In this document: piece after piece, positions 1 to 64,000 of the stretch
How positions within the stretch are numbered: the first letter of the stretch is position 1
Layout of the letters: every line of letters begins with the position of its first letter
Virus record (IMG/VR): IMGVR_UViG_2703718817_000003
DNA from: a virus
Lineage: Duplodnaviria; Heunggongvirae; Uroviricota; Caudoviricetes
Length of the DNA stretch: 64,000 nucleotides
Direction: 5' to 3' (one strand)
Made by a program: the position numbers and the translations under genes
Notes under the pieces: model-generated
What the model saw: only the letters and a program-made list of their open reading frames with translations
What the model was told of the DNA's origin: nothing
The model's database searches: none

Positions 1-1
1 C

Positions 2-208
2 CGCAACCTGGTCAACGCTTACCGGATACCCACTGATACGCATGAGTTTTTGACGCCAGAGGGGGTATTGTCGCGTCGTACTATTGTGGCCTTATCTCCC
101 TTCATGAATGCCTTTACCCTGATGATGTCGGAGGCTGAACACCGAGGAAAACGCTGGTATCACCCAAGGATGGGACAATTCCAGGTGATCGGTTGGGGAG
201 GCGAGTGA
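2..208 (+). CDS. 3' fragment of a Rha-family regulator/antirepressor-like gene, truncated by the window edge; ends at TGA 206-208
   Basis: Frame-2 translation RNLVNAYRIPTDTHEFLTPEG...KRWYHPRMGQFQ parallels the C-terminal part of the 41191-42132 protein (CRNLVNAYRIPTDTHEFLTPDG...KRWYHPRMGLFQ); DNA roughly 80-90% identical by eye. Confidence 0.5.
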   Translation, partial: RNLVNAYRIPTDTHEFLTPEGVLSRRTIVALSPFMNAFTLMMSEAEHRGKRWYHPRMGQFQVIGWGGE

Positions 209-405
209 TGGACATCATGCAGGCGGTAAAAAAAATCAGGGAAGGACAGGCTGAAGTGTGCCGCCGTAAAGCATGGAGTGTTGGTATATGGATCTGGCCT
301 GATAATTGCTCTACTACCGGATGGTTTTGTATTAATGGATGCCAGATCCGGGAAGTCGATTTATCGATGGCGGATGCAGTCGGTAATGATTGGATCGTAA
401 CTTGA
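208..405 (+). CDS. Small DUF2829-like (Tad2-family-like) domain protein; ATG 208 overlaps the upstream stop (TGATG)
   Basis: ORF track 193-405 (TTG) with in-frame ATG at 208; product MDIMQAVKKIREGQAEVCRRKAWSVGIWIWPDN...NDWIVT resembles the C-terminal domain of the 41191-42132 protein and the DUF2829 pattern (K-x-RR-x-W ... DW-I-V). Confidence 0.4.
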   Translation: MDIMQAVKKIREGQAEVCRRKAWSVGIWIWPDNCSTTGWFCINGCQIREVDLSMADAVGNDWIVT

Positions 406-436
406 AGTGTGATGCCCCGGCCTGGCCGGGGCTTTT

Positions 437-922
437 TCATGCCTCATTAGTTGAGGTTGCTGCGTCTCCGACAGGTAACAGAGCTGTATTGCGTGGTTCG
501 CCAGCAGGCCAGCGATAGCCAGACACTCTTGATGTTGGGAATGCGCGAATATTAACAGCATCCCCCTGGTTCCCACCCAAGACAAGCAGATCGCCATTGG
601 CGCGGCGTCCGACAACAAAGCCTACATGCCCACCGCCTGCGCGAGTAAATACAACGATACATCCGTATGCCGGTGTATCTAATTTCTCGCCCCAATCCAG
701 ATAGGATTTTGCCGACTCAAATCTTGTTGAGCGGATACCTACACGTTCCAGCATTGCACCAACAAATGCAGCGCACCACGGCGTTTCGTCGTCTTTAATT
801 CCGCTGCGCTTAATATCCCGCCAGAACTGGACGATCTCAGGATTGTGTTTCGCTCCTTTTATTTCGGTGACTCCAATATTTTTACGGGCCTCAATAAGCC
901 AACGAGGTTCATTGTTTGCCAT
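437..922 (-). CDS. CHAP/NlpC-P60-like cysteine peptidase domain protein (TIGR02594-like)
   Basis: 161 aa ORF; Cys in TPWCAAFVGAM and His in GGGHVGFVVG are spaced as in CHAP-type peptidoglycan amidases. Confidence 0.45.
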   Translation of the reverse strand: MANNEPRWLIEARKNIGVTEIKGAKHNPEIVQFWRDIKRSGIKDDETPWCAAFVGAMLERVGIRSTRFESAKSYLDWGEKLDTPAYGCIVVFTRAGGGHVGFVVGRRANGDLLVLGGNQGDAVNIRAFPTSRVSGYRWPAGEPRNTALLPVGDAATSTNEA

Positions 923-1059
923 ATATTTCTCCCGGTCATGGGTTAATAAGTAGGCAAACTATGGTGAGTATATGATTTTGACGGTAGTATCGTTCATCCC
1001 TGAAAATAACATTCTCCATACCCTCTCAAACCGTACCGCTTAAGGCGGATTTAACGGTT

Positions 1060-4000
1060 TTGAGGGGGCTTCCTTTGGACAAAATAATTGATTCAATTAG
1101 CCAGGCCACCAGCATTGGGGCGCTGATTGAAATTGTTAGTCGGTTGCATAAACCGCGAGCTGTAGTGACCTTTGGCGTTAAGAAAGTCGATGGCGTCAGT
1201 ATTCAGAAAACACGCCGGGCAGCAAACAACGCCGCAGTAAATCTTCTTAATTCCCTTCCGCCTGGCTTCGATGGGGCGAAATTAACTGACGAACAGCGTC
1301 AGATTCTTGCCGGGTATACCGGTGAAGGCGGCCTGACAGATGGTGAGGGCAGCCAATACGAATACTATACGCCACAGTTTATGGCAGAAGGTATATGGGA
1401 TCTCTTCGGCGACTACGGTATTGATAGCGGTCACGTACTGGAACCGTCAGCAGGCACAGGTATTTTCCAGGAGACAAAACGGCAGGGCATGATAATGACC
1501 AGCGCCGAACTGTCTCCGATCTCCGGTCGAATAAACCAGCTTTTGCACCCGGAAGATGATGTGAATATCGGGGCGTTTGAGGCGCTGGCGGCGAAAGATG
1601 CAATGTATGACCACGCAGTTGGTAACGTACCGTTTGGCGAAGGGCGTTCCGGCGTCGCCGGGCTTGATCCGGCATATGCAAACGAGAAGAACGTTGGCAA
1701 TTATTTTGTGCTGCGCACGATCGACAAGGTTAAGCCTGGTGGACTAATTGTATTGGTGGTGCCGAATGGCATGACCGATGGTACGAAATACAAAAAATTG
1801 CGCGATAAAGTCAGCCGTAAAGCGGAATTTTTGGGCGCGCATCGTATGCCTTCTGGTACGTTCAGCGAATCCGGTACAGATACCGTGGTGGACGTATGGG
1901 TATTGCGTAAACACCCGGAAACCTTCCTGGAGATGATCCCCGACACGGATGATGCAACGCTCAAATCGGCAAACGTCCTTTGGGATACCTTCCTCAAAGG
2001 GAAATGGTTTACAACCGAAGGGAAGCGATTTGTTTACGGCGACATGGAACGCACCAGCTTCCGCAATACCCTGGTGGTGAAAAAGGACGGTCGTGTATCC
2101 AATGAGTCGATGAAAACCGCGTTATCACGCCGCTTTGAAAGCCGTATTAATTGGGATTTGCTCGGAGTAACTACCCAGGCATGGCAGGGCGCAAAAGTAG
2201 GGGATAAGCGTCTTGTAGGCGGTATCTGGCATGAGTTTGATGGCCTGAAATGGGTTAAGGACACGACAACCAAATCCTCCGCGCTTGATGTAAGTCGATA
2301 TGGTGTTTCGACGTTTGGCGATCTGCAGATCGCGTTCCAGTCAACAAACGGGATTCTGGCTTTGTCATGGGACCAGATATCGGCGATCGCGTCCGACTAT
2401 CCATCGGTTGTCAGTGATGAAGTGGCAGCAATGATTCGCTTTGCTGGCAAACAGCGAGAAAAAGACAGGGAGCGCGTTATGCGCGGTGCACTGATAGGTC
2501 AGTTGATCAACAAGGCACTTGATTTGCGTAACCTGGGGGTGAACGTTGATGACAAACTGGCAGATGCATCCCGCCTGGCGGCAGCAGAAGTTGCGAAGTA
2601 TGGACCACCGCACGCGATTAAGCTGAATGGGCTTGCAGAAGCTGGAGCTAAAAACTGGATGACGTTCACTGGCAATGTGAAACAGGATGGTTCCACTTCT
2701 GACCTTCTGGCAGGGCGACTTGATGTAACGGATGGTGCTGCCGGTATTGACTTTACACGTCCGGAACAAGTGATAGCACATCTTTTCAGTGATGTAGCCC
2801 TTTATCCTATAACGCTGGGCGACTTTCGTGAGGCGTTTGCTGGTGAACTGCCAGAGGACGACGACGCGGCCCTTGAATACCTGGCGAAATTTGATGATAT
2901 CGCTATTGATGGGTATGGCTGCCTGCTGCCGATGGACCGCGCCACCAGCGGCGATATTGCAACCAAAACAACATTGCTGGTGGGCTGGCGTGATGCGTCA
3001 ACAGGTGAACAGAAAGCGAACTTTGAGCGTCAGTTGGCGAAAATCGAAGAGAAACGCATTTTCACGCCACTAAATAAAGTCACCGTTAATCTGAACGCCC
3101 GCTGGCTGGATCGCCGCTTGATAAAAGAGTTCCTGGCAGAGCAGGGCTATGACGAGTTTAAGTACACTGAACCTGATCTGAAGGTCGTCGATGGCATTCT
3201 GGTATCTCCGGACGATTACGAAGGTAAGGACGGGGTATTTACCGGCTATCAGCTACGAACCGTAAACGGCAAAAACGGGAATGAGTTCAAGAAGGCCAAC
3301 AATAAAGACGGCTTCCTGAACCAGTTAGAAAACTACCTGAACGGTGTTAAACCGCGTGGGCAGAACGCTAACGAGTACCTGGATAAAATTGCTCAACTGG
3401 AAGTTAGCTTTAACGACTGGTTACGCACCCACCCGCAGGCGGATCAGATAGCCCGTGACTATAACGACGCATTCAATGGCTTCATTCCGTTCACGCACTC
3501 TAACGCACCGCTTGGCCTGGAAGGGATTAGTGGAAAGCGCATTCCTCTGACTTATCAGAATGAAGAAGTTCGTCGCTTGTCAGAAGATGGGCGCGGCATC
3601 ATGGGATTTGGTACCGGGCTGGGTAAAACCACGACCGCGCTTGCGCTTGAGGCGTATAACTTCGAAACAGGTCGTACTAAACGCACGTGTATTGTTGTTC
3701 CGAAGGCGGTTTATCAGAACTGGTATCACGAGGCACAGAGCTTCTACAGTGCTGATGCCTTCGCCAATATGATGTTTATCGGTCTGGATGAAGTTCGTGA
3801 TGAAGACGGCAATATTCTGACCGCGCCGGTGCTTGATGAAAATGGCGAACCCCGCCTCGACAGTAACGGGCAGCCTCTTACCAGAAATGTTGTGAAAGAG
3901 TCCGCCAGCGCCGTTATCGTTCAGCGCATGAACATGATCCCGTCGTCAAATTGGCGAACGGTCATCATGACAAAAGAACAATTCGCGTCTATCCCGCTAC

Positions 4001-7000
4001 GAGAAAAAACCATCGAGGAGAACTCACAGCAAGCTGTCTTTAATGCTGTGGAAATGGGGCGTCTTGACCTGGCGTCTGGTAAACACCGTGATGCGCAGAA
4101 GAAGAACAAGATTAAGGATCAGGCCGCGAATACCGGTACAACGAAGAAGCAGAATATCCCGTACTTTGAGGATATGAACTTCGATAGCGTGATTGCCGAC
4201 GAGGGGCATAACTACCGCAACTCCTTTAATGCCGGGCGTGAAGCGGGACAACTGGCATATTTGCCTAACCCGGCAGTATCCAAGATGGCCCGCGACATGG
4301 CTGTAAAAGCTGCGTACATGATGAAACGCAACAACGGGCGTGGTGTAGTCATGCTGACGGCAACTCCGCTGGTGAACAGTCCGATTGATGCCTTCAACAT
4401 GCTGTCTACTGTCATTCCGCAGGAAGAGTGGATGCGCATGGGCATTATTACGCCGGATGATTTCGTTCGCGTGTTCGGCAAAACAGCCACAGTTCAGGTT
4501 CAGAAAATTTCCGGTGAGGTGGAAGAGAAGCAGGGGCTGGTGGGCTTCCAGAACCTTGATGGTCTGCGTGGTATTTTCCACCGTTGGACCACTCTGAAGA
4601 CTGCCGCAGATGTCGGAGCGACGGTTAAAATTCCCGACATCATCGAGAACACCTTGCAGATCCCGATGACAGGGGAGCAGGAGGCTGCTTATGAAGAGCT
4701 TCGTAAGCGTGCTCAGGAGTTAAGTCGCAATGATGAGCTGACAGTCGATGAAAACGGGCATATCACTAACGACAAACCGGATGATTTCATCTTCTCCATC
4801 ATCCGCGACATGGATAAGGTTGCTATAGATCCGGATCTGTATGCCAGTGCGATTACATTCCAGTTCCCCGTTGAGCTTGCAGACAAGGTAAAAGCTATTG
4901 CGGATGCCCTGCCAAAAGTCGCAGGCGGTAAAGTGGCAGATGATGCAGACGAGGCCGAAGAAGACGGCGCTGGTGGACTGGTCAGTACGCGTACCAGCAA
5001 GGTAGTGAAGACCACCTTTAGTGAACATCCGGCGCATGTTGAAATACGCGCCAGCATTGAACTGGAAGCTGAAATACTGAAGGCCATTGCTGCCGCCGGG
5101 ATTGATCTGCAGCAGGTATCACACCCCATCCCGCCGAAGTATGCCGCGCTGATCGAAAACCTTCGTGAAGGTTTGAAGAACGGTAAACAAATTGTCTTCA
5201 TTGATGAAAAAGCCCAGCACCAGAAGCTGCGCCGTATTATCGCCAGTGCACTGCAAATGCCGGAGCAGGAGATAGGCATTATCAATGCGACGACCGTTAG
5301 CCAGGCTGGCGGCATCAAGCTGAAGAAGGTGAATAAGCCGACTGAACCTACTCCGAATAAAAACGGTGAATACAAAGAAGGGGCATGGGAAACCTACTAC
5401 AGCAAACTTGCCCAATATGAGGATTATCTCTCAGCTAAAAATGATGCTGGCCTTGAGGGTATGGAAGGCATTGCCGCCGACTATAACGAAGGGCGCACGC
5501 GCATCATTATCTGTAACAAGAAGGCTGAAGTAGGTATTAACCTGCATATCGGGACAACCGATATCCACCACCTGACACTACCCTGGACACCAGCCAGTAT
5601 CGACCAACGAAATGGGCGCGGTGCGCGCGTAGGTTCACCGCAAGAGAAGGTCAATGTTCACTACTATTGTGGCAAAGGCACATTCGACGACTTCCGTCTG
5701 GATACGCTGAAACGTAAGAAAGACTGGATCAAGATGGTGATGACCTCCGACATGTCAGAGATCGCCAATGGTGATGCGGATGATGCTGATGAACGCGCCA
5801 TTATGCTGGCGGCAAACCCGGAAGAACGCCGCGCAATCATGGCTCGCCAGGCGCAAGAGCGCGAAGAACGTCTGAAACTGAAAGCACAGCGCGAGGCCAA
5901 CAATGCTCTCGATATCTACCTGAAAGCGGCAAACGCCGCTGGAAAAGATATCGGCATGATGGAGACAGAACTGAAAAGCGCGATGGAACAGATAGAGTAT
6001 TACCAGCGAAATCTTGACGACCTGATAAAAGCGGGTACGAACAGGAATGGGCAAAAATTCGCGCTTGAGCAGTTGAGTAGCTACAGAAAACGTGCGCGGG
6101 TGCTGCGGTTTGCGATCACCAGGGCAAAAGACGCGGATACCATAATGAAACGCTCTCGTGGTGATGTGGAGCGAGCTATTAAGTCTGGTGTGCTGGATAT
6201 CAGTATCGATGTTATTCAGAACCCACAGGAATATATGCGCACTGACAAGAATATCCTGTTGCATAAAGGTAGTTATTACCGTGCAGTCATTGATGATCGC
6301 GAAACAACAGCGATTGTCCGGGTGGAAAAAATTGACGGTGAAAAAGCACAATACCTCTGCCGTATCGCCTGGCTGGATAGAGCAAGTCGTTACGCTCGAT
6401 CACCGGGGTCAATCGTTACATTGCCGTTTGACTCTGTGATTGAAGCGGTAACTTTTGAAGAGGGGGTAGCTGAATCGCGCGCAACGGCTGCGCGTGGTGT
6501 TCAGTGCCACCAGCTATCAACAATACTTACTCGCGATCAGTTCTATGATGCTATTCGCAATGGGGTAATGAATGTTATTGCTGGTAAACCTGGTAATGCA
6601 TGGGGCGGTGGGTCAGCTATTAAATACTGGGCATATCGCACAGATGATGGTCAGATCGCGCTGTCATCGGCCTATGATGGCGTGATAGGCCAAAAAATCG
6701 GGCGAGCATCGGATATAGCACCTGAACGATGGATATATCCAGATGGCAACGATGAGGCGCTGAAGCGTGAAGTGGCAAAAATACAAGCCAGTGATAACCC
6801 GCTGAATATCGTGGACGGCGAGGGATTCCTCCAGGCATTGTATGGGTATGATTACATCCAGGGAATGCAGGCATGGGGCGCACAGGCAACGATGGATGAT
6901 GTTGTCCAGGAGTTCGAAAACTGGATGGCTGGGCGTGGTCTGTCAGGTCGTTCGCTTAATAAAGTCACTTCTGAAGATATTCTTAGCTTGTTCCGCAAAC

Positions 7001-7911
7001 CGTCCGGAGAAGGTCTGGAATCATTCTGGAGGACCGTGCTGGCATACCGTTTATTCAAGGGCAGAATGAAAGCCTTTAGCAATATCGATGATATTGAACG
7101 GATGTTTAATCAGGTCAAGATCGCGAAAATTAAGACGAAGATCGAAAAAACACGTTCTGCGCTGGTGGCCTGGCGCGATGCATTGTTTGAGCAATATAAA
7201 TCACTCAGTGATGCAGATGGATGGGCGGCATTGGAACAGTTGGCGAATAATGGGGTAGATGGAGCGAAACTCGCCATAGTCCAGGCTGATAACCCCCTGG
7301 AATCACCGGCAGCACAGTGGATTAAGGTGGGGGCTGTCATCAATGCATTTGATGAAAAACACATTAGTAAGGACGATTTTGCTGATGCTGTTTCTGTTAA
7401 TCGCCTGGTAGAAATGGCTACCCGCCGCGCCCGTGAGTTGAAAGACGGTGACTATGTGAATGAGTTGCCGGATGCGCTCAAATCAGCAACGTGGCAAGAC
7501 TATGTATCGCTGAAAAACGGCGGGGCCACCGAATCAGAGATCGCGGAAAGGCTTGAACAGGCTGAAAGCAAAAGAGAAGAGCAGGCGGCAGTGGCTGAAG
7601 CCAGAGCTGATGAAGCGGCGAATGATGACTATATCATTGTGGTTAATGATAAGCCGATTCGCGCTAAGGCGCGTGTTCGCGGGCGCTGGTGGAGTGTCAG
7701 CGAGGACGTCGGTGCGGTTTATCTCATTGCCGACCAACCTGGTTCCTCGACAATACGGAACGCCAAAGACGCGATTAAGAAGATTGGCGGGCGTTTCTGG
7801 AATTTTGAAGCAAACCCGGTTGCTGATGTGAACTTTGACCGTCCGGCATGGATGGTATCTACGCGTTACTCGGTAGATGAACTGCGTAAAATAATCGCCG
7901 ATGCGGCCTAA
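1060..7911 (+). CDS. darB: DarB-like giant antirestriction protein: N-terminal N6-adenine methyltransferase domain plus SNF2-type helicase domains
   Basis: 2283 aa ORF. AdoMet motif LEPSAGTGIF and catalytic-like NVPFGE near the N-terminus; Walker A GFGTGLGKTTTA, DEGH box (IADEGHNYRN) and helicase motif VI QRNGRGARVGS. Size and architecture match P1 DarB. Start (TTG at 1060) is uncertain. Confidence 0.8.
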   Translation: MRGLPLDKIIDSISQATSIGALIEIVSRLHKPRAVVTFGVKKVDGVSIQKTRRAANNAAVNLLNSLPPGFDGAKLTDEQRQILAGYTGEGGLTDGEGSQYEYYTPQFMAEGIWDLFGDYGIDSGHVLEPSAGTGIFQETKRQGMIMTSAELSPISGRINQLLHPEDDVNIGAFEALAAKDAMYDHAVGNVPFGEGRSGVAGLDPAYANEKNVGNYFVLRTIDKVKPGGLIVLVVPNGMTDGTKYKKLRDKVSRKAEFLGAHRMPSGTFSESGTDTVVDVWVLRKHPETFLEMIPDTDDATLKSANVLWDTFLKGKWFTTEGKRFVYGDMERTSFRNTLVVKKDGRVSNESMKTALSRRFESRINWDLLGVTTQAWQGAKVGDKRLVGGIWHEFDGLKWVKDTTTKSSALDVSRYGVSTFGDLQIAFQSTNGILALSWDQISAIASDYPSVVSDEVAAMIRFAGKQREKDRERVMRGALIGQLINKALDLRNLGVNVDDKLADASRLAAAEVAKYGPPHAIKLNGLAEAGAKNWMTFTGNVKQDGSTSDLLAGRLDVTDGAAGIDFTRPEQVIAHLFSDVALYPITLGDFREAFAGELPEDDDAALEYLAKFDDIAIDGYGCLLPMDRATSGDIATKTTLLVGWRDASTGEQKANFERQLAKIEEKRIFTPLNKVTVNLNARWLDRRLIKEFLAEQGYDEFKYTEPDLKVVDGILVSPDDYEGKDGVFTGYQLRTVNGKNGNEFKKANNKDGFLNQLENYLNGVKPRGQNANEYLDKIAQLEVSFNDWLRTHPQADQIARDYNDAFNGFIPFTHSNAPLGLEGISGKRIPLTYQNEEVRRLSEDGRGIMGFGTGLGKTTTALALEAYNFETGRTKRTCIVVPKAVYQNWYHEAQSFYSADAFANMMFIGLDEVRDEDGNILTAPVLDENGEPRLDSNGQPLTRNVVKESASAVIVQRMNMIPSSNWRTVIMTKEQFASIPLREKTIEENSQQAVFNAVEMGRLDLASGKHRDAQKKNKIKDQAANTGTTKKQNIPYFEDMNFDSVIADEGHNYRNSFNAGREAGQLAYLPNPAVSKMARDMAVKAAYMMKRNNGRGVVMLTATPLVNSPIDAFNMLSTVIPQEEWMRMGIITPDDFVRVFGKTATVQVQKISGEVEEKQGLVGFQNLDGLRGIFHRWTTLKTAADVGATVKIPDIIENTLQIPMTGEQEAAYEELRKRAQELSRNDELTVDENGHITNDKPDDFIFSIIRDMDKVAIDPDLYASAITFQFPVELADKVKAIADALPKVAGGKVADDADEAEEDGAGGLVSTRTSKVVKTTFSEHPAHVEIRASIELEAEILKAIAAAGIDLQQVSHPIPPKYAALIENLREGLKNGKQIVFIDEKAQHQKLRRIIASALQMPEQEIGIINATTVSQAGGIKLKKVNKPTEPTPNKNGEYKEGAWETYYSKLAQYEDYLSAKNDAGLEGMEGIAADYNEGRTRIIICNKKAEVGINLHIGTTDIHHLTLPWTPASIDQRNGRGARVGSPQEKVNVHYYCGKGTFDDFRLDTLKRKKDWIKMVMTSDMSEIANGDADDADERAIMLAANPEERRAIMARQAQEREERLKLKAQREANNALDIYLKAANAAGKDIGMMETELKSAMEQIEYYQRNLDDLIKAGTNRNGQKFALEQLSSYRKRARVLRFAITRAKDADTIMKRSRGDVERAIKSGVLDISIDVIQNPQEYMRTDKNILLHKGSYYRAVIDDRETTAIVRVEKIDGEKAQYLCRIAWLDRASRYARSPGSIVTLPFDSVIEAVTFEEGVAESRATAARGVQCHQLSTILTRDQFYDAIRNGVMNVIAGKPGNAWGGGSAIKYWAYRTDDGQIALSSAYDGVIGQKIGRASDIAPERWIYPDGNDEALKREVAKIQASDNPLNIVDGEGFLQALYGYDYIQGMQAWGAQATMDDVVQEFENWMAGRGLSGRSLNKVTSEDILSLFRKPSGEGLESFWRTVLAYRLFKGRMKAFSNIDDIERMFNQVKIAKIKTKIEKTRSALVAWRDALFEQYKSLSDADGWAALEQLANNGVDGAKLAIVQADNPLESPAAQWIKVGAVINAFDEKHISKDDFADAVSVNRLVEMATRRARELKDGDYVNELPDALKSATWQDYVSLKNGGATESEIAERLEQAESKREEQAAVAEARADEAANDDYIIVVNDKPIRAKARVRGRWWSVSEDVGAVYLIADQPGSSTIRNAKDAIKKIGGRFWNFEANPVADVNFDRPAWMVSTRYSVDELRKIIADAA

Positions 7912-7947
7912 CAGATAAGGAGCGGCCCCAACCGGGGCCGAATTTGA

Positions 7948-8382
7948 ATGACGACATTAATTGACACTGTAAAACCGACGGAATCCTACCTTGAGGACAT
8001 TTTGCCGCAGGCGCTCAATGGCAGGAGTGAAGAGGCGTTTCTGGATGCATATCTGGATGGCATGGCGGAAAGGCTGAAAAGAGATCCACAGCTTTATCAT
8101 CTTTATGGGCCGTGGTGGCCTGCGCTTAAAACGTTATTGCTGGAGCGCGGCGACATATCATTTGGACAAGTTGTAGATAGTGATGTGGCAGAAATCTACA
8201 AAATGAGTCGCCCGGCGCTTACGGTTTTAGCCGGGCATCTGTATTCGAGCGATCGCCTGGAAAATGACGCGGTATACAATCCCGTTCATGCTCTGGAAGT
8301 CGCGCCTTATGCTGATGATACAGAGCCATACGTATACACAAGTTACGACGAGTCTATAGAGAAATATCGAATCGTGGGGTAG
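7948..8382 (+). CDS. hypothetical protein
   Basis: 144 aa ORF immediately after the darB-like gene; no recognised motif. Confidence 0.5.
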   Translation: MTTLIDTVKPTESYLEDILPQALNGRSEEAFLDAYLDGMAERLKRDPQLYHLYGPWWPALKTLLLERGDISFGQVVDSDVAEIYKMSRPALTVLAGHLYSSDRLENDAVYNPVHALEVAPYADDTEPYVYTSYDESIEKYRIVG

Positions 8383-8384
8383 CC

Positions 8385-8645
8385 ATGCGAAAGAATCGTA
8401 GGTTTACGATCGACGACTTAAAAGCGTACTCACAAGGGAAGGGATACGCCCTTGAATACCACCGTTATAAGCGGGTATTTACCCTGCGGCATATAGAAAA
8501 CCCTTCGAAATGGGGATGGATTTATTTTCCGCACACTGACGATAAGCTGGTGGGGCTTGTTGATGATTTATCCTATGAAGGATGGATGATTGCTATCGAC
8601 AAGGCGGTTACGGAAATTAACGAACCGGATAAAATAAACCATTAA
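8385..8645 (+). CDS. hypothetical protein
   Basis: 86 aa ORF, 3 nt after the upstream gene. Confidence 0.45.
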   Translation: MRKNRRFTIDDLKAYSQGKGYALEYHRYKRVFTLRHIENPSKWGWIYFPHTDDKLVGLVDDLSYEGWMIAIDKAVTEINEPDKINH

Positions 8646-8831
8646 AAATAACAAGTTGGGTAAATGACATACAATTTACCCGGCTTGTTGACCCGCATCA
8701 CCATTTACTCTAAAAACAAGTCCGACCTGTTGCATCCGCTTATCTCTTCAGTAGTATTCCCCTCGGTTTTGATAAAACTAACGCTCTTGTTATTATCGTT
8801 TTCATGATTTCAGGAAGTTTGTGTTAGAAAT

Positions 8832-9278
8832 TTGATGCGAAGACGCAGGCATCATAGTGCGTATTCTGAAATATCCCCGCACGCTGCTGCACTAAGAGAG
8901 TTAGAAAGAAATCCTGACTTATTAAAACGGAATTACGAACATTACGAACAGGTTCGCGTTCTGGATTGGCTGTATCGCAACATGCGATACGTGTATGAGC
9001 ACACACACTCAACACCGAACGGCGGCCTGAGAGGCAAAAGGACAGCCATTAAGATGGTGGCAGAAGGTCAGAAGAAGGGCTATCCGGACCTTTCTATTGA
9101 CCTTGCTCGTGGTGGGTATCACGGAATGCGCATTGAGATGAAGCACGGGAGAAACCGTCTGACTCCCGAACAGCTCGTCTGGATGACCCGCCTCACGGAA
9201 GCAGGCTATTACTGCTTTGAGGCGCGCAGTGCCGATGAAGCCATAAAAGCTATCACGGAATATGTAAATCTTGATTAA
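8832..9278 (+). CDS. VRR-NUC domain nuclease-like protein
   Basis: 148 aa; GYPDLSIDL...EMKHGRNRLTPEQLVWM fits the VRR-NUC (PD-(D/E)xK) pattern G-x-PDL ... E-x-K ... Q. Confidence 0.55.
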   Translation: MMRRRRHHSAYSEISPHAAALRELERNPDLLKRNYEHYEQVRVLDWLYRNMRYVYEHTHSTPNGGLRGKRTAIKMVAEGQKKGYPDLSIDLARGGYHGMRIEMKHGRNRLTPEQLVWMTRLTEAGYYCFEARSADEAIKAITEYVNLD

Positions 9279-9292
9279 ACGGAGAAATAGTT

Positions 9293-9493
9293 TTGCGTTT
9301 ACTTAACGTGGCTGAACTTATCCCTGCCGGTGCTAACGTTGTTGCTCGTCGCTGCTCATGGCCTCATTCTTTCTGTATAGAGCTTAAAAAGATGGATGAT
9401 GGGGCATTAGAAGCCCGAAACATAGTTACCGGCGACAAGGTATGCATTACCCCGGAAAGCGCGAAAGCCAATGATTGGGAGTTTGTTCATTGA
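9293..9493 (+). CDS. hypothetical small protein
   Basis: 66 aa ORF in the same operon orientation. Confidence 0.3.
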   Translation: MRLLNVAELIPAGANVVARRCSWPHSFCIELKKMDDGALEARNIVTGDKVCITPESAKANDWEFVH

Positions 9494-9801
9494 GCAGAAA
9501 ACACCACGTAAATCTGACGTTTGCTGATGACGCCGGAAGAACCAGAAGCATAACCATGAAAGTTGCTTCCAGGAAAGTAACCGCTCCACTTATACGAGAG
9601 GCCGTAAGTGAACTTGATATGAGTGAGAATGCAGCTCTGTTATCGGTAAGCTGGCTTGGGAAAATGACGGATCAGGAATACTCGGATGGTATACCCCACG
9701 GTGAGCGGCAGATAGTAAAGCGCGCGTTTAGAATTTCAGAGGTAGTTGTCGTACTGATAGCTTTGATTTATATGGCATACATGCTACTCCAACACGTCTA
9801 A
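9475..9801 (+). CDS. hypothetical protein with C-terminal hydrophobic segment
   Basis: 108 aa ORF; C-terminus VVVLIALIYMAYMLL is membrane-like; followed by a terminator. Confidence 0.35.
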   Translation: MGVCSLSRKHHVNLTFADDAGRTRSITMKVASRKVTAPLIREAVSELDMSENAALLSVSWLGKMTDQEYSDGIPHGERQIVKRAFRISEVVVVLIALIYMAYMLLQHV

Positions 9802-9810
9802 ACGGTCATA

Positions 9811-9836
9811 AACCCGCCAGTTGGCGGGTTTTTTGT
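9811..9836 (+). terminator. Rho-independent terminator
   Basis: CCCGCCA-GT-TGGCGGG stem followed by TTTTTTG. Confidence 0.6.
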
Positions 9837-9875
9837 TGCCTGAGTCTTTTTATTGAAATTGCATACTAATAAAAT

Positions 9876-9890
9876 ATGTTAGAAAACTAA
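9876..9890. promoter_or_regulatory. Operator-like motif ATGTTAGAAAACTAA upstream of the 9911 gene
   Basis: Member of the recurring motif family ATGTTAGAAAATTAA (see findings). Confidence 0.45.
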
Positions 9891-9910
9891 TTTCAAGAAA
9901 GGGAACAAAC

Positions 9911-11119
9911 ATGAGTCAGCAAGTAGAATCATCAAGCCTGGAGATCATCTCAACCGCAATTGAAACGCTGCGGACACAAATCGCGCTTATACAGAAACGA
10001 AATCCGGGCGATGACCTGTCAAAGCGACTGCATGAGAGCGTCATTGCCACTACAGATAACCTGGTGGCGGAAATCAACCAGCTCCTTGATGATGGGGCAG
10101 TTGATTACAATAAGCTGGTGGATCAGTTTGAGGAGTATCAGCAAGCCGTTAATGATGGCTTGATCCGTTTTTCTCAAGTCACTGGTGTATCAGCGACAGT
10201 TGAAAGCCTGGGGGATGCAGTTAATCAATTTGCCGCGAATATGCGTAATGAGATCGGCAATCTGGAGGCGCGTCTTGAGCAGGCAAATACACTGCGCAAA
10301 TCTGCTGAAGTCGATTTGAGTCGTTACAAAAAAGACTATCCGCCAAGCCTGACAAAACGACTGGATGTTGCGGAGAAAGATAACCGCACGCTGAAAAGAG
10401 AGCGTCGCGAACTAAAAGAGCGTTTAACCAAGCTAAATCAGCAATGCGTTGAGTATCAAGGCGAACTCGTCACACTGCGTAAAAAGTTAGCAGCGGCGCA
10501 GAGCATTATTGAAACATTGAAACGAGAGTGCTCAGAGCTTGGTCATGATCTGAATCGCGCCTGTGGCATGGGGCAAAGGCCAGAGACATTCCCGCTAATG
10601 TATGACGGAAGAGAAGCTATTGCCTATATCCATGAGTTTCCGCATGGTCTGGTCGCGGAGACTGGGCAACGTGGCGAAGCGTTGCTGACGGCAAATTACC
10701 ATCAGCAAATCAGAACCAGCCGCCTGCTGACGATGGATGTGATCCCGTCAGTATGGGGAACGCCGCTTTACTACCGAATTCCTGGCTTCGAAACTGACTG
10801 GAATACCGACATAGACGAATGTCTGGCAGATAAAATTATGGCGTACCTTGAAACGGATTTTCCACGCTTGCATCGCCGGATTATGGACTCTAAGGATGCA
10901 CCGATCGACGAATTGAAAATGCGTCCAGAGACGTTGGAGGCAATCAAGCAGACTGAGTTTGATACAGTGTTCAGTGTGGCCTGCATTCCAAGCAGCTTTC
11001 ATGAAAGCATTCCGTTCATGCAGGGCGATCGCCGTCAGGAAATAATTGATGCTTGCCGGGTATGGGCGAACGAGTGGGATAAGAAGAACGGTGGAGTTGA
11101 AAATCTTTACGGGAAATAA
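9911..11119 (+). CDS. hypothetical protein, N-terminal coiled coil
   Basis: 402 aa ORF with good ATG context (gaaagggaacaaacATG); heptad-rich N-terminal half; bracketed by operator-like motifs. Confidence 0.55.
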   Translation: MSQQVESSSLEIISTAIETLRTQIALIQKRNPGDDLSKRLHESVIATTDNLVAEINQLLDDGAVDYNKLVDQFEEYQQAVNDGLIRFSQVTGVSATVESLGDAVNQFAANMRNEIGNLEARLEQANTLRKSAEVDLSRYKKDYPPSLTKRLDVAEKDNRTLKRERRELKERLTKLNQQCVEYQGELVTLRKKLAAAQSIIETLKRECSELGHDLNRACGMGQRPETFPLMYDGREAIAYIHEFPHGLVAETGQRGEALLTANYHQQIRTSRLLTMDVIPSVWGTPLYYRIPGFETDWNTDIDECLADKIMAYLETDFPRLHRRIMDSKDAPIDELKMRPETLEAIKQTEFDTVFSVACIPSSFHESIPFMQGDRRQEIIDACRVWANEWDKKNGGVENLYGK

Positions 11120-11120
11120 T

Positions 11121-11152
11121 ATGTTAGAAAATTAAAATTGTTTTTCTAACAT
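11121..11152. promoter_or_regulatory. Inverted pair of operator-like motifs (ATGTTAGAAAATTAA ... TTTTCTAACAT)
   Basis: Near-perfect palindrome directly after the 9911-11119 stop. Confidence 0.5.
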
Positions 11153-11980
11153 ATTGATTATGGGGTTAACTTAACATAGAATTTTTCGTGCTGGTGGGGA
11201 GCTTCCCATGTCGCTTGCGGGTTTGATAGTCACTTCATTGTCTTTCCCCACCAGCATCAAACAAATTTAAGTGTTAGAAAGTAAATTTTAAGGTAAGGGA
11301 AAGCTCCGGCACCGTGCAAATACATGCCCGGCAGGTTTAGTGCGTAAAGTGGCTTCAGCGAGAGCATTTTACGGAGTAAACGACAGTGACTTGAGCCACG
11401 GAAGGTCTTTTTATGGTGTTCATTGATGATGATCTGGCAGTGAGTATGTTAAGTGGGCCAGGCTGCATCGGGTCATCATCAGTGCACATCCTCAACGTTA
11501 AGGAGGCGCAGAGTTGGGTTTTCCTCTTATTTTGCTGACTCTGAGTCTCCTTAACGTTGCGGTAATGCACCTATGCGGATGTGGCCTTGCATTGTGTCTT
11601 GAAAGAATGGGGTAAGGCCGGGGATATCCCCAGGGGGAGGCACCCCCGCTGCAACGAACAGCCACAGACGGCAGTCGAGTGATGGAAACGTGCAAAGACT
11701 TTAAACCTCGTTACGGCTGGCGTGGCAAACGCGACAACCGAGACAGAGCGGTGACGGGCGGAGAGAGAGCCGCTTCAAGATAAAAGCCGACTATGGATTC
11801 CTTTCTGCGGGCCTTTGAAAGTGAATCTTGCTCAGGCAGTCGGCTTTTATGTTGATACGTAGCGATAGCCGCGACAGGCGCGGCGGCAAGTATGGCGGGG
11901 TAGTGACTCCTTCCCCCTTATGACGCCGATTTGCCAGGCTGGCCATACGCCTAAGTGGCAATACCGCGAGTGGGATATTT

Positions 11981-12006
11981 GCCCACCTTCGGGTGGGTGT
12001 TTTTTC
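11981..12006 (+). terminator. Rho-independent terminator
   Basis: CCCACC-TTCG-GGTGGG stem followed by TGTTTTTTC, inside an ORF-free region. Confidence 0.55.
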
Positions 12007-12466
12007 AGGGTTTTCGTCATGGTTAGCGACTTTGCGGCGGTTTAGAACCCGACCATTAAAGTAAATGCAAACGATGATCTGATGATGGTAGCGGCCTAAG
12101 AAGCCTGACGCCACGGGGTATGAGTCGTCCCCCGTCAAAAAATCGACCGCAGAGTGTCCCCGTCTGTGTATTAGGGAACGGGGAGGCATAACAGGCAAGG
12201 GCGCTGGTGTGATTAACCAGATGAATGAGAAGGGTCAGGTCTTTCTGGTCAGCGCCCTTACCTGTTACGTCCTTACCGCGTAACAGCCATTGGTTAATGG
12301 CTTTCTGGAATAATGTCTTGTAACGGGTATATCCCGTCATGCTGAAGGCGCTAATCACGCTGGAAGCCAGGGTTATGCATCCCCTGTTACCGAATTGCAG
12401 CCAGGGCGCGGTGCGCCGAAAAGCATACGGAGGTGGAAGCCCTCGCCGGAGACGTACCCGGCAAGT

Positions 12467-12543
12467 GATGGTGTAGCTCAGTAGGATAGAGCAGCAGCCT
12501 TCTAAGCTGTCGGTCGGTGGTTCGAATCCACCCACCATCGCCA
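12467..12543 (+). tRNA. tRNA-Arg (anticodon UCU)
   Basis: Manual cloverleaf: acceptor GATGGTG/CACCATC, D-arm GCTC...GAGC, anticodon loop CTTCTAA, T-arm GGTGG-TTCGAAT-CCACC, encoded CCA. Confidence 0.8.
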
Positions 12544-12548
12544 ATTTA

Positions 12549-12635
12549 GGGGAGTTAGTCCGTAGGGGTAGCGGGGTAGACTGTAAATCTACTGTCATTG
12601 CGACTCGGATGGTTCGACTCCATCACTCCCCACCA
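12549..12635 (+). tRNA. tRNA-Tyr (anticodon GUA), class II with long variable arm; D-arm atypical
   Basis: Acceptor GGGGAGT/ACTCCCC, anticodon arm GTAGA-CTGTAAA-TCTAC, variable arm TGTCATTGCGACTCG, T-arm GATGG-TTCGACT-CCATC, CCA encoded. Confidence 0.6.
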
Positions 12636-12639
12636 AATT

Positions 12640-12715
12640 GCCGGTTTAGCTCAGTTGGTAGAGCAGTCGCTTTGTAAGCGAATGGTCAGCGGTTCGATCC
12701 CGTTAACCGGCACCA
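12640..12715 (+). tRNA. tRNA-Thr (anticodon UGU)
   Basis: Acceptor GCCGGTT/AACCGGC, D-arm GCTC-AGTTGGTA-GAGC, anticodon loop TTTGTAA, T-loop TTCGATC, CCA encoded. Confidence 0.85.
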
Positions 12716-12903
12716 ACACAACAGGTAAGGGTATTTTGCGACATCGGAGATCGCCGAGCTTGGCAGAGGGTTCGAATCCCTACGAAGTACCCTTGCCGTT
12801 GTGATGAATGCACAGGCTGATGTGCCGCAACTACAGTAGTGCGCGCTTTGCGGGGCTTGCTACAACCCTGTGTCGGAGTTCAGCACCGACCATCACAATC
12901 ACT

Positions 12904-12990
12904 GGAGAGTAGGGAGCATGGTGCTCAAGCGGTCTTGAAAACCGTCCCATTGCGCAAGCGATGATGGTTCGATTCCATTACTCTCCGCCA
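12904..12990 (+). tRNA. tRNA-Ser-like (anticodon UGA), class II; D-arm noncanonical
   Basis: Acceptor GGAGAGT/ACTCTCC plus GCCA; anticodon arm GCGGT-CTTGAAA-ACCGT; long variable region; T-arm GATGG-TTCGATT-CCATT. Confidence 0.55.
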
Positions 12991-13419
12991 GCGCAACGTT
13001 AAGAGTATTTGGCTAATTAAGCGAATGCCGGAAGCAGAACCGGATCACCAAATGCGTACAGGCGTCATCGCCGCCCAGTCAGCCAAATGCTCTTACCATT
13101 GCGGTGAATGCGGCTAAGCGCACGCGGAACAGTTAAAACAGTAAAGGTGGTCTTTTTACTGGCGTAACGAGCATCCATAAGTGATCCGGCGTTAATTGTT
13201 AACTGGTTAACGTCACCGGGAGGCACCCGGCACCGCAACCTAACAGCAATGGCGTTTTGTCTTAAAAGGTGGCTGCAAGTGATGGATTTTTGGGCGTTTG
13301 CCGATAAAAACCCGGAGTGGACATTATTGTTTCTGCTGGTGGTTGCATACGGGGTAGAGCAAGCGGCAAAAGCCTTACGCGGTTCTGGCAAAAAGCGTAA
13401 GCGTAATTAACAGTAATCT

Positions 13420-13495
13420 GGCCCTTTAGCTCAGTGGTTAGAGCGGGCGACTCATAATCGCACGGTCACCGGTTCAAGTCCGGTAGGGGCCACCA
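13420..13495 (+). tRNA. tRNA-Ile2-like (anticodon CAU, lysidine type) or tRNA-Met
   Basis: GGCCCTTTAGCTCAGTGGTTAGAGC...CTCATAA...GGTTCAAGTCCGG...AGGGGCCACCA; closely resembles enterobacterial ileX from memory. Confidence 0.75.
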
Positions 13496-13949
13496 CATTT
13501 GGTTGTAACACGGCGTATGGCACATGCGTCGTTAGCGGTCTGGTGTAGCTGTTAGGTGCCTTACTAACACTGCATGGGCACACCAGGTAGCCGGAATGTG
13601 CAAGTCACCGTTGGAGGGATAGCGGACTCAGGGACTCACCATCCTGGCGATTCGGTGTGACAGCCGGAATAGCACGGCGTACAACAGGAAAAGGTGTTTA
13701 ATTAATACGAGCGCCTTCTCCGTTGTGGTAATTGCGGCTATGCGCTCGTGACGAAGCCATTTTCATTCACTACGTTCTGATAAGTGTCGTCGCCGGGCGT
13801 GGCTAACCTGGCAGGTGGAGGCACCACCGCCACAACTCCTTTCAATTCATCATATAGCCGCTCAGGCTGTAACCCTTAATTAATACGAAGTTACGACGTC
13901 ACTACCGGTTCAGCCGGGGGATAGTCGCGCGTGTAAAAAAGGAGACGTT

Positions 13950-14525
13950 ATGTTAACGGCGAACGATAACGCGTATTCAGAAGATGATCTCGTTTTGAGT
14001 GACTTTATAGGGCGACGAGAATGCTGGACGCAAAAGCGCGAGGAGCTTTATGCAGCGTTAGTTCGTAAAGGCGTCAACATCGAAACCGCACAGAACGGTG
14101 ATATGACAGTGGTAAGTGTTGGACTGCACGGCGTAAGCGTGTCAGCAATCAATCATGAGCCGTACATTGCGTTATCCGAGTCAATGGTAAGGTTAGTTAA
14201 GTTCCTGAAGTACACAGAAGCGAATAACGTGCTCATCGCCAAAAAGAACATCCCGTTCTCATCGGCCTTTTACTGGATGATGAAGGGGCTTGATGCCCGG
14301 CGAACATCATGGCCTAAAGGGAGCTATATATCGATGCTCCGTGGCAGTGTTGGCAGCAAAGAAAAGCTCGTCGAATTCCTGCCGGAAGAGGCATTCGATA
14401 TTGTTGAAGGTTGTGATGTGATGGTTATGCCTCGCCTGGTAATGATGAATGGGGATTTACAGGCACAGACAGACTGGTTTGCAACTGGTGTTGATATTAT
14501 CGCTACTGACTGGGAGGTTTTTTGA
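13950..14525 (+). CDS. hypothetical protein with C-terminal DUF2829-like domain
   Basis: 191 aa; C-terminal FSSAFYWMMKGLDARRTSWPKGSY...TDWFATGVDIIATDWEVF has the W...RR..W...DW-x-V pattern. Confidence 0.5.
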   Translation: MLTANDNAYSEDDLVLSDFIGRRECWTQKREELYAALVRKGVNIETAQNGDMTVVSVGLHGVSVSAINHEPYIALSESMVRLVKFLKYTEANNVLIAKKNIPFSSAFYWMMKGLDARRTSWPKGSYISMLRGSVGSKEKLVEFLPEEAFDIVEGCDVMVMPRLVMMNGDLQAQTDWFATGVDIIATDWEVF

Positions 14526-14905
14526 TGTACGAGGCTACTAAATTACGCATTGAGGATGCGATGCACATTGGTTGGGACATCATCACCTGCAAGATAACAT
14601 CATGCAAGGCTACACGCACAGACGCCGGACACAAGAGCACAATATCAGGTTATGTCGTGATGTCAGTCAGGAGTGTGCGCATACGCTTCAGATGGAAAGC
14701 CTGCCAGGTTACATCATCAATGCCGCTTACCGTCGAGCAGGATTACTTATGCTTACCTGAAATAGACGGAGCGTTGCTGGTGGGTAATAGTGGTCGAAAA
14801 GCCGATTTTGAAGCCAGTCTGAAGATGGCCCAGACGGTGATCAACAAACATAAAGGGAAGTGGGAGGCAAAAGTTAAGCATGTTGTTCGTTTATCCCGCT
14901 GGTAG
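14522..14905 (+). CDS. hypothetical protein
   Basis: 127 aa ORF overlapping upstream stop by 4 nt (ATGA). Confidence 0.45.
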   Translation: MMYEATKLRIEDAMHIGWDIITCKITSCKATRTDAGHKSTISGYVVMSVRSVRIRFRWKACQVTSSMPLTVEQDYLCLPEIDGALLVGNSGRKADFEASLKMAQTVINKHKGKWEAKVKHVVRLSRW

Positions 14906-14936
14906 TGTTAGTAAATTAATATTAATTTTCTAATAC
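14905..14936. promoter_or_regulatory. Inverted pair of operator-like motifs (GTGTTAGTAAATTAA ... TTAATTTTCTAATAC)
   Basis: Palindromic copy of the recurring motif between the 14522-14905 gene and the pacAB operon. Confidence 0.45.
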
Positions 14937-15012
14937 ATCATGTTTTTGACAGTCTTCTCAGTATTAACAAGCTGATTATCATCCCCTCGGTCTTTTTCTA
15001 TCCGGGGGATAA

Positions 15013-15405
15013 ATGGAGCAAATCAGTAGCGCCGAAATAGCGGATATCATGATCAGGGCTGACTGCTATCTGACGGTCACCGAAATCACCAGCCGTGCAA
15101 AAGCACAATATCCTCACCTTCATGTGTCGCGCGTAAACGTAAATAACATCATACGTTTTTTTGTTCGTTCCAGTCGTGCCATTTGCGAAATAGACGACCG
15201 CGTATACCCCCGGAAATATTGGTTACATGGCCTGAATGGATACCAGTTCAAGGTGCGCGGGCGCACTCCTGAATTCGGTCGGCTGTTGGTGAAAAACACC
15301 AACCGAAAGATAGAAGCTCAATTACGAAAGGAGCAGCGTCAGTTGGTGGCGATGACTAACCAGCTATGGAACGCCGCTGTGAAAAAACGTGAGGCTTCCC
15401 TATGA
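15013..15405 (+). CDS. hypothetical protein upstream of pacA (position of P1 lpa)
   Basis: 130 aa ORF overlapping pacA start by 4 nt; function inferred from position only. Confidence 0.4.
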   Translation: MEQISSAEIADIMIRADCYLTVTEITSRAKAQYPHLHVSRVNVNNIIRFFVRSSRAICEIDDRVYPRKYWLHGLNGYQFKVRGRTPEFGRLLVKNTNRKIEAQLRKEQRQLVAMTNQLWNAAVKKREASL

Positions 15406-16766
15406 CGTTAATTAACTGGGAAGCGCATCGAGCTAAGTTCCTGGAGTTAAGAGAAGAAACCGGGATCACCATAAAAGAATATTGCGAGCAGCATGACCTC
15501 AGCTTTAACACCGCCAGAAAGCATCTCAATATGAAAAAAAATGAGGTTAAGGCGAAAGCAAAGGCTGCCGGGAAAAGTACAAAACAGCGCGCAAAAAGCA
15601 GCGCCACCGGCTCAAAAAAAGAGCAAAAAAAGGCTGATAAAAGCACAGAATTTACAAAAACTGACAAATCGTTAGCTGGTGGACGGTTCCGCGCCATGCC
15701 GCAAAAACAAAATGCGGATCACAAAGAAAAGCCAAGTAATAACAACAAGATACACAAGGATGTGAAGGGATCATTTTGTGATGAAATGGGAGAAATGATC
15801 CCTAAAAGCAGCGAAAAAGCCCAACGAAACAAGGGATCATTGCAAATGATCCCTGACTCATCAGCTCAAAGCGCCACTTTGCCTGCCACCAACGTCGCCC
15901 GTGAGATGATGAAGAACGGCGCGACTGAACATTTACGACTTGCGATACAGATGGCGCAGGAACGAGCAATTCAGTATCAGGCCATCGTTGACCAGGAAGC
16001 GGAGCGACTACAGGAAGAGATTGACGCCCTCGGCGATACACAGCCAGAGGGGATGCACCCAGGGCAGCGTCTTCTCGGCCTAATAAGCGATGCGGCCTAC
16101 TACATGAATGACTTTATCAGTAGGTTGGCAGCCATCTACCAGACCGAGCAGAAGCTACGCCAGGGGGATGAAAAACTTGCGCAGGGCGCGCGTCAGCAGG
16201 CATTCAGGGAGGCTGAGGCCAGAGAAAAACTGGCGATTGCCCGCCTGCAGGCCGAGCAGCGTGGCAAGGAGATTGAGTATCGCATTGGCGCTGACGCACG
16301 CGCCGCCAGGGTTATCGCCGCCGCTATACGTATGCGTGAGCGCGAGGAGCTGGACGATATAGGCGTAGCTGAATATATCGAGCGGCAGGGCGTCAGTGTC
16401 CCAGCTATCCTGGCGGCACGAGCGGCAAAAGCGATCTCACTTCTGGAGCCTCCGGTTTCTGACGTTAACGATGTTGATGATGAGCAACTGGATAAAGAGG
16501 CGAAGCAGTTTGCCGAGCAACAAGCTGGACTACCACAATGGCTTGCACAACGCCGGGCTGAAGTAGCGAAAATCGTTGATAGGCTTGGGATGGGGGATTA
16601 CGACCGGAACGGAGAACGTAAAGCCGGTGAATTTGAGGCCAATGATGAAGACCTGAATATAGACCCTTCCGCCACGGCTGATATCTACGGTGATTATGAC
16701 GCGGGGGATACCGGTTTTGATGCTGTAGATGACGAGATTGTGATAGACCAGCCGGAGGATGACTAA
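15402..16766 (+). CDS. pacA: Terminase small subunit PacA-like
   Basis: 454 aa; N-terminal HTH-like segment; lysine-rich linker; acidic C-terminus; translationally coupled to the large subunit (TAATG); contains a GATC cluster. Confidence 0.65.
   Translation: MTLINWEAHRAKFLELREETGITIKEYCEQHDLSFNTARKHLNMKKNEVKAKAKAAGKSTKQRAKSSATGSKKEQKKADKSTEFTKTDKSLAGGRFRAMPQKQNADHKEKPSNNNKIHKDVKGSFCDEMGEMIPKSSEKAQRNKGSLQMIPDSSAQSATLPATNVAREMMKNGATEHLRLAIQMAQERAIQYQAIVDQEAERLQEEIDALGDTQPEGMHPGQRLLGLISDAAYYMNDFISRLAAIYQTEQKLRQGDEKLAQGARQQAFREAEAREKLAIARLQAEQRGKEIEYRIGADARAARVIAAAIRMREREELDDIGVAEYIERQGVSVPAILAARAAKAISLLEPPVSDVNDVDDEQLDKEAKQFAEQQAGLPQWLAQRRAEVAKIVDRLGMGDYDRNGERKAGEFEANDEDLNIDPSATADIYGDYDAGDTGFDAVDDEIVIDQPEDD
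15765..15855. other. Candidate pac site: four GATC-containing elements in alternating orientation inside pacA
   Basis: GGGATCATT (15769), AATGATCCC (15797), GGGATCATT (15835), AATGATCCC (15848) within about 85 bp; P1 pac is a cluster of Dam-methylatable hexamers inside pacA. Confidence 0.45.
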
Positions 16767-18274
16767 TGGCTGGTGGTCGTAAGATTAAGTGCGTCACCAG
16801 TGATCCACGTTGGCGCGATATGGTTATCAGGTATCGATACAACTTTACCCAGGCGGTTGTCGATATTTTTGGGATGTTCCCCTCCCATCAGCAGCAGCAG
16901 ATCATTCAGTCAGTGCAGGAGACGGGGAGCAGGACGACCGTTACGTCCGGACACGGAACGGGTAAGTCATCCCTTACCGCGATGTTGCTACTAATTTTTA
17001 TGATCCTGTTCCCCGACGCCCGCGTCATTATTGTTGCGAACAAAATAGGCCAGGTAAAAACAGGCGTATTCAAATACGTGAAACAGTTTTGGGCGAATGC
17101 TGTTAAGCGCCACGGCTGGTTACAGACCTATTTTGTCCTGTCTGACACCATGTTTTATGAGCGTTCCCGTAAAGGGATATGGGAAGTGCTCTGTAAAGGT
17201 TATCGACTCGGTAACGAAGAGGCACTGGCGGGGGAGCACGCGGAGCATTTACTGCTAATCCTTGATGAAGCATCGGGCATATCCGATAAGGCGATTAACG
17301 TCATGACGGGGGCGTTAACGCAGAAAGATAACCGTATGCTCATGCTTTCCCAGCCTACGCGTCCAAGCGGTTACTTTTATGAATCCCACCATTCAAGGGC
17401 AAAGGCAGAAGGCAATCCGGAAGGAGTCTGGACGGCAATAGTCCTTAACTCTGAAGAATCTCCATTCGTTGAACCGAGCTTTATTCGTGAGAAATTGCTG
17501 GAGTACGGCGGCAGGGATTCGCTGGAGTACATGGTTAAGGTGCTGGGCCAGTTCCCGCGTGCAATTAACGGGTATTTGCTTGGTCGTGATGAGTGCGACC
17601 GCGCCGCACGGCGTAAAGTGTTGCTGGAGAAAGATTGGGGCTGGGTAGCGACCGCTGACGTCGGTAATGGTCGCGACAAATCGGTGCTCAATATATGCAA
17701 AGTATCCGGTTATCGTGAGAAACGACGCGTTGTGAACTTTAAGATACTGGAGATGCCAGGCACTATGGACCCGTTGGCTTTTGCCGACTTTATCTATAAC
17801 GAATGCACTCCTGATAAATACCCGAACATCACCATTGCTGTGGATGCTGATGGCTTTGGTTCAGATACGTGTGCGCAGCTTGTCCGCCGTGGTGCTAATC
17901 CCGTTCGCATCCGTTGGGGTAAGCCTATGTTTGCGCTAAGAGACAGAGAACGCTTTGTCAATCAGCGTGCTTACGCCAATATTATGGCAGGGGATGCCAT
18001 TAAATCAGGGCGTATGCGTATCGATAGTGACCCCAAAACCGCAGATCAGGCATCAAAAATCCCGTATATGCTTAACGAAGAAGGGAAGGTAGCGATGATG
18101 CGCAAGGAGCACATGCGGCAGAAGTTAAACATCAAGTCGCCGGACAGATGGGATACCTACTGCTTCACTATGCTGGTGGATTACGTGCCTGCTAATGAAG
18201 ACATTGGCGCAGAACTCGCAACATTCCGCGATCAGGTGTTGGCAGAAGTGGATATTCCTGATATTGACATTTAA
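16766..18274 (+). CDS. pacB: Terminase large subunit PacB-like
   Basis: 502 aa; Walker A TSGHGTGKSS; acidic motif LLLILDEASGI; position after pacA. Confidence 0.8.
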   Translation: MAGGRKIKCVTSDPRWRDMVIRYRYNFTQAVVDIFGMFPSHQQQQIIQSVQETGSRTTVTSGHGTGKSSLTAMLLLIFMILFPDARVIIVANKIGQVKTGVFKYVKQFWANAVKRHGWLQTYFVLSDTMFYERSRKGIWEVLCKGYRLGNEEALAGEHAEHLLLILDEASGISDKAINVMTGALTQKDNRMLMLSQPTRPSGYFYESHHSRAKAEGNPEGVWTAIVLNSEESPFVEPSFIREKLLEYGGRDSLEYMVKVLGQFPRAINGYLLGRDECDRAARRKVLLEKDWGWVATADVGNGRDKSVLNICKVSGYREKRRVVNFKILEMPGTMDPLAFADFIYNECTPDKYPNITIAVDADGFGSDTCAQLVRRGANPVRIRWGKPMFALRDRERFVNQRAYANIMAGDAIKSGRMRIDSDPKTADQASKIPYMLNEEGKVAMMRKEHMRQKLNIKSPDRWDTYCFTMLVDYVPANEDIGAELATFRDQVLAEVDIPDIDI

Positions 18275-18296
18275 AAGCCCCGGCGATTCGGGGCTT
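18275..18296. terminator. Bidirectional hairpin terminator between convergent pacB and the 18312-19349 gene
   Basis: AAGCCCCG-GCGATT-CGGGGCTT, A/T runs on both sides. Confidence 0.5.
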
Positions 18297-18311
18297 GTGG
18301 GTGGTTTGCGA

Positions 18312-19349
18312 TTACCAGAGTTTTGCCGCGTACATCGTTTGTGTGAATGTGTACCCATAGCGTTCTTCAACGCTTTTACCGTATTTTTTCCTGGCTTCAG
18401 TAAGGCGGATGCCTGTCAGGTCATCGCCGGAGGCAATCATAACTTCCAGTAGTTCCAGGTCCATTTTATCCAGCCTTGCCATTGCATCTTTAGCCTCTTG
18501 AATTTTCCGGCTAACGATCTGGTGTATGGCTGGATCGGCTTCGGCCAGCATTTTATCTGATTTGTTTTTTAAACTCTGATTGCGGATATCAATGTTTCTC
18601 AGGATATATGACTTCACGACATAGCTTGGCTGCTGCTTTTCCAGATCACGAACCCGATAAAGGTCAAATTCGCCGAGAAGTCCGCACGGAAGCGGTTTAA
18701 TGCCAGTGTAAATGGTAAGGGTACGGCGCTCACCAACGTTGTTAACAACGGGAATCTCTGTGTTTGCTTTTCTTGCAAAGATCAGCGCACCGTGCGCACC
18801 CACTCGGAAGCGTGAAAGTCCATTGTTGCCCTCGATATTGGTGGTAATCACCACATCGGTATAACCTTCTTTTCTTGCGCGGTATACCTCGCCCTCACGT
18901 TCAGCGGCGAAGAATCTGCGTTCTTCTTCAAGCGCACCGACAACCTGTGAAAATATCCTGTTTTTCATGCTTTTCTTTATAGTTTTATCGTATTTTTTCA
19001 GCAGGTCTTCGCGCGTAAATGTTCTCGTTGTGGTTGCGCTTTGCATAACGATATGCGTACTCTGATTAGTATCCTCAACAATGAATGGGATCGGTAAATA
19101 AACCGACTCAACAATGTTTGAGGCTTTGTCATCATCCTTGCGACACAGATCAACAAAGGCTTTCCATTCGGCTATGCATTTTTCAGCTTCTTCTAATACA
19201 GCCGGATCATGTGTTAATGCAACATGGCGAAATTCCTCGCCAACATAACTGGTATCATGGAAAACAGAGTTTGCGACCACCAGCTCTTTCCACCGTTCGG
19301 CGGTTTGCAGGAACCGTTTGTACTCATTCTCGATCGACTTCTTACTCAT
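18312..19349 (-). CDS. hypothetical protein; candidate C1-like immunity repressor by position
   Basis: 345 aa from ATG at 19349 (MSKKSIENEY...); the longer track ORF to 19637 is rejected. Lies between pacB and the lox-like site/cre, the position of c1 in P1; operator-like motif at 19364-19378 directly upstream. Confidence 0.4.
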   Translation of the reverse strand: MSKKSIENEYKRFLQTAERWKELVVANSVFHDTSYVGEEFRHVALTHDPAVLEEAEKCIAEWKAFVDLCRKDDDKASNIVESVYLPIPFIVEDTNQSTHIVMQSATTTRTFTREDLLKKYDKTIKKSMKNRIFSQVVGALEEERRFFAAEREGEVYRARKEGYTDVVITTNIEGNNGLSRFRVGAHGALIFARKANTEIPVVNNVGERRTLTIYTGIKPLPCGLLGEFDLYRVRDLEKQQPSYVVKSYILRNIDIRNQSLKNKSDKMLAEADPAIHQIVSRKIQEAKDAMARLDKMDLELLEVMIASGDDLTGIRLTEARKKYGKSVEERYGYTFTQTMYAAKLW

Positions 19350-19363
19350 TATTCCTACTCGAT

Positions 19364-19378
19364 TTAGTTTTCTAACAT
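19364..19378. promoter_or_regulatory. Operator-like motif TTAGTTTTCTAACAT upstream of the candidate repressor gene
   Basis: Recurring motif family; consistent with autoregulation. Confidence 0.45.
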
Positions 19379-19545
19379 AAAAGTCCTGTGACAAATTTAT
19401 GCTGAATAACAAGGTGAGTAAAGGATAAAACCGCTTTTTTTTGATTGTTCCTATTAGAAAATGTAGCCAGGAACGGCTACCGCATGGCTGACGGATTTGC
19501 GAAGTGATCTGGTCGGTGTTTTTTTGGGAAAAAAGCCCCGATTCC

Positions 19546-19575
19546 AACTTTAAATAATTGGCATTATTTAAAGTT
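19546..19575. other. lox-like recombination site candidate (perfect 13-4-13 palindrome, readable as 11-8-11)
   Basis: AACTTTAAATAAT-TGGC-ATTATTTAAAGTT, 155 bp upstream of the Cre-like gene; arm AACTTTAAATA matches 8 of 11 positions of the loxP arm AACTTCGTATA. Confidence 0.4.
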
Positions 19576-19728
19576 AGGCTATAATCTCCAGTAAACAGGT
19601 AGTATTGACAAGGATGAAAAATCATGCCTCGAATCAAAGGCTTGAATTTTGAAAATTAACTTATAACTACCCTGTCAGTTTTCTATTTTTCATGTAGCGT
19701 TATCTGTATATAGAGGTTTAATAGTTTC

Positions 19729-20757
19729 ATGGGTGAACTAGTTATCTCCGGCGGTTCTGGTGGTTTTCTGCGCGATATTGGCACCGAATACCAGGAAGCT
19801 GCAAAAAACTTTATGCAGTTCATGAACGACCAGGGAGCTTATGCCCCAAATACGCTTCGAGATCTCCGTCTGGTGTTTCATTCCTGGGCGCGGTGGTGTA
19901 ACTCGCGCCAGCGCCCCTGGTTCCCGATTACGCCGGAAATGGCCCGCGAGTATCTTCTCCAGTTGCATGAGGCCGATCTGGCTTCGACCACCATTGATAA
20001 GCACTATGCCATGCTTAACATGCTGCTTTCGCAATGTGGCCTCCCGCCGCTCTCGGACGATAAAAGTGTGTCTCTGGCCATGCGGCGCATCCGGCGCGAA
20101 GCGGCAACGGAAAAAGGCGAGCGAACAGGCCAGGCTATACCGTTGCGGTGGGATGATCTGAAATTGCTCGACGTGTTGCTGTCCCGTTCCGAGCGGCTGG
20201 TGGACCTGCGCAATCGGGCGTTTCTCTTCGTGGCATACAATACCCTGATGCGTATGTCAGAAATCTCGCGCATCCGCGTCGGAGATCTGGAACAAACAGG
20301 TGACACTGTAACGCTGCATATTTCACACACGAAGACCATCACGACCGCCGCCGGACTTGATAAGGTGCTTTCTCGTTACACTACCGCCGTACTGAACGAC
20401 TGGCTGGAGGTGTCCGGACTTCGAGAACATCCGGACGCGGTGCTATTCCCGCCAATACACCGCAGTAATAAGGCCAGAATCACGACAACGCCCCTTACTG
20501 CACCTGCAATGGAGAAAATATTCAGCGATGCCTGGGGGTTGCTGAACAAACGAGATGCCACGCCGAACAAAGGAAGATACCGGACGTGGACAGGCCATAG
20601 TGCGCGTGTTGGTGCGGCAATTGATATGGCTGAGAAACAGGTGTCAATGGTCGAGATCATGCAGGAAGGCACATGGAAAAAGCCCGAAACACTTATGCGA
20701 TATTTGCGCCGTAGCGGGGCATCCGTTGGTGCAAATAGTCGCCTGATGGATTCATAA
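19729..20757 (+). CDS. cre: Cre-like tyrosine site-specific recombinase
   Basis: 342 aa; colinear with P1 Cre as recalled (WFP...E...REYLL, AYNTLMRMSEISRIRVGDL, GHSARVGAAIDMA, C-terminal catalytic region). Confidence 0.9.
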   Translation: MGELVISGGSGGFLRDIGTEYQEAAKNFMQFMNDQGAYAPNTLRDLRLVFHSWARWCNSRQRPWFPITPEMAREYLLQLHEADLASTTIDKHYAMLNMLLSQCGLPPLSDDKSVSLAMRRIRREAATEKGERTGQAIPLRWDDLKLLDVLLSRSERLVDLRNRAFLFVAYNTLMRMSEISRIRVGDLEQTGDTVTLHISHTKTITTAAGLDKVLSRYTTAVLNDWLEVSGLREHPDAVLFPPIHRSNKARITTTPLTAPAMEKIFSDAWGLLNKRDATPNKGRYRTWTGHSARVGAAIDMAEKQVSMVEIMQEGTWKKPETLMRYLRRSGASVGANSRLMDS

Positions 20758-20758
20758 A

Positions 20759-20773
20759 TTAATTTTCTAACAA
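20759..20773. promoter_or_regulatory. Operator-like motif TTAATTTTCTAACAA just after the cre stop
   Basis: Recurring motif family; precedes the 20830 operon. Confidence 0.4.
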
Positions 20774-20829
20774 TCTTTTTAGACAGTGCATTTTAATGTA
20801 AAGTACCCTCGCCTATTGCGGAGGGTACT

Positions 20830-21174
20830 TTGCACAATCGTATTACGGAATCAAAACGCTTCACTGTTGACGGTTACACCATAACCTTCACTGCGGGCGT
20901 TAAGCGCGACCAGGCGGTCGTGGTGTTCGGTGTTATGACCGGACTTGATGCCGTTCCCGTATTTACCCTCGAAAAAAACTGGCGAAATCTGGAGGAAGCT
21001 GAACGCTACGTCCGGAAAGTAACCGTCATTGCTGCTGAAAAACTCCTGGCCCACTATCAGGAAAATTATCGCGCTATGACCGAGAAAATTAACCATGTTT
21101 TCACTCGCCCCACCAGCGGCTTCATTGCCCCTGATGCGAATGCCGGGCGCTATCCGGCAAGGGGGCGCAAATGA
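20830..21174 (+). CDS. hypothetical protein (cre-adjacent)
   Basis: 114 aa ORF. Confidence 0.45.
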   Translation: MHNRITESKRFTVDGYTITFTAGVKRDQAVVVFGVMTGLDAVPVFTLEKNWRNLEEAERYVRKVTVIAAEKLLAHYQENYRAMTEKINHVFTRPTSGFIAPDANAGRYPARGRK

Positions 21175-21659
21175 AAACTTACTACCCATCTCTGAACTGC
21201 TATCCAACCACTAATCCTGAGCTGTCAGGGAAACTTCTGTCCCTCCTGGCTGATAGTCCTGATGAATGGCATAAGCCTGGTGATATCAACACACAGTTCC
21301 CTGAGTACGGGTGTATCCGCACCCGAAATGAGCTGAAGAACCTCATTGCTCACGGTTTTGTCCGTCACCGTAGCGGGAAAGGCTATCAGTTGGCTATCCC
21401 ACAAGGAGAGGCAAGAGAACTCTTTGGCTATCGAGAAAGCCAGACGCAAGCGCGGGTGATCGCAGAAATTATCCGTAATGGCAGCGTCTATGCCCGCAAA
21501 TTCTGGCTGTCTGGCGGTGGCGATGCATCACAGTTCTTGCGTGCTGTGCGATCGCTGGAGGAACAAGGTGTAATCGAGAATACCTGCGTCTCCGTTCCGA
21601 CCGCTCCGCATATCAAACGCCGGATTTATACATTTACCCGGAGAGCTAAAAAGCAATGA
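21171..21659 (+). CDS. hypothetical protein
   Basis: 162 aa ORF, 4-nt overlaps with both neighbours. Confidence 0.5.
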   Translation: MKTYYPSLNCYPTTNPELSGKLLSLLADSPDEWHKPGDINTQFPEYGCIRTRNELKNLIAHGFVRHRSGKGYQLAIPQGEARELFGYRESQTQARVIAEIIRNGSVYARKFWLSGGGDASQFLRAVRSLEEQGVIENTCVSVPTAPHIKRRIYTFTRRAKKQ

Positions 21660-22150
21660 TTAACGTGAAAGTGAAACGCCTTCATCCGGCGGCAAAACTC
21701 CCCGTTTACGCCACCGCCGGATCGGCGGCGATGGATTTTGTTGCTGTTGAAATAACGCCTGGTATCGATAGCAATGGCGCTATTTCCTCAAGCTGGTGGG
21801 TGCATACCGGCCTCGCTATGGCGATCCCTCCTGGCTGGTGTCTGAAACTTTATCCTCGTTCCGGATTGGGCTGCAAAAAGCATACGCGCCTGGCTAACTG
21901 CGTAGGAATTATCGACGCCGATTATCGCGGTGAAATCATGGCAAAACTGATTACAGATCCTGGTGGTGAAGGTGTTTGCCTCAAGCCTGGAATGGCGGTC
22001 ATGCAAGGCATTTTTGAGCGTGTTGAACCGGTATCGCTGGTAGAAGTTGATGAACTCGATGAAACAGAGCGAGGTGCTGGTGGCTTTGGTAGCACATCGG
22101 AAGACCGCATTGAAATCAAGCGTACACCGCTTCAGTACGAAAAGTTTTAA
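21656..22150 (+). CDS. dut: dUTP diphosphatase (dUTPase)
   Basis: 164 aa; motif 3 GIIDADYRGEI and C-terminal motif RGAGGFGSTS. Confidence 0.8.
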   Translation: MINVKVKRLHPAAKLPVYATAGSAAMDFVAVEITPGIDSNGAISSSWWVHTGLAMAIPPGWCLKLYPRSGLGCKKHTRLANCVGIIDADYRGEIMAKLITDPGGEGVCLKPGMAVMQGIFERVEPVSLVEVDELDETERGAGGFGSTSEDRIEIKRTPLQYEKF

Positions 22151-22164
22151 GTAGAGGAAAGATT

Positions 22165-22851
22165 ATGGCCAGCACTTTTCAGGTGTTCCCCAAATACAAA
22201 AGCCACAGCATCATTCGGGCATCGAAAATCAAAGATATTGTTATTGTCGGCGAAGCTTATGCGCCCATTTTTGGCAGTATCGAAGTCGTGGAGCCAAAAG
22301 GAATGACGCTTCGTGTTGATGGTGTGTTCTTGGAAAAATTCCGACCGCAAATAGGAGGATATCTCGTCACTGCTGAAAATGGCTATCTGGTCTATGTGCC
22401 AGAGAAAGCATTTGAAAAATGCTATAGCCGGGTTAACGACGCCTCCGAAAATGGGGTATCGCTCAGCATTGAAGGTCACAATGGGGTGACATTCATTACA
22501 GCCAGGGACGTAACTATTTCTGCAGGCGGTATCGCTACTCTACAAGAAGAAATCGACCTTGAAGCAGCCGACTTTTCTGACGCGCTGATGTGGCTGAAGG
22601 ATGGCAAGAAAGTTGCCCGGCGCGGGTGGAATGGCGAAAACCAATTCTGCTGGCTGGTTCCAGACAAACAGGGCGCTTCAAGACTAACCCCTATAAAACA
22701 TGCCATCAATGGAGAGCTTGAAATCAATTTCGACTCTCCTCTTGCTCCTTATGGTACGCATTTCGCTTTGAAAAATGCACAAGGTGTAGTTGTTCCGTGG
22801 GTGCCTTCAGTTGGCGACCTGCTGGCCTGTGACTGGTTTGTTGTGGAGTGA
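22165..22851 (+). CDS. Two-domain protein with C-terminal DUF2829 (Tad2-family-like) domain
   Basis: 228 aa; C-terminal FSDALMWLKDGKKVARRGWNGENQFCWLV...VVPWVPSVGDLLACDWFVVE matches the DUF2829 pattern as recalled. Confidence 0.55.
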   Translation: MASTFQVFPKYKSHSIIRASKIKDIVIVGEAYAPIFGSIEVVEPKGMTLRVDGVFLEKFRPQIGGYLVTAENGYLVYVPEKAFEKCYSRVNDASENGVSLSIEGHNGVTFITARDVTISAGGIATLQEEIDLEAADFSDALMWLKDGKKVARRGWNGENQFCWLVPDKQGASRLTPIKHAINGELEINFDSPLAPYGTHFALKNAQGVVVPWVPSVGDLLACDWFVVE

Positions 22852-22857
22852 TTTAAC

Positions 22858-23655
22858 GTGGAAAATACCAAGAACATTCAATATCGCCTGCGTAACGGCC
22901 TGCTGGTGGATGTAAACGATGATATGTCCCTGCCCTTTGCCACCATTGAGCGAACCATCCTTACATACCTGGGTTTAGACGAAGAGTTAGATAGTGAGAA
23001 TGGCATTGCTATCTGGCGTGACGGAAAAACGGGAGTCAGACGTTTTATTACGGCAAGAGGCATTCAGTGCACACAGGAAGAATTGTTTGAACTGGCGCAG
23101 TCTTATGGATGCATCGCGTTAGATCCCCTGCATGACCCAGCCATAGCGCAACAACTCATTCGAGAGCTGTCGCTTTCGGTCACGCCAATAATCTTCCGCC
23201 AGGGAACCTTAACCGGCACATGGCGTGTAGAACGCATCTCTAAATATCAGCCATATAATATCCATTTGAACGGCACTATTACTGGTGTGGATCAACCAGT
23301 AGCAGGTGAAAACAAAGACCTGGAACTTGCAGTAATGATGGCTGCTTGTCGCGTGCTTGGCCTGGGCAAGCAGATGTTTATCCATTTCCCAAACGGCGCG
23401 GAAGGCGAAGTAGAGCTGATTTCCTGCGACTTTTCCTTAACCTGGATGCTTGATGAATTCCTGGACAAAACAGTATTCCGTGCTGAAGAACTGGATATGT
23501 ATGTCACCTCAAGTATTCCTAATGACGTGAAAGTTGAGGCCATCGCTACAGCCAGGGCGAAATGCCGTGCGGCGATTGCAGAACAGGCCAAAGAAGAACA
23601 GTCCGATGAAGTCGCGGCAGATGTGGAAGCAGAGGATGCTGATGCTGACGCCTAA
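22858..23655 (+). CDS. hypothetical protein with acidic C-terminal tail
   Basis: 265 aa; GTG start; C-terminus EEQSDEVAADVEAEDADADA. Confidence 0.5.
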   Translation: MENTKNIQYRLRNGLLVDVNDDMSLPFATIERTILTYLGLDEELDSENGIAIWRDGKTGVRRFITARGIQCTQEELFELAQSYGCIALDPLHDPAIAQQLIRELSLSVTPIIFRQGTLTGTWRVERISKYQPYNIHLNGTITGVDQPVAGENKDLELAVMMAACRVLGLGKQMFIHFPNGAEGEVELISCDFSLTWMLDEFLDKTVFRAEELDMYVTSSIPNDVKVEAIATARAKCRAAIAEQAKEEQSDEVAADVEAEDADADA

Positions 23656-23735
23656 AAGCAAGAAATTAGCTGGCTGACAGCAGAAAAAATCATTGAGTGA
23701 TAGTAGGAAGCCCGCTTGGTTGAGCGGGCTTCTTT

Positions 23736-24116
23736 TCAAATATTGGAACCATATAGTTCACGTAGTTTTTCCGCTACTGAAGATACGGGGATTTCACCAG
23801 TTGCAGCCCCCACCGCAAGTTCCACCAGCACGGGAGAATCATATACCTGTATACCGTTACGGCGTAGAAATAGCAGCGCACTGTTTAGCGCGGTACGCTT
23901 ATTGGCATCATTGAATATATGCCCTCTCGCAGTAGCCACCAGGTAGGTGGCGGAGACTTCGAAAAGGCCGGTGATCTCTTCGTAGGCAACTCTGGCCTGA
24001 ACTCTCCCGATAATGGCCTCTGCCCTACCCGGATCTGACATTCCCGGCAGGCCGCCGTAGCGGTTTATATTCGCATCATGAAGCGCAATAAGTTCTTCCG
24101 GTGATATATGCCTCAT
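23736..24116 (-). CDS. doc: Doc toxin (Fic-fold kinase) of the phd-doc addiction module
   Basis: 126 aa; near-identical to P1 Doc as recalled ([38 protein letters not shown]). Confidence 0.9.
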
Positions 24117-24337
24117 TATCGGTTAACCAGTTCCTTGTTAGTGGAGTCCAGGGTGTCAAACAGGGATGCAAATTCAGCATCCAGCGCCGCTTTTTTGTAG
24201 GCTTCGAAAGTAGCCTTGCTGACAATTACTGCTGGCTCACGGCCTCTGCGGGTGATTTCAACCTCTTCACCGGCTTCAACATTGTTGAGCACTTCAGAAA
24301 GGTTGCCACGCGCGGTACGGAAGTTAATGGATTGCAT
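24116..24337 (-). CDS. phd: Phd antitoxin
   Basis: [49 protein letters not shown]... matches P1 Phd as recalled; ATG at 24337 preferred over track start 24343; stop overlaps doc start. Confidence 0.9.
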
Positions 24338-24409
24338 AAACACCTCGTGTACTCGTTATGTGTACACAATTATAAACTTCACAGGCATAAAGCACCAGCA
24401 CTTTGCAGC

Positions 24410-24799
24410 TTAAATAACCGGACAATCATCAAATTCCCCACTCCGGGCATCATTGATGATGTGAGTGATCACGCCAAACACAGCATTGCTACCAGTATAT
24501 CCATCATCATCCACTGGCAACGCCTCTTTCTTCCCGGTGCTTAAATCTTCCAGGTGCTGGCTCGGATGCTTCCGGTATCTCTTTATGCGATATTCCCCCT
24601 CTATAGCGCATACAAGCAGTGAACCATCAACCGGAGTAAGTGAGGAATCAACCACCAGCAAAGCACCTTGCAATATTCCCTCACGGTGATGGCTGTCTGC
24701 CGCCCGCATGAAGTAGGTCGCTGAAGGATGTCTGATTAGTTGCTGATCAAGAGAAATACGGCTCTCTGCATAATCCGCCGCAGGAGAAGGGAAGCCCAT
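24410..24799 (-). CDS. humD: UmuD-like SOS mutagenesis protein (HumD-like)
   Basis: 129 aa; LexA/UmuD-type peptidase fold (...VVDSS...GSLLVCAIEGEYRIKRY...); gene order hot-lxr-humD-phd-doc as in P1. Confidence 0.75.
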   Translation of the reverse strand: MGFPSPAADYAESRISLDQQLIRHPSATYFMRAADSHHREGILQGALLVVDSSLTPVDGSLLVCAIEGEYRIKRYRKHPSQHLEDLSTGKKEALPVDDDGYTGSNAVFGVITHIINDARSGEFDDCPVI

Positions 24800-24898
24800 A
24801 GCGTTTTACCTCAATGATACTGTTTATTCATACAGTATACATTGAAAAGGCATAGTTTGTGAAAGCGGGGTTTGTACGCGCGCCACGCTGGGGGCTAA

Positions 24899-25249
24899 TC
24901 ACATTGGTGGCGTGAACGTGCCATTCATATATTGCAAAATGCTTGACTCGATTTTTTCATTAAAATCAGAATGATGCTCCTCAAGGACAAAGCGCGCCTT
25001 ATTGTTGCGCACAATAACCTCCGCCAACGGCTTAACCAGAGATGTGGAGTTAGAGATTTTCTCGGCGCGCTCTACATCGCTTTTAAACGTTACGATGAAG
25101 TGCTGGTGGCCTGGTGACCGGCGACACAACATGCGTCGCACTTCCACGGTATCTTCACGGCCTTGAGTATGTACAGGAAAGCTATCGACCACCGCTGTAT
25201 TGGTGCGGATTGTCTGCATAGAACGCGTGTTGTCGTGATAGTTAAGCAT
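24899..25249 (-). CDS. hypothetical protein (position of P1 lxr)
   Basis: ORF 24899-25291; start placed at ATG 25249 (MLNYHDN...), which has a GGGGGAG Shine-Dalgarno and avoids overlap with hot. Confidence 0.45.
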   Translation of the reverse strand: MLNYHDNTRSMQTIRTNTAVVDSFPVHTQGREDTVEVRRMLCRRSPGHQHFIVTFKSDVERAEKISNSTSLVKPLAEVIVRNNKARFVLEEHHSDFNEKIESSILQYMNGTFTPPM

Positions 25250-25274
25250 GTTTAATGTCTCCCCCATCTTGCCG

Positions 25275-25526
25275 TTATTTTTTTGGTGCATCCTCGTTCT
25301 GATACACCGGATCGCTCCCTTTTGGCAGCAGGAGGCTTAACTGCCGGTAGTGCCGTAGCCGTTCCATGAAATAGGCGCGCAGGTTTTCCGGTTGCTCACG
25401 GGCCACCTGCTCTGCAATCACAGGTATATTCAGTCGTTCTTTGTAAGCAACGCCGCTGGCGGCAAGGTCTACGTTCACCTTGTCTCGCTCTTCCTGGCTT
25501 TTAGCTGCTATATTTCGATCTGACAC
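25275..25526 (-). CDS. hot: Hot: homolog of DNA polymerase III theta subunit (HolE)
   Basis: 83 aa; [43 protein letters not shown] parallels E. coli HolE as recalled. Confidence 0.8.
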
Positions 25527-25558
25527 AAGAAACCTCCCGGAGTTAGTGGATCAGGCAC

Positions 25559-25909
25559 ATGCACAATAACGTTCTCAATGTTAGCCGTTCAATTCAGACA
25601 ATCAGAGACTGCACCAGTGTGGTGGCATCAATCCCATTGCGAAACAGCATAGACGAACTGCAAATTCGTGTATTGAATCTGAATCAGGCTAATAAGCAAT
25701 TGCGCTTTATTTTGACGCTGAAAAGTGAAACAGAGGGGATAAAGCACAGCGTAAAAGTATTTTCTGAGGCCATTCTGCTTAATGGGAAGCTCCGGCATCT
25801 GGTAAGGCCAGAACGTCAATATCCTGACGTCCTGGCGCGTGAAAAAGACCTTCTTTCCGAAGTTCAGAATAGGGTGATCGATTTCGTTAAATGCCACCCA
25901 CTACAATGA
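25559..25909 (+). CDS. hypothetical protein (uncertain; only plus-strand ORF in a minus-strand block)
   Basis: 116 aa ORF, largely overlapped by the antisense ORF 25628-25897. Confidence 0.3.
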   Translation: MHNNVLNVSRSIQTIRDCTSVVASIPLRNSIDELQIRVLNLNQANKQLRFILTLKSETEGIKHSVKVFSEAILLNGKLRHLVRPERQYPDVLAREKDLLSEVQNRVIDFVKCHPLQ

Positions 25910-25965
25910 TTTGTAGTAACCAGGGGTACTGCGGGTAGCCAAAACTACAAGCTCACCAGTCATCA

Positions 25966-26781
25966 TTAATACCGGCATTCATAGCATGAGTATCTCCACT
26001 GTTCATGGTCAAAGCACCAGAATGCTTCCCTGGGCAGATTGTGTTTGTTCATTAGCGCCAATACTTGCGTAGGCGTATTCGCGGGAATTTCTGGTAGTAA
26101 AGCCTTCGCCATTTCATGAACCAACATGGCATCAATGACGCCTAGCGTATGGCCTGCCTTAATCTTTAATGCAGTTTCAAGATAGCTCCTTTCCAGAGTT
26201 GTGCTTACTCTTGGCTTCGGCACCTCTTGTGGATGAGTATCCAGACGGTTGCCAGATTCATAGGCTACCCGCAGCCAGTGCATGAATGTTTCAGTAGACA
26301 CACAACCGCAGTCCAGGTCGATTTTTTCGCGTTGTTGCCCCAGCCATTGCTCAAAATTTAACTTATTGGATGCTTCAAGAGCCTCTTCGTATTGTTTGCG
26401 CGAAATTATTTCCGTGTATTCCTCGCGATAAAGGTTACTTATCGGAAGCCTGACCTCAAGGCAAAAATTGCGCCCACACGGGCTTTTCGCTGGATCAGAG
26501 CCAAAAGCAAAGAAACCATATGATGGTTCACAGCAGTCCTCTCTAACCATGCGACAATCGAGCATATCATCAGGCCACCCTCCACGCTTTGGCAGCTCCT
26601 GCACCAACAAGTCAATCAGCTTTATACTCTCACCGTCTTTGCAGGTTGCTAACGCTATTTGGGCAAGCTCCAATACCTCATCTGCCGTGTATCCAGCGCC
26701 GTGTCCATACATTTCGATGCGTGCAATAATCTCTGATATGCGGAATTTAGTGATTTTAGTCATAGTTTTATTTCCTTGCAT
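25966..26781 (-). CDS. hypothetical protein, Cys-rich
   Basis: 271 aa; several CxxC-like pairs; no recognised domain. Confidence 0.5.
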   Translation of the reverse strand: MQGNKTMTKITKFRISEIIARIEMYGHGAGYTADEVLELAQIALATCKDGESIKLIDLLVQELPKRGGWPDDMLDCRMVREDCCEPSYGFFAFGSDPAKSPCGRNFCLEVRLPISNLYREEYTEIISRKQYEEALEASNKLNFEQWLGQQREKIDLDCGCVSTETFMHWLRVAYESGNRLDTHPQEVPKPRVSTTLERSYLETALKIKAGHTLGVIDAMLVHEMAKALLPEIPANTPTQVLALMNKHNLPREAFWCFDHEQWRYSCYECRY

Positions 26782-26969
26782 GGTTCGCCTTTACGGCATA
26801 CAGCTACACGGTCATTTCTTACATTAACCACTGTCACCGTTCCGTCATCACATTGAATAACGATGAAAGGGTGTTCATTCTCTTTTGTGCAATGTTGCTG
26901 TTCTCCAGCCATTGCAGCCGGAGGAGCAAATAGCGCCAGAACAAATGCCAACCTTAAAAAATGCTTCAT
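26760..26969 (-). CDS. small secreted Cys-containing protein
   Basis: 69 aa; signal peptide MKHFLRLAFVLALFAPPAAMA; overlaps downstream gene by 22 nt. Confidence 0.45.
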   Translation of the reverse strand: MKHFLRLAFVLALFAPPAAMAGEQQHCTKENEHPFIVIQCDDGTVTVVNVRNDRVAVCRKGEPCKEIKL

Positions 26970-27210
26970 TTGGCCTTATCCGTTATCAAAATTGGAATAT
27001 CCGTTATCACGAGCGTGATATCCGTTATGAAGGGGGTAATAAAATTACTTAGTAATACCCTCCTCCAGACTGAACGCCAGCGATAACCCAGGCTGCAAGA
27101 AGCGTAAATCCACTCCCAGCTTCACATTCAAGCGTTCCCCATTCAACACCACCAGCCAACAAAACAAATAACAAACAAAAAAGTAATCCAAAATTTCTTT
27201 CTGTTTTTCA

Positions 27211-27510
27211 TTATGGTTGACTCCAGTTATCTTCAATAACAATGCTCAATCTTTGTAGCCATTCTGCTAACTTCAGCATTGCTTCTCTTTCGCTTAAACC
27301 ACGAGGGAAATCATCAAGCGATATTGTTGGCTTGAAATTCCCGAAATTATCCATTTCAACGGTCAGATTTTGCTCCAGCACGGTATTCCTTACGCGGCTA
27401 TTGTGCCGGAGCAAATATACTGAGCGCGATTTATTGGTTTTGTGGTCTAGCTTATATTCGGTAAGTATCATATGGCTTCTGCCATGATTATTACCGCGCC
27501 ACATAATCAC
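27211..27510 (-). CDS. hypothetical protein
   Basis: 99 aa ORF. Confidence 0.4.
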   Translation of the reverse strand: MIMWRGNNHGRSHMILTEYKLDHKTNKSRSVYLLRHNSRVRNTVLEQNLTVEMDNFGNFKPTISLDDFPRGLSEREAMLKLAEWLQRLSIVIEDNWSQP

Positions 27511-27516
27511 TCCGTG

Positions 27517-27918
27517 TTAATAAGAAAAGTAGACCGTTGCGACTCTGTTATATTGATCGAACGAAATAGCATTTACTTCATAGCTGGTGGGTATCTTTTC
27601 GCCAAGAATGTAACCAGGCCATGATTTCCACGGAATTTCTGCTCGTTCGTCATGCCACACTGCGCAACCAAGAGAACCGACCGTCTCTCCATACCGTTTT
27701 CCGCAAGTAACAAAGCCTATATTTGGCTTATCTTGCGTGACTGCTACAGTGGTAGTATTTGCGGATGCATTGATTGCAGTGCGTTGCTCCTGCTCGCTTG
27801 CGGCTGAGGCGCTAATTGCTGCCGTTGTTGCGGCGGTTGCAACAATAACCGATGCATGTGATAAATGGCAGGCAGATAACATTGCCAGAAAAATAATAGT
27901 TCTCCGAAATTTAGCCAT
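27517..27918 (-). CDS. secreted protein (signal peptide)
   Basis: Start chosen at ATG 27918 (MAKFRRTIIFLAMLSACHLSHA...); Ala/Thr-rich linker then Cys-containing domain. Confidence 0.45.
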   Translation of the reverse strand: MAKFRRTIIFLAMLSACHLSHASVIVATAATTAAISASAASEQEQRTAINASANTTTVAVTQDKPNIGFVTCGKRYGETVGSLGCAVWHDERAEIPWKSWPGYILGEKIPTSYEVNAISFDQYNRVATVYFSY

Positions 27919-28094
27919 TGATTTACCCTTTATTGCGAACATATTTAGCTGTGTGTTGCCGATGCGCGGAGATTCTCTTATATCAATTCCACGCGCTCTG
28001 CTAACGAGCAATCCAAATAATCATCCGGATGCTTGTCGGTGTTATTAATGATGCGAATCCTCAAATCTTTTCACCTTTGAGGATAAGTTGCAGG

Positions 28095-28773
28095 TTAGCC
28101 ACGGTTAACTCCTTGCTGTGTGGCGTCGAGTAATAAATCCCACAACCGCTGAGAGCAATTTCCGCATGTACAGCGTTGACCCACAACGTTTATCGCGTTG
28201 CTGATTTCCGGCGTTACCTGTTTAGGAACCATAACCCAACCATCCGGAGTTACCGGAAGCGAGAACGGCAGCACATCTCTGTGAACAAGTTTTTGCTGTG
28301 ACAGGTTATCCAGAACTTTCTGTACTGCTGCATCACCGAATACACCAAGCGCATCTGCCATAACTCCTACAACCTGATAAGCCTCAGCGCATACCGTGGA
28401 TAAACCATCCGGAATTACCGGAGAGTTGCCTGCCAGTCTACGCAAAACAGTCTTAACCGCCTCAATACGGTCATCATCGCAACTTTCCAGCGTATCTATG
28501 CGATCGAGCATGATGATGGCGTTATCAATATCAGGATTGCCGGTCCACTCATTACCGCGATTGGATTCGGCAGCCTGGTTGCCGCGTACTGGTTGATTCT
28601 CGGCTTTACCCTGTCTGTCGTCGCTGCATGAATGCCCTTCCAGCCAGACCAGTGCTTGTCGCATGAAATACGCAATATGCTTGCCGTGGTAATCGTCTTC
28701 ATCGATGTGAAAAGCGATACTGCGGATATATTCAATTGCGTTTTCAATGGCCTCCGGCGTTATCGGTGCTGAC
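28095..28773 (-). pseudogene. 3' portion of a gene split by the IS2 insertion
   Basis: Reading frame stays open from 28664 up to the IS2 boundary at 28773 and is in phase with the 5' portion at 30105-30477 once one CTGAC copy is removed. Confidence 0.6.
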
Positions 28774-28784
28774 TGGATTTGCCC

Positions 28785-29690
28785 CTATATTTCCAGACAC
28801 CTGTTATCACTTAACCCATTACTGGCCTGCTGCCGCAGATATTCCCGTGGCGAGCGATAACCCAGTGCACTATGCGGATGCCATTCGTTATAATGCTCGA
28901 ACGCCTCTGCAAGGTTCTTTGCTGCCGTTAACCCGTCTGGTTTAGGCATGATACTGATGTAGTCACGCTTTATCGTTTTCACGAAGCTCTCTGCTATGCC
29001 GTTACTCTCCGGACTCCGCACCGCCGTGTTCTTCGGTTCAAGCCCCAACATCCGGGCAAACTGCCGTGTTTCATTAGCCCGGTAGCATGAACCATTATCC
29101 GTCAGCCACTCTACTGGAGACGCCGGAAGCTCGTTGCCGAAGCGGCGTTCCACCGCTCCCAGCATTACGTCCTGTACTGTTTCACTGTCGAAGCCGCCCG
29201 TAGTGACTGCCCAGTGCAGTGCCTCACGGTCACAGCAGTCCAGCGCGAACGTGACTCGCAGTTTTTCTCCGTTATCACAGCGGAACTCGAACCCGTCAGA
29301 GCACCATCGTTGATTGCTTTCTTTCACGGCCACTTTGCCAGTATGTGCCCGTTTCGATGGCGGTACAGCGGTTTTTCGCTCAAGCAACAGCGCATTCTGG
29401 CGCATGATCCGGTAAACACGTTTGGCATTGATCGCAGGCATACCATCAAGTTCGGCCTGTCTGCGAAGCAGCGCCCATACCCGACGATAACCATACGTGG
29501 GCAGCTCTCCGATAACATGGTGTATACGGAGAAGCACATCCGTATCATCTGAGTGACGGCTGCGGCGACCATCTTTCCAGTCATCGGTTCGTCTGAGAAT
29601 TACGTGCAACTGCGCACGCGACACCCGGAGACAACGGCTGACTAAGCTTACTCCCCATCCCCGGGCAATAAGGGCGCGTGCGCTATCCAC
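28785..29690 (-). CDS. insD: IS2 transposase OrfB (InsD), DDE integrase core
   Basis: 301 aa; IS3-family catalytic region (...[25 protein letters not shown]...[14 protein letters not shown]...). Confidence 0.85.
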
Positions 29691-30013
29691 TTTTTTGCAC
29701 GCCCGTATTCAACGGCTTCTTTAAGGAGTTCATTTTCCATCGTTTTTTTGCCGAGCAGGCGCTGGAGTTCTTTAATCTGCTTCATGGCAACAGCAAGTTC
29801 AGAGGCAGGAACGACCTGCTCTCCTGCGGCCACAGCAGTAAGACTTCCCTCCTGGTATTGCTTGCGCCAGAGAAATAACTGGCTGGCTGCCACACCGTGT
29901 TGCCGGGCAACAAGGGAGACCGTCATTCCCGGTTCAAAACTCTGCTGAACAATAGCGATCTTTTCCTGTGTAGTACGCCGTCTGCGTTTCTCCGGTCCTA
30001 AGACATCAATCAT
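29648..30013 (-). CDS. insC: IS2 transposase OrfA (InsC), HTH
   Basis: [53 protein letters not shown]...; start at ATG 30013 with GGAGAG Shine-Dalgarno. Confidence 0.85.
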
Positions 30014-30104
30014 CTGCTCTCCAATGACTAGTCTAAAAACTAGTATTAAGACTATCACTTATTTAAGTGATATTGGTTGTCTGGAGATTCAGGGGGCCAG
30101 TCTA

Positions 30105-30477
30105 CTGACATATTTTTATTTTGGAGTGCCAAGACGCGGCTGGCATCCTCTACGCCTTTAACTGCATCTGCGCAGTAGTTATAGCGATTGCATTCCACTA
30201 ACTTCTGCTTGAGATTTTCAATTGCTTGTGCGACATCAGCCTGCAATTCCGGAACTGGCGGAGTGGCATATAACGGCACCCACTTTGGTGCTTTATCCCC
30301 GACCGAACGCTGATACCAGTCACCCGGTTTGTATTCATAAAAATCACCAACTGGCTCTGCTTCCAGAGATGCCAGCGCAATTTCATAAGCACGGCGCTCA
30401 ATATTGTCTCGCACGTCCAGACTGCCTATGCGCTCTTTGATTTCTTTAATCAGTTCTTTGTCGGTTAAAGTGGTCAT
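30105..30477 (-). pseudogene. 5' portion of the gene split by IS2
   Basis: 124 native codons (MTTLTDKELIKEIKERIGSL...) then read-through into the IS2 end; see finding. Confidence 0.6.
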
Positions 30478-30487
30478 AAATTATGCC

Positions 30488-31021
30488 TCAGTTGTATCCG
30501 ATTGGATTAACCGCAACAATAACGCCATCCGCGAACAAATCTTTAATGAGGTGTTCGCTCGGCTCGCCTTTTTCGTACTCTTCAATAAGGTAAGTGTCTC
30601 CATCCTCATTGATATAAACTGGAAGAATGGAACCGTTGATGAAGTAGGTTCCGTTGTTATCGAGGATTTTTGCCTCGGCGATTTGTTTTTTGGTAAAACG
30701 ATCTTCTTTTTTCAAAGTTGCCATATCTGTTTCCTTATGTGGGTTAATTTTATTGTGTAGCTTCCTGAATGGGGTCCACACTATATCGATATACAGTTCA
30801 ACTAACGGTTCAAATACTTTCCCCATTAGAACAGTCACTAATATTGAGGCTATTGGTATCAGCAACACGAAAAACAGAATGATAAACAGCAATTCTAGTG
30901 CTCTACTCTTTCGCGGATATTCTTTTCTGAATAAAGTGGGCATTTCCTCCCCATTAAATGCCTCAATGATTTCTCCAGTGTTTTGCGCTGCACCTGAATT
31001 ATCTTTAAATCCTTCTTTCAT
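30488..31021 (-). CDS. membrane protein, hypothetical
   Basis: 177 aa with one strong transmembrane segment (LLFIILFFVLLIPIASILVTVLMG). Confidence 0.45.
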   Translation of the reverse strand: MKEGFKDNSGAAQNTGEIIEAFNGEEMPTLFRKEYPRKSRALELLFIILFFVLLIPIASILVTVLMGKVFEPLVELYIDIVWTPFRKLHNKINPHKETDMATLKKEDRFTKKQIAEAKILDNNGTYFINGSILPVYINEDGDTYLIEEYEKGEPSEHLIKDLFADGVIVAVNPIGYN

Positions 31022-31716
31022 CGTTTGCTATCTTCCTCACACCCAAGATATGAAAGAGATGTAATTGCTTTTGCACGGAAACCACCAACCTTGCTAAGTG
31101 CGCTTTTAAGTGCGTCAAGGTCAGATTGTGATTTGATCATGAAAGTTAACCGCGCAATTCCAGACATAGAGTCAGAACCATTCACTGCGTTGTAGTGATA
31201 TATGTATCGGGTGACTGATTGAGTCACGCCCTCCTGCTGGTGGTTTATATTGGCGTCCTGTCTTGTGTTGGCCTGCTCCAACTCTTCGATACGTTCAGCC
31301 ATCGCAGCACACTCTTCAAAGTTGCTTAATGCTTTTCGCTCCGATTCAGCGCATTGTTTTTCCAGTTCTGCTATGCGCTTACCTCCATCCGCGATTACTC
31401 CCTCGTAATGCTCGCGCTGCTCGTTGAGTTTTGATTTTGCCGACTCCAGTTGTTTTGTTAGTTCCACAATACGGCAAACATCGTTGATACGCGTTTCCTC
31501 TAATGCGTTGATCTCATCCAGTAGTGCCAAAGCAACCTTGGGATTAAAGGCAGCAATAAATTCAGCGTTGTTTTTCAGAACGTGTTGCGCAATGGCCTGA
31601 CTACTTAGTCGGACCTCATAACCACGTGCGCCACGGTGTGGTTTATATGAGTCCCAGTCTCCCCACGTTGCTTTCACTGCCGCCTCACGCAGTGCCTGGT
31701 AATTAATTTCGCTCAC
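31018..31716 (-). CDS. Ead/Ea22-like coiled-coil protein
   Basis: GTG start; N-terminus [15 protein letters not shown] shared with the 31703 and 37245 paralogs; coiled-coil centre. Confidence 0.55.
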   Translation of the reverse strand: MSEINYQALREAAVKATWGDWDSYKPHRGARGYEVRLSSQAIAQHVLKNNAEFIAAFNPKVALALLDEINALEETRINDVCRIVELTKQLESAKSKLNEQREHYEGVIADGGKRIAELEKQCAESERKALSNFEECAAMAERIEELEQANTRQDANINHQQEGVTQSVTRYIYHYNAVNGSDSMSGIARLTFMIKSQSDLDALKSALSKVGGFRAKAITSLSYLGCEEDSKR

Positions 31717-32161
31717 TGGTTGCCTCCTTATTAATCAGTTTATACAGGTGCACCACAGTCACAGAGAGTGCATCCATCGCTCGTTTATCCAGGCGCGGGG
31801 CCAGAGCAACCAGTTCATTTATTGCAATCTGAATACGCTGCTCCGCCGCCAGCGTCGCGCGATTGCTCTCCAGTTCTGCAATTCGGCACATGGCATCAAT
31901 ATTTGCGTCTTCCAGGCGCTTAATTTCGCCCAGTAGCGCCAGCGCAACTTTTGGTGGGATAGCCGCGATATAACGGGCATTGGCACCAGCGTTTCTCAGC
32001 CCATCAATACCAGGCCAGTCAATAAAGTATCCGCAATGCCTACCCTCAGACGTGCGCGCAGGATAAATGCCGTTATGACCCGGCAAAATATATGCTACCC
32101 ATTCATCTTGCGTTGCCTGTTCCGCCGCCTCGCGCAGTTCTTGATAGTTAATTTTGATCAC
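31703..32161 (-). CDS. Ead/Ea22-like coiled-coil protein
   Basis: GTG start; N-terminus IKINYQELREAAEQA; coiled coil CRIAELESNRATLAAE. Confidence 0.55.
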   Translation of the reverse strand: MIKINYQELREAAEQATQDEWVAYILPGHNGIYPARTSEGRHCGYFIDWPGIDGLRNAGANARYIAAIPPKVALALLGEIKRLEDANIDAMCRIAELESNRATLAAEQRIQIAINELVALAPRLDKRAMDALSVTVVHLYKLINKEATSERN

Positions 32162-32414
32162 TGGTTGCCTCCGCTTCCCACGTTTTCAGACTTTCACCAC
32201 AGAACGGGCAAAATGAAATTCGAATCGGCGATTTAGAAAACTCGCCTGACCGCAGCATGATCAGGTCTTGTGAATGAATTAATGCATGGTTATAGATTTT
32301 GTATTTCAGCAGACCTTTTCGCGTCGTGTATTCAGCGTCATGTTCCAGGGATTGCGTCAACGCCGCGCACGGTTCTATCTTGTTGCCATTAATTTGGCAT
32401 TTTGACTCACTCAC
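32148..32414 (-). CDS. small zinc-ribbon-like protein
   Basis: Start placed at GTG 32414 after GGAGG (SESKCQINGNK...); C-terminal CPFCGESL plus upstream Cys residues. Confidence 0.4.
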   Translation of the reverse strand: MSESKCQINGNKIEPCAALTQSLEHDAEYTTRKGLLKYKIYNHALIHSQDLIMLRSGEFSKSPIRISFCPFCGESLKTWEAEATSDQN

Positions 32415-32650
32415 TGGTTGCCTCCTTTGCGGAGTTGCGCTGCGATGCACGAAAAAAAAGACTCCCGAGTATGACAGTTAAGAGCTGGTGCGAACGCCGC
32501 GTTAAGAACGGCGGCATCACAGCCGTCATCAATATAGAGCGCAATTTTTTTCTCCAGGCGCGCTTTGGCTTCCTGCAACTGCATACCCCGGCACGCACGC
32601 GGGATATAATCAGCAATTTGAGCGATAGCTTTTTCGTTCTGTTTAAACAT
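32411..32650 (-). CDS. hypothetical protein ending in QLRKGGNQ
   Basis: 79 aa; C-terminus [10 protein letters not shown] shared with the 36213 and 37727 proteins; stop overlaps downstream GTG (GTGA). Confidence 0.45.
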   Translation of the reverse strand: MFKQNEKAIAQIADYIPRACRGMQLQEAKARLEKKIALYIDDGCDAAVLNAAFAPALNCHTRESFFSCIAAQLRKGGNQ

Positions 32651-32846
32651 GCTTCACCTCGATAGGCTTGATGGTGTCTAACAGCAGTCGGCGGCGCGTA
32701 TTTTCTGCAAAATGGCGGCGTCCAGTTTCTTTGTGGTAAAACTCGTTTTTGCCAACGACCCACATCCGCTCTGTTTGGTGCAGTTTTTTTACCTGCGGGC
32801 CATCTTTGGTGATCACGGTACCGGTATGGGTTTTTACGATTGTCAT
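32643..32846 (-). CDS. hypothetical small protein
   Basis: 67 aa ORF, 8-nt overlap with downstream gene. Confidence 0.4.
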   Translation of the reverse strand: MTIVKTHTGTVITKDGPQVKKLHQTERMWVVGKNEFYHKETGRRHFAENTRRRLLLDTIKPIEVKHV

Positions 32847-32895
32847 GCCACTACCTATTCGAACAGATGAACGAGATTTGATGCATACTCACGGT

Positions 32896-33624
32896 TTATT
32901 CCTGAATGCGCTTAAACTCGATTACCCACACCCAGGGATTAGCGTTCCAGCTTTCTTCACCATAGATGGATTCCCACAGGCGCTGGAACGCAACCTTGGC
33001 CATTGCGAAATCCCCCTTGGGAGTAAGGAATGTTCCCGGGTGATCAGGGAGCAAACTTCCAGCAGGCGGAACGCCCTCATCCCTTGCATCGCATTCGCTG
33101 ATATCGTTCAACCGCTCAACGCGCACGTTGGTAATTTCCAACAGGATGCGTGATGCCCATCGCGGCATGTGAATTGATGGACGCCACCCACCATCAAACT
33201 TTTCATTCACAGTGTGAGGTTTCCAGTCGGCATCATCGGGTATCGACCATAAACCGTAATCACCAGGCTTTTGCTCACAACTGGCCCGATAAATCCTTGC
33301 TGCGTTCTTCTCATCGCCACGACAAAGGTTGTCGTTCCAGTCCACACTGCAACCATCTTCATTGCCTAATATCGCCCATGTTTCACGAACCCAAATTCGA
33401 TCGCCGACGATACCAAAGGGGCAATTGAAAACACTGCTTACACCATCAGCCCCGTACCACTGAAAACCTGCACCAATTTCCCTAACCATCACTGGTGCTT
33501 CTGGACCAACTTCCGCAGGCTGATTTTTCATTATCCGCCGCGTCTGCGTTTTCCTTCCTTCGAGGATGGCTCGGACCATCTCATCGTTAAAAATCATCCC
33601 GCGTTCTTTCATTTTTTGATCCAC
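32896..33624 (-). CDS. ASCH-like domain protein (hypothetical)
   Basis: 242 aa; N-terminal FNDEMVRAILEGRKTQTRR resembles the ASCH/PUA-like signature (ILxGxKTxTxR). Confidence 0.45.
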   Translation of the reverse strand: MDQKMKERGMIFNDEMVRAILEGRKTQTRRIMKNQPAEVGPEAPVMVREIGAGFQWYGADGVSSVFNCPFGIVGDRIWVRETWAILGNEDGCSVDWNDNLCRGDEKNAARIYRASCEQKPGDYGLWSIPDDADWKPHTVNEKFDGGWRPSIHMPRWASRILLEITNVRVERLNDISECDARDEGVPPAGSLLPDHPGTFLTPKGDFAMAKVAFQRLWESIYGEESWNANPWVWVIEFKRIQE

Positions 33625-33628
33625 ACCA

Positions 33629-34624
33629 TCAGTTATTGAACGTGATCACTCCGCGCTCGATGGCGAAGTCGAAAAGCTGGTTGGCGGCTACGTAAAGGCG
33701 TATGCCATGTGCTTTTTCCCATGCCCGGACATCGTTTTCTGCGCTTCTGGCGCATTCATCGCAAAGAGGAACGGCCCAGCGATCGTGTTCGTTTAACGAG
33801 CGGGCGCGGTACATGAACGGGTGATTAACTTTGCCTCCGCATCCGATGCACGGACGAGAAATCACAAACCGGAGATAAGCCGGGCTTTTACCGAGAACCG
33901 CTTTTGGTCGGCGCATATACAGCAGGCCGGAATCCTCATCTACAGACAGGTTGACGATCTGCTCTGCGGTTATGTCCACCAGCTCACGGGTGCTGTGCTC
34001 CCAGGTGATATCCGATTCTTTCAGTGTGCCGGTAGGGATTTCCTGTTTTGGCTGACAAAATGCAATGCGACCGGCTTCATCTGGCAGCTCGTCTTTCAGA
34101 TTCCGGCGAATGGCCCAAAAAGTGAGTTCAACCATGCTCAGATCGCGTTCTGGCGGTAGTTTTAACTCGCTCGCAGCCCAGTTCATAACCCAGTTGGCAC
34201 GATTCAGGGATAACTGGTCATCCAGCTTGCCGTACCCCTTCATCATGTATTCCGCATCATGCTTCCAGCACAGGCGAACGGCAGAGCCGTTATAGAAATG
34301 AGTGGTTAGCTGGTGGCTGCAATCGCGCTTATCGTGCGCCTGGCAATCGTGGATATTGGAACTTACCCAATGAACAAGCGAATCTTCACCGCCTAATGCG
34401 TTAAATACGCGCTCGCTTTGAAAAAATGCTTTCAGAGACTGGTTGGCAACCAGCGAATAGTTCAGATCCACTACGCCATCTGGCGTGTTTTCAGCCTGTT
34501 CGCGCGGAAGTGGAGAGATAATGAAACGGCGACCTGCGCCAATGTAGTTGCTGGTGGGCTTGTCTACCGGAAAGACAGCCACACCAGCTCCGTTTACGAA
34601 ATGAGGTGTGATTATTGCACTCAT
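33629..34624 (-). CDS. hypothetical protein with C-terminal Cys cluster
   Basis: 331 aa; CIGCGG...PLCDEC suggests a zinc-binding module; first gene downstream of an operator-like palindrome. Confidence 0.5.
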   Translation of the reverse strand: MSAIITPHFVNGAGVAVFPVDKPTSNYIGAGRRFIISPLPREQAENTPDGVVDLNYSLVANQSLKAFFQSERVFNALGGEDSLVHWVSSNIHDCQAHDKRDCSHQLTTHFYNGSAVRLCWKHDAEYMMKGYGKLDDQLSLNRANWVMNWAASELKLPPERDLSMVELTFWAIRRNLKDELPDEAGRIAFCQPKQEIPTGTLKESDITWEHSTRELVDITAEQIVNLSVDEDSGLLYMRRPKAVLGKSPAYLRFVISRPCIGCGGKVNHPFMYRARSLNEHDRWAVPLCDECARSAENDVRAWEKAHGIRLYVAANQLFDFAIERGVITFNN

Positions 34625-34665
34625 AATGTATACCGACTCTGTTTTGTTCCGAGCGGTAAAATAAT

Positions 34666-34697
34666 ATGTTAGAAAATTAAAATCAATATTCTAACAC
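34666..34697. promoter_or_regulatory. Inverted pair of operator-like motifs (ATGTTAGAAAATTAA ... ATATTCTAACAC)
   Basis: In the gap between the ppp gene stop and the 33629-34624 gene start. Confidence 0.5.
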
Positions 34698-34728
34698 GGT
34701 TTTGAGTGCATAAACGATGTGTTCAGGA

Positions 34729-35445
34729 TTACGGCTGGCCTCCCTTCACCTGCTTTAGCGTCAGATTTCCGCAAAAAACCGCGCCAGTGTCTATGTAGTG
34801 CTGGTTCCAGAAAGATTTCGGGCTGTTTACTGGCGTATGCCCGAAAATAAAGCTATCTGCACCAGTGATCATTCCACCAACACCATCAACCGCGTCATAA
34901 AATCGCTCACGCCGCCAGGTAACATTGAGATCGCTAACAGGTTTACCAAACTGGTATTCGTTATCAGGATAGTCGGCATGGGCTATAACGATAGTTTCAT
35001 GCCCGGTGTTCAACTCAATGATATAGGGTAAACGTCTTACCAGCTCCACCAGCGCCCTGGCTAATATTTCCCGATCAGCGTCCAGCATGAAGAACCATTG
35101 GCCGCCATTCATTAGCCAGTTATTCACGTTGCCTGCGGGGCTTAACGCATCGATCATTAATCGCTCGTGGTTTCCCATAACCGACCGAAACCAGGGCATC
35201 TGCAATAGCTCCAGGCATTCAACATTTTCGGTGCCGCGATCGATAAGGTCGCCAACCGATATCAGTAAATCCTGTGTCGGGTCAAAGTCCACACGATGAA
35301 GTTCAGACATCAATCTGGTGTAGCAACCATGCAGATCACCAACAACCCATATGTTTCTGTAGCCTGAACCATCAATACTGCTATATAAATTCACTTCATG
35401 CAGCGCCTGGGTCATGCGGCAACCTTCTCCCGCAGCCAGATACAA
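34729..35445 (-). CDS. ppp: Ser/Thr protein phosphatase (lambda PPase/calcineurin-like; P1 Ppp-like)
   Basis: 238 aa; metallophosphatase motifs GDLHG, GDLIDRG, GNHE. Confidence 0.8.
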
Positions 35446-35723
35446 ACCGGGCCATCTTCAGTGTCATGAATAGAGCCAACAAACCATCCTTCGCCCTCTG
35501 GTCGCTCTGGTTCCCAGGCGGCAATATCGGGACCATCTGCGTCCAGATTAAAATGATCTTCATCCATACTGCGAATAGTCCACTGAAGATTATTTTCCTT
35601 CATCCAGGCGTCAAATTCCTCAGTGGATATATATTCACGACCTGCGCAAAACTTTTCATACTCCGGATGTGTCCAGCAGCCATATTCATCACGTTCTACC
35701 GGCATTTCTTTAATGATGCTCAC
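35412..35723 (-). CDS. hypothetical protein
   Basis: 103 aa ORF in operon context. Confidence 0.4.
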
Positions 35724-35944
35724 TCTTCATCCTCCAAGTCGGCAACGGCCTCCATCACATCAGAACCGCGAATAACCTCAAAAGCACGGCAGGCCATTTC
35801 AAACACCTGTTGTTCTTGCGGATGCGGTGACTCCCAATACTTAAAACCAGGTCGATGCTCGTAACCCAACATGGAATAAAAATCGCCAGCAAGCTCAATC
35901 GCGGCATCAACAAGTTCGCGATTTGTCATCGTCTGTTCTGTCAT
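35720..35944 (-). CDS. hypothetical protein
   Basis: 74 aa ORF; 4-nt overlaps with both neighbours. Confidence 0.4.
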   Translation of the reverse strand: MTEQTMTNRELVDAAIELAGDFYSMLGYEHRPGFKYWESPHPQEQQVFEMACRAFEVIRGSDVMEAVADLEDEE

Positions 35945-36216
35945 TTTGTTTTCTCCTGTCTGAACATCACTATCATCAGGTCGCCTTTTGTCGCTATCCT
36001 GGCTGTTGTACCTGGTTCAATGCGGCTAAGCTCAAATGCGTCATAGAACGCTTCTAATGCCTTCTGGCGTAGTTCCTGTTTGCGCCGTTTTTTCCACTGT
36101 TTCAGGAAAATGGAACCCAGCCATCGCCATGTACGGGACATGATGTAAAGCCAACCGAGAAGTGCCAGACCGGTATTTAGGAGCGTATCGATCGTTATTG
36201 TCGTGTCGATATTCAC
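35941..36216 (-). CDS. small membrane protein
   Basis: 91 aa; GTG start in the conserved GGAGGCAGCCAGTGA junction; hydrophobic N-terminal half. Confidence 0.45.
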   Translation of the reverse strand: MNIDTTITIDTLLNTGLALLGWLYIMSRTWRWLGSIFLKQWKKRRKQELRQKALEAFYDAFELSRIEPGTTARIATKGDLMIVMFRQEKTK

Positions 36217-36923
36217 TGGCTGCCTCCTTTGCGAAGCTGTTCAGCAATACTTACGCATATCTCTGCGCCTCTAATCAGCCCCGGAACGTTCTTGTTTGGC
36301 CCAACTTCACCATCGACAAAATCAATCATCGCGTTACGAGCCATATCCACGCCCTGCGCACGTACTTCAGCCAGGAAAGCATCGGTGGCTGGGGTATCAA
36401 CACGGATACTGTCGCGCAAGATGAAAAATGCATTGAGCATTCCAGTCTCTGGCACTTCATCCTGATGCTTCTCATACGCATCAAGAGCCTTCATCATCTC
36501 AGCTCCGAATGGTTGAGGGTGCACAGACTTCAGCTCCGCATTCTCCGCCGCCAGCACCGCGCGTTCGCTCTCCAGTTCTGTAATGCGCCGTCTTGCAGCA
36601 TCCAGTTCAATCGACAATTTTCCCAACTGCTCTTTATGCTTCTTGTATTCCTGATATGCGTGCCAAGACTGACCTTTGCGCACACTATCCGTGATATCAG
36701 TAATCTGTTCTGGTGTTAGCGTGGTCAGTGGCTGTGCTGGGAAAATCAGCACTTTCCCGGCATCCCAATCAAAACCCACCTGAATTGACTGAACCTCAAC
36801 TGATGGTGTTGAACCGATGCGACCAGGCGAATGAACAACGATCGTTACATCCATATCGCGACGATGGCTGTGGTTGTTGGACAAAATACGATTCACCAAC
36901 TCAGAAAATTTGGAAAATTTCAT
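36213..36923 (-). CDS. Ea22-like coiled-coil protein ending in QLRKGGSQ
   Basis: Start placed at ATG 36923 ([10 protein letters not shown]...), overlapping the upstream stop (ATGA); coiled coil [30 protein letters not shown]. Confidence 0.5.
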
Positions 36924-37276
36924 GCTGATTCCCTTTGCTCTTCCAGGATAATGTTGTTGCAATCTTTCACGCACTCGTTGCAGATGAAAACGTTGTCCCC
37001 GGCAATTAACTTTTTAACGGTGTGCTGGGATTTGTTGCAGAAGCTGCAATAAAGCGTTGGACTGGCTGATACGGATGGTGCGCCAGATGTCAGCCGCGCG
37101 ATGTCGTTCTTGCGACGCAATATCACACGGCTGCACTCGACCAGCATCTCCGGGGATATATCCTCCTCCGTGGCGAGCGCCTCCAGACGTTCGAGCAAGC
37201 GAAATACTTTTTCCCGGGTGATTGCAGAATGCGATGTGGTCATCTCACTCTCCTTTGAGGCGAATGCCTGTTGCAA
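36920..37276 (-). CDS. ClpX-type zinc-finger domain protein
   Basis: 118 aa; C-terminal [26 protein letters not shown] matches the ClpX zinc-finger pattern. Confidence 0.5.
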
Positions 37277-37730
37277 TGCTGTTTATGATGCTGTCAGTGC
37301 ATGGGGTAGAAAGCTGGGCATCTCCAGCAATTTTCATGACCTCAACATCTGCATATCGAATACCGAGGTGTATCAGACCGGCTATGCCTGACTTAAGCCG
37401 AGCATTTTCCATAAATAGAACCTTTGCCCGCTGTTTTTCTGCTTCAAGCTCAACGCGCAGCTTCCCTACCGTTAGCGCAATATCCTCGTTCTCCTGGTCG
37501 CGGCGTTTGATGTATTGCTGGTTTCTTTCCCGTTCATCCAGTAGTGCCAGCACGGTTTCTGGTCCGGCCAGAAATTTGAAGGCGTTGAGCGCATCAATAT
37601 CCACACCGTAATCTTTAAGTTCCTGTTCACTTAACAAATCATCATCAGCTGGCAACATTAACAGGCGTTCCATTGCTGGAATTGCACGTTCCGCCGCCTC
37701 ACGCAGTGCCTGGTAATTAATTTCGCTCAC
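37245..37730 (-). CDS. Ead/Ea22-like protein
   Basis: GTG start overlapping upstream stop; first ~50 bp of gene plus junction identical to the 31018-31716 paralog. Confidence 0.55.
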
Positions 37731-38401
37731 TGGTTGCCTCCTTTGCGAAGCTGGGCAGCGAACCTATCAGCTGCATCCGCGCAAGCAGAAGCAACGGAAT
37801 CAAAAAATGGATCATCTCCTGTATCGCGCATCGTCAAAGCGAATGCCTCCACCCCTTGTGCCTGTATTTCTACAAGGGATGCCTTAGATGTAGTGCTTTT
37901 CGCCTCGCCTAATTCGTTATGAGCGATGTTCGCTATACATGCGATGTCTATATCTGGATGATTAATTGGGCAATGGCTAAGAATTGCCTCAAGTGCTGCT
38001 TTTTTGCTTTGGCATTCCGCCACCAGCGCCCCGCAATTGCTTTCCAGCTCTGCAATACACTTTTTAGCGGCCTCCAGCTCAACACGCAGATTCTCAAGCG
38101 TTAGAGCCTTCTCCACGTTCTCGTCCAGCAGTTCAATCACATCAGGATCGCTACCATCAACTACTGATATGCGCGAATTTTTGTAATGCTCGTCAGCATA
38201 AGTTCGTCCAGTTTTGAAGCATCCGTCATCCTCCATGCCGGAACAGGCATAAACAACATGTGATCCAGATATGCGCTGCATTGACATTTCCTCGCCACAA
38301 ACAGGGCATTTAGGCGCTGGTTTCGGTGAATAACGTTCACGTAACGGATAGTAAAGCTCGATCTCCGCCAGTTGCTCTGGCGTTAAACCTTCAGACTTCA
38401 T
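37727..38401 (-). CDS. zinc-ribbon / coiled-coil protein ending in QLRKGGNQ
   Basis: 224 aa; N-terminal CPVCGEE...C...C ribbon; coiled coil; shared C-terminal domain. Confidence 0.5.
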   Translation of the reverse strand: MKSEGLTPEQLAEIELYYPLRERYSPKPAPKCPVCGEEMSMQRISGSHVVYACSGMEDDGCFKTGRTYADEHYKNSRISVVDGSDPDVIELLDENVEKALTLENLRVELEAAKKCIAELESNCGALVAECQSKKAALEAILSHCPINHPDIDIACIANIAHNELGEAKSTTSKASLVEIQAQGVEAFALTMRDTGDDPFFDSVASACADAADRFAAQLRKGGNQ

Positions 38402-38708
38402 GTACTCTCCTTTCGAAATAAACGTACTGATTAATCATTCCCAGGGGCATTTCGAGTTTTTCTGCGATCTCACGGCGGGGAACACCACACTGATGAAGCT
38501 GCCGCGCCAGTTCTATATCGCTCTGCCGGTATTTGGCTGACTGGTGAAAGTCTCCTTTCAGAATCATGCTGATCCGCAGTTGCCGCGCTTTAGTCCTGAC
38601 AGCACCACCGGTACGCCCGATCAGTCTCCCAATACCCTCGACTGTCATAGTCCCGGCGCACTGGCGGAGCATCATGATTTCTGCCCTTCCCCATCCCCGC
38701 CAGCTCAC
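38391..38708 (-). CDS. helix-turn-helix protein (hypothetical regulator)
   Basis: 105 aa; two HTH-like segments. Confidence 0.45.
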   Translation of the reverse strand: MSWRGWGRAEIMMLRQCAGTMTVEGIGRLIGRTGGAVRTKARQLRISMILKGDFHQSAKYRQSDIELARQLHQCGVPRREIAEKLEMPLGMINQYVYFERRVHEV

Positions 38709-39316
38709 GCAGAACTCCTTCTAACCAAAAGAACGCCATCTTCAGAAACAATGTTGCAGGACTTCAGGTAATTCATTGCTACTTTCGGTAATGGATTCTT
38801 TGGATCGGCGTTTGCCAGGGATTTCGATAACCTCATGATAAATTTGATCATTACCTTCTGACGGAGCTTGTGCTCATGAGATGCAGACAGGTAATAGGAA
38901 ATGGTATGGGCTAAACGCTCACGAAGCTGTTCTGTGCCGTGATATACAGCAGCGATATCACGCAGTGCATTGACCAGTTCCCGGTAAATATGCGGAGCAA
39001 CCTGGCATTCAATGTTGGTTGGTGACTCATAAATTACATTCAGCCCCAGCTTTTGAGCCAGCTCGTGCTCTGCACGAGCGCCAACTGATTCCTCCCACCC
39101 CTTGAGCAAATAGACCGCATTAGCCGAACGCACCATTGCAAGGCAAATATCCATGTATTCGCTCTCGCAGAGGCCAGCAGGTAACAGCGCCGGATTCAGA
39201 ACAATATGCCCTACCTCCATCAGCTCTTTTGCTTTCGAAAAAAACGCTGTGCGGTTGTAGTCGGGATAACCAGTCATCGGCCCTGCGATGTAAATTTTCA
39301 TAATGCGTTTTGACAT
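38705..39316 (-). CDS. DUF4406-like (nucleoside 2-deoxyribosyltransferase-like fold) protein
   Basis: Start placed at ATG 39316 (MSKRIMKIYIAGPMTGYPDYNR...), overlapping the upstream small ORF stop. Confidence 0.5.
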   Translation of the reverse strand: MSKRIMKIYIAGPMTGYPDYNRTAFFSKAKELMEVGHIVLNPALLPAGLCESEYMDICLAMVRSANAVYLLKGWEESVGARAEHELAQKLGLNVIYESPTNIECQVAPHIYRELVNALRDIAAVYHGTEQLRERLAHTISYYLSASHEHKLRQKVMIKFIMRLSKSLANADPKNPLPKVAMNYLKSCNIVSEDGVLLVRRSSA

Positions 39317-39471
39317 CAAAGTTTCCCCAGGAACGTTACGCAAAAGTTGATGAGAGCAAAGAGTTCAATGCCCAGCTCAAACAACGCCAGGACAGTGAAA
39401 AACAGGGCATATAGCAACCCAATTTCTGTACCGGATTGCTGGTGGATTGCACTTATTGCGACAAGCATCAT
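39316..39471 (-). CDS. small hydrophobic protein (51 aa), first gene downstream of the 39512 operator
   Basis: Not in ORF track (<60 aa). ATG 39471 preceded by AGGAGG; product MMLVAISAIHQQSGTEIGLLYALFFTVLALFELGIELFALINFCVTFLGKL; TGATG coupling to next gene. Confidence 0.35.
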   Translation of the reverse strand: MMLVAISAIHQQSGTEIGLLYALFFTVLALFELGIELFALINFCVTFLGKL

Positions 39472-39511
39472 GACCTCCTGATATAGCGTCTGAAAAAAGT
39501 ATCTTCATTTT

Positions 39512-39543
39512 GTGTTAGAAAATCAATTTTGATTTTCTAACAC
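39512..39543. promoter_or_regulatory. Near-perfect operator palindrome GTGTTAGAAAATCAA-TT-TTGATTTTCTAACAC in a divergent promoter region
   Basis: Best-formed copy of the recurring motif, between the minus-strand operon head and the Ref-like gene. Confidence 0.55.
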
Positions 39544-39587
39544 GTTTGATCAACCATAGCGGCGATGTAGACAAACCGGGTATTTCT

Positions 39588-40163
39588 ATGAAGCAAAGCT
39601 ATTGGGAGAAACAGACACAAAAAGCCCTGCAAAAACTGGCTGATCCGAAATGGCGGGAGGAACAAAGGGCAAAGCGTCTTCAGCAAGCTCAACGCCTGCA
39701 GCAGCGTGCGCGAGAAAAAGCCGCATCGCCTGAATATCGGCAAAAGAAAATTGAAAAAGCGAAGCAATATGAACAGCGAAGAAAAGAGAAGGCCGCTTCT
39801 GCTCCTGTCAAAAAAACTCGCGCGTCACGCGGCCTGAAAGGCAGAACACTCACAGCAGATGAGCGCCGGATACAAACTGCCATCGGTGCTCTCCCCTGCA
39901 TTGCCTGCCATATGCACGGACAGCATAGCCCTGTGGTATCCCTGCACCACATCTTCGGAAGAACAGCAGAGAACGCGCATAAATACGTCCTCCCTTTGTG
40001 TAAATGGCACCATCAACACGCAGCGCCAGCAGAGATCCGCGAGCAATACCCCTGGTTGGTTCCTGTTCATGCTGATGGAAAAATAGGCGGCAAAGCAGAT
40101 TTCAGGCGGCACAATGCTGATGAAATGACGTTGTATCAGATGGTGACTGAATTAATAAATTAA
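39588..40163 (+). CDS. ref: Ref-like HNH endonuclease (basic disordered N-terminus plus HNH/His-Me finger)
   Basis: K/R/Q-rich N-terminal ~75 aa; C-terminal CIACHMHGQHSPVVSLHHIFGR...LPLCKWHHQH HNH-type motif; alternative TTG start at 39546. Confidence 0.55.
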   Translation: MKQSYWEKQTQKALQKLADPKWREEQRAKRLQQAQRLQQRAREKAASPEYRQKKIEKAKQYEQRRKEKAASAPVKKTRASRGLKGRTLTADERRIQTAIGALPCIACHMHGQHSPVVSLHHIFGRTAENAHKYVLPLCKWHHQHAAPAEIREQYPWLVPVHADGKIGGKADFRRHNADEMTLYQMVTELIN

Positions 40164-40174
40164 TTTTCTAACAT
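40160..40174. promoter_or_regulatory. Operator-like motif TTAATTTTCTAACAT overlapping the ref stop
   Basis: Recurring motif family. Confidence 0.4.
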
Positions 40175-40494
40175 TTTAAGTTGAATTGTGAGATCCGCCG
40201 TTGTACATTCACAACCGATTGGTACACCGGTCAACTTTTTGAGACAAACCGTTTGGTTTTTCGTATGATTGCCGCCGCCATACCAATGGCGGTGCAATAT
40301 AGGTGGCTGAAAAGCCCCCGTTGACTCACGGTGTTCCAACCTTTATTGCGCCGCCACCAGACCGTGGAACAGTCGATGGCGGCTCCGAAAGCAAGGAGTC
40401 ACTACACTATGAACAGCTACTGTCTTTTCCCATCACTCGTTATCCGCCACTCACGCGATAATCTGCATTCTTTACTCGCGCTGGGGGTGTCAAA

Positions 40495-40662
40495 ATGACC
40501 GTTCGCTATCTCAACTTTCAAATCCAGAACATCACTGGCGGTTGCTATGACTGGTTTGTCACTCTCGGAAAAGAAGTGATCACCGGAAAGCTGGATGAAG
40601 TGAAAGCTAAAGCAATGGCCTACGCCTGCAAGCAAGCCCAAAAGAAGAAAAGAAAAGCATAA
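40495..40662 (+). CDS. small basic protein (55 aa), hypothetical
   Basis: Not in ORF track; MTVRYLNFQIQNITGGCYDWFVTLGKEVITGKLDEVKAKAMAYACKQAQKKKRKA; followed by a terminator. Confidence 0.3.
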   Translation: MTVRYLNFQIQNITGGCYDWFVTLGKEVITGKLDEVKAKAMAYACKQAQKKKRKA

Positions 40663-40763
40663 TAAAACACACAGTTGCGCCCTGGCATTATCGTGGGGTA
40701 TATTTCTACGGCACCTTAGAAAAACGGGTGCCGGGATTGGAACCCCGGATAATGTCAAAGGCG

Positions 40764-40796
40764 ACACAGACGCCGAAAGCGTCTTTTTTTGTGTCA
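40764..40796 (+). terminator. Rho-independent terminator
   Basis: GACACAGACGC-CGAAA-GCGTCTTTTTTTGTGTC. Confidence 0.6.
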
Positions 40797-40975
40797 TGCC
40801 ATCGCGCAGCCATACGTAGCGTTTAGCTCAGAGATCAATGGTAGTGCTGGCTGGGCTGCCGAAAGGCAGGCCGGTTCCCTTTGACGCCGGTAGTTCCAAC
40901 CCAGTCAGTGCTACCGCCATTGAGATTGGAACCTCACGCGGTAGCTCCTTAACTTAGTCAAAGGAGGCTGCCAAT

Positions 40976-41191
40976 ATGGCTACTATCCCCACCCCAACTC
41001 ATTCTGAATTTATCTGGCGTTTCTATTCCTGCCAAAAACACCTCTATATCTGCGTCATGGCTGCTACCGAAGCAGAAGCGCGCTCATACCTTCCCGAAGA
41101 ACCCTGCATTTTTGCTGCTCGCTTCACTCTTGATGCGATGGAGATCCTCAATTACTGGAATCTGCCGATGAACTGCGTGGAGGTGCACTGA
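40976..41191 (+). CDS. hypothetical small protein
   Basis: 71 aa ORF with AAAGGAGG Shine-Dalgarno; coupled to the next gene. Confidence 0.45.
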   Translation: MATIPTPTHSEFIWRFYSCQKHLYICVMAATEAEARSYLPEEPCIFAARFTLDAMEILNYWNLPMNCVEVH

Positions 41192-42132
41192 TGAATCTGT
41201 CCATCTCTCAAAAAGCGACAATGACCAGTATTGAAATCGCGGAACTGGTAGGTAAGCGTCATGATAATGTGAAGCGTACCATTGAAGTATTAACTAAAGG
41301 TGGTGTCATTCAATTTCCTCAAATTGAGGAAATTGAAAATAAACAATCAGTTGGCCCTCGTCGATTTTCCAAGGCTTACATCTTTGAAGGCGAACAAGGC
41401 AAGCGTGACAGTATCATTGTCGTTGCGCAGCTCTCTCCGGAATTCACCGCCCGGCTGGTGGACCGCTGGCGCGAACTGGAGAATGCCAGGGGACCGTTAA
41501 AATCAAAAGCCGAAATCCTGGCTGAAATGGCGCAAATGCATCTTGAGCATGAACGCCGGATCAACGCTGTTAATGCCCAGGTAGCCGAAGTATCGGCACA
41601 AGTGTCCAAAGTCGCTGAAACCGTCGAGCAGATCAAGAAAGGCAACATACCAGAAGGTTACATTGGCTATCGCCAGTTAGCGGCGAAATGCGGCCTGACT
41701 GAAGCCAAATGCCGCAACCTGGTCAACGCTTACCGGATCCCCACAGATACGCATGAGTTTTTGACTCCCGACGGTTTGCTTGCGCGACGCTCAATTGTGG
41801 CCCTGGCCCCCTTCCGGAAAGCCTTTAAGCAGGTGATGTCGGAGGCAGAACCACGTAACAAACGCTGGTATCATCCCAGGATGGGGCTATTTCAGGCCAT
41901 TCACCATCCTGTGCCTGAAAGTCCAAAGGCAAACCTGTCGTTGCATACCGCCAGAGAGAAGATTAAAACAGGGTATGCAACCGTATGCCGTCGAGCATCC
42001 TGGCCTGAAAGTGTCTGGGTATGGCCCGAAAGAGGCTCACGGAAAAACTGGCGCACCATTCGCGACGGCAAGATCTGTGCGATTGATTTACAGCCAGAAG
42101 ATGTAGCAGCGACCGACTGGATTGTTAGTTAA
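41191..42132 (+). CDS. Rha-family phage regulatory protein (antirepressor-like) fused to a C-terminal DUF2829-like domain
   Basis: 313 aa; N-terminal TSIEIAELVGKRHDNVKRTIEVL matches the Rha signature; central coiled coil; C-terminal ...VCRRASWPESVWVWPE...ATDWIVS. Confidence 0.6.
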   Translation: MNLSISQKATMTSIEIAELVGKRHDNVKRTIEVLTKGGVIQFPQIEEIENKQSVGPRRFSKAYIFEGEQGKRDSIIVVAQLSPEFTARLVDRWRELENARGPLKSKAEILAEMAQMHLEHERRINAVNAQVAEVSAQVSKVAETVEQIKKGNIPEGYIGYRQLAAKCGLTEAKCRNLVNAYRIPTDTHEFLTPDGLLARRSIVALAPFRKAFKQVMSEAEPRNKRWYHPRMGLFQAIHHPVPESPKANLSLHTAREKIKTGYATVCRRASWPESVWVWPERGSRKNWRTIRDGKICAIDLQPEDVAATDWIVS

Positions 42133-42170
42133 TAGATTTGCCCCGGTCATGCCGGGGCTTTAACTACTAA

Positions 42171-42509
42171 GTGACCGGACACAGCAAAATGTATGCCACG
42201 AAAAAAATTGATTTCACTTATTCTTCCGCCACAATTGAGCGGCGCTTCACCCTCATTAGAGAGTTGGAACTGTCAAAAGTCTGGTATCAAATTCTACTGG
42301 ATGAAGAGTTCTCACTGATGATAATGGCTGAAAAAGAAGCAATGCCGAATGACCGGCATAAAGTCATTGCCAGCCTTGACCTGGTGACAAACAGATACTG
42401 GGAGACAGAGGAACTGCGTGAAGCGGGAGTAATTCGTGACCTGATGGAGAGTTCCGTTCCCCGCCGCTATCGTGCGGGAAACGAAATCTCCGTGATTAAA
42501 GGGGCTTAA
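42171..42509 (+). CDS. hypothetical protein
   Basis: 112 aa ORF. Confidence 0.4.
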   Translation: MTGHSKMYATKKIDFTYSSATIERRFTLIRELELSKVWYQILLDEEFSLMIMAEKEAMPNDRHKVIASLDLVTNRYWETEELREAGVIRDLMESSVPRRYRAGNEISVIKGA

Positions 42510-42898
42510 AGCTCACCAGCACGCTGTTTTTCAAGCGTAGATTTAACATTGGGCGCTTTCCCTTTAAAAGAATGGAAAGTGCCACATTTTTCTGTTTTAA
42601 CCTCGCGCAGAGCTTCGCCATCGGCATTCTGCCATTGATGAGATAACGTCATATCACCACGAGAAGGAACATCCAGCGAGTACAACGTGTAAGTTCCCCC
42701 CATCTCGGCATACTCCTGGAACACATAGCTCATTACGTCAGATTCAGTTTTCCGGTGCGCGTTATCGACCTTATTCCCATTCAGAAATATGGCGTTCGGA
42801 TAGATTTTTATATCAAACCTACCGCACTTCACTTGTAAATTCCCGGCATGAGCGATCAAAGGGAAAGCTGCCAATAAAGCAATAGCTAATCTTTTCAA
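42506..42898 (-). CDS. secreted protein (signal peptide), hypothetical
   Basis: 130 aa; MKRLAIALLAAFPLIAHA signal peptide. Confidence 0.45.
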   Translation of the reverse strand: MKRLAIALLAAFPLIAHAGNLQVKCGRFDIKIYPNAIFLNGNKVDNAHRKTESDVMSYVFQEYAEMGGTYTLYSLDVPSRGDMTLSHQWQNADGEALREVKTEKCGTFHSFKGKAPNVKSTLEKQRAGEL

Positions 42899-42918
42899 TT
42901 CTGCCTCCGCTGCGTAAC

Positions 42919-43539
42919 TTATTGCCCGTATTGTTTACACCATTGCTCTGCCATTTGTGGGGCTAAAGGCCCAGCCACTGCGCTGTATTCTGCTGTTTTG
43001 CTTTGCACGCATGAGGCAGATGGTTTTTTATTGCGCTGTTCCTTGAGTTGTTTTTCATAGGCAACGATGGCATCGAAACCAGCTACATCTTCCTCCCTCA
43101 TGAACCCTTTCTTGATCAGAAACTGCTGACCTTCCGGCACCAATGCTAGAGCATACAACGGCTGCAACAGCTCCCCCAATCCTTCCCGGCTATAAACTTG
43201 AAACTGCATCCAGCTTTTACTTAACGCTGTCATAGTGTCTTTGGTGGAATAGCCAGCCTTGCGTATAGCCTTGTCTAATCGATCTGCTGAATACGCAAAC
43301 AAACAGAAATCGCCCTTTCCTGTAAACCCCGGTTCAACCGGTTGCAACGTGATATTTTCTTTTTCGCAAAAGTCTATAAATTCATCAGGTCTATCGGTTT
43401 TATAGTCCCGCAATACCTTCAGTCCAGCCTCATACTTTGCAGGTAACGCGCCTGCATAGGCAGCATTAAGAGAAACTCCCCCCAATATAACCGCGAGCAC
43501 TGCTCCCAAAACCCTTAACTTCACAAAACCATCCTTCAT
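42919..43539 (-). CDS. secreted protein (signal peptide), hypothetical
   Basis: Start placed at ATG 43539 (MKDGFVKLRVLGAVLAVILGGVSLNAAYA...). Confidence 0.45.
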   Translation of the reverse strand: MKDGFVKLRVLGAVLAVILGGVSLNAAYAGALPAKYEAGLKVLRDYKTDRPDEFIDFCEKENITLQPVEPGFTGKGDFCLFAYSADRLDKAIRKAGYSTKDTMTALSKSWMQFQVYSREGLGELLQPLYALALVPEGQQFLIKKGFMREEDVAGFDAIVAYEKQLKEQRNKKPSASCVQSKTAEYSAVAGPLAPQMAEQWCKQYGQ

Positions 43540-43804
43540 GTAAAAAAACTGAAGTTTTATGTTACAAAAGCAAACATGTACGCCAAAATGACCTAGGCCA
43601 AATTCAGCGCGAATAAAAAATTCAAAAAAATTGTTGACACTATTCTGGAAATCACAATCTGGACAAAATCCATTACGCAAACGGCTCCCGTTGAAGGTTC
43701 TTTTGACGACTAACTTTCAGCCGATGCGCGGTAGGGAGTCATAACGCCAAAGCAGGCCGCCATGTGCGGCCTTTTTTTGTGCCTGCTATCGTGGAGTAAA
43801 AGCC

Positions 43805-44458
43805 ATGCAAAAGATCGCAATATTCAGCCTTTCTACTAACAAGCCGCTGATGGCTACAGCAGTCCTGAAAGACGGCGCGCTTGTAATTGACAAAGTAAAG
43901 CCCCTCCCTGCATCTGCAATTGAGCAAAAACGAAAAATTCCACCAGCAATTGCCGAGCTGCGTAAAAGTGAATTTAAGGTGCTGGTTGACGAAATCACGC
44001 CAACCATTTCAGCCGGTACAGGGGCCAGTCAGGTAACATTAAAAACACGGCACGCCGACGGCAGAGCGGCGATCATTGTCGGCATGGAGAGATACCGAGA
44101 GCTGAAACTACAAAGACTGCTATCCCTGCCTGACAAGAACAAAGGGGCATTCGAGATCCCCGACTCTATCGTCGATACCGAATACAACGGCAACGGTGAA
44201 GAGGTTTATCGAGTTAACTGGCAAGATATCCGACCAGAGCACATCCTGATGATTCTGTGCTGCTATGCAACGGTATACCACAATGTTGCCAGCGCGGATT
44301 ACCTGAAACAAATGACAGGAGCGGTAGAGAAAGAAAACAAAGCAGGGATAATGGCCTCGTTCCTGTCAATTATCAGCGATCAAAAAGCTAAAGCAGGAAA
44401 TACCCAACCAAAATCGCTGGCCGGGCAAGTAATTGATGAAGATACGGTGATACTTTAA
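43805..44458 (+). CDS. hypothetical protein
   Basis: 217 aa ORF preceded by a hairpin terminator-like element. Confidence 0.5.
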   Translation: MQKIAIFSLSTNKPLMATAVLKDGALVIDKVKPLPASAIEQKRKIPPAIAELRKSEFKVLVDEITPTISAGTGASQVTLKTRHADGRAAIIVGMERYRELKLQRLLSLPDKNKGAFEIPDSIVDTEYNGNGEEVYRVNWQDIRPEHILMILCCYATVYHNVASADYLKQMTGAVEKENKAGIMASFLSIISDQKAKAGNTQPKSLAGQVIDEDTVIL

Positions 44459-44794
44459 TCAACTCAGTAGCTTTGTTAACTCCCTTAATACAAGGTAGAA
44501 GAGTAACAAAAACACTGACGTGGATACCTGCTGAGTTAAAGAAGCACTAATGAATTTATTCAATAAATCAATCAGCTTATTAAAAATATTCATCTTTTCG
44601 AATCCATTCGATCGGTAAATAACACCCAGCTCACTATCGAGCTGGTCCATGCCTTAAGATTAATGAAAGTCACTTGTTGACAGTCAATAAATTCCAGGGC
44701 GGCGAAAAAACTCTGTCTATACGGATAGTGCTTGCATTTTGCTCTTTCTGCGTGTAGCGTATATACACAGGTTACACGCACGAATGGAATTATT

Positions 44795-45076
44795 TTGATT
44801 AAGTCATTTCGCCATAAAGGGCTTGAACGCTTTTTCAAGACAGGTTCAACCGCAGGCATTCAGGCCAAACATGCGGTTAAGCTACGCATTCAATTGACTG
44901 CGCTTAATACAGCTAAACGCCCGGACGATATGTCTGCGCCTGGATGGGAATTGCACCCTCTAAAGGGGGCGGACCTTAAAGGTCACTGGGCAATATCGGT
45001 AAACGGTAACTGGCGACTTACCTTCCGATTTGAAGGAGAAGACGCAATTCTAGTTGACTATCAGGATTATCATTGA
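44795..45076 (+). CDS. higB: HigB-like (RelE/ParE superfamily) toxin
   Basis: [39 protein letters not shown]...[41 protein letters not shown] matches the plasmid-killer HigB pattern; start uncertain (TTG 44795 or upstream ATG 44732). Confidence 0.7.
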
Positions 45077-45084
45077 GGAACACT

Positions 45085-45366
45085 ATGAGTCGTATGCATA
45101 ATCCCGCGCATCCAGGCGCGGTTCTTCGTGAATATTTGGGAGACATGTCAGTCACAGACGCCGCTGCTGCATTAGGCATTACTCGCACGGCGCTTTCCCG
45201 AATTCTGAACGAAAAAGCAGGTATTTCTGCTGATATGGCACTTCGTCTGGAGTCCGCTCTTGGAACCAGTGCCGAAATGTGGACCGGTATGCAATCCCAG
45301 TATGAGCTTTGGGTTGCTTCGCAAACCACTCGCCCAAACATCCGTCCATTATTTTTCCACGCATAA
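45085..45366 (+). CDS. higA: HigA-like HTH antitoxin
   Basis: [66 protein letters not shown] matches the HigA antidote pattern; toxin-first order typical of higBA. Confidence 0.7.
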
Positions 45367-45458
45367 TTTCACAGCGTCACCAAGCCAGGTGGCGCTGCTT
45401 TCTCGCATTTCACACCCTGCATACAGTTCCCCCCAGGTTATGACTGTGAGGAACTGTT

Positions 45459-45788
45459 ATGAGTTACAGCAGGCTCGACGATCGATGCATTGAAGACGAT
45501 GTGCTGCGCGCACTATTCCATCAGGAGATGATCAAGCGGGTATCGGAGTATCACTCCGATAATTTCCAGTACACGATAAAAATTGATGAGGTTTATCGCT
45601 CAGACCTGGCGGCCTATCGCGCCTATGGCAACGCTGATTTGCGCTGGGTATTTCGCGTGCTGGTGGGCCATGAGTCAGAAATGGAAGAAATGCCGGTCGG
45701 GACAACGTTAACTCTTCCTGACGCAGCATGGCTAAGAAACAAGATTCGCGATTACGCTGGCTCGGCACCGGAGATAGAAAATGCCTGA
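45459..45788 (+). CDS. hypothetical protein
   Basis: 109 aa ORF overlapping the next gene by 8 nt. Confidence 0.45.
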   Translation: MSYSRLDDRCIEDDVLRALFHQEMIKRVSEYHSDNFQYTIKIDEVYRSDLAAYRAYGNADLRWVFRVLVGHESEMEEMPVGTTLTLPDAAWLRNKIRDYAGSAPEIENA

Positions 45789-46986
45789 CTTCCTGAAAAA
45801 TCAGGACGGGCGATATATCACTGACGGCCTGTCCTCTAAGGATTTCACACGCGTATTTGAACTCATCAGGAAAGAGCAAAACCGCAAACGCCGCCAGGCG
45901 CACAGGACACTCACGCCGGGCAGGCTTAGGAATAAATCAGCCGAAGACATTCTTAAGCTGGGGAAAAAGAAAGGCGGCACGTTCTTTACGCGTGACGATC
46001 TGAAAGGCTTCGAAAAGCTGCGAAGCAAAGCTCGCGAAAAATACGACAGCAAGACGGCTGGCATTACATACGCACAACTGGTAGCGTCCAGCCAGGCTAT
46101 CGATATTAAGCGAGCAAATAACGCCGTAGACGACGGTTCTGGTATCAAAAGAGCTACGCCCGTATCTCTTCGTCACAATGTGATTAATATCCGCGTGGAA
46201 GCGTCCGATATATCCGTTCACCAGCACCACATTGTCCGGGTACGTTTTGAAGAATGGGATCAGATGGTCGATGACATCGCAGAAGACGATAAATCAGCCC
46301 TGAAAGTCACAAAATCACTGTGTGCCGGGCGAGTGTCTTTCGATTGTGACTGCGGTCGCCATCAATACTGGTATCGCTACATCGCCACTGCGGGTAACTT
46401 TGCCCTGGCCCCGCCAAAAGAATACGCCTATCCAAAAGTTCGCAACCCTAAGCTGCAAGGCGTCGCCTGTAAACATGTGATCCACTCAATGACACGACTA
46501 CAGTCTGCCAGTTGGCAGATGAGTATTGCTCGCGCCCTGCAAAAAGCTGCAACGCAAGTTGCCTTTGGTGACGATCGCCGCCGCACGACAAAACACTTCA
46601 CAAAAGAAGACGAGAAGGCGTTCAATCGAAACCGTAGCAGCAAAACGAATGTTGAGGCAGCTAAACGTGAATGGAAGCTCTATCAGAAACGCCAGGCCGC
46701 TTTAAGCTCAAAACTGGCAAAGGACAACGGTAAGATCGACAAGCTGCGCGACCAACTGACCAGGGCCAGAAAGTTATCCGACGCACAGAAAAAACGGGCA
46801 GCGGCAAAAGAAGCTGCTTTGCAACGGGAGAAGCAGAAAAACAAGGAACTTCAGCAACGCCTTGCTGATCAGTTCGCACTGAAGAAGCAGGCGTTCATTG
46901 ATGCGCTTGTTATGGCAGGAACACCACCAGCACAAGCCGAAAAGATGTTCATGGCGTATGTGAAGAACAACGTAAAAAATGTATAA
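45781..46986 (+). CDS. SWIM zinc-finger-like protein with basic coiled-coil C-terminus
   Basis: 401 aa; CDCGRHQYWYRY...CKHVIH fits the CxCxnCxH SWIM pattern; K/R/Q-rich coiled coil at the C-terminus. Confidence 0.5.
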   Translation: MPDFLKNQDGRYITDGLSSKDFTRVFELIRKEQNRKRRQAHRTLTPGRLRNKSAEDILKLGKKKGGTFFTRDDLKGFEKLRSKAREKYDSKTAGITYAQLVASSQAIDIKRANNAVDDGSGIKRATPVSLRHNVINIRVEASDISVHQHHIVRVRFEEWDQMVDDIAEDDKSALKVTKSLCAGRVSFDCDCGRHQYWYRYIATAGNFALAPPKEYAYPKVRNPKLQGVACKHVIHSMTRLQSASWQMSIARALQKAATQVAFGDDRRRTTKHFTKEDEKAFNRNRSSKTNVEAAKREWKLYQKRQAALSSKLAKDNGKIDKLRDQLTRARKLSDAQKKRAAAKEAALQREKQKNKELQQRLADQFALKKQAFIDALVMAGTPPAQAEKMFMAYVKNNVKNV

Positions 46987-47187
46987 GTGTTTGCAAGGAC
47001 ATGAATAGTACACTATTATGATGGTGAAGGAATGGTACATGTTGAACCAAACCTTCGAGGATGCAGCAGACTGAAGAAATTCAGACATCCCGCAACCAGC
47101 TATCATAACAGGTCAAACCAGTTGTGATACTTGGTCAAGGCAAAGTCCGGTAATGGCGTTCTGAATACCAGAAAATAATTTCTGGCG

Positions 47188-47217
47188 AAGCCCACCTTAA
47201 GGTGGGCTTTGTTATTT
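47188..47217. terminator. Bidirectional Rho-independent terminator
   Basis: AAGCCCACC-TTAA-GGTGGGCTT with T-rich tracts on both sides, between convergent genes. Confidence 0.6.
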
Positions 47218-47751
47218 TGGTGGCTTAGGAAGCGGTTTGTTCCTTAACAGATTGTATGCGATTGCGAAAAACTTCACTGACCTGCCATTTGGTTTTTCTG
47301 ATACCGGGTAGGCGCTAGTGATGTGTAACCGCAACTTTTTCTTTTCCCTGAAAGCCTTAAACGCAACAAAATAATACTCCTTGTTACCCTCCCCAATATT
47401 TACCTCAATAACGGCATAGCTTCCGTATCCGGCATGGATCACCTTACCTTCCGACAATGACAGAATTGCCTCTTTTAAGTGAAGTTTGGCAAGATTATAG
47501 CGACGCTCACAAAATGGACGAGACTCTTTAGGGGCGTGGTACATTAACGCCAGTTTCTCTTCCTCAGTCTGGTGTGCATAGTCTTTTGTGAAGCAGTGAA
47601 AAGAGTACGTAACCCAAAAGCGATACTCTATCGGTTGCTTTCCTTCTTGTTGCTGAACAAACACAGCCTGATGAGCATCAAGAAATGACAAATCACGAAT
47701 AACACCATCAGGGTGTTCAAATGCTCGCCACTTTTCAACTTCCTGACTCAC
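47212..47751 (-). CDS. hypothetical protein
   Basis: 179 aa ORF. Confidence 0.45.
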   Translation of the reverse strand: MSQEVEKWRAFEHPDGVIRDLSFLDAHQAVFVQQQEGKQPIEYRFWVTYSFHCFTKDYAHQTEEEKLALMYHAPKESRPFCERRYNLAKLHLKEAILSLSEGKVIHAGYGSYAVIEVNIGEGNKEYYFVAFKAFREKKKLRLHITSAYPVSEKPNGRSVKFFAIAYNLLRNKPLPKPPK

Positions 47752-47890
47752 TGTCTCTCCTTAAATTTCAACCGAGCAATGATACCGCACCTCTGATAGT
47801 TTTCGCCTCCCCAATCTACATAAATCTCCTGTCAGCAAACAAATCACAATCTCCCGAAAATCTTCCTTTCGATACCTGATAAATCGACCT

Positions 47891-48697
47891 TTGAGGACGC
47901 TTATGGGCCGTTTTGATGAATGGCTTGCTGATGATGCAAGCCTGATGAGAAAGGGAACAGAACATGACAGCACGCAGAGAGAAGAGACAACGACGGTTGA
48001 AGCGAATGAAGGAAGCACAACGGAAAATGGGAAGGTCAGTACAGGGCCATTCAGTATTCTGGAAGAACGCGCTGCCACCGAAGCAGATAGCCGCCATGAT
48101 AATTGGTCTGATAATGCTGGTGACTCTGTTACGGAAGTGATTGAACCTGACATCGCTCCCCTACCGGCATCGCTCGCTAACAGAGAACCAAACCAGCAGC
48201 TTAAAACCCGATATAACGGACACAAAGCGTTCAACGACCAGATCCGCGCCGATTGGATGCTCATTATTGAATCAAGCCCTGACGCATTCGAGGCGCTTTT
48301 ATATCGCCCGGCTGATGGCACCTATGGCGTCGTAAACGATGAAACAGGTGAAGAGTCATTCACGCAACTGGACAACAACCAGCGTGAGCTTACCTATCTG
48401 GAACCGGAAATCGTATACGTCCTGGACAACCCGGACGGAAGGGATTCGTTTCATGCCATTGATGCCGATGGAGAACAGGATGGTCTTGCTGATGAAGTGC
48501 TAATCCTGCGTATTGCTGCAAACAACGTACCTGTTGGTTCAATCCTGGAATGGAACGAAGAAATGGCGAATGGCCTCGCCCGCCGCTGGTGGTACGTGCA
48601 CCGAATCTTCAGCTACGGAACACAACACGTCGGCTCCCTTTATTACTGCATCCCGGCCAGGAACTTTGATACCACTCAAAACGGAGTGATCGAATGA
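47891..48697 (+). CDS. hypothetical protein (probable virion/baseplate operon member)
   Basis: 268 aa; first gene of a coupled plus-strand block ending in the gpV-like spike gene. Confidence 0.5.
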   Translation: MRTLMGRFDEWLADDASLMRKGTEHDSTQREETTTVEANEGSTTENGKVSTGPFSILEERAATEADSRHDNWSDNAGDSVTEVIEPDIAPLPASLANREPNQQLKTRYNGHKAFNDQIRADWMLIIESSPDAFEALLYRPADGTYGVVNDETGEESFTQLDNNQRELTYLEPEIVYVLDNPDGRDSFHAIDADGEQDGLADEVLILRIAANNVPVGSILEWNEEMANGLARRWWYVHRIFSYGTQHVGSLYYCIPARNFDTTQNGVIE

Positions 48698-49461
48698 CAT
48701 CCAACAAAACTCTCCTGTCCCGCATTGGCGAGTGGCAGACAACGCGTACTGGAAAATTCCAGACAACTGGTCTGGAAAGAGTGGATAACGCTTTTGCTAC
48801 GCTAATCAGCGACATTTTTTCTGACGTAACGCTGGTGGAACCAGCAAAAGAAGAAAGGCGCTTTGCATCATTCCTGAGTCGCCCACCAGCGGAGCGTGTT
48901 TATGTTGCCCGTTTTGATAACGCGGTCGAGTTCCTTAAATCGGTTCGCCGTGCTAATGCCGGGCAAGGGAGAAAGCCAGAGAATCCGAACATTAATCGCG
49001 ATGCGCTCCCTCTGATTAATATCTCGCGCTCAATGGATATCAGCTATATCAACAATGACCAGCAGATAGACCGCAAAAGCTGTGATCACTTCTGCGAACC
49101 TGGCAGCGGTATGCCTTTAGTAGCCCTGGAATACACCCAGGCAAATCTGACGTATGACGTTACGTTAATGGCGACGGATAAGGCGACCATGAGTCTGATG
49201 TGTAATTCGCTAGGAGCACGTCTTCGCTTGATGGCAGGAACGCAGTTTGAAGCAACAACCCCGCTGGTACGAGTACCCGTCCCGCTAATTTGCGCGATTC
49301 AGGATGCTAAAGACATCAGTTTTACTGATGTTTCAGCCCCAATTGGGGAAGAGCGTATTTATGCTGCACAAACGGCAATTAGTGTTATAGCAGACGTGAT
49401 CACCGCCTGGGAGCTGGACGCGAAACGAATTATTACTGAAACCTCTCTGAGAATGGGGTAA
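48694..49461 (+). CDS. hypothetical protein (baseplate operon)
   Basis: 255 aa; 4-nt overlap with upstream gene. Confidence 0.5.
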   Translation: MTSNKTLLSRIGEWQTTRTGKFQTTGLERVDNAFATLISDIFSDVTLVEPAKEERRFASFLSRPPAERVYVARFDNAVEFLKSVRRANAGQGRKPENPNINRDALPLINISRSMDISYINNDQQIDRKSCDHFCEPGSGMPLVALEYTQANLTYDVTLMATDKATMSLMCNSLGARLRLMAGTQFEATTPLVRVPVPLICAIQDAKDISFTDVSAPIGEERIYAAQTAISVIADVITAWELDAKRIITETSLRMG

Positions 49462-49464
49462 GCC

Positions 49465-50445
49465 ATGTCCCAGGAGCTACAGCAATACTTTCTACAGTCC
49501 GTTACCATCAACGGAAACAAAGTACCCAGGGAGTGGATATTCACTGCCGTATATGTGGAAAAGGCAAACCTGCGTGCACCATTGCTGAAACTGGAAATTC
49601 ACGACATTACCGGCACCATAATTGATGACTGGAAAACAAAATACGGCGCAGCACTGGTTGCAGAGATGGGAGATCCACAAGGCAATTCAGGCACGTTTAA
49701 AACAACTTTTTTCGTAACATCTGCGGTGCTGGCTGGTGATGTCATCACGGTCATTGCAGTCAGTGAAGACGTTCGGATATTTAAGATCCCCGCTATACGG
49801 GCTAACCTGCATACAAATAAAACGCCTGATACCATTTTCAAGACGTATACCGGTACACTGAAAATCGCCTCCAGCGCATTGAAACGAAGCTGTACGTACC
49901 ATCTTTCCGCCGGGGAAAAACCCTCCAAAATGCTATCTGAAATGGCCCGCGACAAAGGCGCTTTATGCTGGGCCTGCCGTGGTCAGTTTAACTTTTATAC
50001 ATTAGCTGACCTTATGAAAGCCAAACCATCATTCACCTATGAAGGGAACAACCCCAGGGCGGAATACACGATTTCAAAAATGAGGCTTATACAGCAAGAG
50101 TATGCCGTTACGGCAAATACTCAGTATCGATTTACCGGCTATTCAATGACTGAAGGCTATGTCGAATATGGCGATAGCTCACTTCCAATACGCTATATAT
50201 CCGATCCGGATATGGAAACTCTGCGCAATATGCAATTGTCGCTCGTACCCAAAATGGATATTGAGGTCGCGGGTAATCCCGACATCACGCCGGGAATGGT
50301 TATTGAGATCCTCGTGTATCGTTACGACCAGGAAAATAAGCTGGACGAATCGTTGCCTCGTAAGCTGTTGGTGAAAAACGTAGCCCATTTTGAGGACCGG
50401 ATCGGATATACAACACGAATGATATTAGGAGTACCCAACCAGTGA
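49465..50445 (+). CDS. putative tail/baseplate protein (gpD-like position)
   Basis: 326 aa; immediately upstream of and overlapping the gpV-like spike gene. Confidence 0.45.
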   Translation: MSQELQQYFLQSVTINGNKVPREWIFTAVYVEKANLRAPLLKLEIHDITGTIIDDWKTKYGAALVAEMGDPQGNSGTFKTTFFVTSAVLAGDVITVIAVSEDVRIFKIPAIRANLHTNKTPDTIFKTYTGTLKIASSALKRSCTYHLSAGEKPSKMLSEMARDKGALCWACRGQFNFYTLADLMKAKPSFTYEGNNPRAEYTISKMRLIQQEYAVTANTQYRFTGYSMTEGYVEYGDSSLPIRYISDPDMETLRNMQLSLVPKMDIEVAGNPDITPGMVIEILVYRYDQENKLDESLPRKLLVKNVAHFEDRIGYTTRMILGVPNQ

Positions 50446-51119
50446 AACGCAGAGCGCAAATCGTAGGGACCAAACACCCTGCCGGACTTATGCGAGCGCA
50501 GGTCCGCATACTGCCTGACTGGAACGGTGTACCGGATGAAGACCTCCCATGGGCAGAGTATCAAATGCCTATCGGTAACGCCTTTACACCTACAGTCAGC
50601 GGCGATTTAGTCTGGGTAGAATTTCCTTATCTGGATGCTAAAGGCAGGATAGACACGCGCCGACCTTTAATCGTTGGTGCGGCGCAGGATGCCCCAGGAG
50701 GCGTACCAAATGTGCCTCCGGAAGCCTCCGGACAAGGAAGTGGATGGTCGCCAGAAGAAGTTGATGGTGCTCCTGCCCGCCCCCAGTTTTCGGCGACTGA
50801 AGATTTTGTTATTCACCGAAACAATATCCTTGAGGTCAGAACGGCTGGCGGTGGCTATGAAATAGCAAACACCGCCGCAGGATCAAGGATAGGGATGAAC
50901 GAATCCGGCCAGATTTACATAATCGGCCCGGCGAATATAGTGCTTAATGCTGGAGGTGAGGTTAACGTCAAATCAAGCAGCAAAACCAATGTATCCTCTG
51001 ATGGAGACGTTAATGTAAAAGGCAGCAATGTAACCGTCGCCGCTGATGGTGATATAGCCCTGAAAGCTGGTGGCGCGCTAAAAGCAACAGCGAGCAATTT
51101 CTCCTTTGTGAAGGGATAG
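50442..51119 (+). CDS. Baseplate spike protein, gpV / Mu gp45-like (OB-fold plus beta-helix)
   Basis: 225 aa; N-terminal GLMRAQVRILPDWNGVPDEDLPWAEYQMPIGN...GDLVWVEF; C-terminal repeats NVKSSSKTNVSSDGDVNVKGSNVTVAADGDIALKAGG. Confidence 0.6.
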   Translation: MKRRAQIVGTKHPAGLMRAQVRILPDWNGVPDEDLPWAEYQMPIGNAFTPTVSGDLVWVEFPYLDAKGRIDTRRPLIVGAAQDAPGGVPNVPPEASGQGSGWSPEEVDGAPARPQFSATEDFVIHRNNILEVRTAGGGYEIANTAAGSRIGMNESGQIYIIGPANIVLNAGGEVNVKSSSKTNVSSDGDVNVKGSNVTVAADGDIALKAGGALKATASNFSFVKG

Positions 51120-51133
51120 CAAAATGCAAAACT

Positions 51134-51165
51134 GTGTTAGATAATTGAGTTTTATTTTCTAACAC
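51134..51165. promoter_or_regulatory. Inverted pair of operator-like motifs (GTGTTAGATAATTGA ... TTATTTTCTAACAC)
   Basis: Directly upstream of the rdgC-like start. Confidence 0.5.
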
Positions 51166-51178
51166 AGTTTTGCGAAAC

Positions 51179-52084
51179 ATGAGATTAGTCGCCTTTAAAA
51201 ACATATACGTCTATCGCCTTGCCCGCGAAATTAAACTGGACTCAACCACCGTTAGTGATGCCTTAAGCCAATTCACATTCACTCCATGCGCATCACAAGA
51301 AATGGCAAAAGTCGGATGGGTGCCGGTTCTGGCTGACAACCTGATCCATGAATACCACGGTTTTCTACTTCTCCAGCAACAGCGAGAAATTAAGCTCCTG
51401 CCCTCTCATGTCATTAAGGAGGAAGTGCAGAAAAAAGTGGAAAAGCTCGAAAATGAGCAATCTCGTAAGCTGAAGAAGTCGGAAAAAAACACCCTGAAGG
51501 ATGAAGTTCTCCACTCTTTGTTGCCTCGCGCATTCACTCGCAAATCATTGTCGCGAATCCTTATTGATCGCGACAACTATCTGGTCTTCGTAGAAGCTTC
51601 CAGCGCCAGAAAAGCAGAAGAAATGCTGGCGCTCTTACGTAAATCACTTGGCAGCCTGCCAGTGATTCCATTCACGCCGATAGAACCGCTCGAAATGACT
51701 ATGACCGAATGGTTCAAGTCAACATTTCCTCAAGGCTTTAAAGCAGGCGAAGAAGCCATATTGAAATCGCTGTTCGATGACGGCGGCGCAGTTCGTTGCA
51801 AGAAAGTAGACCTACAGTCAGAGGAAATAATGACTCATATTGAAGCCGGAAAAGTTGCAACAACAGTTGCAATCAACTGGCAGGACCGCGCGACCTTCAG
51901 GTTAAACGATGATATGAGCATCAAAGCACTGACGTTTTGCGATGATCTCTATGACCAGAACGATGACATCGACCGTGAAGATGTTGCCCAGCGATTTGAT
52001 GCTGACTTCATTCTGTTCACAAGCGAATTATCCGCGATGTTTAGCTCGCTGGTGGAGGCCATTGGCGGTGAAGCAGAGCATTAA
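51179..52084 (+). CDS. rdgC: RdgC-like recombination-associated protein
   Basis: Colinear with E. coli RdgC as recalled (FKNIYVYRL, LKDEVLHSLLPRAF, LALLRKSLGSLPV, IEAGKV, DQNDDIDREDVAQRFDADFIL); ATG 51179 preferred over TTG 51170. Confidence 0.8.
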   Translation: MRLVAFKNIYVYRLAREIKLDSTTVSDALSQFTFTPCASQEMAKVGWVPVLADNLIHEYHGFLLLQQQREIKLLPSHVIKEEVQKKVEKLENEQSRKLKKSEKNTLKDEVLHSLLPRAFTRKSLSRILIDRDNYLVFVEASSARKAEEMLALLRKSLGSLPVIPFTPIEPLEMTMTEWFKSTFPQGFKAGEEAILKSLFDDGGAVRCKKVDLQSEEIMTHIEAGKVATTVAINWQDRATFRLNDDMSIKALTFCDDLYDQNDDIDREDVAQRFDADFILFTSELSAMFSSLVEAIGGEAEH

Positions 52085-52100
52085 TAACCGACCGCTGGCG

Positions 52101-52748
52101 GTGAGTCTTTGTGATTATACAGGGAATATGGTTTCCCCCTGGCTGGAACACGGCATTGATGCAGTCATTGTCGATCCGCAACACCAGGAGTCCGGCAGCC
52201 AATTGATGGAGTCAGGTGCTGTACTCACACGTATCAGCGCAATTATTGACAGTGATGAGGTCTACAATTTCCTTCGGAAAAATTTGCACAGAGTTGTATT
52301 TTTAGCCGGTTTCCCTCCATGTACTGACCTGGCTGTATCTGGCGCACGCTGGTTCGCAGATAAAGCGAAAAAAGATCCGGTTTTCCAGTTCAAAGCAATG
52401 CAGGTTGTCTGGCAGTGTTACGACATTGCAAAGATGATTGGTTGCCCGTACATGATTGAAAACCCGGTCAGCCAAATATCGACATTCTGGCGTAAACCTG
52501 ATCACATATTCCATCCTTATCACTTCACTGCATATTGCAAGGAAGACAATTACACCAAAAAAACATGCCTGTGGAGCGGACAAGGATTCATCATGCCAAC
52601 TCCGCGAATCGACGAGTCGTTAGGTGATCCAGACAACCGAATACACAAGGCACCGCCAGGACCTGAAAGAGCGAATTTTCGTAGCGCAACACCTTACGGT
52701 TTTGCAAGAGCTGTATTTGAAGCAAATAAGGAGGGAATCCGTGGCTGA
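52101..52748 (+). CDS. Short DNA (cytosine-5)-methyltransferase-like protein
   Basis: Motif IV-like GFPPC...SGA and motif VI-like YMIENPV; shorter than typical C5-MTases; GTG start inferred. Confidence 0.45.
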   Translation: MSLCDYTGNMVSPWLEHGIDAVIVDPQHQESGSQLMESGAVLTRISAIIDSDEVYNFLRKNLHRVVFLAGFPPCTDLAVSGARWFADKAKKDPVFQFKAMQVVWQCYDIAKMIGCPYMIENPVSQISTFWRKPDHIFHPYHFTAYCKEDNYTKKTCLWSGQGFIMPTPRIDESLGDPDNRIHKAPPGPERANFRSATPYGFARAVFEANKEGIRG

Positions 52749-52815
52749 TATTGGTGCTAAATTTATTTCTTATAGCGACAATCATCGTCCTGCGGCGGAA
52801 GCCACTATCAACCAT

Positions 52816-53658
52816 ATGCGACGTATTCGCTCGGAGGACGAATTTGATCGCCCCGTCTTTAAGTGGGTCGGCGGCAAATTTTCTGCACTGCCCATTATCT
52901 TCGAACACCTGCCCCACGGAAAACGGTTGATAGAACCTTTCGTTGGAGGTGGCGCTGTTTTCACTAATGCCGGATTTAAAAGCAACCTGCTGAACGATAT
53001 CAATAATGACCTGATTAACTTCTATCAGACATTGCAGCGTGAAGGGCATTCTCTTATCACACTGGCATATCGTTTTTTTCAGGATTACAACTCTGCTGAT
53101 GCATTTTTGAATGTTCGCAATGCATTCAACAATGGTGCTTATGATTCTCTTCACCATGCGGCGGCGTTCCTGTATCTCAATCGTCATTGTTTTAATGGCG
53201 TCACTCGCTATAACCGTAAAGGAGAGTTCAACGTCGGATATGGAAAGCAGAAATCTCCCTACTTCCCTCTCGCGGAAATGGAGGCGTTCCTGGATGACGA
53301 TATTTCAAAGTATTCGGAGTTTGTGTCCGGCGATTTTGCTGGTGTAATTGAGGCTGCCGGGAATGATGATGTGATTTTCTGCGATCCCCCCTATGAACCA
53401 TTGCCTGACACTACCGGATTTACAAATTACTCAGGGCATAGCTTTAGGTTTGAAGATCAACAACGGCTGGTGTCACTGCTGGTGGATGCCCACAGACGCG
53501 GAGCGAAAATTGTGATAACAAACAGTGGTGCGCCTAACATTCGCGAACTTTACGTTGGCAATGGCTTCAAGGTGTATCCTATGCCATCCCGTCGCTCTGT
53601 ATCCTGTAAAGCATCAACGCGAATGATAGCTAACGACATTATAGCCACGCTTAATTAA
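52816..53658 (+). CDS. dam: Dam-family DNA adenine (N6) methyltransferase
   Basis: FKWVGGK, EPFVGGGAV, NDINNDLINFY and catalytic DPPY; alternative in-frame GTG start at 52741. Confidence 0.8.
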   Translation: MRRIRSEDEFDRPVFKWVGGKFSALPIIFEHLPHGKRLIEPFVGGGAVFTNAGFKSNLLNDINNDLINFYQTLQREGHSLITLAYRFFQDYNSADAFLNVRNAFNNGAYDSLHHAAAFLYLNRHCFNGVTRYNRKGEFNVGYGKQKSPYFPLAEMEAFLDDDISKYSEFVSGDFAGVIEAAGNDDVIFCDPPYEPLPDTTGFTNYSGHSFRFEDQQRLVSLLVDAHRRGAKIVITNSGAPNIRELYVGNGFKVYPMPSRRSVSCKASTRMIANDIIATLN

Positions 53659-53660
53659 GA

Positions 53661-53683
53661 AAAGCCCCATATGGGGCTTTTAT
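53661..53683. terminator. Bidirectional terminator
   Basis: AAAAGCCCCAT-ATGGGGCTTTTAT perfect palindrome. Confidence 0.6.
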
Positions 53684-53793
53684 AACATCAAACAAGCACC
53701 GTTACGGTACACTAATAACACCATTCTGGTACTAAAAAGGAACCAAAGCAGCCTCAAAATAACACATGGAACCAAAACGGTGTTATTCCGGCG

Positions 53794-54081
53794 TCATTTT
53801 GTATCCTCAGACTCTGCAAGCATGAGGATAGCATGGCGGATCATATTCAATTTGCTGCGATTATGCTTTTTGCTTAACGCATCAAGTACCTGGTACTCGT
53901 ATTCATTGAAGCCAACACGAATGGATTTAAAATCACGTGGGGCGTCCTTATCGAGCACTTTGTTGTCTTCTGGTTGCTCACCCGGCACCAAATCAGCTTT
54001 GCTGGCAAAAGCCTCAATTCGGCGTTCAAGATCGAGGTCTTTTACTTCGGGGGCTTTTACCGATTTACGAGGCTTAATCAC
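53794..54081 (-). CDS. ParG-like ribbon-helix-helix centromere-binding protein (type Ib partition)
   Basis: 95 aa; C-terminal RHH-like FKSIRVGFNEYEYQVLDALSKKHNRSKLNMIRHAIL; follows a small ParA-type ATPase gene. Confidence 0.55.
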   Translation of the reverse strand: MIKPRKSVKAPEVKDLDLERRIEAFASKADLVPGEQPEDNKVLDKDAPRDFKSIRVGFNEYEYQVLDALSKKHNRSKLNMIRHAILMLAESEDTK

Positions 54082-54715
54082 TTAATAACTCCTTAACCAA
54101 CATCTGGATTTCACCTTTAGCTTTCCCGTTGTCCATCTCAACAACGCCCTTCCCTTCAGCCATACAATCGCGGTAAACCTTGCGATCGCGAATGATGGTT
54201 TTCAGCAACTTCAGTTGCGGATATTCAGCAAGGTACTCTTTGGCCTCATTGGCTTCATTCACAACCGGATTGGATGGGGCCATTGTTAAGACTGCGCACG
54301 CCTTAATGCTAGGATTAGGCATCAGATCCAAAGCCTCTTCAAAGACTTCAACAAAATGCGCCAGCGTGTCTAAATCTGGCTGAGATGGCCTGAATGGAAC
54401 AAGCAAAACATCCGCCGCAGTAATACCGGTGCGCATCTCTTTGCTATCACGACCAGCGGTATCAACAACCACAAATTCATAACGCTTGTCCAGATCAAGA
54501 AGTGTTTCACGAATATTCCCAAACTTCTGGACGCAATGAATTACTGGAGAAACCTCTGCCGCATTACGGTCCGATGCCCAACGGGCAGATGTTCCTTGCT
54601 TATCTGCATCAAGTAGAACTACGTCCTTATTTGCGCGGGCAAGCTCCGCACAAATGTTTACGCTGGTGGTTGATTTGCCACAGCCACCTTTTTGGCTGGC
54701 TACCAATATAATCAT
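54074..54715 (-). CDS. parA: ParA/ParF-type partition ATPase
   Basis: 213 aa; deviant Walker A SQKGGCGKSTTS; Walker B VVVDTAG. Confidence 0.85.
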   Translation of the reverse strand: MIILVASQKGGCGKSTTSVNICAELARANKDVVLLDADKQGTSARWASDRNAAEVSPVIHCVQKFGNIRETLLDLDKRYEFVVVDTAGRDSKEMRTGITAADVLLVPFRPSQPDLDTLAHFVEVFEEALDLMPNPSIKACAVLTMAPSNPVVNEANEAKEYLAEYPQLKLLKTIIRDRKVYRDCMAEGKGVVEMDNGKAKGEIQMLVKELLSD

Positions 54716-55000
54716 ATCCGTTCCTCGGTGTTATTTTGGTATCAAAATGGTTCCAAACAGAAGCCTTATTGATGCGGTTTTGGCTCTATAGTGGAGTCAC
54801 TATGCTTTGCAAAAGTATAACACTAAACACTCTAAATTTGCCCTCTGTTGCATCCTGTTTAACACGAAATCAGCCTCAAAGTGGAACCAGACACAAAACA
54901 GCACCATAACAACACCGTTTTGGTACTAAAAGAACACCAAATTAGAACCATAACAGTATAAAAAAGGCTGCAAATTGCAGCCTTTGAAGATGTAGATTTG
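54716..55000. repeat. Repeat-rich centromere/operator-like region upstream of parA
   Basis: Repeated GGTACTAAAA, GGAACCA/TGGTTCC and AACACC motifs (54726-54757, 54871-54938); related repeats recur downstream of the parG-like gene at 53720-53790. Confidence 0.4.
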
Positions 55001-55366
55001 TTAATCAGGGAGTGAGTTTGCCAAATTCTGTGCAGAGCGGCTTTTCGAAACGCCAGGTTTTTTAACATCCGCTGAGGCAGAGGGGTTTCCTTCAGGGTTT
55101 TCCCGAACTTCAGGCGAAATTTCAAGAAATGAAACCAGCATTTTTCTGATCACTTCAGGGCTATTATCACCGGATAAAAGCGATGCCAACATGGGAGGTA
55201 ATCTGCTATCAACCTCGCCAAGAGCGATACCTGCAAGCATCGCTGTGCGCGCCATATCATTGCGATCTCTTAATGGATGGCCCTCAAGTTTTGCATCAGC
55301 ATATTGCTCACTGGCGTTAAGACCAGGACGAAGATAAAACAATACTTTTCGACGTTCCTGAGACAT
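55001..55366 (-). CDS. parR: ParR-like centromere-binding adaptor (type II partition)
   Basis: 121 aa ORF immediately downstream of the ParM-like gene. Confidence 0.5.
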   Translation of the reverse strand: MSQERRKVLFYLRPGLNASEQYADAKLEGHPLRDRNDMARTAMLAGIALGEVDSRLPPMLASLLSGDNSPEVIRKMLVSFLEISPEVRENPEGNPSASADVKKPGVSKSRSAQNLANSLPD

Positions 55367-55376
55367 GGCAACCTCA

Positions 55377-56336
55377 TCAACCGATAGATTTTAGACCATA
55401 GACAAGAGCAAGTTGTGGATCATCAGCAACGAAAAACCTATCGTCACGAATGTTTACCTGCTCACGGATAGCATCAGCAACAAGCGGCGCGCCGCCACCA
55501 ATGACCATAACATGCGTGTATCCTTTGAAATCACTGATCACATCCAGTACGCGTGTACGGAGTCGTTCTATGCTTGACGAAATGGCTTTCTTAACATCAT
55601 CAATAGCAGACGGATCGTTAATATTGTCGGTCAAATAATCCTCATCATCACGATTAATGATTAATTGATCGACATTATAATTAGAGGTTTCGGTATTCGC
55701 TTTTGCAAGTGCCTGTCTGACCTCTTTAGTTACCAGCGAAACGCCGAGATTAGAATCGCCAAATACGCGAGAAACGGCGGTCATTTGCCCGGCGACCATC
55801 GACACATCCAGAGTAGTCCCACCAAGATCAACAATAAGCACAGAATGCGCTGGCACAAGGCTGTCGCACAGACCGATCCCTGCGGGTATTGACTCCGGGC
55901 GCACAGTCACTTTTTTGATAGTAAAAACCTGACCTTTGTTAAGGGTGACTGGTCGCATCAGGCTGGCCTTTTTCCGCTCAATATTTTTCATGTTGTATTG
56001 TGCGTCGTCGTCATAAAACTCTGCCAGTGGCAACGTGACAACTATTTCCACTTCTTGAGGCTCAATGCCACTTGTAAGCAGGGCATGATGAACAGCAAGC
56101 ACATTAAGCGGGCTGTATTGCCATTCAACGTTATTCGTCGGCAGCACATCCGGCGAGATCAAGTCATATGAATATTTTTCGTCATCAATGATGTAGTTAA
56201 ACGGCTTTCCTGCGCCAAATGTGGCGGACCATCCACGTTTAAAACTGTTCGGACAGATATGGGTTCGAGTTTCCCCGTCTTGTTCCCACAGCATTTTGAT
56301 ATTGGTAGAACCATCGTCGATAAAAATGCGCATCAT
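55377..56336 (-). CDS. parM: ParM/StbA-like actin-type segregation ATPase
   Basis: Start at ATG 56336 (MMRIFIDDGSTNIK...); actin-fold phosphate motifs (IFIDDGSTN, VLIVDLGGTTLD, VMVIGGGA). Confidence 0.75.
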   Translation of the reverse strand: MMRIFIDDGSTNIKMLWEQDGETRTHICPNSFKRGWSATFGAGKPFNYIIDDEKYSYDLISPDVLPTNNVEWQYSPLNVLAVHHALLTSGIEPQEVEIVVTLPLAEFYDDDAQYNMKNIERKKASLMRPVTLNKGQVFTIKKVTVRPESIPAGIGLCDSLVPAHSVLIVDLGGTTLDVSMVAGQMTAVSRVFGDSNLGVSLVTKEVRQALAKANTETSNYNVDQLIINRDDEDYLTDNINDPSAIDDVKKAISSSIERLRTRVLDVISDFKGYTHVMVIGGGAPLVADAIREQVNIRDDRFFVADDPQLALVYGLKSIG

Positions 56337-56393
56337 ATTGCTCCACTTCTGAGACACATTTGAGAAAGAATTGAATTTTATATGAGAAAACAA

Positions 56394-56585
56394 AATAAGA
56401 CCAGAAGTTAGATAGCGTAAAAAGCATCAAACTAGAGACGTAAAAGAGACACAAAAGAGACTTAGATGATACATGATGTACCCACGATACCCATTTGAGA
56501 CAAATCAGAGACAAATATGAGAAGTAAGAAATCTGAAGAGTGAAAATCACAAAGTGGAGAAGATTTAAGAAAAAGGAGGTGTTAG
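56394..56585. repeat. parC-like iteron array upstream of parM
   Basis: AGAGAC-containing units at roughly 11-bp spacing (tagagacgtaa aagagacacaa aagagacttag ... tttgagacaaa tcagagacaaa). Confidence 0.5.
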
Positions 56586-56870
56586 ATGAGTGCAATAGCG
56601 ACCAGTGACACAGTTTGTTCTGGTCATGGAGGATTCCCTCCGCGACCTGTAGCAGAAACAGTTTCCTGGTTTACCGTAAATGGAAAGCCAGTGGTTGTAG
56701 ATGGGGGAGCGTTCCCCAGCCATACAGACGGAAATAGCGCGCACCCCGGATCAGCCGTATCGACGCGCTCATGGTTTGCAATAGGCGGAAAAGGAGTTGT
56801 TTGTGTGGGAGATCCCCTTTCTTGTGGCTCAGTCATCGCCAATGGTGAGGCAATTTTTCAGGTGTCATAA
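56586..56870 (+). CDS. PAAR-like spike-tip protein
   Basis: 94 aa; Gly/His/Cys-rich with repeated motifs (GHGGFPP..., VVVDGG, HPGSAV, CVGDPLSCGS); strong AAGGAGG Shine-Dalgarno. Confidence 0.45.
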   Translation: MSAIATSDTVCSGHGGFPPRPVAETVSWFTVNGKPVVVDGGAFPSHTDGNSAHPGSAVSTRSWFAIGGKGVVCVGDPLSCGSVIANGEAIFQVS

Positions 56871-57664
56871 TGCTTGATTCAATCGCTGAAGTTAATGCAT
56901 TCAAAATTCTAAATGCATCAGGCACAACTACGCCTGCATCTATCACGCTAAGTAAAACAGCGTCATCCAATGCCAGTTCTCTGGAAGAGAATATCCAGGC
57001 TCTTATCCTGAAGGATAAAGCATACCCGGCGTCGGTGGTTTCATGGGTCAATCAGCTTTCTGTCTTTTCAGAACAACTGAAAACTGTCAGTGCAGAAGCA
57101 ACCAATTTAGCCGACTCGCTGTCTCCGTATACTTCGCCAACTGAATTACTTCAGATGAAAATTGGCTGGGAATGTTACGTCAAAGGTAATGAGTTATCTC
57201 CTGCGCCAGAATTTGCTCTCGTAACAGTTATGGGAGATACCCTGCATCCGCAATCGCTTATTGACGCGTTGGCTGCATTTGAACTGGTGCCAATCACTTC
57301 AGCCATGGCCGCTATAAATGCAAAAGTTCAGGCGTCAAGCGGGGAGGCTTCAGGCAACGGAAGTTCCACCGGAACAACACAGCAACCAGCACTAACAGAA
57401 GAAGAGATCAAAGCACTAAAAGACGCTGTGGAAGCAGCAACAGAACAAATAAATGCAATAAACAACACGAGCAGTAGTCTCTCAACACTTGCACAGCAAG
57501 TTAAGGACTCTACCGGAAAAGCCAAACAGGGACTGGAAAATGCTGTAGCTATTACGTTAACCGGTTCTCTACTGGGCGATGAAGTAATGAGTCCGGCAAT
57601 CAGTTTGATCATGCCACAAGGTGTAATCGATGCGCTCCAAAGCAACACTAAAAAGGAATCATAA
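56870..57664 (+). CDS. hypothetical protein
   Basis: 264 aa ORF, ATG overlaps upstream TAA. Confidence 0.5.
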   Translation: MLDSIAEVNAFKILNASGTTTPASITLSKTASSNASSLEENIQALILKDKAYPASVVSWVNQLSVFSEQLKTVSAEATNLADSLSPYTSPTELLQMKIGWECYVKGNELSPAPEFALVTVMGDTLHPQSLIDALAAFELVPITSAMAAINAKVQASSGEASGNGSSTGTTQQPALTEEEIKALKDAVEAATEQINAINNTSSSLSTLAQQVKDSTGKAKQGLENAVAITLTGSLLGDEVMSPAISLIMPQGVIDALQSNTKKES

Positions 57665-57734
57665 CCACACCATTTAAGCCCATAAATGGTTACAAATTGG
57701 TACACATATCACACCAACAAAAAATCTGAAGAGG

Positions 57735-58193
57735 ATGGTTTTGAAAAAGATAATTTTGATAGTAGTTGCGCTTTTAGCCATTTATGGAATTTACCGTACT
57801 ACGGCGGCAGTTATCGATCACATCAGGTATATCCGTTCCCTGGAAGACTCAAAATCACAACTTGAAAGCGAGAACAACACGCTTTCTACCGCATTGCAGT
57901 TAAGTGAAAAATCGCGATCTGCCATGATGGCTGAAAACGAAAGAATTAAAACACTGGAGAAGGAGTACCAGCGCAAAACAGCAGAACTGAATACCAGCCT
58001 GATCAAACAACGGGAGGAAAGCCAGAATGAAATCAATCGTCTTGAAACTGCGTTACGTAATGCCGGGGTTAATGATGTGCGTGTGCCTGATGACGTTATC
58101 AGGATGCAGCGGGAACGGGCAAAAGAAATCAATCAGCGTGCCAATGCAAATTACCGTAGAAGCCACCAGCAAACCGCAGGGAAATCTGATTGA
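57735..58193 (+). CDS. i-spanin (Rz-like): N-terminal transmembrane anchor plus periplasmic coiled coil
   Basis: 152 aa; KKIILIVVALLAIYGIY membrane segment then heptad-rich region. Confidence 0.55.
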   Translation: MVLKKIILIVVALLAIYGIYRTTAAVIDHIRYIRSLEDSKSQLESENNTLSTALQLSEKSRSAMMAENERIKTLEKEYQRKTAELNTSLIKQREESQNEINRLETALRNAGVNDVRVPDDVIRMQRERAKEINQRANANYRRSHQQTAGKSD

Positions 58194-58359
58194 TTATACC
58201 CCTTGCATAGTGCCAGAGGACACACCTGTGCTGTTAAACAAGTATCCGGCATACACTGAACAGTTATTCAGCACTATCGATGAATGCAACCAACGAAATG
58301 CACTGAATAACCAAAGGAACAGGGAAATTTGGGAAGGGAAGGGGGATCACGGCTCCTGA
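58027..58359 (+). CDS. o-spanin (Rz1-like) lipoprotein, overlapped with the i-spanin gene in another frame
   Basis: ATG 58027 after GGAGG; lipobox LMTLSG-C; starts inside the i-spanin gene and extends past its stop. Confidence 0.45.
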   Translation: MKSIVLKLRYVMPGLMMCVCLMTLSGCSGNGQKKSISVPMQITVEATSKPQGNLIDYTPCIVPEDTPVLLNKYPAYTEQLFSTIDECNQRNALNNQRNREIWEGKGDHGS

Positions 58360-58829
58360 AGCCAGATATCCTGGCTGTCAGCTTCTTCAAAACCGTGACA
58401 GACGTTAAAGTCACTCAAGCGATACTGGCGCTGACGGCCTCTATTTCGCTCATGCCAATGCATATATCCACCGGCAAATGCCAGCGGACAATCGCTATAG
58501 TCGATGTAGCCAATACCATTACCCAAACGCGCTTCGCGCGCCCCGGCTTTCCAGGACAGTAGAAAAGAGTCACGATCTGCCAGCATGACTACAAAATCAT
58601 CTGGATCGCCTATGCAGTGAAGAATGCCTGCCTTGCATAACTGTTTGAGTGCCTTAGACTGGCTCAGGATGTCTTCACCGTAATACTGAAAACAATCATC
58701 AACAATAGCGGGATAGCCAGCGGGTGGATTCAGGCTGGTTGGTATAGCTGACGCGATAGCCAGCATTAAACGATATTGTGTTTTCGATGGGTTCGCGTGA
58801 CTCATGTTTCCTCTACTCACTGTCTCCAT
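58347..58829 (-). CDS. hypothetical protein
   Basis: 160 aa ORF. Confidence 0.5.
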   Translation of the reverse strand: METVSRGNMSHANPSKTQYRLMLAIASAIPTSLNPPAGYPAIVDDCFQYYGEDILSQSKALKQLCKAGILHCIGDPDDFVVMLADRDSFLLSWKAGAREARLGNGIGYIDYSDCPLAFAGGYMHWHERNRGRQRQYRLSDFNVCHGFEEADSQDIWLQEP

Positions 58830-59209
58830 GCATTTTTCAGCTCCGGAATATCAGCCATTTCCACTAACTTCCGAAGCCCCGCGCTGACCTTCCCATTACC
58901 AACCGCAGCAAGCCAATCCCTTACTGACTTCGGCATATAAAGAGTGGTCGTTACAGGATCTTCCACTCTTACAGGCGTGCCAATTTGAGGCCACTTAACA
59001 GATGCCAAAACGTCAGAAGGCGGGGTAAGCGCGGGAACATTAAGAATAGCCTTTCCTGAATGGAGAATCACGATTCGTTCAGCCAGGGAAAGAATGTCTC
59101 TTTCAGTAAGGATTGATGACAGTTGAGCTTCTACAAGGCATCTGCTGCTTGTATTCAGAGAATGGCTTTTAGCACCATTTTTGTATGAAACGAAGATCTT
59201 GTACGCCAT
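58817..59209 (-). CDS. hypothetical protein
   Basis: 130 aa ORF; start faces the operator-rich region at 59211-59290. Confidence 0.45.
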   Translation of the reverse strand: MAYKIFVSYKNGAKSHSLNTSSRCLVEAQLSSILTERDILSLAERIVILHSGKAILNVPALTPPSDVLASVKWPQIGTPVRVEDPVTTTLYMPKSVRDWLAAVGNGKVSAGLRKLVEMADIPELKNAWRQ

Positions 59210-59224
59210 TTGTTCTAATGTTTT

Positions 59225-59290
59225 ATGTTAGAAAATTAAGATTAAAACATACTAACACAAGATTGTTAACGAAAATTATTTTTCTAATGC
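59225..59290. promoter_or_regulatory. Cluster of operator-like motifs in a divergent promoter region
   Basis: ATGTTAGAAAATTAA (59225-59239), AACATACTAACAC (59246-59258) and TTATTTTTCTAATGC (59277-59290). Confidence 0.5.
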
Positions 59291-59368
59291 TATTGACTAA
59301 ATAACAAAGTGAGTATTGTCACCTCGTCAAAAGAATCTTCACGCCGCGCCCGAATTTAGGGTTTAACC

Positions 59369-61066
59369 GTGAACAAGAACATTGAGCCAGCTCGTAAGCG
59401 CGAGCGCGAGATTATGAATCGGGCGGCAAGCGTCATGGCTATGACCGTCGATCCAACCACTGATGCTGCCGGTAACATGATTGCCGACAACGAAGTGATG
59501 ATGGCTAACCTGGAAAAAGCTATCCAGAAAGAGCCTATGTTTGAAGGCGTTGAACCAGAAGCAGCTCGCCAGATCATTGGTAGCTGGGCCATGTCTATTC
59601 ATGAATACAAACGCCAGTATGGGCATTATCCGGCAAGCGATGTATTAGCCAACGCCCATGTAGCACTTGAGCGCCTGATGATGGAGTCCGCTAAAGAGAC
59701 TCATGAAGGCGCTGGCAAAGCCATGTTTGAATCAGTAGCCAAGGACATGCGCACCTCCGATGGTGTAATGAAGGTTGCACAATATGCCGCACTGATCCTG
59801 CCTGCTTCTCTCGGCGCAGCCACCAGCGACGCATGTACGTTTATCCCTTGTGATCGTGATGAAACCAATATTTACGAGCTGACCAACGTTGCTGGTACAA
59901 AATTCGGTACATTCGAGCAGGGCGATGAACTGAACATGCAGTCTGCTGGAGTGTATTCGCAGATGAAACGCCTGTACATCCTGACCGAAAAAGGAGATGG
60001 CAGCAAAACCACCTTCCAGTTTGATATCCAGAACTTCGAAGGCCAGGCCTGCCCACTGCGCCAGGGCTACAACAAACTGCTGATTAACCGCAAACCGTCC
60101 AAAGTAGATGATGGTGACGGCAACCTGTATTTCAACGACAAAGACGTCAACGGCAACTCTTTCTCTGTGACGGCAAAGGTTCGATACGATACCGGCGTTA
60201 TCGATATCACCTTTAATGAAGCACCAGCAGAAGGCACAGAAATCGCTGTTCAGGTTGAAATCAACATTGAACGCAATCCGAACCTGATACCTGTCATTAA
60301 CCAGTCCATGCGCAATTACGCCCTGCGCCCGTCGGAGTACGTGATCGCATCCGAACATACGGTTATGGCTGCATCTGACCTGAGCCGTGAACACGGACTC
60401 GAACTGGCAGCATTGCAATTCTCTGCAATGCGCAACTGGATTTCCCACGAAATCGATATGATGCGCCTGCGCACTCTGGTATTCCACACCGTTTACGGTC
60501 GTGAATTTGATGTGGCACTGCCAGAAGCGCAGAACTACGAGTCGTGGGTTGGTTTAATTCGCCATGTTGTGAACGCGCTGTCACAGGAGATGGCTGACCG
60601 CACCCTGACTACCGGTATCCGTGGTGGCTTTGCTGGTGGCGATGCTGCTAACTTCCTGCGTTCCTTACCGCCGCAGCACTTCCAGTTGGCACCGGGCTAT
60701 GTACAGTCGCCGTACATTCAATACATCGGCACCCTGTTTGGTTCCATTCGTATCTACGAAGTGCCGAAGCCTATCTGCAAACAATTCCAGAAATATGGCT
60801 ACGACTTCGGCCTGGACGACATCTATTTCTATGGTCGTGGCGAAGGCATTGGTAAAGCAGGCCTGGTCGCAGGTGATGCTGTGCCTGCTATTCCGTATGT
60901 CCACGAAACAAATCCAGCCCTGGTGAACCGCACCACTTTCTGGGGCAAAGCAATCAACGATGTGCATCCGCGCAACGGTGAGAACTATTTCACTCGCCTT
61001 CGCCTGACACGTTCGAAAGAAGGTGCGATTGACATGTTGAGCGGGCAAATCAACGAAAAAAAGTAG
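59369..61066 (+). CDS. putative major capsid protein (P1 gp23-like by size and position)
   Basis: 565 aa ORF (GTG start) heading the structural block before the Ig-like and sheath genes; assignment is positional. Confidence 0.45.
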   Translation: MNKNIEPARKREREIMNRAASVMAMTVDPTTDAAGNMIADNEVMMANLEKAIQKEPMFEGVEPEAARQIIGSWAMSIHEYKRQYGHYPASDVLANAHVALERLMMESAKETHEGAGKAMFESVAKDMRTSDGVMKVAQYAALILPASLGAATSDACTFIPCDRDETNIYELTNVAGTKFGTFEQGDELNMQSAGVYSQMKRLYILTEKGDGSKTTFQFDIQNFEGQACPLRQGYNKLLINRKPSKVDDGDGNLYFNDKDVNGNSFSVTAKVRYDTGVIDITFNEAPAEGTEIAVQVEINIERNPNLIPVINQSMRNYALRPSEYVIASEHTVMAASDLSREHGLELAALQFSAMRNWISHEIDMMRLRTLVFHTVYGREFDVALPEAQNYESWVGLIRHVVNALSQEMADRTLTTGIRGGFAGGDAANFLRSLPPQHFQLAPGYVQSPYIQYIGTLFGSIRIYEVPKPICKQFQKYGYDFGLDDIYFYGRGEGIGKAGLVAGDAVPAIPYVHETNPALVNRTTFWGKAINDVHPRNGENYFTRLRLTRSKEGAIDMLSGQINEKK

Positions 61067-61195
61067 CAGTGGCGAACGTGTCAGTTTCACCAACGGCAAT
61101 TGAAGTAAACGAAGGTGAAACTATCGCCGCGAGCACTTCAAAGACACGAAAAACACCCAAAAAGAAGTAAAACCAGCCCCTGAATAGGGGGCTAT

Positions 61196-61486
61196 ATGGA
61201 GGAAAAAATGGCTGATATCAAAGTAACTATTACCCCACCAAATGCGACAGATAAAACTTTCACTGTCGAATCCGATCATCCGGAAATTGTGAGAGTTGAT
61301 GGAACCACATGCACCGCAGTATCTGCTGGTACTGCGGTACTAACCATCAAAACTACAGATGGAAATAAAACCGCAACGTGCACTGTAACGGTTAATGAAG
61401 CCGTAGTAAGTGTCGACTCTGTCAGCGTTGATCCGTCAACCAAAGAAGTGACGGTAGGTGACAGCTTCACGGTCGGCGAAGCCTGA
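61196..61486 (+). CDS. Ig-like (Big_2-type) domain protein, possible virion decoration protein
   Basis: 96 aa; beta-sandwich pattern TFTVESDHPEIVRVDGTTCTAVSAGTAVLTIKTTDGNKTATCTVTV. Confidence 0.55.
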   Translation: MEEKMADIKVTITPPNATDKTFTVESDHPEIVRVDGTTCTAVSAGTAVLTIKTTDGNKTATCTVTVNEAVVSVDSVSVDPSTKEVTVGDSFTVGEA

Positions 61487-61488
61487 TA

Positions 61489-61522
61489 AAAGCCTCCCCA
61501 TGCAAATGGGGAGGCTTCTCTC
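61489..61522 (+). terminator. Hairpin terminator/attenuator
   Basis: AGCCTCCCCAT-GCAA-ATGGGGAGGCT followed by TCTCTCAT (weak T tract). Confidence 0.4.
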
Positions 61523-61551
61523 ATCCGCTCGATAAAGAGGAAAAGAGCAGC

Positions 61552-63207
61552 ATGAATAAAATTGGTTTTTCTGTTGGTCAGGCTGCGGGCGTTGCGGTAG
61601 CGGACGTTAATGCCGATGCTACTCTGACTAACACATCTGGCGGTGCTTCCGTCTTTGCCGGGCTGGTCATTTCCCGCAGAGGGGCGCCAGGTAAGGTTTT
61701 GCAGGTTACAGCAGCCAACTATCAGAGCGTGTTAGGTTCACCTCTTCACCCGCGCACCGGGGCCGCATTTGAACCATATCGCCACGTTGAACGCGCAGTA
61801 AAAGGCGGCAGCGGTTATGTGGTTCGCGTATGCGCAAAAGACATGAAAGTACCGGGCATTGCCGTTTCTGTTCAGGCCAAGTCGAAAAGCACTAAGTCTG
61901 CAAAAACTCTGCAAATTGCTCCGACCGAAGCAACGGTAAACATCGGCGATACACTGACCGTTCGTGCCGTTTCTGGTGCCACTTCTACGGTAACTTTCGC
62001 TGCAAGCGAAACACCTGAAATTTCCGGCAGTGAACTGGCTATTTTCTACATAAAGGACGGTGATGCTTCGACAAACCGCACGTTATCACTGACCCGTGAG
62101 GACGAAGAAAATGACCTGTTCACTCTGGAACTGAAAGAGACACAGACCGATGGTTCTGTAGAAACTCTGGAAAGCTACCAGGTTTCTTTCGATCCGGATG
62201 CAACGAACGATATGGGCCAGCCAGCATGGATTCCTGCGTTGTTAGAAAGTCAGTCCACCAGGCTTGGAGCTGTACTGGCTGATGGTGCCGAAGACTCCGC
62301 TCACTTGCTGACTTTCGAAGATGTAGCGTTTGAAGGCGGTACAGATGGCGATCTGTCCTCAATTGACGCTGATGATTATCTGAAAGCGTTAGAGGTTCTC
62401 GAAGCGTCAGAAGTTAATTATACCGCGCTGCTTTCTCTGGGCTGCTACGACGCATCCGTGCTGGCAAAAATCAATTCGCTGGCAGAAGACGTTCGCGTGG
62501 ATATGTTCTACGACCTGAAATGTGCTCAGACTGGTGAAAACGCTATCGCAGAAGCTAAATCACATGGTTTCGGCAAATCCCACCAGGCTGCACGTTATCA
62601 CTTCCCGTACTCATGCCGTGACACTTTCAGCGGTATGAATGTGGTTTACGGAATCAGTTGCGACGCATTTGTGGCAAAAGCGAAAGGCGTTGCGCTTGTG
62701 TCTGATGTAGGCGGCTGGCATTACGCCCCGGCTGGTCTGTCTCGCGCAATCATTGATCGCCAGAACATCACCAGACTCTCCGGGATTGGCACAATCGATC
62801 GTGAAGCGTATGTAACCGCTCGTATTAACCCTGTAAGCGTTGCAGCGGATGGTTCTGTCTACATCGACGACTCCCTGACGACATACAGCAAAAATAACCA
62901 TCTGCGATTCCAGCACGTTTCATCACTGATGAATGCAATTGCCCGCAATTTCTATGAAGTTGCTCAGGCAATCAAGCATGAACCTGATGGCGTAACGCAG
63001 GAAAGTCTGACTAACGCACTGACAGATCTTCTGGACCGTTTTTATGCGGCTGGTGCGCTGGTTACACCACGCGATGAATCTCAAGGTTCAGACCCTTATG
63101 TGGTCAAGGTAACTCAAAAAGACATCGACTTGTGGGAAGTGGAATGGTCCGTGTGCCCAACAGGCACTGCTCGTCGAATCCTCGGCAAACCAATCCTGAT
63201 GCGTTGA
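61552..63207 (+). CDS. Tail sheath protein with an inserted Ig-like domain
   Basis: 551 aa; C-terminal region has the contractile-sheath pattern (GWHYAPAGLSRAI, ARINPV, HEPDG, WEVEWSVCPTGTARRILGKPILM); internal Big_2-like segment. Confidence 0.55.
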   Translation: MNKIGFSVGQAAGVAVADVNADATLTNTSGGASVFAGLVISRRGAPGKVLQVTAANYQSVLGSPLHPRTGAAFEPYRHVERAVKGGSGYVVRVCAKDMKVPGIAVSVQAKSKSTKSAKTLQIAPTEATVNIGDTLTVRAVSGATSTVTFAASETPEISGSELAIFYIKDGDASTNRTLSLTREDEENDLFTLELKETQTDGSVETLESYQVSFDPDATNDMGQPAWIPALLESQSTRLGAVLADGAEDSAHLLTFEDVAFEGGTDGDLSSIDADDYLKALEVLEASEVNYTALLSLGCYDASVLAKINSLAEDVRVDMFYDLKCAQTGENAIAEAKSHGFGKSHQAARYHFPYSCRDTFSGMNVVYGISCDAFVAKAKGVALVSDVGGWHYAPAGLSRAIIDRQNITRLSGIGTIDREAYVTARINPVSVAADGSVYIDDSLTTYSKNNHLRFQHVSSLMNAIARNFYEVAQAIKHEPDGVTQESLTNALTDLLDRFYAAGALVTPRDESQGSDPYVVKVTQKDIDLWEVEWSVCPTGTARRILGKPILMR

Positions 63208-63250
63208 TTTATCTTCCCCGCTGAAACGCGGGGATGAATGAGGTTTCCTA

Positions 63251-63997
63251 ATGAAAAACTATTCTGTTGTTGATCCATTCATGCGCGCGCTATTTGCAGG
63301 CAAAACAGCCGATAACGCAGATACAGCCATACTGGAAAGCGCCAAAGATTCTGGTTGTTTTGAAAGTGGCGATAACGCCATCCTGGAAAGTGCCAAGAAT
63401 GGAACCGATGGCGCGGATATCGAAGCCGCAATGATGGAAGCGGTGGAATCCCGTGCACAAAGTGACATCCGCAGTCTGGCAGCTTCAATGCTGGCGAGCT
63501 GGGTAGAAGATGGCGACCCTGAAGCGGATTCATTTGATGCGCTGGCAATCACAATGGCTGGCCTGGCCGACATTGACGAAGACACAGAACTGACCGACGA
63601 ACAGGTTGACGCATATAACGACGCACTCGCGGCGTTGGCTAACGCGGCTGTGGCCCTGGGCGCTGATCAGGACGACGTCACCGAGATGATCGATGACGAA
63701 GATGACGCGGCAGCAGAACGCGTATTTGACGCACTGTCAGAAAGCGATAGCGAAATGATGGAAGAAGCCATTGCAATTTACACCGTTGCTGGTGGCAATA
63801 CAGCAATGCTCGAAGCTGTAAGCAAAAAAGTCGTCCGTGATGGCAAGGTTACTATCATCCGCAAACGCCCGCGCCCGCGTCGCATGACGTCCTTACAAAA
63901 GCAGGCGCTGAAAAAAGCGCGCCTTAAGGCGCATACGTCGATAGCTAACACTCGCCGCCGGAAGTCTATCCGCATTCGCAAAAAACGCGGCCTGTAA
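63251..63997 (+). CDS. hypothetical acidic protein with strongly basic C-terminal tail
   Basis: 248 aa; D/E-rich body and C-terminus RKRPRPRRMTSLQKQALKKARLKAHTSIANTRRRKSIRIRKKRGL. Confidence 0.5.
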   Translation: MKNYSVVDPFMRALFAGKTADNADTAILESAKDSGCFESGDNAILESAKNGTDGADIEAAMMEAVESRAQSDIRSLAASMLASWVEDGDPEADSFDALAITMAGLADIDEDTELTDEQVDAYNDALAALANAAVALGADQDDVTEMIDDEDDAAAERVFDALSESDSEMMEEAIAIYTVAGGNTAMLEAVSKKVVRDGKVTIIRKRPRPRRMTSLQKQALKKARLKAHTSIANTRRRKSIRIRKKRGL

Positions 63998-64000
63998 TTA

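Follow-up and report, generated by a model that had tools for sequence, protein, structure and literature searches.

A Tad2-type domain joined to a Dec-like OB module in a P1-family phage-plasmid of Escherichia coli

Gene C of a D6-like, P1-family phage-plasmid of E. coli probably encodes a modular anti-defence protein, made of a Tad2-type sponge domain and an OB-fold accessory module, and the three genes that had been grouped with it as further carriers of DUF2829/Tad2 domains (A, B and D) would be different things. The window, that is the whole stretch of DNA analysed here, comprises 64,000 nucleotides of the virus record IMGVR_UViG_2703718817_000003 (IMG/VR). The four open reading frames of the original prediction are all present in it at the coordinates given there and, like dut and the second antirepressor gene described below, they lie on the plus strand. 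Gene C (22165-22851) codes for 228 residues arranged as a Dec-like OB fold, a linker and a Tad2 domain. PGAP already labels it "DUF2829 domain-containing protein"; what goes beyond existing annotation is the Dec-like N-terminus, the recurrence of the OB module with three sponge families and the occurrence of three reassorting alleles of an insertion within the Tad2 domain. Tad2 sponges are a major means by which phages disable signalling immunity (Thoeris, CBASS, Pycsar), and multidomain Tad2 forms have been deliberately omitted from functional surveys. In particular, a 2025 screen of 84 sponges removed the Tad2 proteins having a 6E3C (Dec) or PF21825 domain, so that the class to which C belongs stands outside the published tests.

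Gene C is located 14 nucleotides after the stop codon of dut (dUTPase, 21656-22150), directly upstream in the same apparent operon, and is preceded by a ribosome binding site rated as good (GAGGA, 22154-22158). The apparent operon contains, in this order, two ORFs without known function, dut, gene C and an isaA-like ORF. A scan for promoters and terminators found nothing informative within it, the sole strong sigma-70-like site being upstream of cre. In the window as in phage D6, gene C belongs to a non-structural setting, the accessory operon of a cre-dut-phd/doc region, with dut on one side and the isaA-like ORF and phd/doc on the other, rather than to a head or packaging module. Orthologues are found at the same position in D6 (orf114), SJ46 (J46_0048), RCS47 and Ro157c2YLVW, the D6 and Ro157c2YLVW copies being annotated as DUF2829 by PGAP, and one relative (P0058) is a dUTPase-Tad2 fusion. 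About 4% of complete E. coli genomes carry the gene, so that this phage-plasmid lineage offers a tractable natural example.

The Tad2 domain of gene C and its variable insertion

The C-terminal domain of C (residues 132-228, 22558-22848) is a bona fide Tad2-type domain. The Pfam family PF11195 (Tad2-like) matches residues 136-227 with 77.7 bits (E 1e-21), for a gathering threshold of 25 bits. With phmmer, the protein matches ModTad2 at 3e-14, and also SptTad2, SPO1 Tad2 and HgmTad2/AcrIIA7. The predicted structure has the secondary-structure elements in the order of the Tad2 fold (alpha1, beta1, beta2, insertion, beta3, beta4, alpha3, beta5), and Foldseek aligns it with Tad2 crystal structures at E values of about 1e-6 and TM scores up to 0.88 (6e-7 to 3e-5 for the SPO1, Mod, Hgm and Spt proteins). 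For this gene, the domain assignment of the original prediction is borne out.

The ligand pocket tells the four proteins apart. Residues W25, N26, W73, S76 and D79 of SPO1 Tad2 correspond to W155, N156, W212, S215 and D218 of C, all five being kept, and these core residues are invariant across 34 homologues. In the same order, B has W/P/W/T/D, A has W/S/V/S/D and D has W/P/I/Q/D. The canonical pocket is therefore found in C and partly in B; in A and D it is lost. Around this core, T78 of SPO1 Tad2, which contacts the adenine, is replaced by G in C, and D67 and H71, which coordinate water, are replaced by Q and V. These replacements mean that the ligand of C is not readable from its sequence.

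Given a real Tad2 domain and the conservation of all core pocket residues, an anti-Thoeris or, more broadly, anti-signalling sponge is the best reading of C, and its most likely function is that of a Thoeris-type signal sponge equipped with an accessory module. Members of the Tad2 family are known to sequester at least seven different signals and in this way to inhibit Thoeris of types I, II and IV as well as CBASS and Pycsar. By analogy, the Tad2 domain of C would assemble as a homotetramer with pockets between protomers. These pockets would bind and sequester the ADP-ribose-derived alarms made by TIR enzymes, 3'cADPR/gcADPR, His-ADPR or N7-cADPR, and this sequestration would keep Thoeris-type effectors switched off.

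A further ligand site may be provided by the variable segment inserted between beta2 and beta3 (residues 166-198, 22660-22758). In other Tad2 proteins the corresponding region forms a second pocket, for cyclic dinucleotides or cUMP, and it may do so in C for cyclic nucleotides. Residues 169-196 have a pLDDT below 50 in the model. Among sister phage-plasmids, the mean pairwise identity falls to 0.38 in the insertion, as against 0.80-0.89 in the core of the domain. Three insertion alleles combine freely with different alleles of the OB module; the longest of them, allele I, is that of the window, allele II of sister plasmids resembles the ModTad2 insertion, and one of the three turns the pocket N into K. 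Taken from sequence comparison, the divergence of the insertion and the reassortment of its alleles may be regarded as evidence for an arms race. The distinct ligand specificities once proposed for the four genes find their support elsewhere, in the segment of C that holds pocket and insertion and in its three alleles in sister plasmids, and the lineage of gene C supplies these reassorting alleles for the mapping of ligand specificity.

The Dec-like OB module and its partners

The N-terminal part of C had been overlooked in the original prediction. Residues 1-92 (22165-22440) are modelled as a small beta-barrel of the OB type with a pLDDT of 85-90; they belong to phrog_11049 and to no Pfam family. 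This module resembles Dec, the decoration protein of phage L (PDB 6e3c), both in structure (Foldseek E 2e-3, probability 1.0, rmsd 2.5 Å over 83 columns) and in sequence (phmmer 9e-4), and an HMM of the OB family matches Dec at 4e-11 in a one-sequence search. It is followed by a beta-rich linker (residues 93-131, 22441-22557; NDASENGVSLSIEGHNGVTFITARDVTISAGGIATLQ) modelled with low confidence (pLDDT 40-47), which aligns with the start of the Dec stalk and reaches Dec residue 119.

The same OB module recurs elsewhere, N-terminal in every fusion. It precedes Tad2 in Klebsiella phage SopranoGao and in locus L012, and Acb4 (PF13876, 6e-29) in locus L016; in sister Lastaviruses (L009, L010), the genome position of the OB-Tad2 gene is held by a fusion of OB with Sequestin (PF21825). 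Triple OB-Tad2-Sequestin proteins exist, and P0094 joins four modules in one protein. An additional module found between OB and Tad2 ("X") gave a sub-threshold match to PGDYG and spurious TPR matches. The module is also found free-standing, in proteins of 91-103 residues. This census covers 8 viral and 4 genomic loci found with a narrower OB alignment and is, for this reason, small and biased to one OB subfamily. In the preferred reading, the OB module is an accessory to sponge domains, to which phages attach it repeatedly, and its candidate roles are a second ligand site, assembly or tethering, and capsid binding. In phage D6, the OB body of orf114 is gone by an in-frame deletion, the linker and the Tad2 domain being retained, so that D6 supplies a natural OB-deletion variant.

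Is the OB module itself directed against immunity? It may be imagined, at a level of likelihood well below an even chance, that it is an uncharacterised anti-defence domain, either a new signal sponge or a means of anchoring sponges to the structural proteins by which TIR or CD-NTase sensors are triggered, or of masking these proteins. The module would then serve Tad2, Sequestin and Acb4, and perhaps Acb2/Tad1-like sponges too, as their common N-terminal partner. Were this the case, Dec would be a structural offshoot of the OB family, or its source. In the more specific form of the idea, which is possible but on the doubtful side, the module binds immune signals, founding a new sponge family and making C a double sponge. 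The fusion pattern is of the very kind that revealed Sequestin, which was discovered via its fusions to Tad2 and Acb4. Like sponges, the module also occurs in phages as a short protein by itself, and K, H and R abound among its conserved residues (P-x-Y-K-C-H-K, K-H-x-P-x-x-G-G-Y). It is also fused to a region with a sub-threshold match to the Acb2/Tad1 hairpin. One free-standing OB gene has as its neighbour a PF24729 protein of the Acb2/Tad1-hairpin type (4e-15), and in one locus a free-standing Tad2 gene lies 3 kb from OB. The neighbour carrying PF24729 was further sought by phmmer with the C-terminus of L017 and by PDB searches of the two best candidates, L013:4021-4251 and L019:3973-4194, none of which gave a significant match. 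However, ligand, pocket and oligomer are all purely putative for OB, the constant N-terminal place would equally fit a generic scaffold or tether, D6 dropped the module and kept its Tad2 domain, and Dec, the sole relative to have been characterised, is a binder of capsids rather than of nucleotides. If the module proved active, a new anti-defence family would be gained and a capsid decoration fold would be linked to immune evasion.

The resemblance to Dec leads to another model, in which C would be a virion decoration protein, the OB fold sitting on the capsid, the linker forming a trimeric spike and the Tad2 domain being exposed on its tip to some end unrelated to intracellular sponging. The homology with Dec does extend from the OB fold into the stalk, and in the monomer model the linker comes out disordered, like the stalk of Dec, whose C-termini form a three-stranded spike in the capsid-bound trimer, as described in PMC11398494. 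The OB-fusion gene of L017 precedes the small and large terminase genes, which is exactly the place of dec in phage L; gp05 of Ralstonia phage GP4, a free-standing OB homologue, is flanked by the genes for the portal and the major capsid protein; and the relative P0043 has an N-terminus made of tail-fibre repeats. Yet, the model is improbable. Gene C is found in the accessory region described above and not in a head module, the P1 virion is without a decoration protein, and the N-terminal 133 residues of C matched no P1 or P7 record. In the capsid map of GP4, only gp2, the major capsid protein, and gp1, the cement protein, are seen, and the OB-Tad2 gene of SopranoGao is found among early regulators. 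Moreover, three intracellular sponge families share this same OB module as a fusion partner, and D6 does without the OB body. A point against the sponge reading of C, for its part, is that Dec forms a trimer on capsids while the Tad2 pockets require a tetramer; a trimerising stalk could be incompatible with the assembly of the sponge.

Genes A, B and D

The preferred reading of C, a Tad2 sponge with an accessory OB module, does not extend to the three other genes. The original prediction had seen in the four a repertoire of sponges, acquired repeatedly next to DarB, methyltransferases and nucleases. The map does not bear out repeated acquisition beside such genes: all four genes occupy phage D6 positions (orf17, orf6, orf114 and orf82 for A, B, C and D). 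NCBIfam and PADLOC gave no match for any of them. As to Pfam, the family assignment holds for C and for B, which is divergent (4e-10), but A remains below threshold and D has no PF11195 match. Likewise, of the sequence motif on which the grouping was based, the spacing RR-x-W is right for C only, A, B and D having RR-x-x-W.

Gene A (208-405, D6 orf17) is a minimal DUF2829-like module of 65 residues. It had been described as standalone, but its start overlaps by TGATG (206-210), an arrangement of translational coupling, the stop codon of a second Rha-type antirepressor gene (2-208, D6 orf18), of which the 3' end is present, cut by the window's left edge. Gene D (41191-42132, D6 orf82), which follows an icd-like gene (40976-41191), encodes a Rha-type antirepressor of 313 residues, whose last 65 residues (249-313, 41935-42129) are the fused counterpart and a paralogue of A, with 37% identity (E 6e-16). 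The membership of D in the Rha-type Ant family is given by its N-terminal Rha domain (PF09669, 3.7e-9), the only Pfam match of the protein, by an end-to-end match to phrog_63 "anti-repressor Ant" (1.5e-60) and by its position after icd; no match was found in PDB sequences. Of phrog_63, gene A matches the final 50 positions. The module is thus split in one icd-ant locus and fused in the other, and the two antirepressor loci of the window are syntenic with orf83-orf82 and orf19-orf18-orf17 of D6.

The relationship of this module to DUF2829 is distant. PF11195 scores gene A at 17 bits against the threshold of 25 (E 0.007-0.0095) and gives weak matches in 7 of 11 relatives of A and D, the best at 6e-5. 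By hhalign, the A/D family aligns with the C family at P 6e-4. The model of gene A, of medium confidence (pLDDT 71), has its secondary-structure elements in Tad2 order and its top six PDB matches are all Tad2, none being significant (E 0.7, TMq 0.53). In A and D, the equivalent of W73 is replaced by V or I and that of N26 by S or P, and the entire Tad2 insertion is absent. An exhaustive phmmer search with gene A against 1.8 billion representatives gave 8 matches, of which 2 were spurious W-rich repeat proteins, and a profile search with A2 added close relatives only; these sparse matches preclude a deep A/D alignment. From sequence comparison, A and the end of D appear to be minimal DUF2829-like C-terminal modules of two Icd-Ant antirepressor loci, a description for which no precedent was found in a literature search for the terminal Ant module. 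On the basis of residue patterns and genomic context, the module would more likely be a unit of oligomerisation or partner binding than a sponge. A DUF2829-like motif at the end of an antirepressor does not alone signify a sponge, and an over-reading is corrected in this respect.

Gene B (13950-14525, D6 orf6) encodes 191 residues, an N-terminal part of 100 residues being followed by a divergent DUF2829 domain at residues 103-190 (14256-14519), matched by PF11195 with 40.4 bits (E 4.4e-10). Against PDB sequences nothing significant was obtained (best 0.54), and hhalign relates B to the C family at P 9e-4. In its pocket, W, W, T and D are kept, but N26 is replaced by P in a loop with one extra residue. 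Its homologues are all at least 86% identical, which describes a narrow family confined to these phage-plasmids. From its residue pattern and genomic context, B would be a DUF2829 protein that has diverged and whose pocket is altered in part. When the four domains are compared in pairs by BLAST, the relationship of A with D is the only one detected; C, B and A/D being mutually invisible to BLAST, they are three old lineages and not recent duplicates.

It is very unlikely that the four proteins are all active sponges with different ligands. Such a repertoire would account for the DUF2829 pattern common to the four and would agree with the variety of signals bound within the Tad2 family; but A and D have lost the W73 and N26 equivalents and the insertion and are parts of antirepressors, and the Pfam results and the narrow B family speak against it in the same way. 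The anti-defence reading stands for C, a Tad2 protein with its pocket kept. Finally, it is scarcely credible that the DUF2829 proteins are type I toxin-antitoxin toxins, as in the PGAP name of the B orthologue ("MW1434 family type I TA system toxin"), since B matches no NCBIfam model and MW1434 appears, in the one paper found to mention it, only as an entry in a list of selected TA systems with predicted families, no functional test of it being found there, or that they are AcrIIA7-type anti-CRISPRs, as HgmTad2 was originally reported to be, since AcrIIA7-Cas9 binding was never shown and AcrIIA7 binds gcADPR and cGG. A type II-A CRISPR system is not known from E. coli. Both readings were dropped for lack of evidence.

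Comparison with known systems

Gene D matches, end to end, the Rha-type Ant (phrog_63) of P1-family immI-like loci and shares its place after an icd-like gene; the difference is that in the window the terminal module is found fused in D and, in A, as a coupled gene of its own.

For gene C, the best sequence match of residues 132-228 is ModTad2/MoTad2 of a Myroides odoratus prophage (PDB 8V3E, 9EIB), with about 35% identity. The two share the fold, identical W-N, W, S and D pocket residues and an insertion of the same kind. However, ModTad2, whose measured ligands are His-ADPR, cUMP and cCMP, is a single domain of 88 residues, whereas C adds 131 residues of OB and linker and a longer insertion (allele I). 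SPO1 Tad2 (Gp34.65; PDB 8SME/8SMF) also has the fold (TM up to 0.86) and the core contacts to gcADPR in common with C, from which it differs at T78, D67 and H71 and by a short insertion, with the stacking of F44 occluding the second pocket.

On the N-terminal side, C and phage L Dec (PDB 6E3C) align over the OB fold, a F(K/R)PxxGGYL...AFE..Y motif and the first part of the stalk. They belong to different PHROGs (11049 for the OB module of C, 3018 for Dec) and to different surroundings, the gene of Dec being beside terminase genes and that of C in an accessory operon, and the place of the spike tip of Dec is taken in C by the Tad2 domain. D6 orf114, with 146 residues, insertion allele II and no OB body, is to be set against the 228 residues and allele I of C. 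As regards its general design, C is comparable to Acb4-Tad2 of Pasteurella phage Pm86 and to Tad2-Sequestin (PF21825), where Tad2 and another small module are also joined in one polypeptide, and the OB-Tad2-Sequestin proteins are close relatives of C. In Acb4-Tad2 and Tad2-Sequestin both partners are proven sponges, whereas the OB partner of C is a putative one.

Four DUF2829-like reading frames

All four reading frames of the original prediction, which had seen in them an anti-defence repertoire of Tad2-like domains with possibly distinct ligand specificities, are present at the positions it gave. When searched with PF11195 (Tad2-like; Pfam threshold of 25 bits), gene C (22165-22851, 228 aa) is canonical (77.7 bits, E 1e-21, aa 136-227) and gene B (13950-14525, 191 aa) is divergent (40.4 bits, E 4.4e-10, aa 103-190). 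The two others are only minimal, sub-threshold DUF2829-like sequences: gene A (208-405, 65 aa) stays under the threshold (~17 bits, E 0.007-0.0095) and gene D (41191-42132, 313 aa) gives no match, having a recognisable Rha domain at its N-terminus only. The last 65 residues of D are related to A (37% identity, E 6e-16). Among C, B and the A/D pair, BLAST does not detect one from another. They are thus three lineages of long standing and did not arise by recent duplication.

The Tad2 domain of C (aa 132-228) matches in sequence ModTad2 (E 3e-14), SptTad2 (E 2e-9), SPO1 Tad2 (E 1e-8) and HgmTad2/AcrIIA7 (E 5e-8). An AlphaFold monomer model, computed with 34 homologues as input, superposes on the crystal structures of these proteins (Foldseek E 6e-7 to 3e-5, TM up to 0.88). 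W155, W212, S215, D218, D223 and W224 are invariant in the 34 homologues. Solved structures define W25, N26, W73, S76 and D79 (SPO1 numbering) as core ligand contacts; after alignment, the equivalents are W/N/W/S/D in C, W/P/W/T/D in B, W/S/V/S/D in A and W/P/I/Q/D in D. The entire β2-β3 insertion is missing from A and D. Wherever its sequence and monomer model can be compared with Tad2, C agrees with the family, and it is very probably a Tad2-type sponge. Published work has shown Tad2 proteins to be homotetramers acting as sponges for several immune signals: 3'cADPR/gcADPR of type I Thoeris, His-ADPR of type II, N7-cADPR of type IV, cyclic dinucleotides of CBASS, and cUMP and cCMP of Pycsar.

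B is a divergent DUF2829 protein of narrow distribution. It is related to the C family by hhalign (P 9e-4), and a PDB search with B returned nothing significant (best 0.54). PGAP names the B orthologue of NZ_CP056699.1 (L002:13449-14024) "MW1434 family type I TA system toxin". This occasional label of the B family traces to a paper on Staphylococcus aureus TA systems, the only one found naming MW1434; its relevant passages merely list MW1434 among predicted type I toxins and report no functional test of it. No current NCBIfam model matches the B protein.

As for A and D, each has a match to phrog_7385 and another to the C-terminal end of phrog_63, "anti-repressor Ant". At the family level, their module resembles a reduced DUF2829 domain: weak PF11195 matches are given by 7 of 11 relatives (best 6e-5), hhalign relates it to the C family over the whole domain (P 6e-4), and in a medium-confidence model of A (pLDDT 71) the secondary-structure elements follow one another as in Tad2, the top six PDB matches of the model being Tad2 structures, none significant (E 0.7, TMq 0.53). 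The left edge of the window falls inside a second Rha-type Ant gene (94% identity to D6 orf18), the TGA stop of which (206-208) overlaps the ATG of A (208-210; TGATG). A is the counterpart of D6 orf17 (91% identity) and D that of orf82 (85% identity), which comes after an icd-like gene. Along D, the first 237 residues are 68% identical to orf18 and the last 65 are 38% identical to orf17. In one icd-ant locus, the 65-aa module thus stands as a gene of its own, translationally coupled to the Ant gene before it, and in the other it forms the C-terminal part of the Ant protein. The two loci (2-405 and 40976-42132, the latter encoding the 313-aa fused protein) form a natural split/fusion pair on one phage-plasmid. 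Because pocket residues are changed and the insertion is absent, we infer that A and D provide Ant with a unit for oligomerisation or partner binding and are not sponges. The original prediction thus holds in part, both for the presence of the domains and for their interpretation.

Setting, spread and insertion alleles of gene C

The region around C is 82% identical to Escherichia phage D6 and 96-99% identical to ~90-kb non-mobilizable plasmids of E. coli and E. marmotae. The D6 gene order is kept: cre, two ORFs, dut, the DUF2829 gene, an isaA-like ORF and convergent doc-phd. On this basis, the window is a D6-like phage-plasmid of the P1 family. The gene directly 3' of the split Ant locus encodes a DarB-like methyltransferase/helicase antirestriction protein (2,283 aa, 1060-7911), an arrangement shared with D6 (orf15). 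A near-consensus sigma-70-like site (19558-19585; TTGGCA, 16 nt, TATAAT; 11/12 matches) precedes the cre-like recombinase gene and may drive the run of genes that begins with cre, includes dut and extends to the Tad2 gene; a search for a terminator ahead of the isaA-like ORF gave no convincing candidate.

Of 5,426 complete E. coli genomes, 213 carry C, and plasmids account for 213 of its 220 matched places. Since it is common and PGAP already names it "DUF2829 domain-containing protein", the basic finding is ordinary.

We compared 21 close homologues, carried by phage-plasmids of E. coli and Salmonella, region by region. Their mean pairwise identity is 0.89 and 0.80 in the Tad2 core, 0.62 in the N-terminal OB module and 0.38 in the insertion (aa 166-198). 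In Tad2 proteins, a variable insertion is known to build a second pocket. The pocket/insertion segment of close C homologues has three alleles: a long form carried by the window (I), one similar to the ModTad2 insertion (II) and a short one where the pocket W-N becomes W-K (III). Each is paired with several different OB alleles, a pattern that is the mark of shuffling by recombination under diversifying selection. The idea of distinct specificities finds a better footing in these alleles than in the four paralogues.

The Dec-like N-terminus of gene C

Residues 1-92 of C, the OB module, are modelled as a small β-barrel with high confidence (pLDDT 85-90). By phmmer, the N-terminus matches Dec, the capsid decoration protein of phage L (9e-4, on the motif F(K/R)PxxGGYL...AFE..Y), and the OB family HMM aligns Dec residues 50-119, into the stalk (4e-11 in a one-sequence search). 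Model and sequence thus both describe it as Dec-like. The linker (aa 93-131) is β-rich and its model is poor, as one would expect if it folds only within an oligomer. No Pfam family covers the OB module; it belongs to phrog_11049, to which no function is assigned there, and Dec to phrog_3018. D6 orf114 (L001:2594-3034), the orthologue of 22165-22851, is an in-frame deletion derivative in which the first ~20 residues are followed by the linker and the Tad2 domain, the OB barrel being gone.

Homology to Dec raises the possibility that C is a structural protein of the virion. In line with this, the OB-fusion gene of a Gilvimarinus prophage takes exactly the place that dec has in phage L, the small and large terminase genes lying just downstream of it (L017:2977-5701 versus L007:552-2925); it directly precedes a 178-aa ORF, and the large terminase matches phage L gp2 (1e-61). 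Likewise, gp05 of Ralstonia phage GP4 is encoded between the portal and capsid genes. However, only the major capsid and cement proteins are present in the capsid map of GP4, and the P1 virion lacks decoration proteins. Both the window and D6 carry the gene in the cre-dut accessory operon; its ribosome-binding site is good, and D6 dispensed with the OB body while keeping linker and Tad2 domain. Moreover, the OB-Tad2 gene of Klebsiella phage SopranoGao lies among early regulators, and the partners of the OB module are intracellular sponges. A virion role is therefore very unlikely.

The OB module beside sponge domains

Using HMMs built here and Pfam, 62 relatives of C were assigned the architecture OB+Tad2, seven OB+X+Tad2, three OB+Tad2+Sequestin and one OB+X+Tad2+Sequestin. 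Further loci were gathered with the OB domain alone as bait. SopranoGao has OB+Tad2, and in its sister Lastaviruses the same genome position is taken by OB+Sequestin (PF21825, 4e-16) and by OB+X+Sequestin. OB+Acb4 (PF13876, 6e-29) is found in an Oceanococcus MAG; in a Gilvimarinus MAG, OB is joined to a 160-aa region with a sub-threshold Acb2/Tad1-hairpin match. Free-standing OB proteins (91-103 aa) also exist, for instance GP4 gp05 and that of locus L011, where a free-standing Tad2 gene is 3 kb away. One neighbour of a free-standing OB gene is a PF24729 Acb2/Tad1-hairpin protein (4e-15), for which L013:4021-4251 and L019:3973-4194 are candidates. These two, from unrelated MAG/viral loci, are similar 73-76-aa genes with the motif YHAP..Q...Y..IR..., 0.02-0.6 kb downstream of an OB gene.

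The X module (~85 aa; motif ...GD(W/Y)(I/L)I.G.KGE.Y.CKPDIF..TYEP) lies between OB and Tad2 or Sequestin, in P0086, P0101, P0094, P0061 and L010:4001-4876 (aa 87-230). Its sole Pfam match is sub-threshold (PGDYG, PF14083, E 0.066), and it may be another sponge-associated module. Other fusions were observed. Some E. coli plasmids encode a dUTPase-Tad2 protein without OB (P0058, 241 aa), to be compared with dut immediately upstream of the Tad2 gene in the window (21656-22851). In P0043 (306 aa), a Phage_fiber_2 (PF03406) repeat precedes OB+Tad2, perhaps because the protein is chimeric with a tail-fibre gene, perhaps through an error of assembly.

The OB module is consistently associated with three sponge families. 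That it is itself a new anti-defence domain is a tentative idea, and we consider it rather doubtful. Beyond annotation, the interest lies in the Dec-like OB-Tad2 architecture, in the link of OB to three sponge families and in the three reassorting pocket alleles. In the literature searched, no functional test of Dec-Tad2 fusions was found. It was through fusions to Tad2 and Acb4 that PF21825, too, came to be recognised as a sponge, Sequestin. A 2025 survey of 84 sponges removed Tad2 proteins also containing PF21825 or PDB 6E3C, the Dec structure; thus, Dec-Tad2 fusions had already been seen by others.

Follow-up and report, generated by a model that had tools for sequence, protein, structure and literature searches.

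The small genes between hot and the pmgT-like gene of the element studied here (the block) constitute, in the reading that we hold with modest confidence, a horizontally shuffled, non-essential accessory cassette in the pmgT-hot hypervariable region, which would be transcribed mostly after induction or infection and would supply two exported and two cytoplasmic products. The window, by which we mean the whole stretch of 64,000 nucleotides analysed, is a P1-like element. Its PacB shares 56% identity with the P1 type, and with the PacB of ~117 plasmids of its own lineage the identity reaches 80% or more. Following the grouping of P1-like phage-plasmids in PMC10879196, it is a D6/P1g2-type phage-plasmid. 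A sequence-only reading of this DNA had set four minus-strand ORFs between hot and an Ead-like operon, and this layout was confirmed: a Pfam search identified hot, all four ORFs were present, and a pmgT-like gene flanks the block on the other side. The features of the region are as follows.

32930-33614: pmgT-like gene, 97% to P1
27918-27517, minus strand: 133 aa gene
27504-27211, minus strand: 97 aa gene, start ATG 27504
27211-27049, minus strand: decayed two-helix membrane ORF (58 aa if intact), with a 14-bp deletion
26977-27039, minus strand: three 21-bp direct repeats, read as a non-coding remnant
26969-26760, minus strand: 69 aa gene
26763-25966, minus strand: 265 aa gene, in ATGA overlap with the 69 aa gene
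25275-25526: hot (PF06440, E=2.6e-32)

The location of the block corresponds to variable region 8 (pmgT-humD), or the RD hot-spot, of P1-like phage-plasmids, which has been published as hypervariable (PMC9603915, PMC6906374); pmgT-side morphogenetic-operon genes lie on one side of it and hot-lxr-humD on the other. Comparison of the loci L001, L002, L003, L016 and L019 with P1 showed that the gene content of region 8 differs from element to element. The earlier suggestion of cargo is upheld in that the block is accessory cargo in a known recombination hot-spot. The distribution of the block is patchy across P1-like genomes, where it is not conserved in all members and where its P1 counterparts have no known structural role. 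At least 80% of the block was carried by 5 of ~365 matching plasmids, and the whole block was present in 8 of 5426 E. coli genomes and in 5 plasmids. Among the plasmid records of PLSDB, a PacB-like gene was counted in 777, the 97 aa gene in 369, the 133 aa gene in 63, and the 69 aa gene in 50 P1-like plasmids and 122 IncI2 plasmids.

Plasmid NZ_CP104667 is 97.7% identical over the block, and RefSeq calls near-identical genes in it. All four ORFs proposed previously are real, with some boundaries revised. The large protein more likely starts at ATG 26763 and has 265 rather than 271 residues, and the ORF taken as 99 aa encodes 97 aa from ATG 27504. The end given for the 133 aa gene, 28011, belongs only to the longest TTG-initiated ORF, the gene itself running from 27918 to 27517. 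The overlap between the large gene and the 69 aa gene exists, but it is not 22 bp, because the start codon of the former and the TGA stop of the latter share bases; gene junctions in the block are tight or overlapping. Homologs at 45-85% identity retain length, signal peptides and invariant cysteines, so the ORFs are more than chance reading frames. All four intact proteins fall in PHROG families of unknown function. The former statement that they hold no recognisable motif stands for Pfam, NCBIfam and PADLOC, but not for these PHROG families or for the PmgU module of the 265 aa protein described below. Searches of the block proteins against Pfam, NCBIfam, PADLOC, PDB sequences and known folds gave no informative result (none matched a PDB sequence), a tblastn search revealed no paralogs of the four within the window, and an Rfam scan of 24000-31000 returned no match. 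Neither the RefSeq accessions nor the PHROG identifiers of these proteins were mentioned in any paper found. None of the five products, the decayed one included, has a function given by homology.

Envelope targeting, previously proposed for the block, applies to the 69 aa protein, the 133 aa protein and the former membrane ORF, but not to the 97 aa and 265 aa proteins, which lack signal-peptide features. The signal peptides foreseen for the two exported proteins were found by a heuristic feature test, with a positive N-terminal region, a hydrophobic core (about 10-15 residues being expected) and small residues at -3/-1 as for Sec export and signal peptidase I, and these features are retained in homologs. 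Both proteins are, on these features, very likely exported by Sec, and they probably form disulfide bonds in the periplasm. The 69 aa protein (PHROG 20764) begins with MKHFLR and has two positive charges, a hydrophobic core and the predicted cleavage site AMA|GE (LAFVLALFAPPAAMA, then GE), and its mature form would comprise 48 aa with four invariant Cys. In its homologs the signal peptide varies while the mature part is conserved. The 133 aa protein (PHROG 8805) consists of a Sec signal peptide (MAKFRR, with the KFRR charges, then TIIFLAML..SHA before SV), an Ala/Thr/Ser-rich linker and a C-terminal domain of ~70 aa with two invariant Cys, and the features of its signal peptide persist in diverged homologs despite sequence drift. 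The family is narrow, forming 15 clusters at 50% identity among 1.84 billion proteins. A lipobox of the form [LVI][ASTVI][GAS]C, suggested as a check at the outset, is absent from the 69 aa protein; the 133 aa protein does have one (LSAC, residues 14-17), but it is restricted to this sublineage, and homologs both near and remote have Ser or Thr in place of its Cys. A lipoprotein family trait was rejected because the lipobox Cys is not conserved; this particular allele may nonetheless encode a lipoprotein.

The two exported proteins have relatives in different kinds of mobile elements. Mu-like prophages carry homologs of the 133 aa protein (53% identity) in their early region, where these are found between transposase B and GemA/Mor, co-directional with the early operon; this semi-essential early region shares only that gene with the block. 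The contigs that carry the most distant homologs were too short for informative context. Homologs of the 69 aa protein were found in P1-like plasmids and in ~120 IncI2 conjugative plasmids of PLSDB. The IncI2 protein (71-83 aa, e.g. WP_015387362.1 of pHNY2) is uncharacterised in function; it has a signal peptide as well, shows the same four Cys, and is 83-85% identical to the 69 aa protein in its mature part. At the DNA level the identity is 78% and is confined to the gene. Unlike in the P1-like context, the IncI2 gene is located three genes upstream of VirB6/VirB5-like type IV secretion genes. It was present in only ~122 of the ~580 plasmids with the same VirB6 type, so it appears to be accessory in IncI2 plasmids too; a role as a core IncI2 secretion component was rejected on the same ratio of about one in five.

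The 97 aa and 265 aa proteins are cytoplasmic. The former (PHROG 1258) is predicted to fold into four antiparallel strands and a C-terminal helix. Structure prediction, one of the checks originally suggested, thus gave a confident model here, although one with no informative fold neighbour, whereas that of the 133 aa protein had a pLDDT of 46 and could not be used. The 97 aa family has a constant length and 60-70% identity across prophages of Klebsiella, Citrobacter, Salmonella and Erwinia. Its members are common in lambdoid nin/exo-xis regions and are located in nin or PL early regions, where they adjoin Ead_Ea22 genes; Rem and Acb2/Tad1-like genes occur in these regions too. The 265 aa protein is, as had been noticed, Cys-rich (11 of 265 residues, 4.2%), but it is not targeted to the envelope as had been supposed: it is a module-shuffled PmgU/Ead-type mosaic protein related to P1 PmgU. 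It contains an invariant PmgU-type module at residues ~190-223 (LERxxLExALxIKxGHTLGxIDAxLVHxMAxALLP), lies like PmgU upstream of hot/upf, and ends in a C-terminal CxxH...CxxC tail. The 25 invariant columns of the module are shared by the 265 aa protein, P1 PmgU, SJ46 gp87, 813R1 and two other P1-like loci, and tblastn against P1 gave 59% identity over 46 aa. The N-terminal modules vary freely among relatives. The protein gave short piecewise matches to six or more PHROGs. Matches to PHROG 60/21459/3323 are common to the block and the adjoining Ead/DUF551 genes. No Pfam hit to Ead/Ea22 (PF13935) or DUF551 (PF04448) was obtained with the 265 aa protein, and what it has in common with such proteins is limited to short PHROG modules.

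These two proteins lend themselves to a possible, though on balance doubtful, alternative, in which they, and perhaps the whole cassette, serve as early host-takeover or anti-defence factors while the exported proteins are unrelated passengers. The uniformity and genomic company of the 97 aa family would suit such a role, as would the modules that the 265 aa protein shares with Ead/DUF551/PmgU proteins. PMC10834534 describes Ea22 as affecting the lysis-lysogeny decision. However, neither protein is homologous to any characterised anti-defence protein, the 97 aa model points to no informative fold, and the proposal is compatible with an accessory cassette rather than exclusive of it. The cassette reading itself may accommodate the two cytoplasmic proteins as early host-interaction factors, as in the lambdoid exo-xis/nin region. 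Like the Ea22, Ead and DUF550/DUF551 mosaics of that region, the block consists of small, module-shuffled genes of unknown function, and the 97 aa family is found there. The block differs in that no significant Pfam Ead_Ea22 or DUF551 domain was detected in its proteins, and in being carried by a plasmid prophage instead of an integrated lambdoid phage.

A morphogenetic role is suggested by the "Pmg" (putative morphogenetic) label of P1 PmgU, which has been copied onto some homologs, so that certain database entries name them "morphogenetic protein", and by the presence in the 265 aa protein of the invariant C-terminal module of PmgU. We consider such a role extremely improbable, since the label is positional, not experimental, and P1 pmgT, pmgU and pmgV are reported in the literature to be non-essential by CRISPRi and knock-out. 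P1 upfN/O and hot are non-essential as well. Moreover, the N-terminal modules of the 265 aa protein are free to vary, and the other block genes occur in only a fraction of P1-like plasmids. The P1 pmgT-hot region nevertheless offers the closest positional comparison, occupying the same slot in the same orientation relative to hot and sharing the PmgU module. The 133, 97 and 69 aa genes are missing from P1 itself; compared with P1 PmgU, the 265 aa protein is extended by three N-terminal modules and carries the Cys-rich tail.

Two features of the block had been overlooked in the sequence-only reading. The first is the membrane ORF, in which alignment to NZ_CP104667 revealed the 14-bp deletion that leaves a reading frame of 22 aa; the intact ORF of that plasmid is a RefSeq CDS (WP_157924453.1) with a two-helix hydropathy profile, and its product was membrane-inserted in the intact form. 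The second is the set of direct repeats with the core ATAACGGATA upstream of the 69 aa gene. Their frame reads ITDITLVITDIPILITDKAK followed by a stop codon, has no start codon and ends where the ATG of the 69 aa gene lies. In CP104667 the repeats are conserved at 100%, whereas the Salmonella contig L016 lacks them. The 21-bp spacing would also suit a repressor or activator operator of the 69 aa gene, but this was rejected because in 29 viral contigs the 21-bp unit is read in frame as an ITD heptad of Ead/DUF551-type proteins. By this correspondence the repeats are best read as a non-coding remnant of the ITD-heptad linker of Ead/DUF551-type mosaic genes, the linker DNA being coding in the lambdoid exo-xis/nin genes and non-coding in the block, and the site is a likely recombination joint.

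The block appears to form the distal end of a ~9-kb minus-strand operon. At the head of the operon, an inverted pair of the window-wide motif TGTTAGAAAATTAA (34667-34696) overlaps a TTGATT-17-TATTTT promoter-like site, which makes it, by motif recurrence and position, a candidate immunity-repressor operator. The equivalent operon of P1 is C1-controlled and has the operator OpmgT/Op88. P1-type C1 operators were absent from the window even when three mismatches were allowed, and the recurrent motif was found instead, so that in operator motif the D6/P1g2-lineage window differs from P1. A consensus scan found no sigma-70-like promoter on the coding strand within the block, and terminator-like hairpins on that strand were only weak and intragenic; no significant stable hairpin or intrinsic terminator follows the 265 aa gene. 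Because the block appears to be the distal end of an operon with a candidate repressor operator at its head, we infer that it is most likely transcribed after induction or infection.

This bears on the proposal that the block is a lysogenic-conversion moron, whose exported proteins would be made by the resting prophage and would exclude superinfecting phages or defend the host. Such a role would agree with two exported products beside a former membrane protein, with a setting in a cargo hot-spot, with the 176-bp gap at 27919-28094 ahead of the 133 aa gene, and with IS2 transposase transcription toward the block, which could give read-through. Expression in the resting prophage, which it needs, is nevertheless argued against by the candidate operator, found only at the operon head, together with the homologs within early lytic operons of Mu-like and lambdoid prophages; lytic-phase expression appears more likely on these grounds. 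In addition, the consensus scan of the coding strand assigned neither a promoter nor a terminator to the block itself, and no PADLOC hit and no annotated exclusion family in PHROGs or Pfam was obtained. Taken together, we regard this proposal as unlikely. Lysogens could nonetheless express the block from a promoter within it or from one supplied by IS2.

The gene beside the block was correctly described as disrupted by IS2. The insertion (28774-30104, minus strand, 1331 bp) lies in the upstream DUF551-type gene, with its transposase genes in the direction of the operon and with a 5-bp target duplication, CTGAC, at 28769-28773 and 30105-30109. IS2 in this upstream position may be polar. Since polarity is possible and one gene is broken, part of the cassette may be silent here. 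A more extreme proposal holds that IS2 polarity and deletions have left the block a decaying, inert remnant that does nothing here, for which one could cite IS2 in the gene immediately upstream, the frameshifting deletion in the small membrane ORF and the ITD-linker remnant. Against it, four ORFs are intact, their products are 100% (133, 97 and 69 aa) or 99.6% (265 aa) identical to those of relatives without IS2, and cysteines and domain cores are conserved in the families, which makes complete inertness very unlikely.

As an accessory cassette, the block would have been assembled from a circulating gene pool that IncI2 plasmids and Mu-like and lambdoid prophages share with P1-like elements. 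Membership of a defence system is not supported: the block proteins matched no PADLOC-DB entry at E up to 0.1, so the "defence cargo" put forward earlier resembles no PADLOC system, and searches of PHROGs, Pfam, NCBIfam and PDB sequences found no match to the superinfection-exclusion families Sim, Imm, Sp, Cor, Llp, SieA/B or gp15-like. P1 Sim, T4 Sp and Imm, T5 Llp and phi80/N15 Cor are small envelope-targeted exclusion proteins, some of them made in lytic growth. A functional parallel between them and the 69 aa and 133 aa products is plausible, with no sequence similarity detected; the lipobox of Llp and Cor is conserved, unlike that of the 133 aa family. An exclusion role for the exported proteins, including during lytic growth, is possible. 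The role that we hold most likely for the pair, its molecular targets being conjecture, would be action on an envelope or periplasmic target in lytic growth, for example to keep a second phage out or to mask a receptor. It is a still more speculative, improbable idea that the 48 aa mini-protein, almost unchanged between P1-like phage-plasmids and a subset of IncI2 plasmids, is a periplasmic inhibitor in mobile-element conflicts, directed for example at a phage tail lysozyme, DNA entry or a rival type IV secretion or pilus function. The 133 aa protein of P1-like and Mu-like phages would then be another such effector, acting independently, and secreted exclusion factors of this very small size would form a new class.

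The block mainly illustrates a known pattern, in which small accessory genes pass between P1-like phage-plasmids and other phages or conjugative plasmids at a limited number of hot-spots, and it displays a visible recombination joint in the ITD-linker remnant and ongoing decay in the IS2 insertion and the deletion. If the exported mini-proteins do block phage entry or conjugation, very small periplasmic effectors would be added to the tools of mobile-element competition, and a function would be assigned to gene families that hundreds of clinical plasmids from E. coli, Salmonella and Klebsiella carry.

The window matched P1-like phage-plasmids including RCS47, D6 and SJ46, together with approximately 365 plasmids that are non-mobilizable and about 90 kb in size; its closest relative was the E. 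coli plasmid NZ_CP104667, which lacks IS2 and shares 97.7% identity across the block of small genes studied here. Its PacB terminase subunit shares only about 56% identity with the P1 type, but at least 80% with that of about 117 plasmids, and the P1 C1 operator ATTGCTCTAATAAATTT was absent from all 64 kb when three mismatches were allowed. A divergent group, P1g2, has been defined by phage D6 (PMC10879196), and the window fits this lineage. The block lies between a pmgT-like gene (32930-33614; 97% to P1) and hot. Published work recognises eight hypervariable regions in P1-like phage-plasmids, and this site is among them (PMC9603915; PMC6906374).

A sequence-only reading had described four minus-strand ORFs here as a block of secreted and Cys-rich small proteins beside an IS2-hit gene. 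All four were present; their starts and lengths were corrected from the RefSeq calls in NZ_CP104667 and the window sequence, and one gene was added, as follows.

27918-27517, minus strand: gene for a 133 aa protein
27504-27211, minus strand: gene for a 97 aa protein
27049-27211, minus strand: small two-helix membrane ORF between the 97 aa and 69 aa genes, missed in the sequence-only reading
26977-27039: three 21-bp repeats with the core ATAACGGATA, just upstream of the 69 aa gene
26969-26760, minus strand: gene for a 69 aa protein
26763-25966, minus strand: gene for a 265 aa protein, its ATG overlapping the TGA of the 69 aa gene (ATGA)
28774-30104: IS2, 1331 bp, spanning 28769-30109 with its 5-bp duplication CTGAC

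The start at 26781 proposed earlier, giving 271 aa, is less likely than ATG 26763. The membrane ORF is intact in NZ_CP104667 (58 aa, two hydrophobic helices), and the window allele carries a 14-bp deletion that shifts the frame after 22 codons. The identities of hot (PF06440, E=2.6e-32) and of IS2 were confirmed, the latter splitting a DUF551-type gene into fragments 30105-30477 and 28095-28773. On either side of hot lies an ORF of PHROG 2594; the two are paralogs (36% identical) that face opposite ways (24899-25291, minus; 25559-25909, plus) and contain an 18-nt inverted repeat (25208-25225 / 25586-25603).

The 69 aa protein begins with a signal peptide of typical make-up, comprising two positive charges, a hydrophobic core and AMA/GE. 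In ten homologs this signal peptide varies, while the 48 aa mature part (GEQQHC...) hardly changes and four Cys in it are invariant, which is consistent with a mini-protein that is disulfide-bonded in the periplasm. In the 133 aa protein, a KFRR n-region and a hydrophobic core lead up to an SHA/SV site; after it come an Ala/Thr/Ser-rich linker of variable length and a domain of about 70 aa with an invariant GF.TCGK motif and a second invariant Cys. Lipidation is unlikely as a trait of this family, since relatives have LSAS or unrelated residues where the window allele has the lipobox LSAC; the window allele itself may be lipidated. A search of 1.84 billion representatives yielded 15 clusters at 50% identity, which makes the family very narrow, and the AlphaFold model was unusable (pLDDT 46). 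Neither exported protein had a match in Pfam, NCBIfam, PADLOC or PDB.

No export signal was found in the 265 aa protein by the sequence-feature check. It matched only piecewise, to at least six PHROGs, some of them common to neighbouring Ead/DUF551 genes. Alignment with the same-position proteins of SJ46, 813R1 and other P1-like loci, and with P1 PmgU, revealed an invariant module (LERxxLExALxIKxGHTLGxIDAxLVHxMAxALLP) shared with PmgU and N-terminal modules that are variably present. Its 11 Cys (4.2%) are distributed across three modules; DCGC is the sole Cys pair kept among the longer homologs, and the Cys-rich tail (WCFDH...CYEC) occurred in the window allele only among the aligned loci.

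The families are scattered across mobile elements. The 133 aa family occurs in P1-like plasmids (63 in PLSDB) and, at 53% identity, in Mu-like prophages, where it lies in the early region on the same strand, between the transposition genes and GemA/Mor. The 97 aa family was found in 369 plasmids, and also in the nin or PL early region of lambdoid prophages, often beside Ead_Ea22 genes. Members of the 69 aa family are carried by about 50 P1-like plasmids and, as was not expected, by about 122 IncI2 plasmids, which are conjugative and whose hypothetical protein is 83-85% identical to the mature part. In the IncI2 plasmid pHNY2 (NZ_KF601686; L018 3794-4045) the homolog lies three genes upstream of VirB6-/VirB5-like genes. 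DNA similarity is 78% and restricted to the gene itself, and only about one-fifth of the plasmids with that VirB6 type carry it, so it is accessory in IncI2 as well. The whole block is rare, being present in 5 plasmids and in 8 of 5426 complete E. coli genomes.

The ATAACGGATA cores, three exact copies spaced by 21 bp, are perfectly kept in NZ_CP104667, whereas the coding DNA on either side has diverged. When viral contigs were scanned, the unit turned up in 29 of them; those that are not P1-like usually have it in frame within genes for Ead/DUF551-type mosaic proteins, where it encodes (x)ITD(S/N)xxx heptads. The window frame through the repeats ends in ...ITDITLVITDIPILITDKAK followed by a stop that overlaps the 69 aa gene ATG, and has no start codon. 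The repeats were considered as an operator, and this was dropped because the unit is ITD-heptad coding sequence elsewhere and a startless frame in the window. On the same grounds, they are best read as the remnant of an ITD-heptad linker, likely marking a recombination joint. In one P1-like contig from Salmonella, neither the membrane ORF nor the repeats are present, and the 97 aa gene adjoins the 69 aa gene directly. Separately, the start regions of several genes in the minus-strand Ead-like operon share 40-84-nt repeats ending in CACTGGTTGCCTCC (plus strand), a further sign of module shuffling via short conserved joints:

31644-31727, 32089-32172, 37658-37741: Ead-like gene-start repeats
32407-32445, 36209-36247, 37723-37761: Ead-like gene-start repeats

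Two tRNA-like sequences (12645-12715 and 13425-13495) also appear as a direct-repeat family, one of them overlapping a segment that matches the P1 trnI region.

The motif TGTTAGAAAATTAA has 17 copies in the window at no more than two mismatches, mostly intergenic and often as inverted pairs 2 bp apart. They are probably immunity-repressor operators of a D6/P1g2-type element, and include:

9877, 11122-11151, 14906-14935, 19364, 20759: TGTTAGAAAATTAA sites
34667-34696, 39513-39542, 40160, 51135-51164, 59226: TGTTAGAAAATTAA sites

The inverted pair 34667-34696 overlaps a promoter-like TTGATT-17-TATTTT just upstream of the first gene in the run of minus-strand genes whose last members form the block, and neither a consensus promoter nor a convincing terminator was found on the coding strand within the block. 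From the recurrence of the motif and analogy to P1, we infer that the block would form the tail of a repressor-controlled early operon. The operon head and the block are separated by IS2, whose transposase genes are co-directional with the operon; the element may thus either lower transcription into the block through polarity or substitute for it.

Taken together, the data support a shuffled accessory cassette with two cytoplasmic products and two, once three, that are directed to the envelope. They do not support placing it in any defence system or known exclusion family. The first interpretation is thus partly borne out: its envelope targeting and its cargo status stand, and the suggested defence or superinfection-exclusion function is not supported. 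A morphogenetic role, to which PmgU/pmgT owe their names, is unlikely in view of the patchy distribution and of the non-essentiality of the P1 genes in the pmgT-hot region (PMC10695390). Little here is new: the hot-spot has been described before, and databases already list every one of the families, as "hypothetical protein" apart from the occasional "prophage exported protein", "Gp43" or "morphogenetic protein". The most interesting loose end is the link that the 48 aa mini-protein forms between P1-like and IncI2 plasmids. Expression of the cassette in the lytic phase is favoured over the prophage state, both because it would come last in an operon putatively under repressor control and because its homologs lie in early operons. 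The analogy of T4 Sp/Imm, T5 Llp and P1 Sim makes it a reasonable conjecture that the exported proteins may serve exclusion or receptor masking during lytic growth.

Follow-up and report, generated by a model that had tools for sequence, protein, structure and literature searches.

We report that a gene of 348 codons, an accessory gene of a D6-like phage-plasmid, has in all likelihood been split in two by transposition of the insertion sequence IS2. The window (the whole stretch of DNA analysed, 64 kb) carries a single copy of IS2, a complete element of 1331 bp on the minus strand at 28774..30104, which is flanked by two copies of CTGAC (30105..30109 and 28769..28773; GTCAG on the coding strand). 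Joining the minus-strand segments on either side of the element (30477..30110 and 28773..28095) gives a 1047-nt, 348-codon open reading frame (ORF) whose only stop codon is the terminal one, and the reconstructed junction reads ...LALQNKNMS-APITPEAIENAIEY.... The duplicated GTCAG corresponds to nt 369-373 of the gene (codons M123-S124-A125), and the frame is open when one repeat copy is removed but broken if both copies are kept or both are removed. An earlier note on this DNA, made from the sequence alone, had described an IS2 of exactly 1331 bp between these two CTGAC copies and two gene halves that join in one frame of about 348 amino acids; every coordinate, the quoted junction and the single stop were reproduced here.

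Anatomy and identity of the IS2 element

The element has the features expected of IS2, a member of the IS3 family: a length of about 1.33 kb, left and right inverted repeats (IRL and IRR), two overlapping ORFs with a frameshift, and a 5-bp duplication. IRL (42 bp, 30063..30104, minus strand; TAGACTGGCCCCCTGAATCTCCAGACAACCAATATCACTTAA) begins TAGACTGGCCCCC at the 30104 side and faces the 5′ half of the target gene, and IRR (41 bp, 28774..28814, plus strand; TGGATTTGCCCCTATATTTCCAGACACCTGTTATCACTTAA) begins TGGATTTGCCCC at 28774, in agreement with the imperfect repeats of 42 and 41 bp described for IS2 (PMC3299598). Both transposition genes are intact and point the same way as the interrupted gene, on the minus strand: insC (orfA, 121 aa, 29648..30013; Pfam HTH_Tnp_1, E = 4.6e-19) and insD (orfB, 301 aa, 28785..29690; Pfam rve, E = 8.5e-20, rve_3 and HTH_21). 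An AAAAAAG slippery motif (A6G, 29690..29696, minus strand; IS position 409) marks the -1 frameshift that yields the OrfAB transposase. The insD stop codon, TAG at 28785-28787, lies within IRR, in frame with the 3′ gene fragment (...CLEI*GQIQSAPITPE).

IS2A of E. coli K-12 MG1655 (NC_000913.3 381260-382590) is also 1331 bp long, with the same IRL/IRR termini, insC and insD likewise in 0/-1 frames, and the A6G motif; its 5-bp target duplication reads ATTAC, against CTGAC in the window. The two elements differ by 58 substitutions and no indels (95.6% nucleotide identity), which change one amino acid in InsC and 11 in InsD; the first 30 nt are exactly those of IS2A, and the last 30 nt carry one mismatch, at position 1305. 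In ISfinder practice, copies count as isoforms from 95% nucleotide identity to the reference upward, and the window copy lies barely over this line. With 99.9%-identical IS2 copies present on other plasmids, the sequence identifies it as an isoform common on plasmids. Because the element is complete, with all of its sequence parts intact, it is presumably still mobile.

Insertion would have followed the copy-and-paste route of the IS3 family, through a figure-of-eight intermediate and then a minicircle, as described for IS2 (PMC3299598), and staggered target cuts 5 bp apart would have duplicated GTCAG. IS2 insertions are known in P1-type phage-plasmids: sit::IS2 of pSvP1 (5-bp repeat ACCAA; PMC6906374) shares with the window insertion the element, the replicon class, the 5-bp duplication and the interruption of a phage gene, although the target gene differs. 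The event described here is an ordinary, clean IS knockout, and its significance beyond annotation is small.

The host replicon and its uninterrupted relatives

Collinearity of the 64-kb window with NZ_CP104667.1 (97-99.5% identity) identifies the replicon as a D6-like, P1-related phage-plasmid. The gene set of NZ_CP104667.1 includes pacase A, portal, tail, Ref, Icd, lytic replication protein, ParM, RepB, phd/doc, hot and humD. Phage D6 has the same locus, and the pmgT-humD region is one of eight hypervariable regions in P1-like phage-plasmids (PMC9603915).

The earlier note had proposed a comparison with relatives lacking IS2, and three plasmids bear out its reading. NZ_CP104667.1, NZ_CP069647.1 and NZ_LR890273.1, all D6-like E. 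coli plasmids of ~90 kb, carry the ORF intact, with a lone GTCAG at the site and 99.1-99.7% identity along its full 1047 nt; the empty site (...AAAATAAAAATATGTCAGCACCG...) is uninterrupted and identical in all three. A 5-bp match would arise by chance with a probability of 1/1024, and the empty sites make the case for an insertion more decisive than that figure alone. When IS2 and one repeat were excised in silico, a single 5.8-kb high-scoring segment pair (HSP) was obtained to NZ_CP104667.1 and to NZ_CP114225.1 (effectively a second copy of NZ_CP104667.1); with IS2 left in place, there were two HSPs whose subject ranges shared exactly 5 bp. An ORF of the same family is also intact in NZ_CP173593.1, with one N-terminal module swapped (+6 codons), as judged at the level of the ORF.

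Junction probes found no place with at least 80% coverage of either junction in 5,426 complete E. coli genomes, nor did a 3.4-kb probe across the whole insertion find one in PLSDB, and the insertion is therefore private to the window replicon. The description of the insertion as recent in the earlier note agrees with this privacy and with the lack of decay, but it holds in a relative sense only, since in ~2.4 kb no mutation need appear even over a very long span of time.

A mosaic early-region gene family

The interrupted gene is best identified, from its alignments, as an allele of phage D6 orf104, which encodes a mosaic early-region accessory protein in the style of EaA/Ea22. In its architecture, an invariant core (aa 124-239) stands between N-terminal modules that vary and C-terminal modules that can be exchanged. 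In the window, the 5′ part (nt 1-368, codons 1-122 plus 2 nt; 30110..30477, minus strand) holds the N-terminal modules, and the 3′ part (nt 369-1047; 28095..28773, minus strand) holds the core, the C-terminal module and the stop. The conserved core (APITPEAIENAIEYIRSIAFHIDEDDYHGKHIAYF...NPDIDNAIIMLDRID...RRLAGN) is present, and alignments of 42 and of 79 relatives show it to vary little.

D6 orf104 (D6_104, 360 aa) starts at the same ATG as the window gene and is 91.9% identical to it over aa 1-259. Both D6 orf104 and RCS47 gp055 (285 aa) share with the window gene the core (aa 124-239) and the position upstream of hot-humD-phd-doc, whereas the N-module of RCS47 gp055 differs from that of the window allele, and the C-module is PmgU-like in D6, DUF551 in RCS47 and of a third type in the window (VIPDGLST...GWVMVPKQVTPEI...). 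Many sister alleles carry DUF551 as an alternative C-module; the window protein gave no match to Pfam DUF551 (PF04448) at E <= 1. P1 PmgU (111 aa) shares 93% identity with the C-module of D6 orf104, the positional homologue. We rejected the PmgU label, which appears in the D6 note, for the window allele: its BLASTP comparison with P1 PmgU gave E = 1.8, and only the D6 C-module is PmgU-like. The syntenic 76-90 kb interval of canonical P1 contains no homologue (best tblastn E = 2).

A profile search recovered, at E <= 1e-3, 719 clusters from 1.84 billion representatives and revealed only further shuffling of sub-modules within the 3′ fragment, with blocks at ~aa 1-68, 73-130, 113-225 and 171-225; this exhaustive search returned no annotated distant relatives. 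Among the 5,426 complete E. coli genomes, just 4 contain a place with at least 80% query coverage.

The window protein appears to resemble EaA/Ea22-type early proteins most, a likeness confined to architecture and one short N-terminal module that they share. Like Ea22 of lambda and Stx phages (PMC10834534), it is an early-region mosaic that joins a common N-terminal segment to a helical middle part and to C-domains that can be interchanged, DUF551 among them, and its residues 1-44 share 82-95% identity with the N-termini of Stx-phage proteins that carry the annotation EaA or Ea22. Lambda Ea22, the only such protein to have been studied, modulates the lysis-lysogeny decision. The Pfam Ead_Ea22 profile (PF13935) did not match the window protein. 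It does match the neighbouring genes at 31018-31716 and 31703-32161.

The earlier note had called this a gene of unknown function, and the searches agree. The best Pfam hit was TBPIP, below threshold at E = 0.023; NCBIfam and PADLOC returned no matches to the window protein; sequence and profile searches of the PDB gave nothing better than E = 0.18; and PHROGs matches were to unknown-function families only. The homology and structure search that the note had suggested for the reconstructed protein placed its family, but did less for its fold: mean AlphaFold2 pLDDT was 40.0 for the full protein with 42 homologues and 43.6 for the 3′ 225 aa with 79 homologues, values at which fold-search matches would be meaningless.

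Predicted consequences of the insertion

Until IS2 arrived, the gene was intact and evolving under purifying selection. The 5′ piece now encodes a chimera of 140 aa (30055..30477, minus strand), with 124 native and 16 IS2-encoded residues, a product with no record in the contig collection. The 3′ piece has lost its upstream translation start: the codon of M123, which is ATG in intact copies and is used there as a start by PGAP, reads CAG downstream of IS2, and the longest leftover ORF (189 aa from M160; 28095..28664, minus strand) has no upstream Shine-Dalgarno sequence. The native Shine-Dalgarno, GAGG at 30486-30489 (-9 to -12), lies 8 nt before ATG1 and overlaps the stop codon of the upstream DUF4014 gene. 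The full-length product has probably been lost, and polarity may affect the genes that follow in this minus-strand operon, at 27918-27517 and 27510-27211 and on to hot and humD. No minus-strand promoter-like site was found in a consensus scan of 27400-31200. A hybrid outward promoter, combining a -35 in IRR with a flanking -10, was considered and rejected: at the 17-bp Pjunc spacing, the flank reads TCAGCA, a 1/6 match.

Loss of the product is probably tolerated because the gene appears to be a dispensable mosaic accessory gene in a hypervariable early region, a view to which its rarity among E. coli genomes and its absence from the P1 interval lend support. A non-neutral insertion, whether through selection against a costly or response-triggering product or because the gene is a hot target for IS2, seems improbable to us. 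IS2 is reported to be historically a major source of spontaneous mutations in P1, where it favours hot regions (Sengstag et al. 1983, as cited in PMC3299598), and classical P1::IS2 mutants are attributed to Sengstag and Arber; this long-known habit is suggestive only, and the classical hot region would lie near lpa (gene 10), several kb from the locus interrupted here. Equally suggestive only is the 13-nt A/T tract that adjoins the target, given the reported preference of IS2 for the vicinity of intrinsically curved DNA (PMC3299598). Against selection or a hot target, no second IS-disrupted copy of the gene occurs among the matches listed, and synteny with the C1-operated pmgT operon of P1 suggests that the gene is probably repressed in the prophage, which would leave little cost to select against.

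The 5-bp target also spans the boundary between codons S124 and A125, where the mosaic family exchanges its N-terminal modules. We give very little credence to the idea that this position is non-accidental, with curvature or an AT-rich linker marking both the IS2 target and the recombination junction, or with IS events shuffling modules of the EaA/Ea22 type.

A single gene rather than two

As far as its alleles allow us to judge, the target of IS2 is a single gene. A locus of two adjacent cistrons, in which an N-module remnant precedes a 226-aa gene starting at M123 and IS2 at their boundary has removed the start of the second only, is very unlikely. Such an arrangement would fit the RefSeq/PGAP annotation of the intact locus, where a pseudo N-terminal fragment (nt 1-129) is followed by a CDS that falls short of the full ORF (226, 282 or 314 aa), and the M123 ATG does overlap the IS2 target site. 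Modules of the EaA-type family also exist as stand-alone genes (P1 pmgU consists of only the C-module of D6 orf104), and in phage ev017 and CFT073-type prophages pieces of the query are found in several genes across 1.75 kb. However, every intact allele runs through 348 codons with no internal stop, and among the closest alleles all eight polymorphic sites within nt 1-368 (8/8) fall at third-codon positions, which indicates that this stretch is translated in frame and that ribosomes would read through into the core. M123 has no Shine-Dalgarno sequence (upstream sequence AAAATAAAAAT), whereas ATG1 has GAGG. The PGAP starts in intact copies (nt 103, 199 or 367) are inconsistent across near-identical DNA, which points to an annotation artefact. 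Finally, the curated records of D6 orf104 and RCS47 gp055 each annotate a single CDS, with a different N-module fused in frame to the same core in gp055.

Two separate genes in relatives had been named in the earlier note as the observation that would count against a split gene; PGAP does divide the relatives' copies, yet the ORF beneath is one, and the substitution patterns and curated phage records favour a single 348-aa product over the RefSeq split with its three different starts. The locus should carry the annotation of a single interrupted gene rather than of a pair of hypothetical ORFs.

That IS2 was merely misplaced here by the assembler is hardly credible, multi-copy though the element is in most E. 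coli (matches in 4,548-4,814 of 5,426 genomes), as a mis-join would not yield a complete element ending exactly at IRL and IRR along with two perfect copies of a 5-bp sequence of which each of the three empty sites has just one.

Together with the near-identical intact plasmids, the IS2 allele offers a ready mutant/wild-type pair for studying the mosaic family. The reconstructed protein is identical to that of two of the three empty-site alleles, and a 348-aa database protein is reported to match it with 100% identity and coverage, although the alignment row differs at one residue (T231A).

IS2 insertion in a single 348-codon gene

The interrupted gene lies on the minus strand of the window, with its 5′ part at 30110-30477, its 3′ part at 28095-28773 and IS2 between them at 28774-30104. 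Direct reading of the region and a computed rebuild placed the CTGAC repeat copies at 28769-28773 and 30105-30109, separated by 1331 bp; these open with TGGATTTGCCCCTATATTTCCAGACACC (IS2 IRR), and their far end, read as the reverse complement, is TAGACTGGCCCCCTGAATCTCCAGACAACC (IS2 IRL). When the element and one repeat copy are removed and 30477..30110 is joined to 28773..28095 (minus strand), a 1047-nt, 348-codon ORF results, with the junction ...LALQNKNMS|APITPEAIENAIEY...; the frame is lost if both repeat copies stay or both go. Coordinates, repeats, the exact element length and frame were all reproduced, and the earlier note's description of an IS2 with a CTGAC duplication splitting a gene of about 348 aa, halves still in frame, is therefore correct in every element. 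The insertion is real and the note's interpretation is supported. IS2 has knocked out a dispensable mosaic phage gene of unknown function, an ordinary event of a kind long known for P1-type elements.

Two separate genes at this locus in related genomes would have counted against the earlier note's reading, and RefSeq does annotate the intact locus as a pseudo fragment at nt 1-129 (“missing C-terminus”; numbering from ATG1 of the reconstructed gene) together with a CDS whose start is placed at nt 103, 199 or 367. Yet both the sequence and the D6 and RCS47 homologues show one gene. PGAP's start choice varies by record and release (NZ_CP069647.1, NZ_CP104667.1, NZ_CP173593.1) though the DNA is nearly identical, no stop codon falls inside the 348 codons in any intact allele, and NZ_CP069647.1 and NZ_LR890273.1 encode exactly the rebuilt protein. 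In nt 1-368 the three closest alleles vary at eight sites (48, 51, 57, 111, 126, 135, 156 and 225), every one a third-codon position, and differences from phage D6 in this stretch fall 2/2/9 by codon position; it follows that translation of the 5′ part uses the gene's frame and that ribosomes must continue into the core. A GAGG lies 8 nt ahead of ATG1 and overlaps the stop codon of the DUF4014 gene upstream, and before M123 there is only AAAATAAAAAT. The phage D6 curators annotated a single CDS from the same ATG (orf104, 360 aa), and RCS47 gp055 has a different N-module joined in frame to this core at the identical junction (...KLYTTPP|APIALEAIEN...). Given the open frame, the third-codon pattern, the GAGG and these single CDSs, the PGAP split is best explained as an artefact that arises when starts in a mosaic gene are chosen by evidence.

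Empty sites, host replicon and age of the insertion

The rebuilt gene aligns end to end with three E. coli plasmids of ~90 kb (NZ_CP104667.1, NZ_CP069647.1 and NZ_LR890273.1), to which it is 99.1-99.7% identical, and all three carry an uninterrupted AAAATAAAAATATGTCAGCACCG with a single GTCAG. In the complete-genome collection, NZ_CP173593.1 has an internal N-module swapped, with six codons added and the frame kept, and NZ_CP114225.1 is essentially the NZ_CP104667.1 plasmid again. The 64-kb window aligns collinearly with NZ_CP104667.1 (97-99.5% identity). At the gene locus the alignment breaks only at 28773/30105, with the two HSPs sharing exactly 5 bp of the subject, and in silico excision of IS2 turns the locus into one 5.8-kb HSP. 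NZ_CP104667.1 encodes RepB, ParM, pacase A, portal, capsid and tail proteins, Ref, Icd, a lytic replication protein, hot, humD and phd/doc, and is therefore a P1-related, D6-like phage-plasmid. The homologous locus is present in phage D6.

Neither 500-bp junction probe found a place with at least 80% coverage in 5,426 complete E. coli genomes, a 3.4-kb probe across the whole insertion found none in PLSDB at that coverage, and no record of the 140-aa chimeric product was found; across all that was searched, the insertion is thus private to the window replicon. The closest available relatives differ by ~1.5-2% from the window in the flanks, and therefore none is an isogenic empty site. The earlier note also called the insertion recent. 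Consistent with this are the perfect repeat pair, the undamaged element, two gene halves with zero amino-acid changes from the intact alleles and junctions that are absent elsewhere. Taken alone, an undecayed stretch of ~2.4 kb dates the event only weakly.

The IS2 element

The element is assigned as an IS2 isoform because it aligns with E. coli K-12 IS2A at equal length, with 0 indels and 58 substitutions (95.6% identity); one residue differs in InsC and 11 in InsD. It is co-directional with the interrupted gene, and insC (121 aa; Pfam HTH_Tnp_1; coding strand, window minus), the frameshift motif AAAAAAG at IS position 409 and insD (301 aa; Pfam rve, rve_3 and HTH_21) are intact. The window holds one IS2 copy only, and 99.9% identical copies are present on other enterobacterial plasmids. 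A 5-bp duplication is typical of IS2 insertions: K-12 IS2A has one (ATTAC), as does an IS2 insertion in the P1-like plasmid pSvP1 (ACCAA; PMC6906374).

In this family the N-modules meet the core at S124|A125, and the five target nucleotides (nt 369-373) span precisely that junction; nucleotide homology to P1-like “EaA” genes starts at nt 371. By our post hoc estimate, assuming about five module boundaries in 1047 nt, such overlap has a ~2-3% chance; we treat it as coincidence unless a systematic survey shows otherwise. A 13-nt A/T tract precedes the target on the coding strand (AAAATAAAAATAT; window 28769-28773 / 30105-30122), and IS2 reportedly favours the vicinity of curved DNA (PMC3299598).

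Consequences of the insertion

The 5′ piece now encodes 124 native and 16 IS2-encoded residues, stopping inside IRL at 140 aa. The M123 ATG is lost from the 3′ piece, reading CAG downstream of IS2, and the first start codon there is M160, which has no Shine-Dalgarno sequence. The full-length protein is thus presumably lost, and polarity on downstream genes of the long co-directional block is possible. No outward hybrid promoter was apparent: the scan gave no minus-strand site, and by our own reading the flank at Pjunc spacing is only TCAGCA. Four codons (GQIQ) upstream of S124 (28769-28790, minus strand), the TAG that ends insD shares the reading frame of the 3′ piece; an amber-suppressing host could in principle yield a transposase-core fusion across it.

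Loss of the gene is plausibly tolerated, because the region is hypervariable (the pmgT-humD interval is one of eight such regions in P1-like phage-plasmids; PMC9603915), places covering at least 80% of the query occur in only 4 of 5,426 complete genomes, and canonical P1 has no homologue in the syntenic 76-90 kb interval. In P1 the equivalent operon has a C1 operator, and by analogy the interrupted gene's operon would be repressed in the prophage.

A mosaic gene family

Searches with the rebuilt protein gave a sub-threshold TBPIP match in Pfam, no match in NCBIfam or PADLOC, only unknown-function families in PHROGs and a best E of 0.18 in PDB. Homology searches turned up thousands of proteins from enterobacterial phages and prophages under the names “EaA”, “Eaa prophage protein” or “DUF551 domain-containing”; one of 348 aa was reported at 100% identity and coverage, though its aligned row has one difference, T231A. 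Their alignment describes a beads-on-a-string family with variable N-terminal modules, a largely invariant core (aa 124-239) and alternating C-terminal modules (DUF551, PmgU-like or the window allele's own). An exhaustive search of 1.84 billion cluster representatives returned only 719 clusters at E ≤ 1e-3, and in it the 3′ part reassorts as sub-modules of ~50-60 aa. Two AlphaFold2 runs (mean pLDDT 40.0 and 43.6) predicted helical hairpins with low-confidence linkers between them.

The phage D6 annotation “similar to pmgU, putative morphogenetic function” is not transferable, since P1 PmgU is 93% identical to the D6 orf104 C-module and unrelated to the window allele. PmgU (111 aa; 9223-9558 in L014, phage P1) covers only the C-terminal module of orf104 (2501-3583 in L006, phage D6), a stand-alone gene in P1 being fused to an EaA-type core in D6.

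Over residues 1-44 the protein shares 82-95% identity with the N-termini of Stx-phage proteins that carry the annotation EaA or Ea22, and the gene neighbours include Ead/Ea22-like and DUF4014 genes. Lambda/Stx Ea22, an early mosaic protein whose N-terminus is shared, whose middle is helical and whose C-terminal domains, DUF551 among them, are interchangeable, reportedly favours lysogeny (PMC10834534). It is the best architectural analogue, but the rebuilt protein does not match the Pfam Ead_Ea22 profile, and the analogy is therefore a low-confidence “works-like” guess.

Other features of the window

The upstream neighbour (30488-31021, minus strand) is intact and encodes a DUF4014 protein of 177 aa that contains a hydrophobic segment; RefSeq calls its homologue in related plasmids an incomplete pseudogene. 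Four segments (31543-31929, 32427-33571, 44521-45394 and 46968-47840) found no counterpart by megablast in NZ_CP104667.1, which is collinear elsewhere, and are presumably accessory-region module swaps; the first two have Ead/Ea22-like genes around them and lie a short way upstream of the interrupted gene. Five tRNA genes cluster at 12467-13495 (plus strand): Arg-TCT, Tyr-GTA, Thr-TGT, Ser-TGA and a CAT-anticodon tRNA, called Met by ARAGORN and Ile in the related plasmid's annotation. The gene at approximately 13900-14500, mapped from NZ_CP104667.1 63371-63946, is possible anti-defence cargo; its counterpart there bears two labels, “MW1434 family type I TA system toxin” in PLSDB and “Thoeris anti-defense Tad2 family protein” in current RefSeq.
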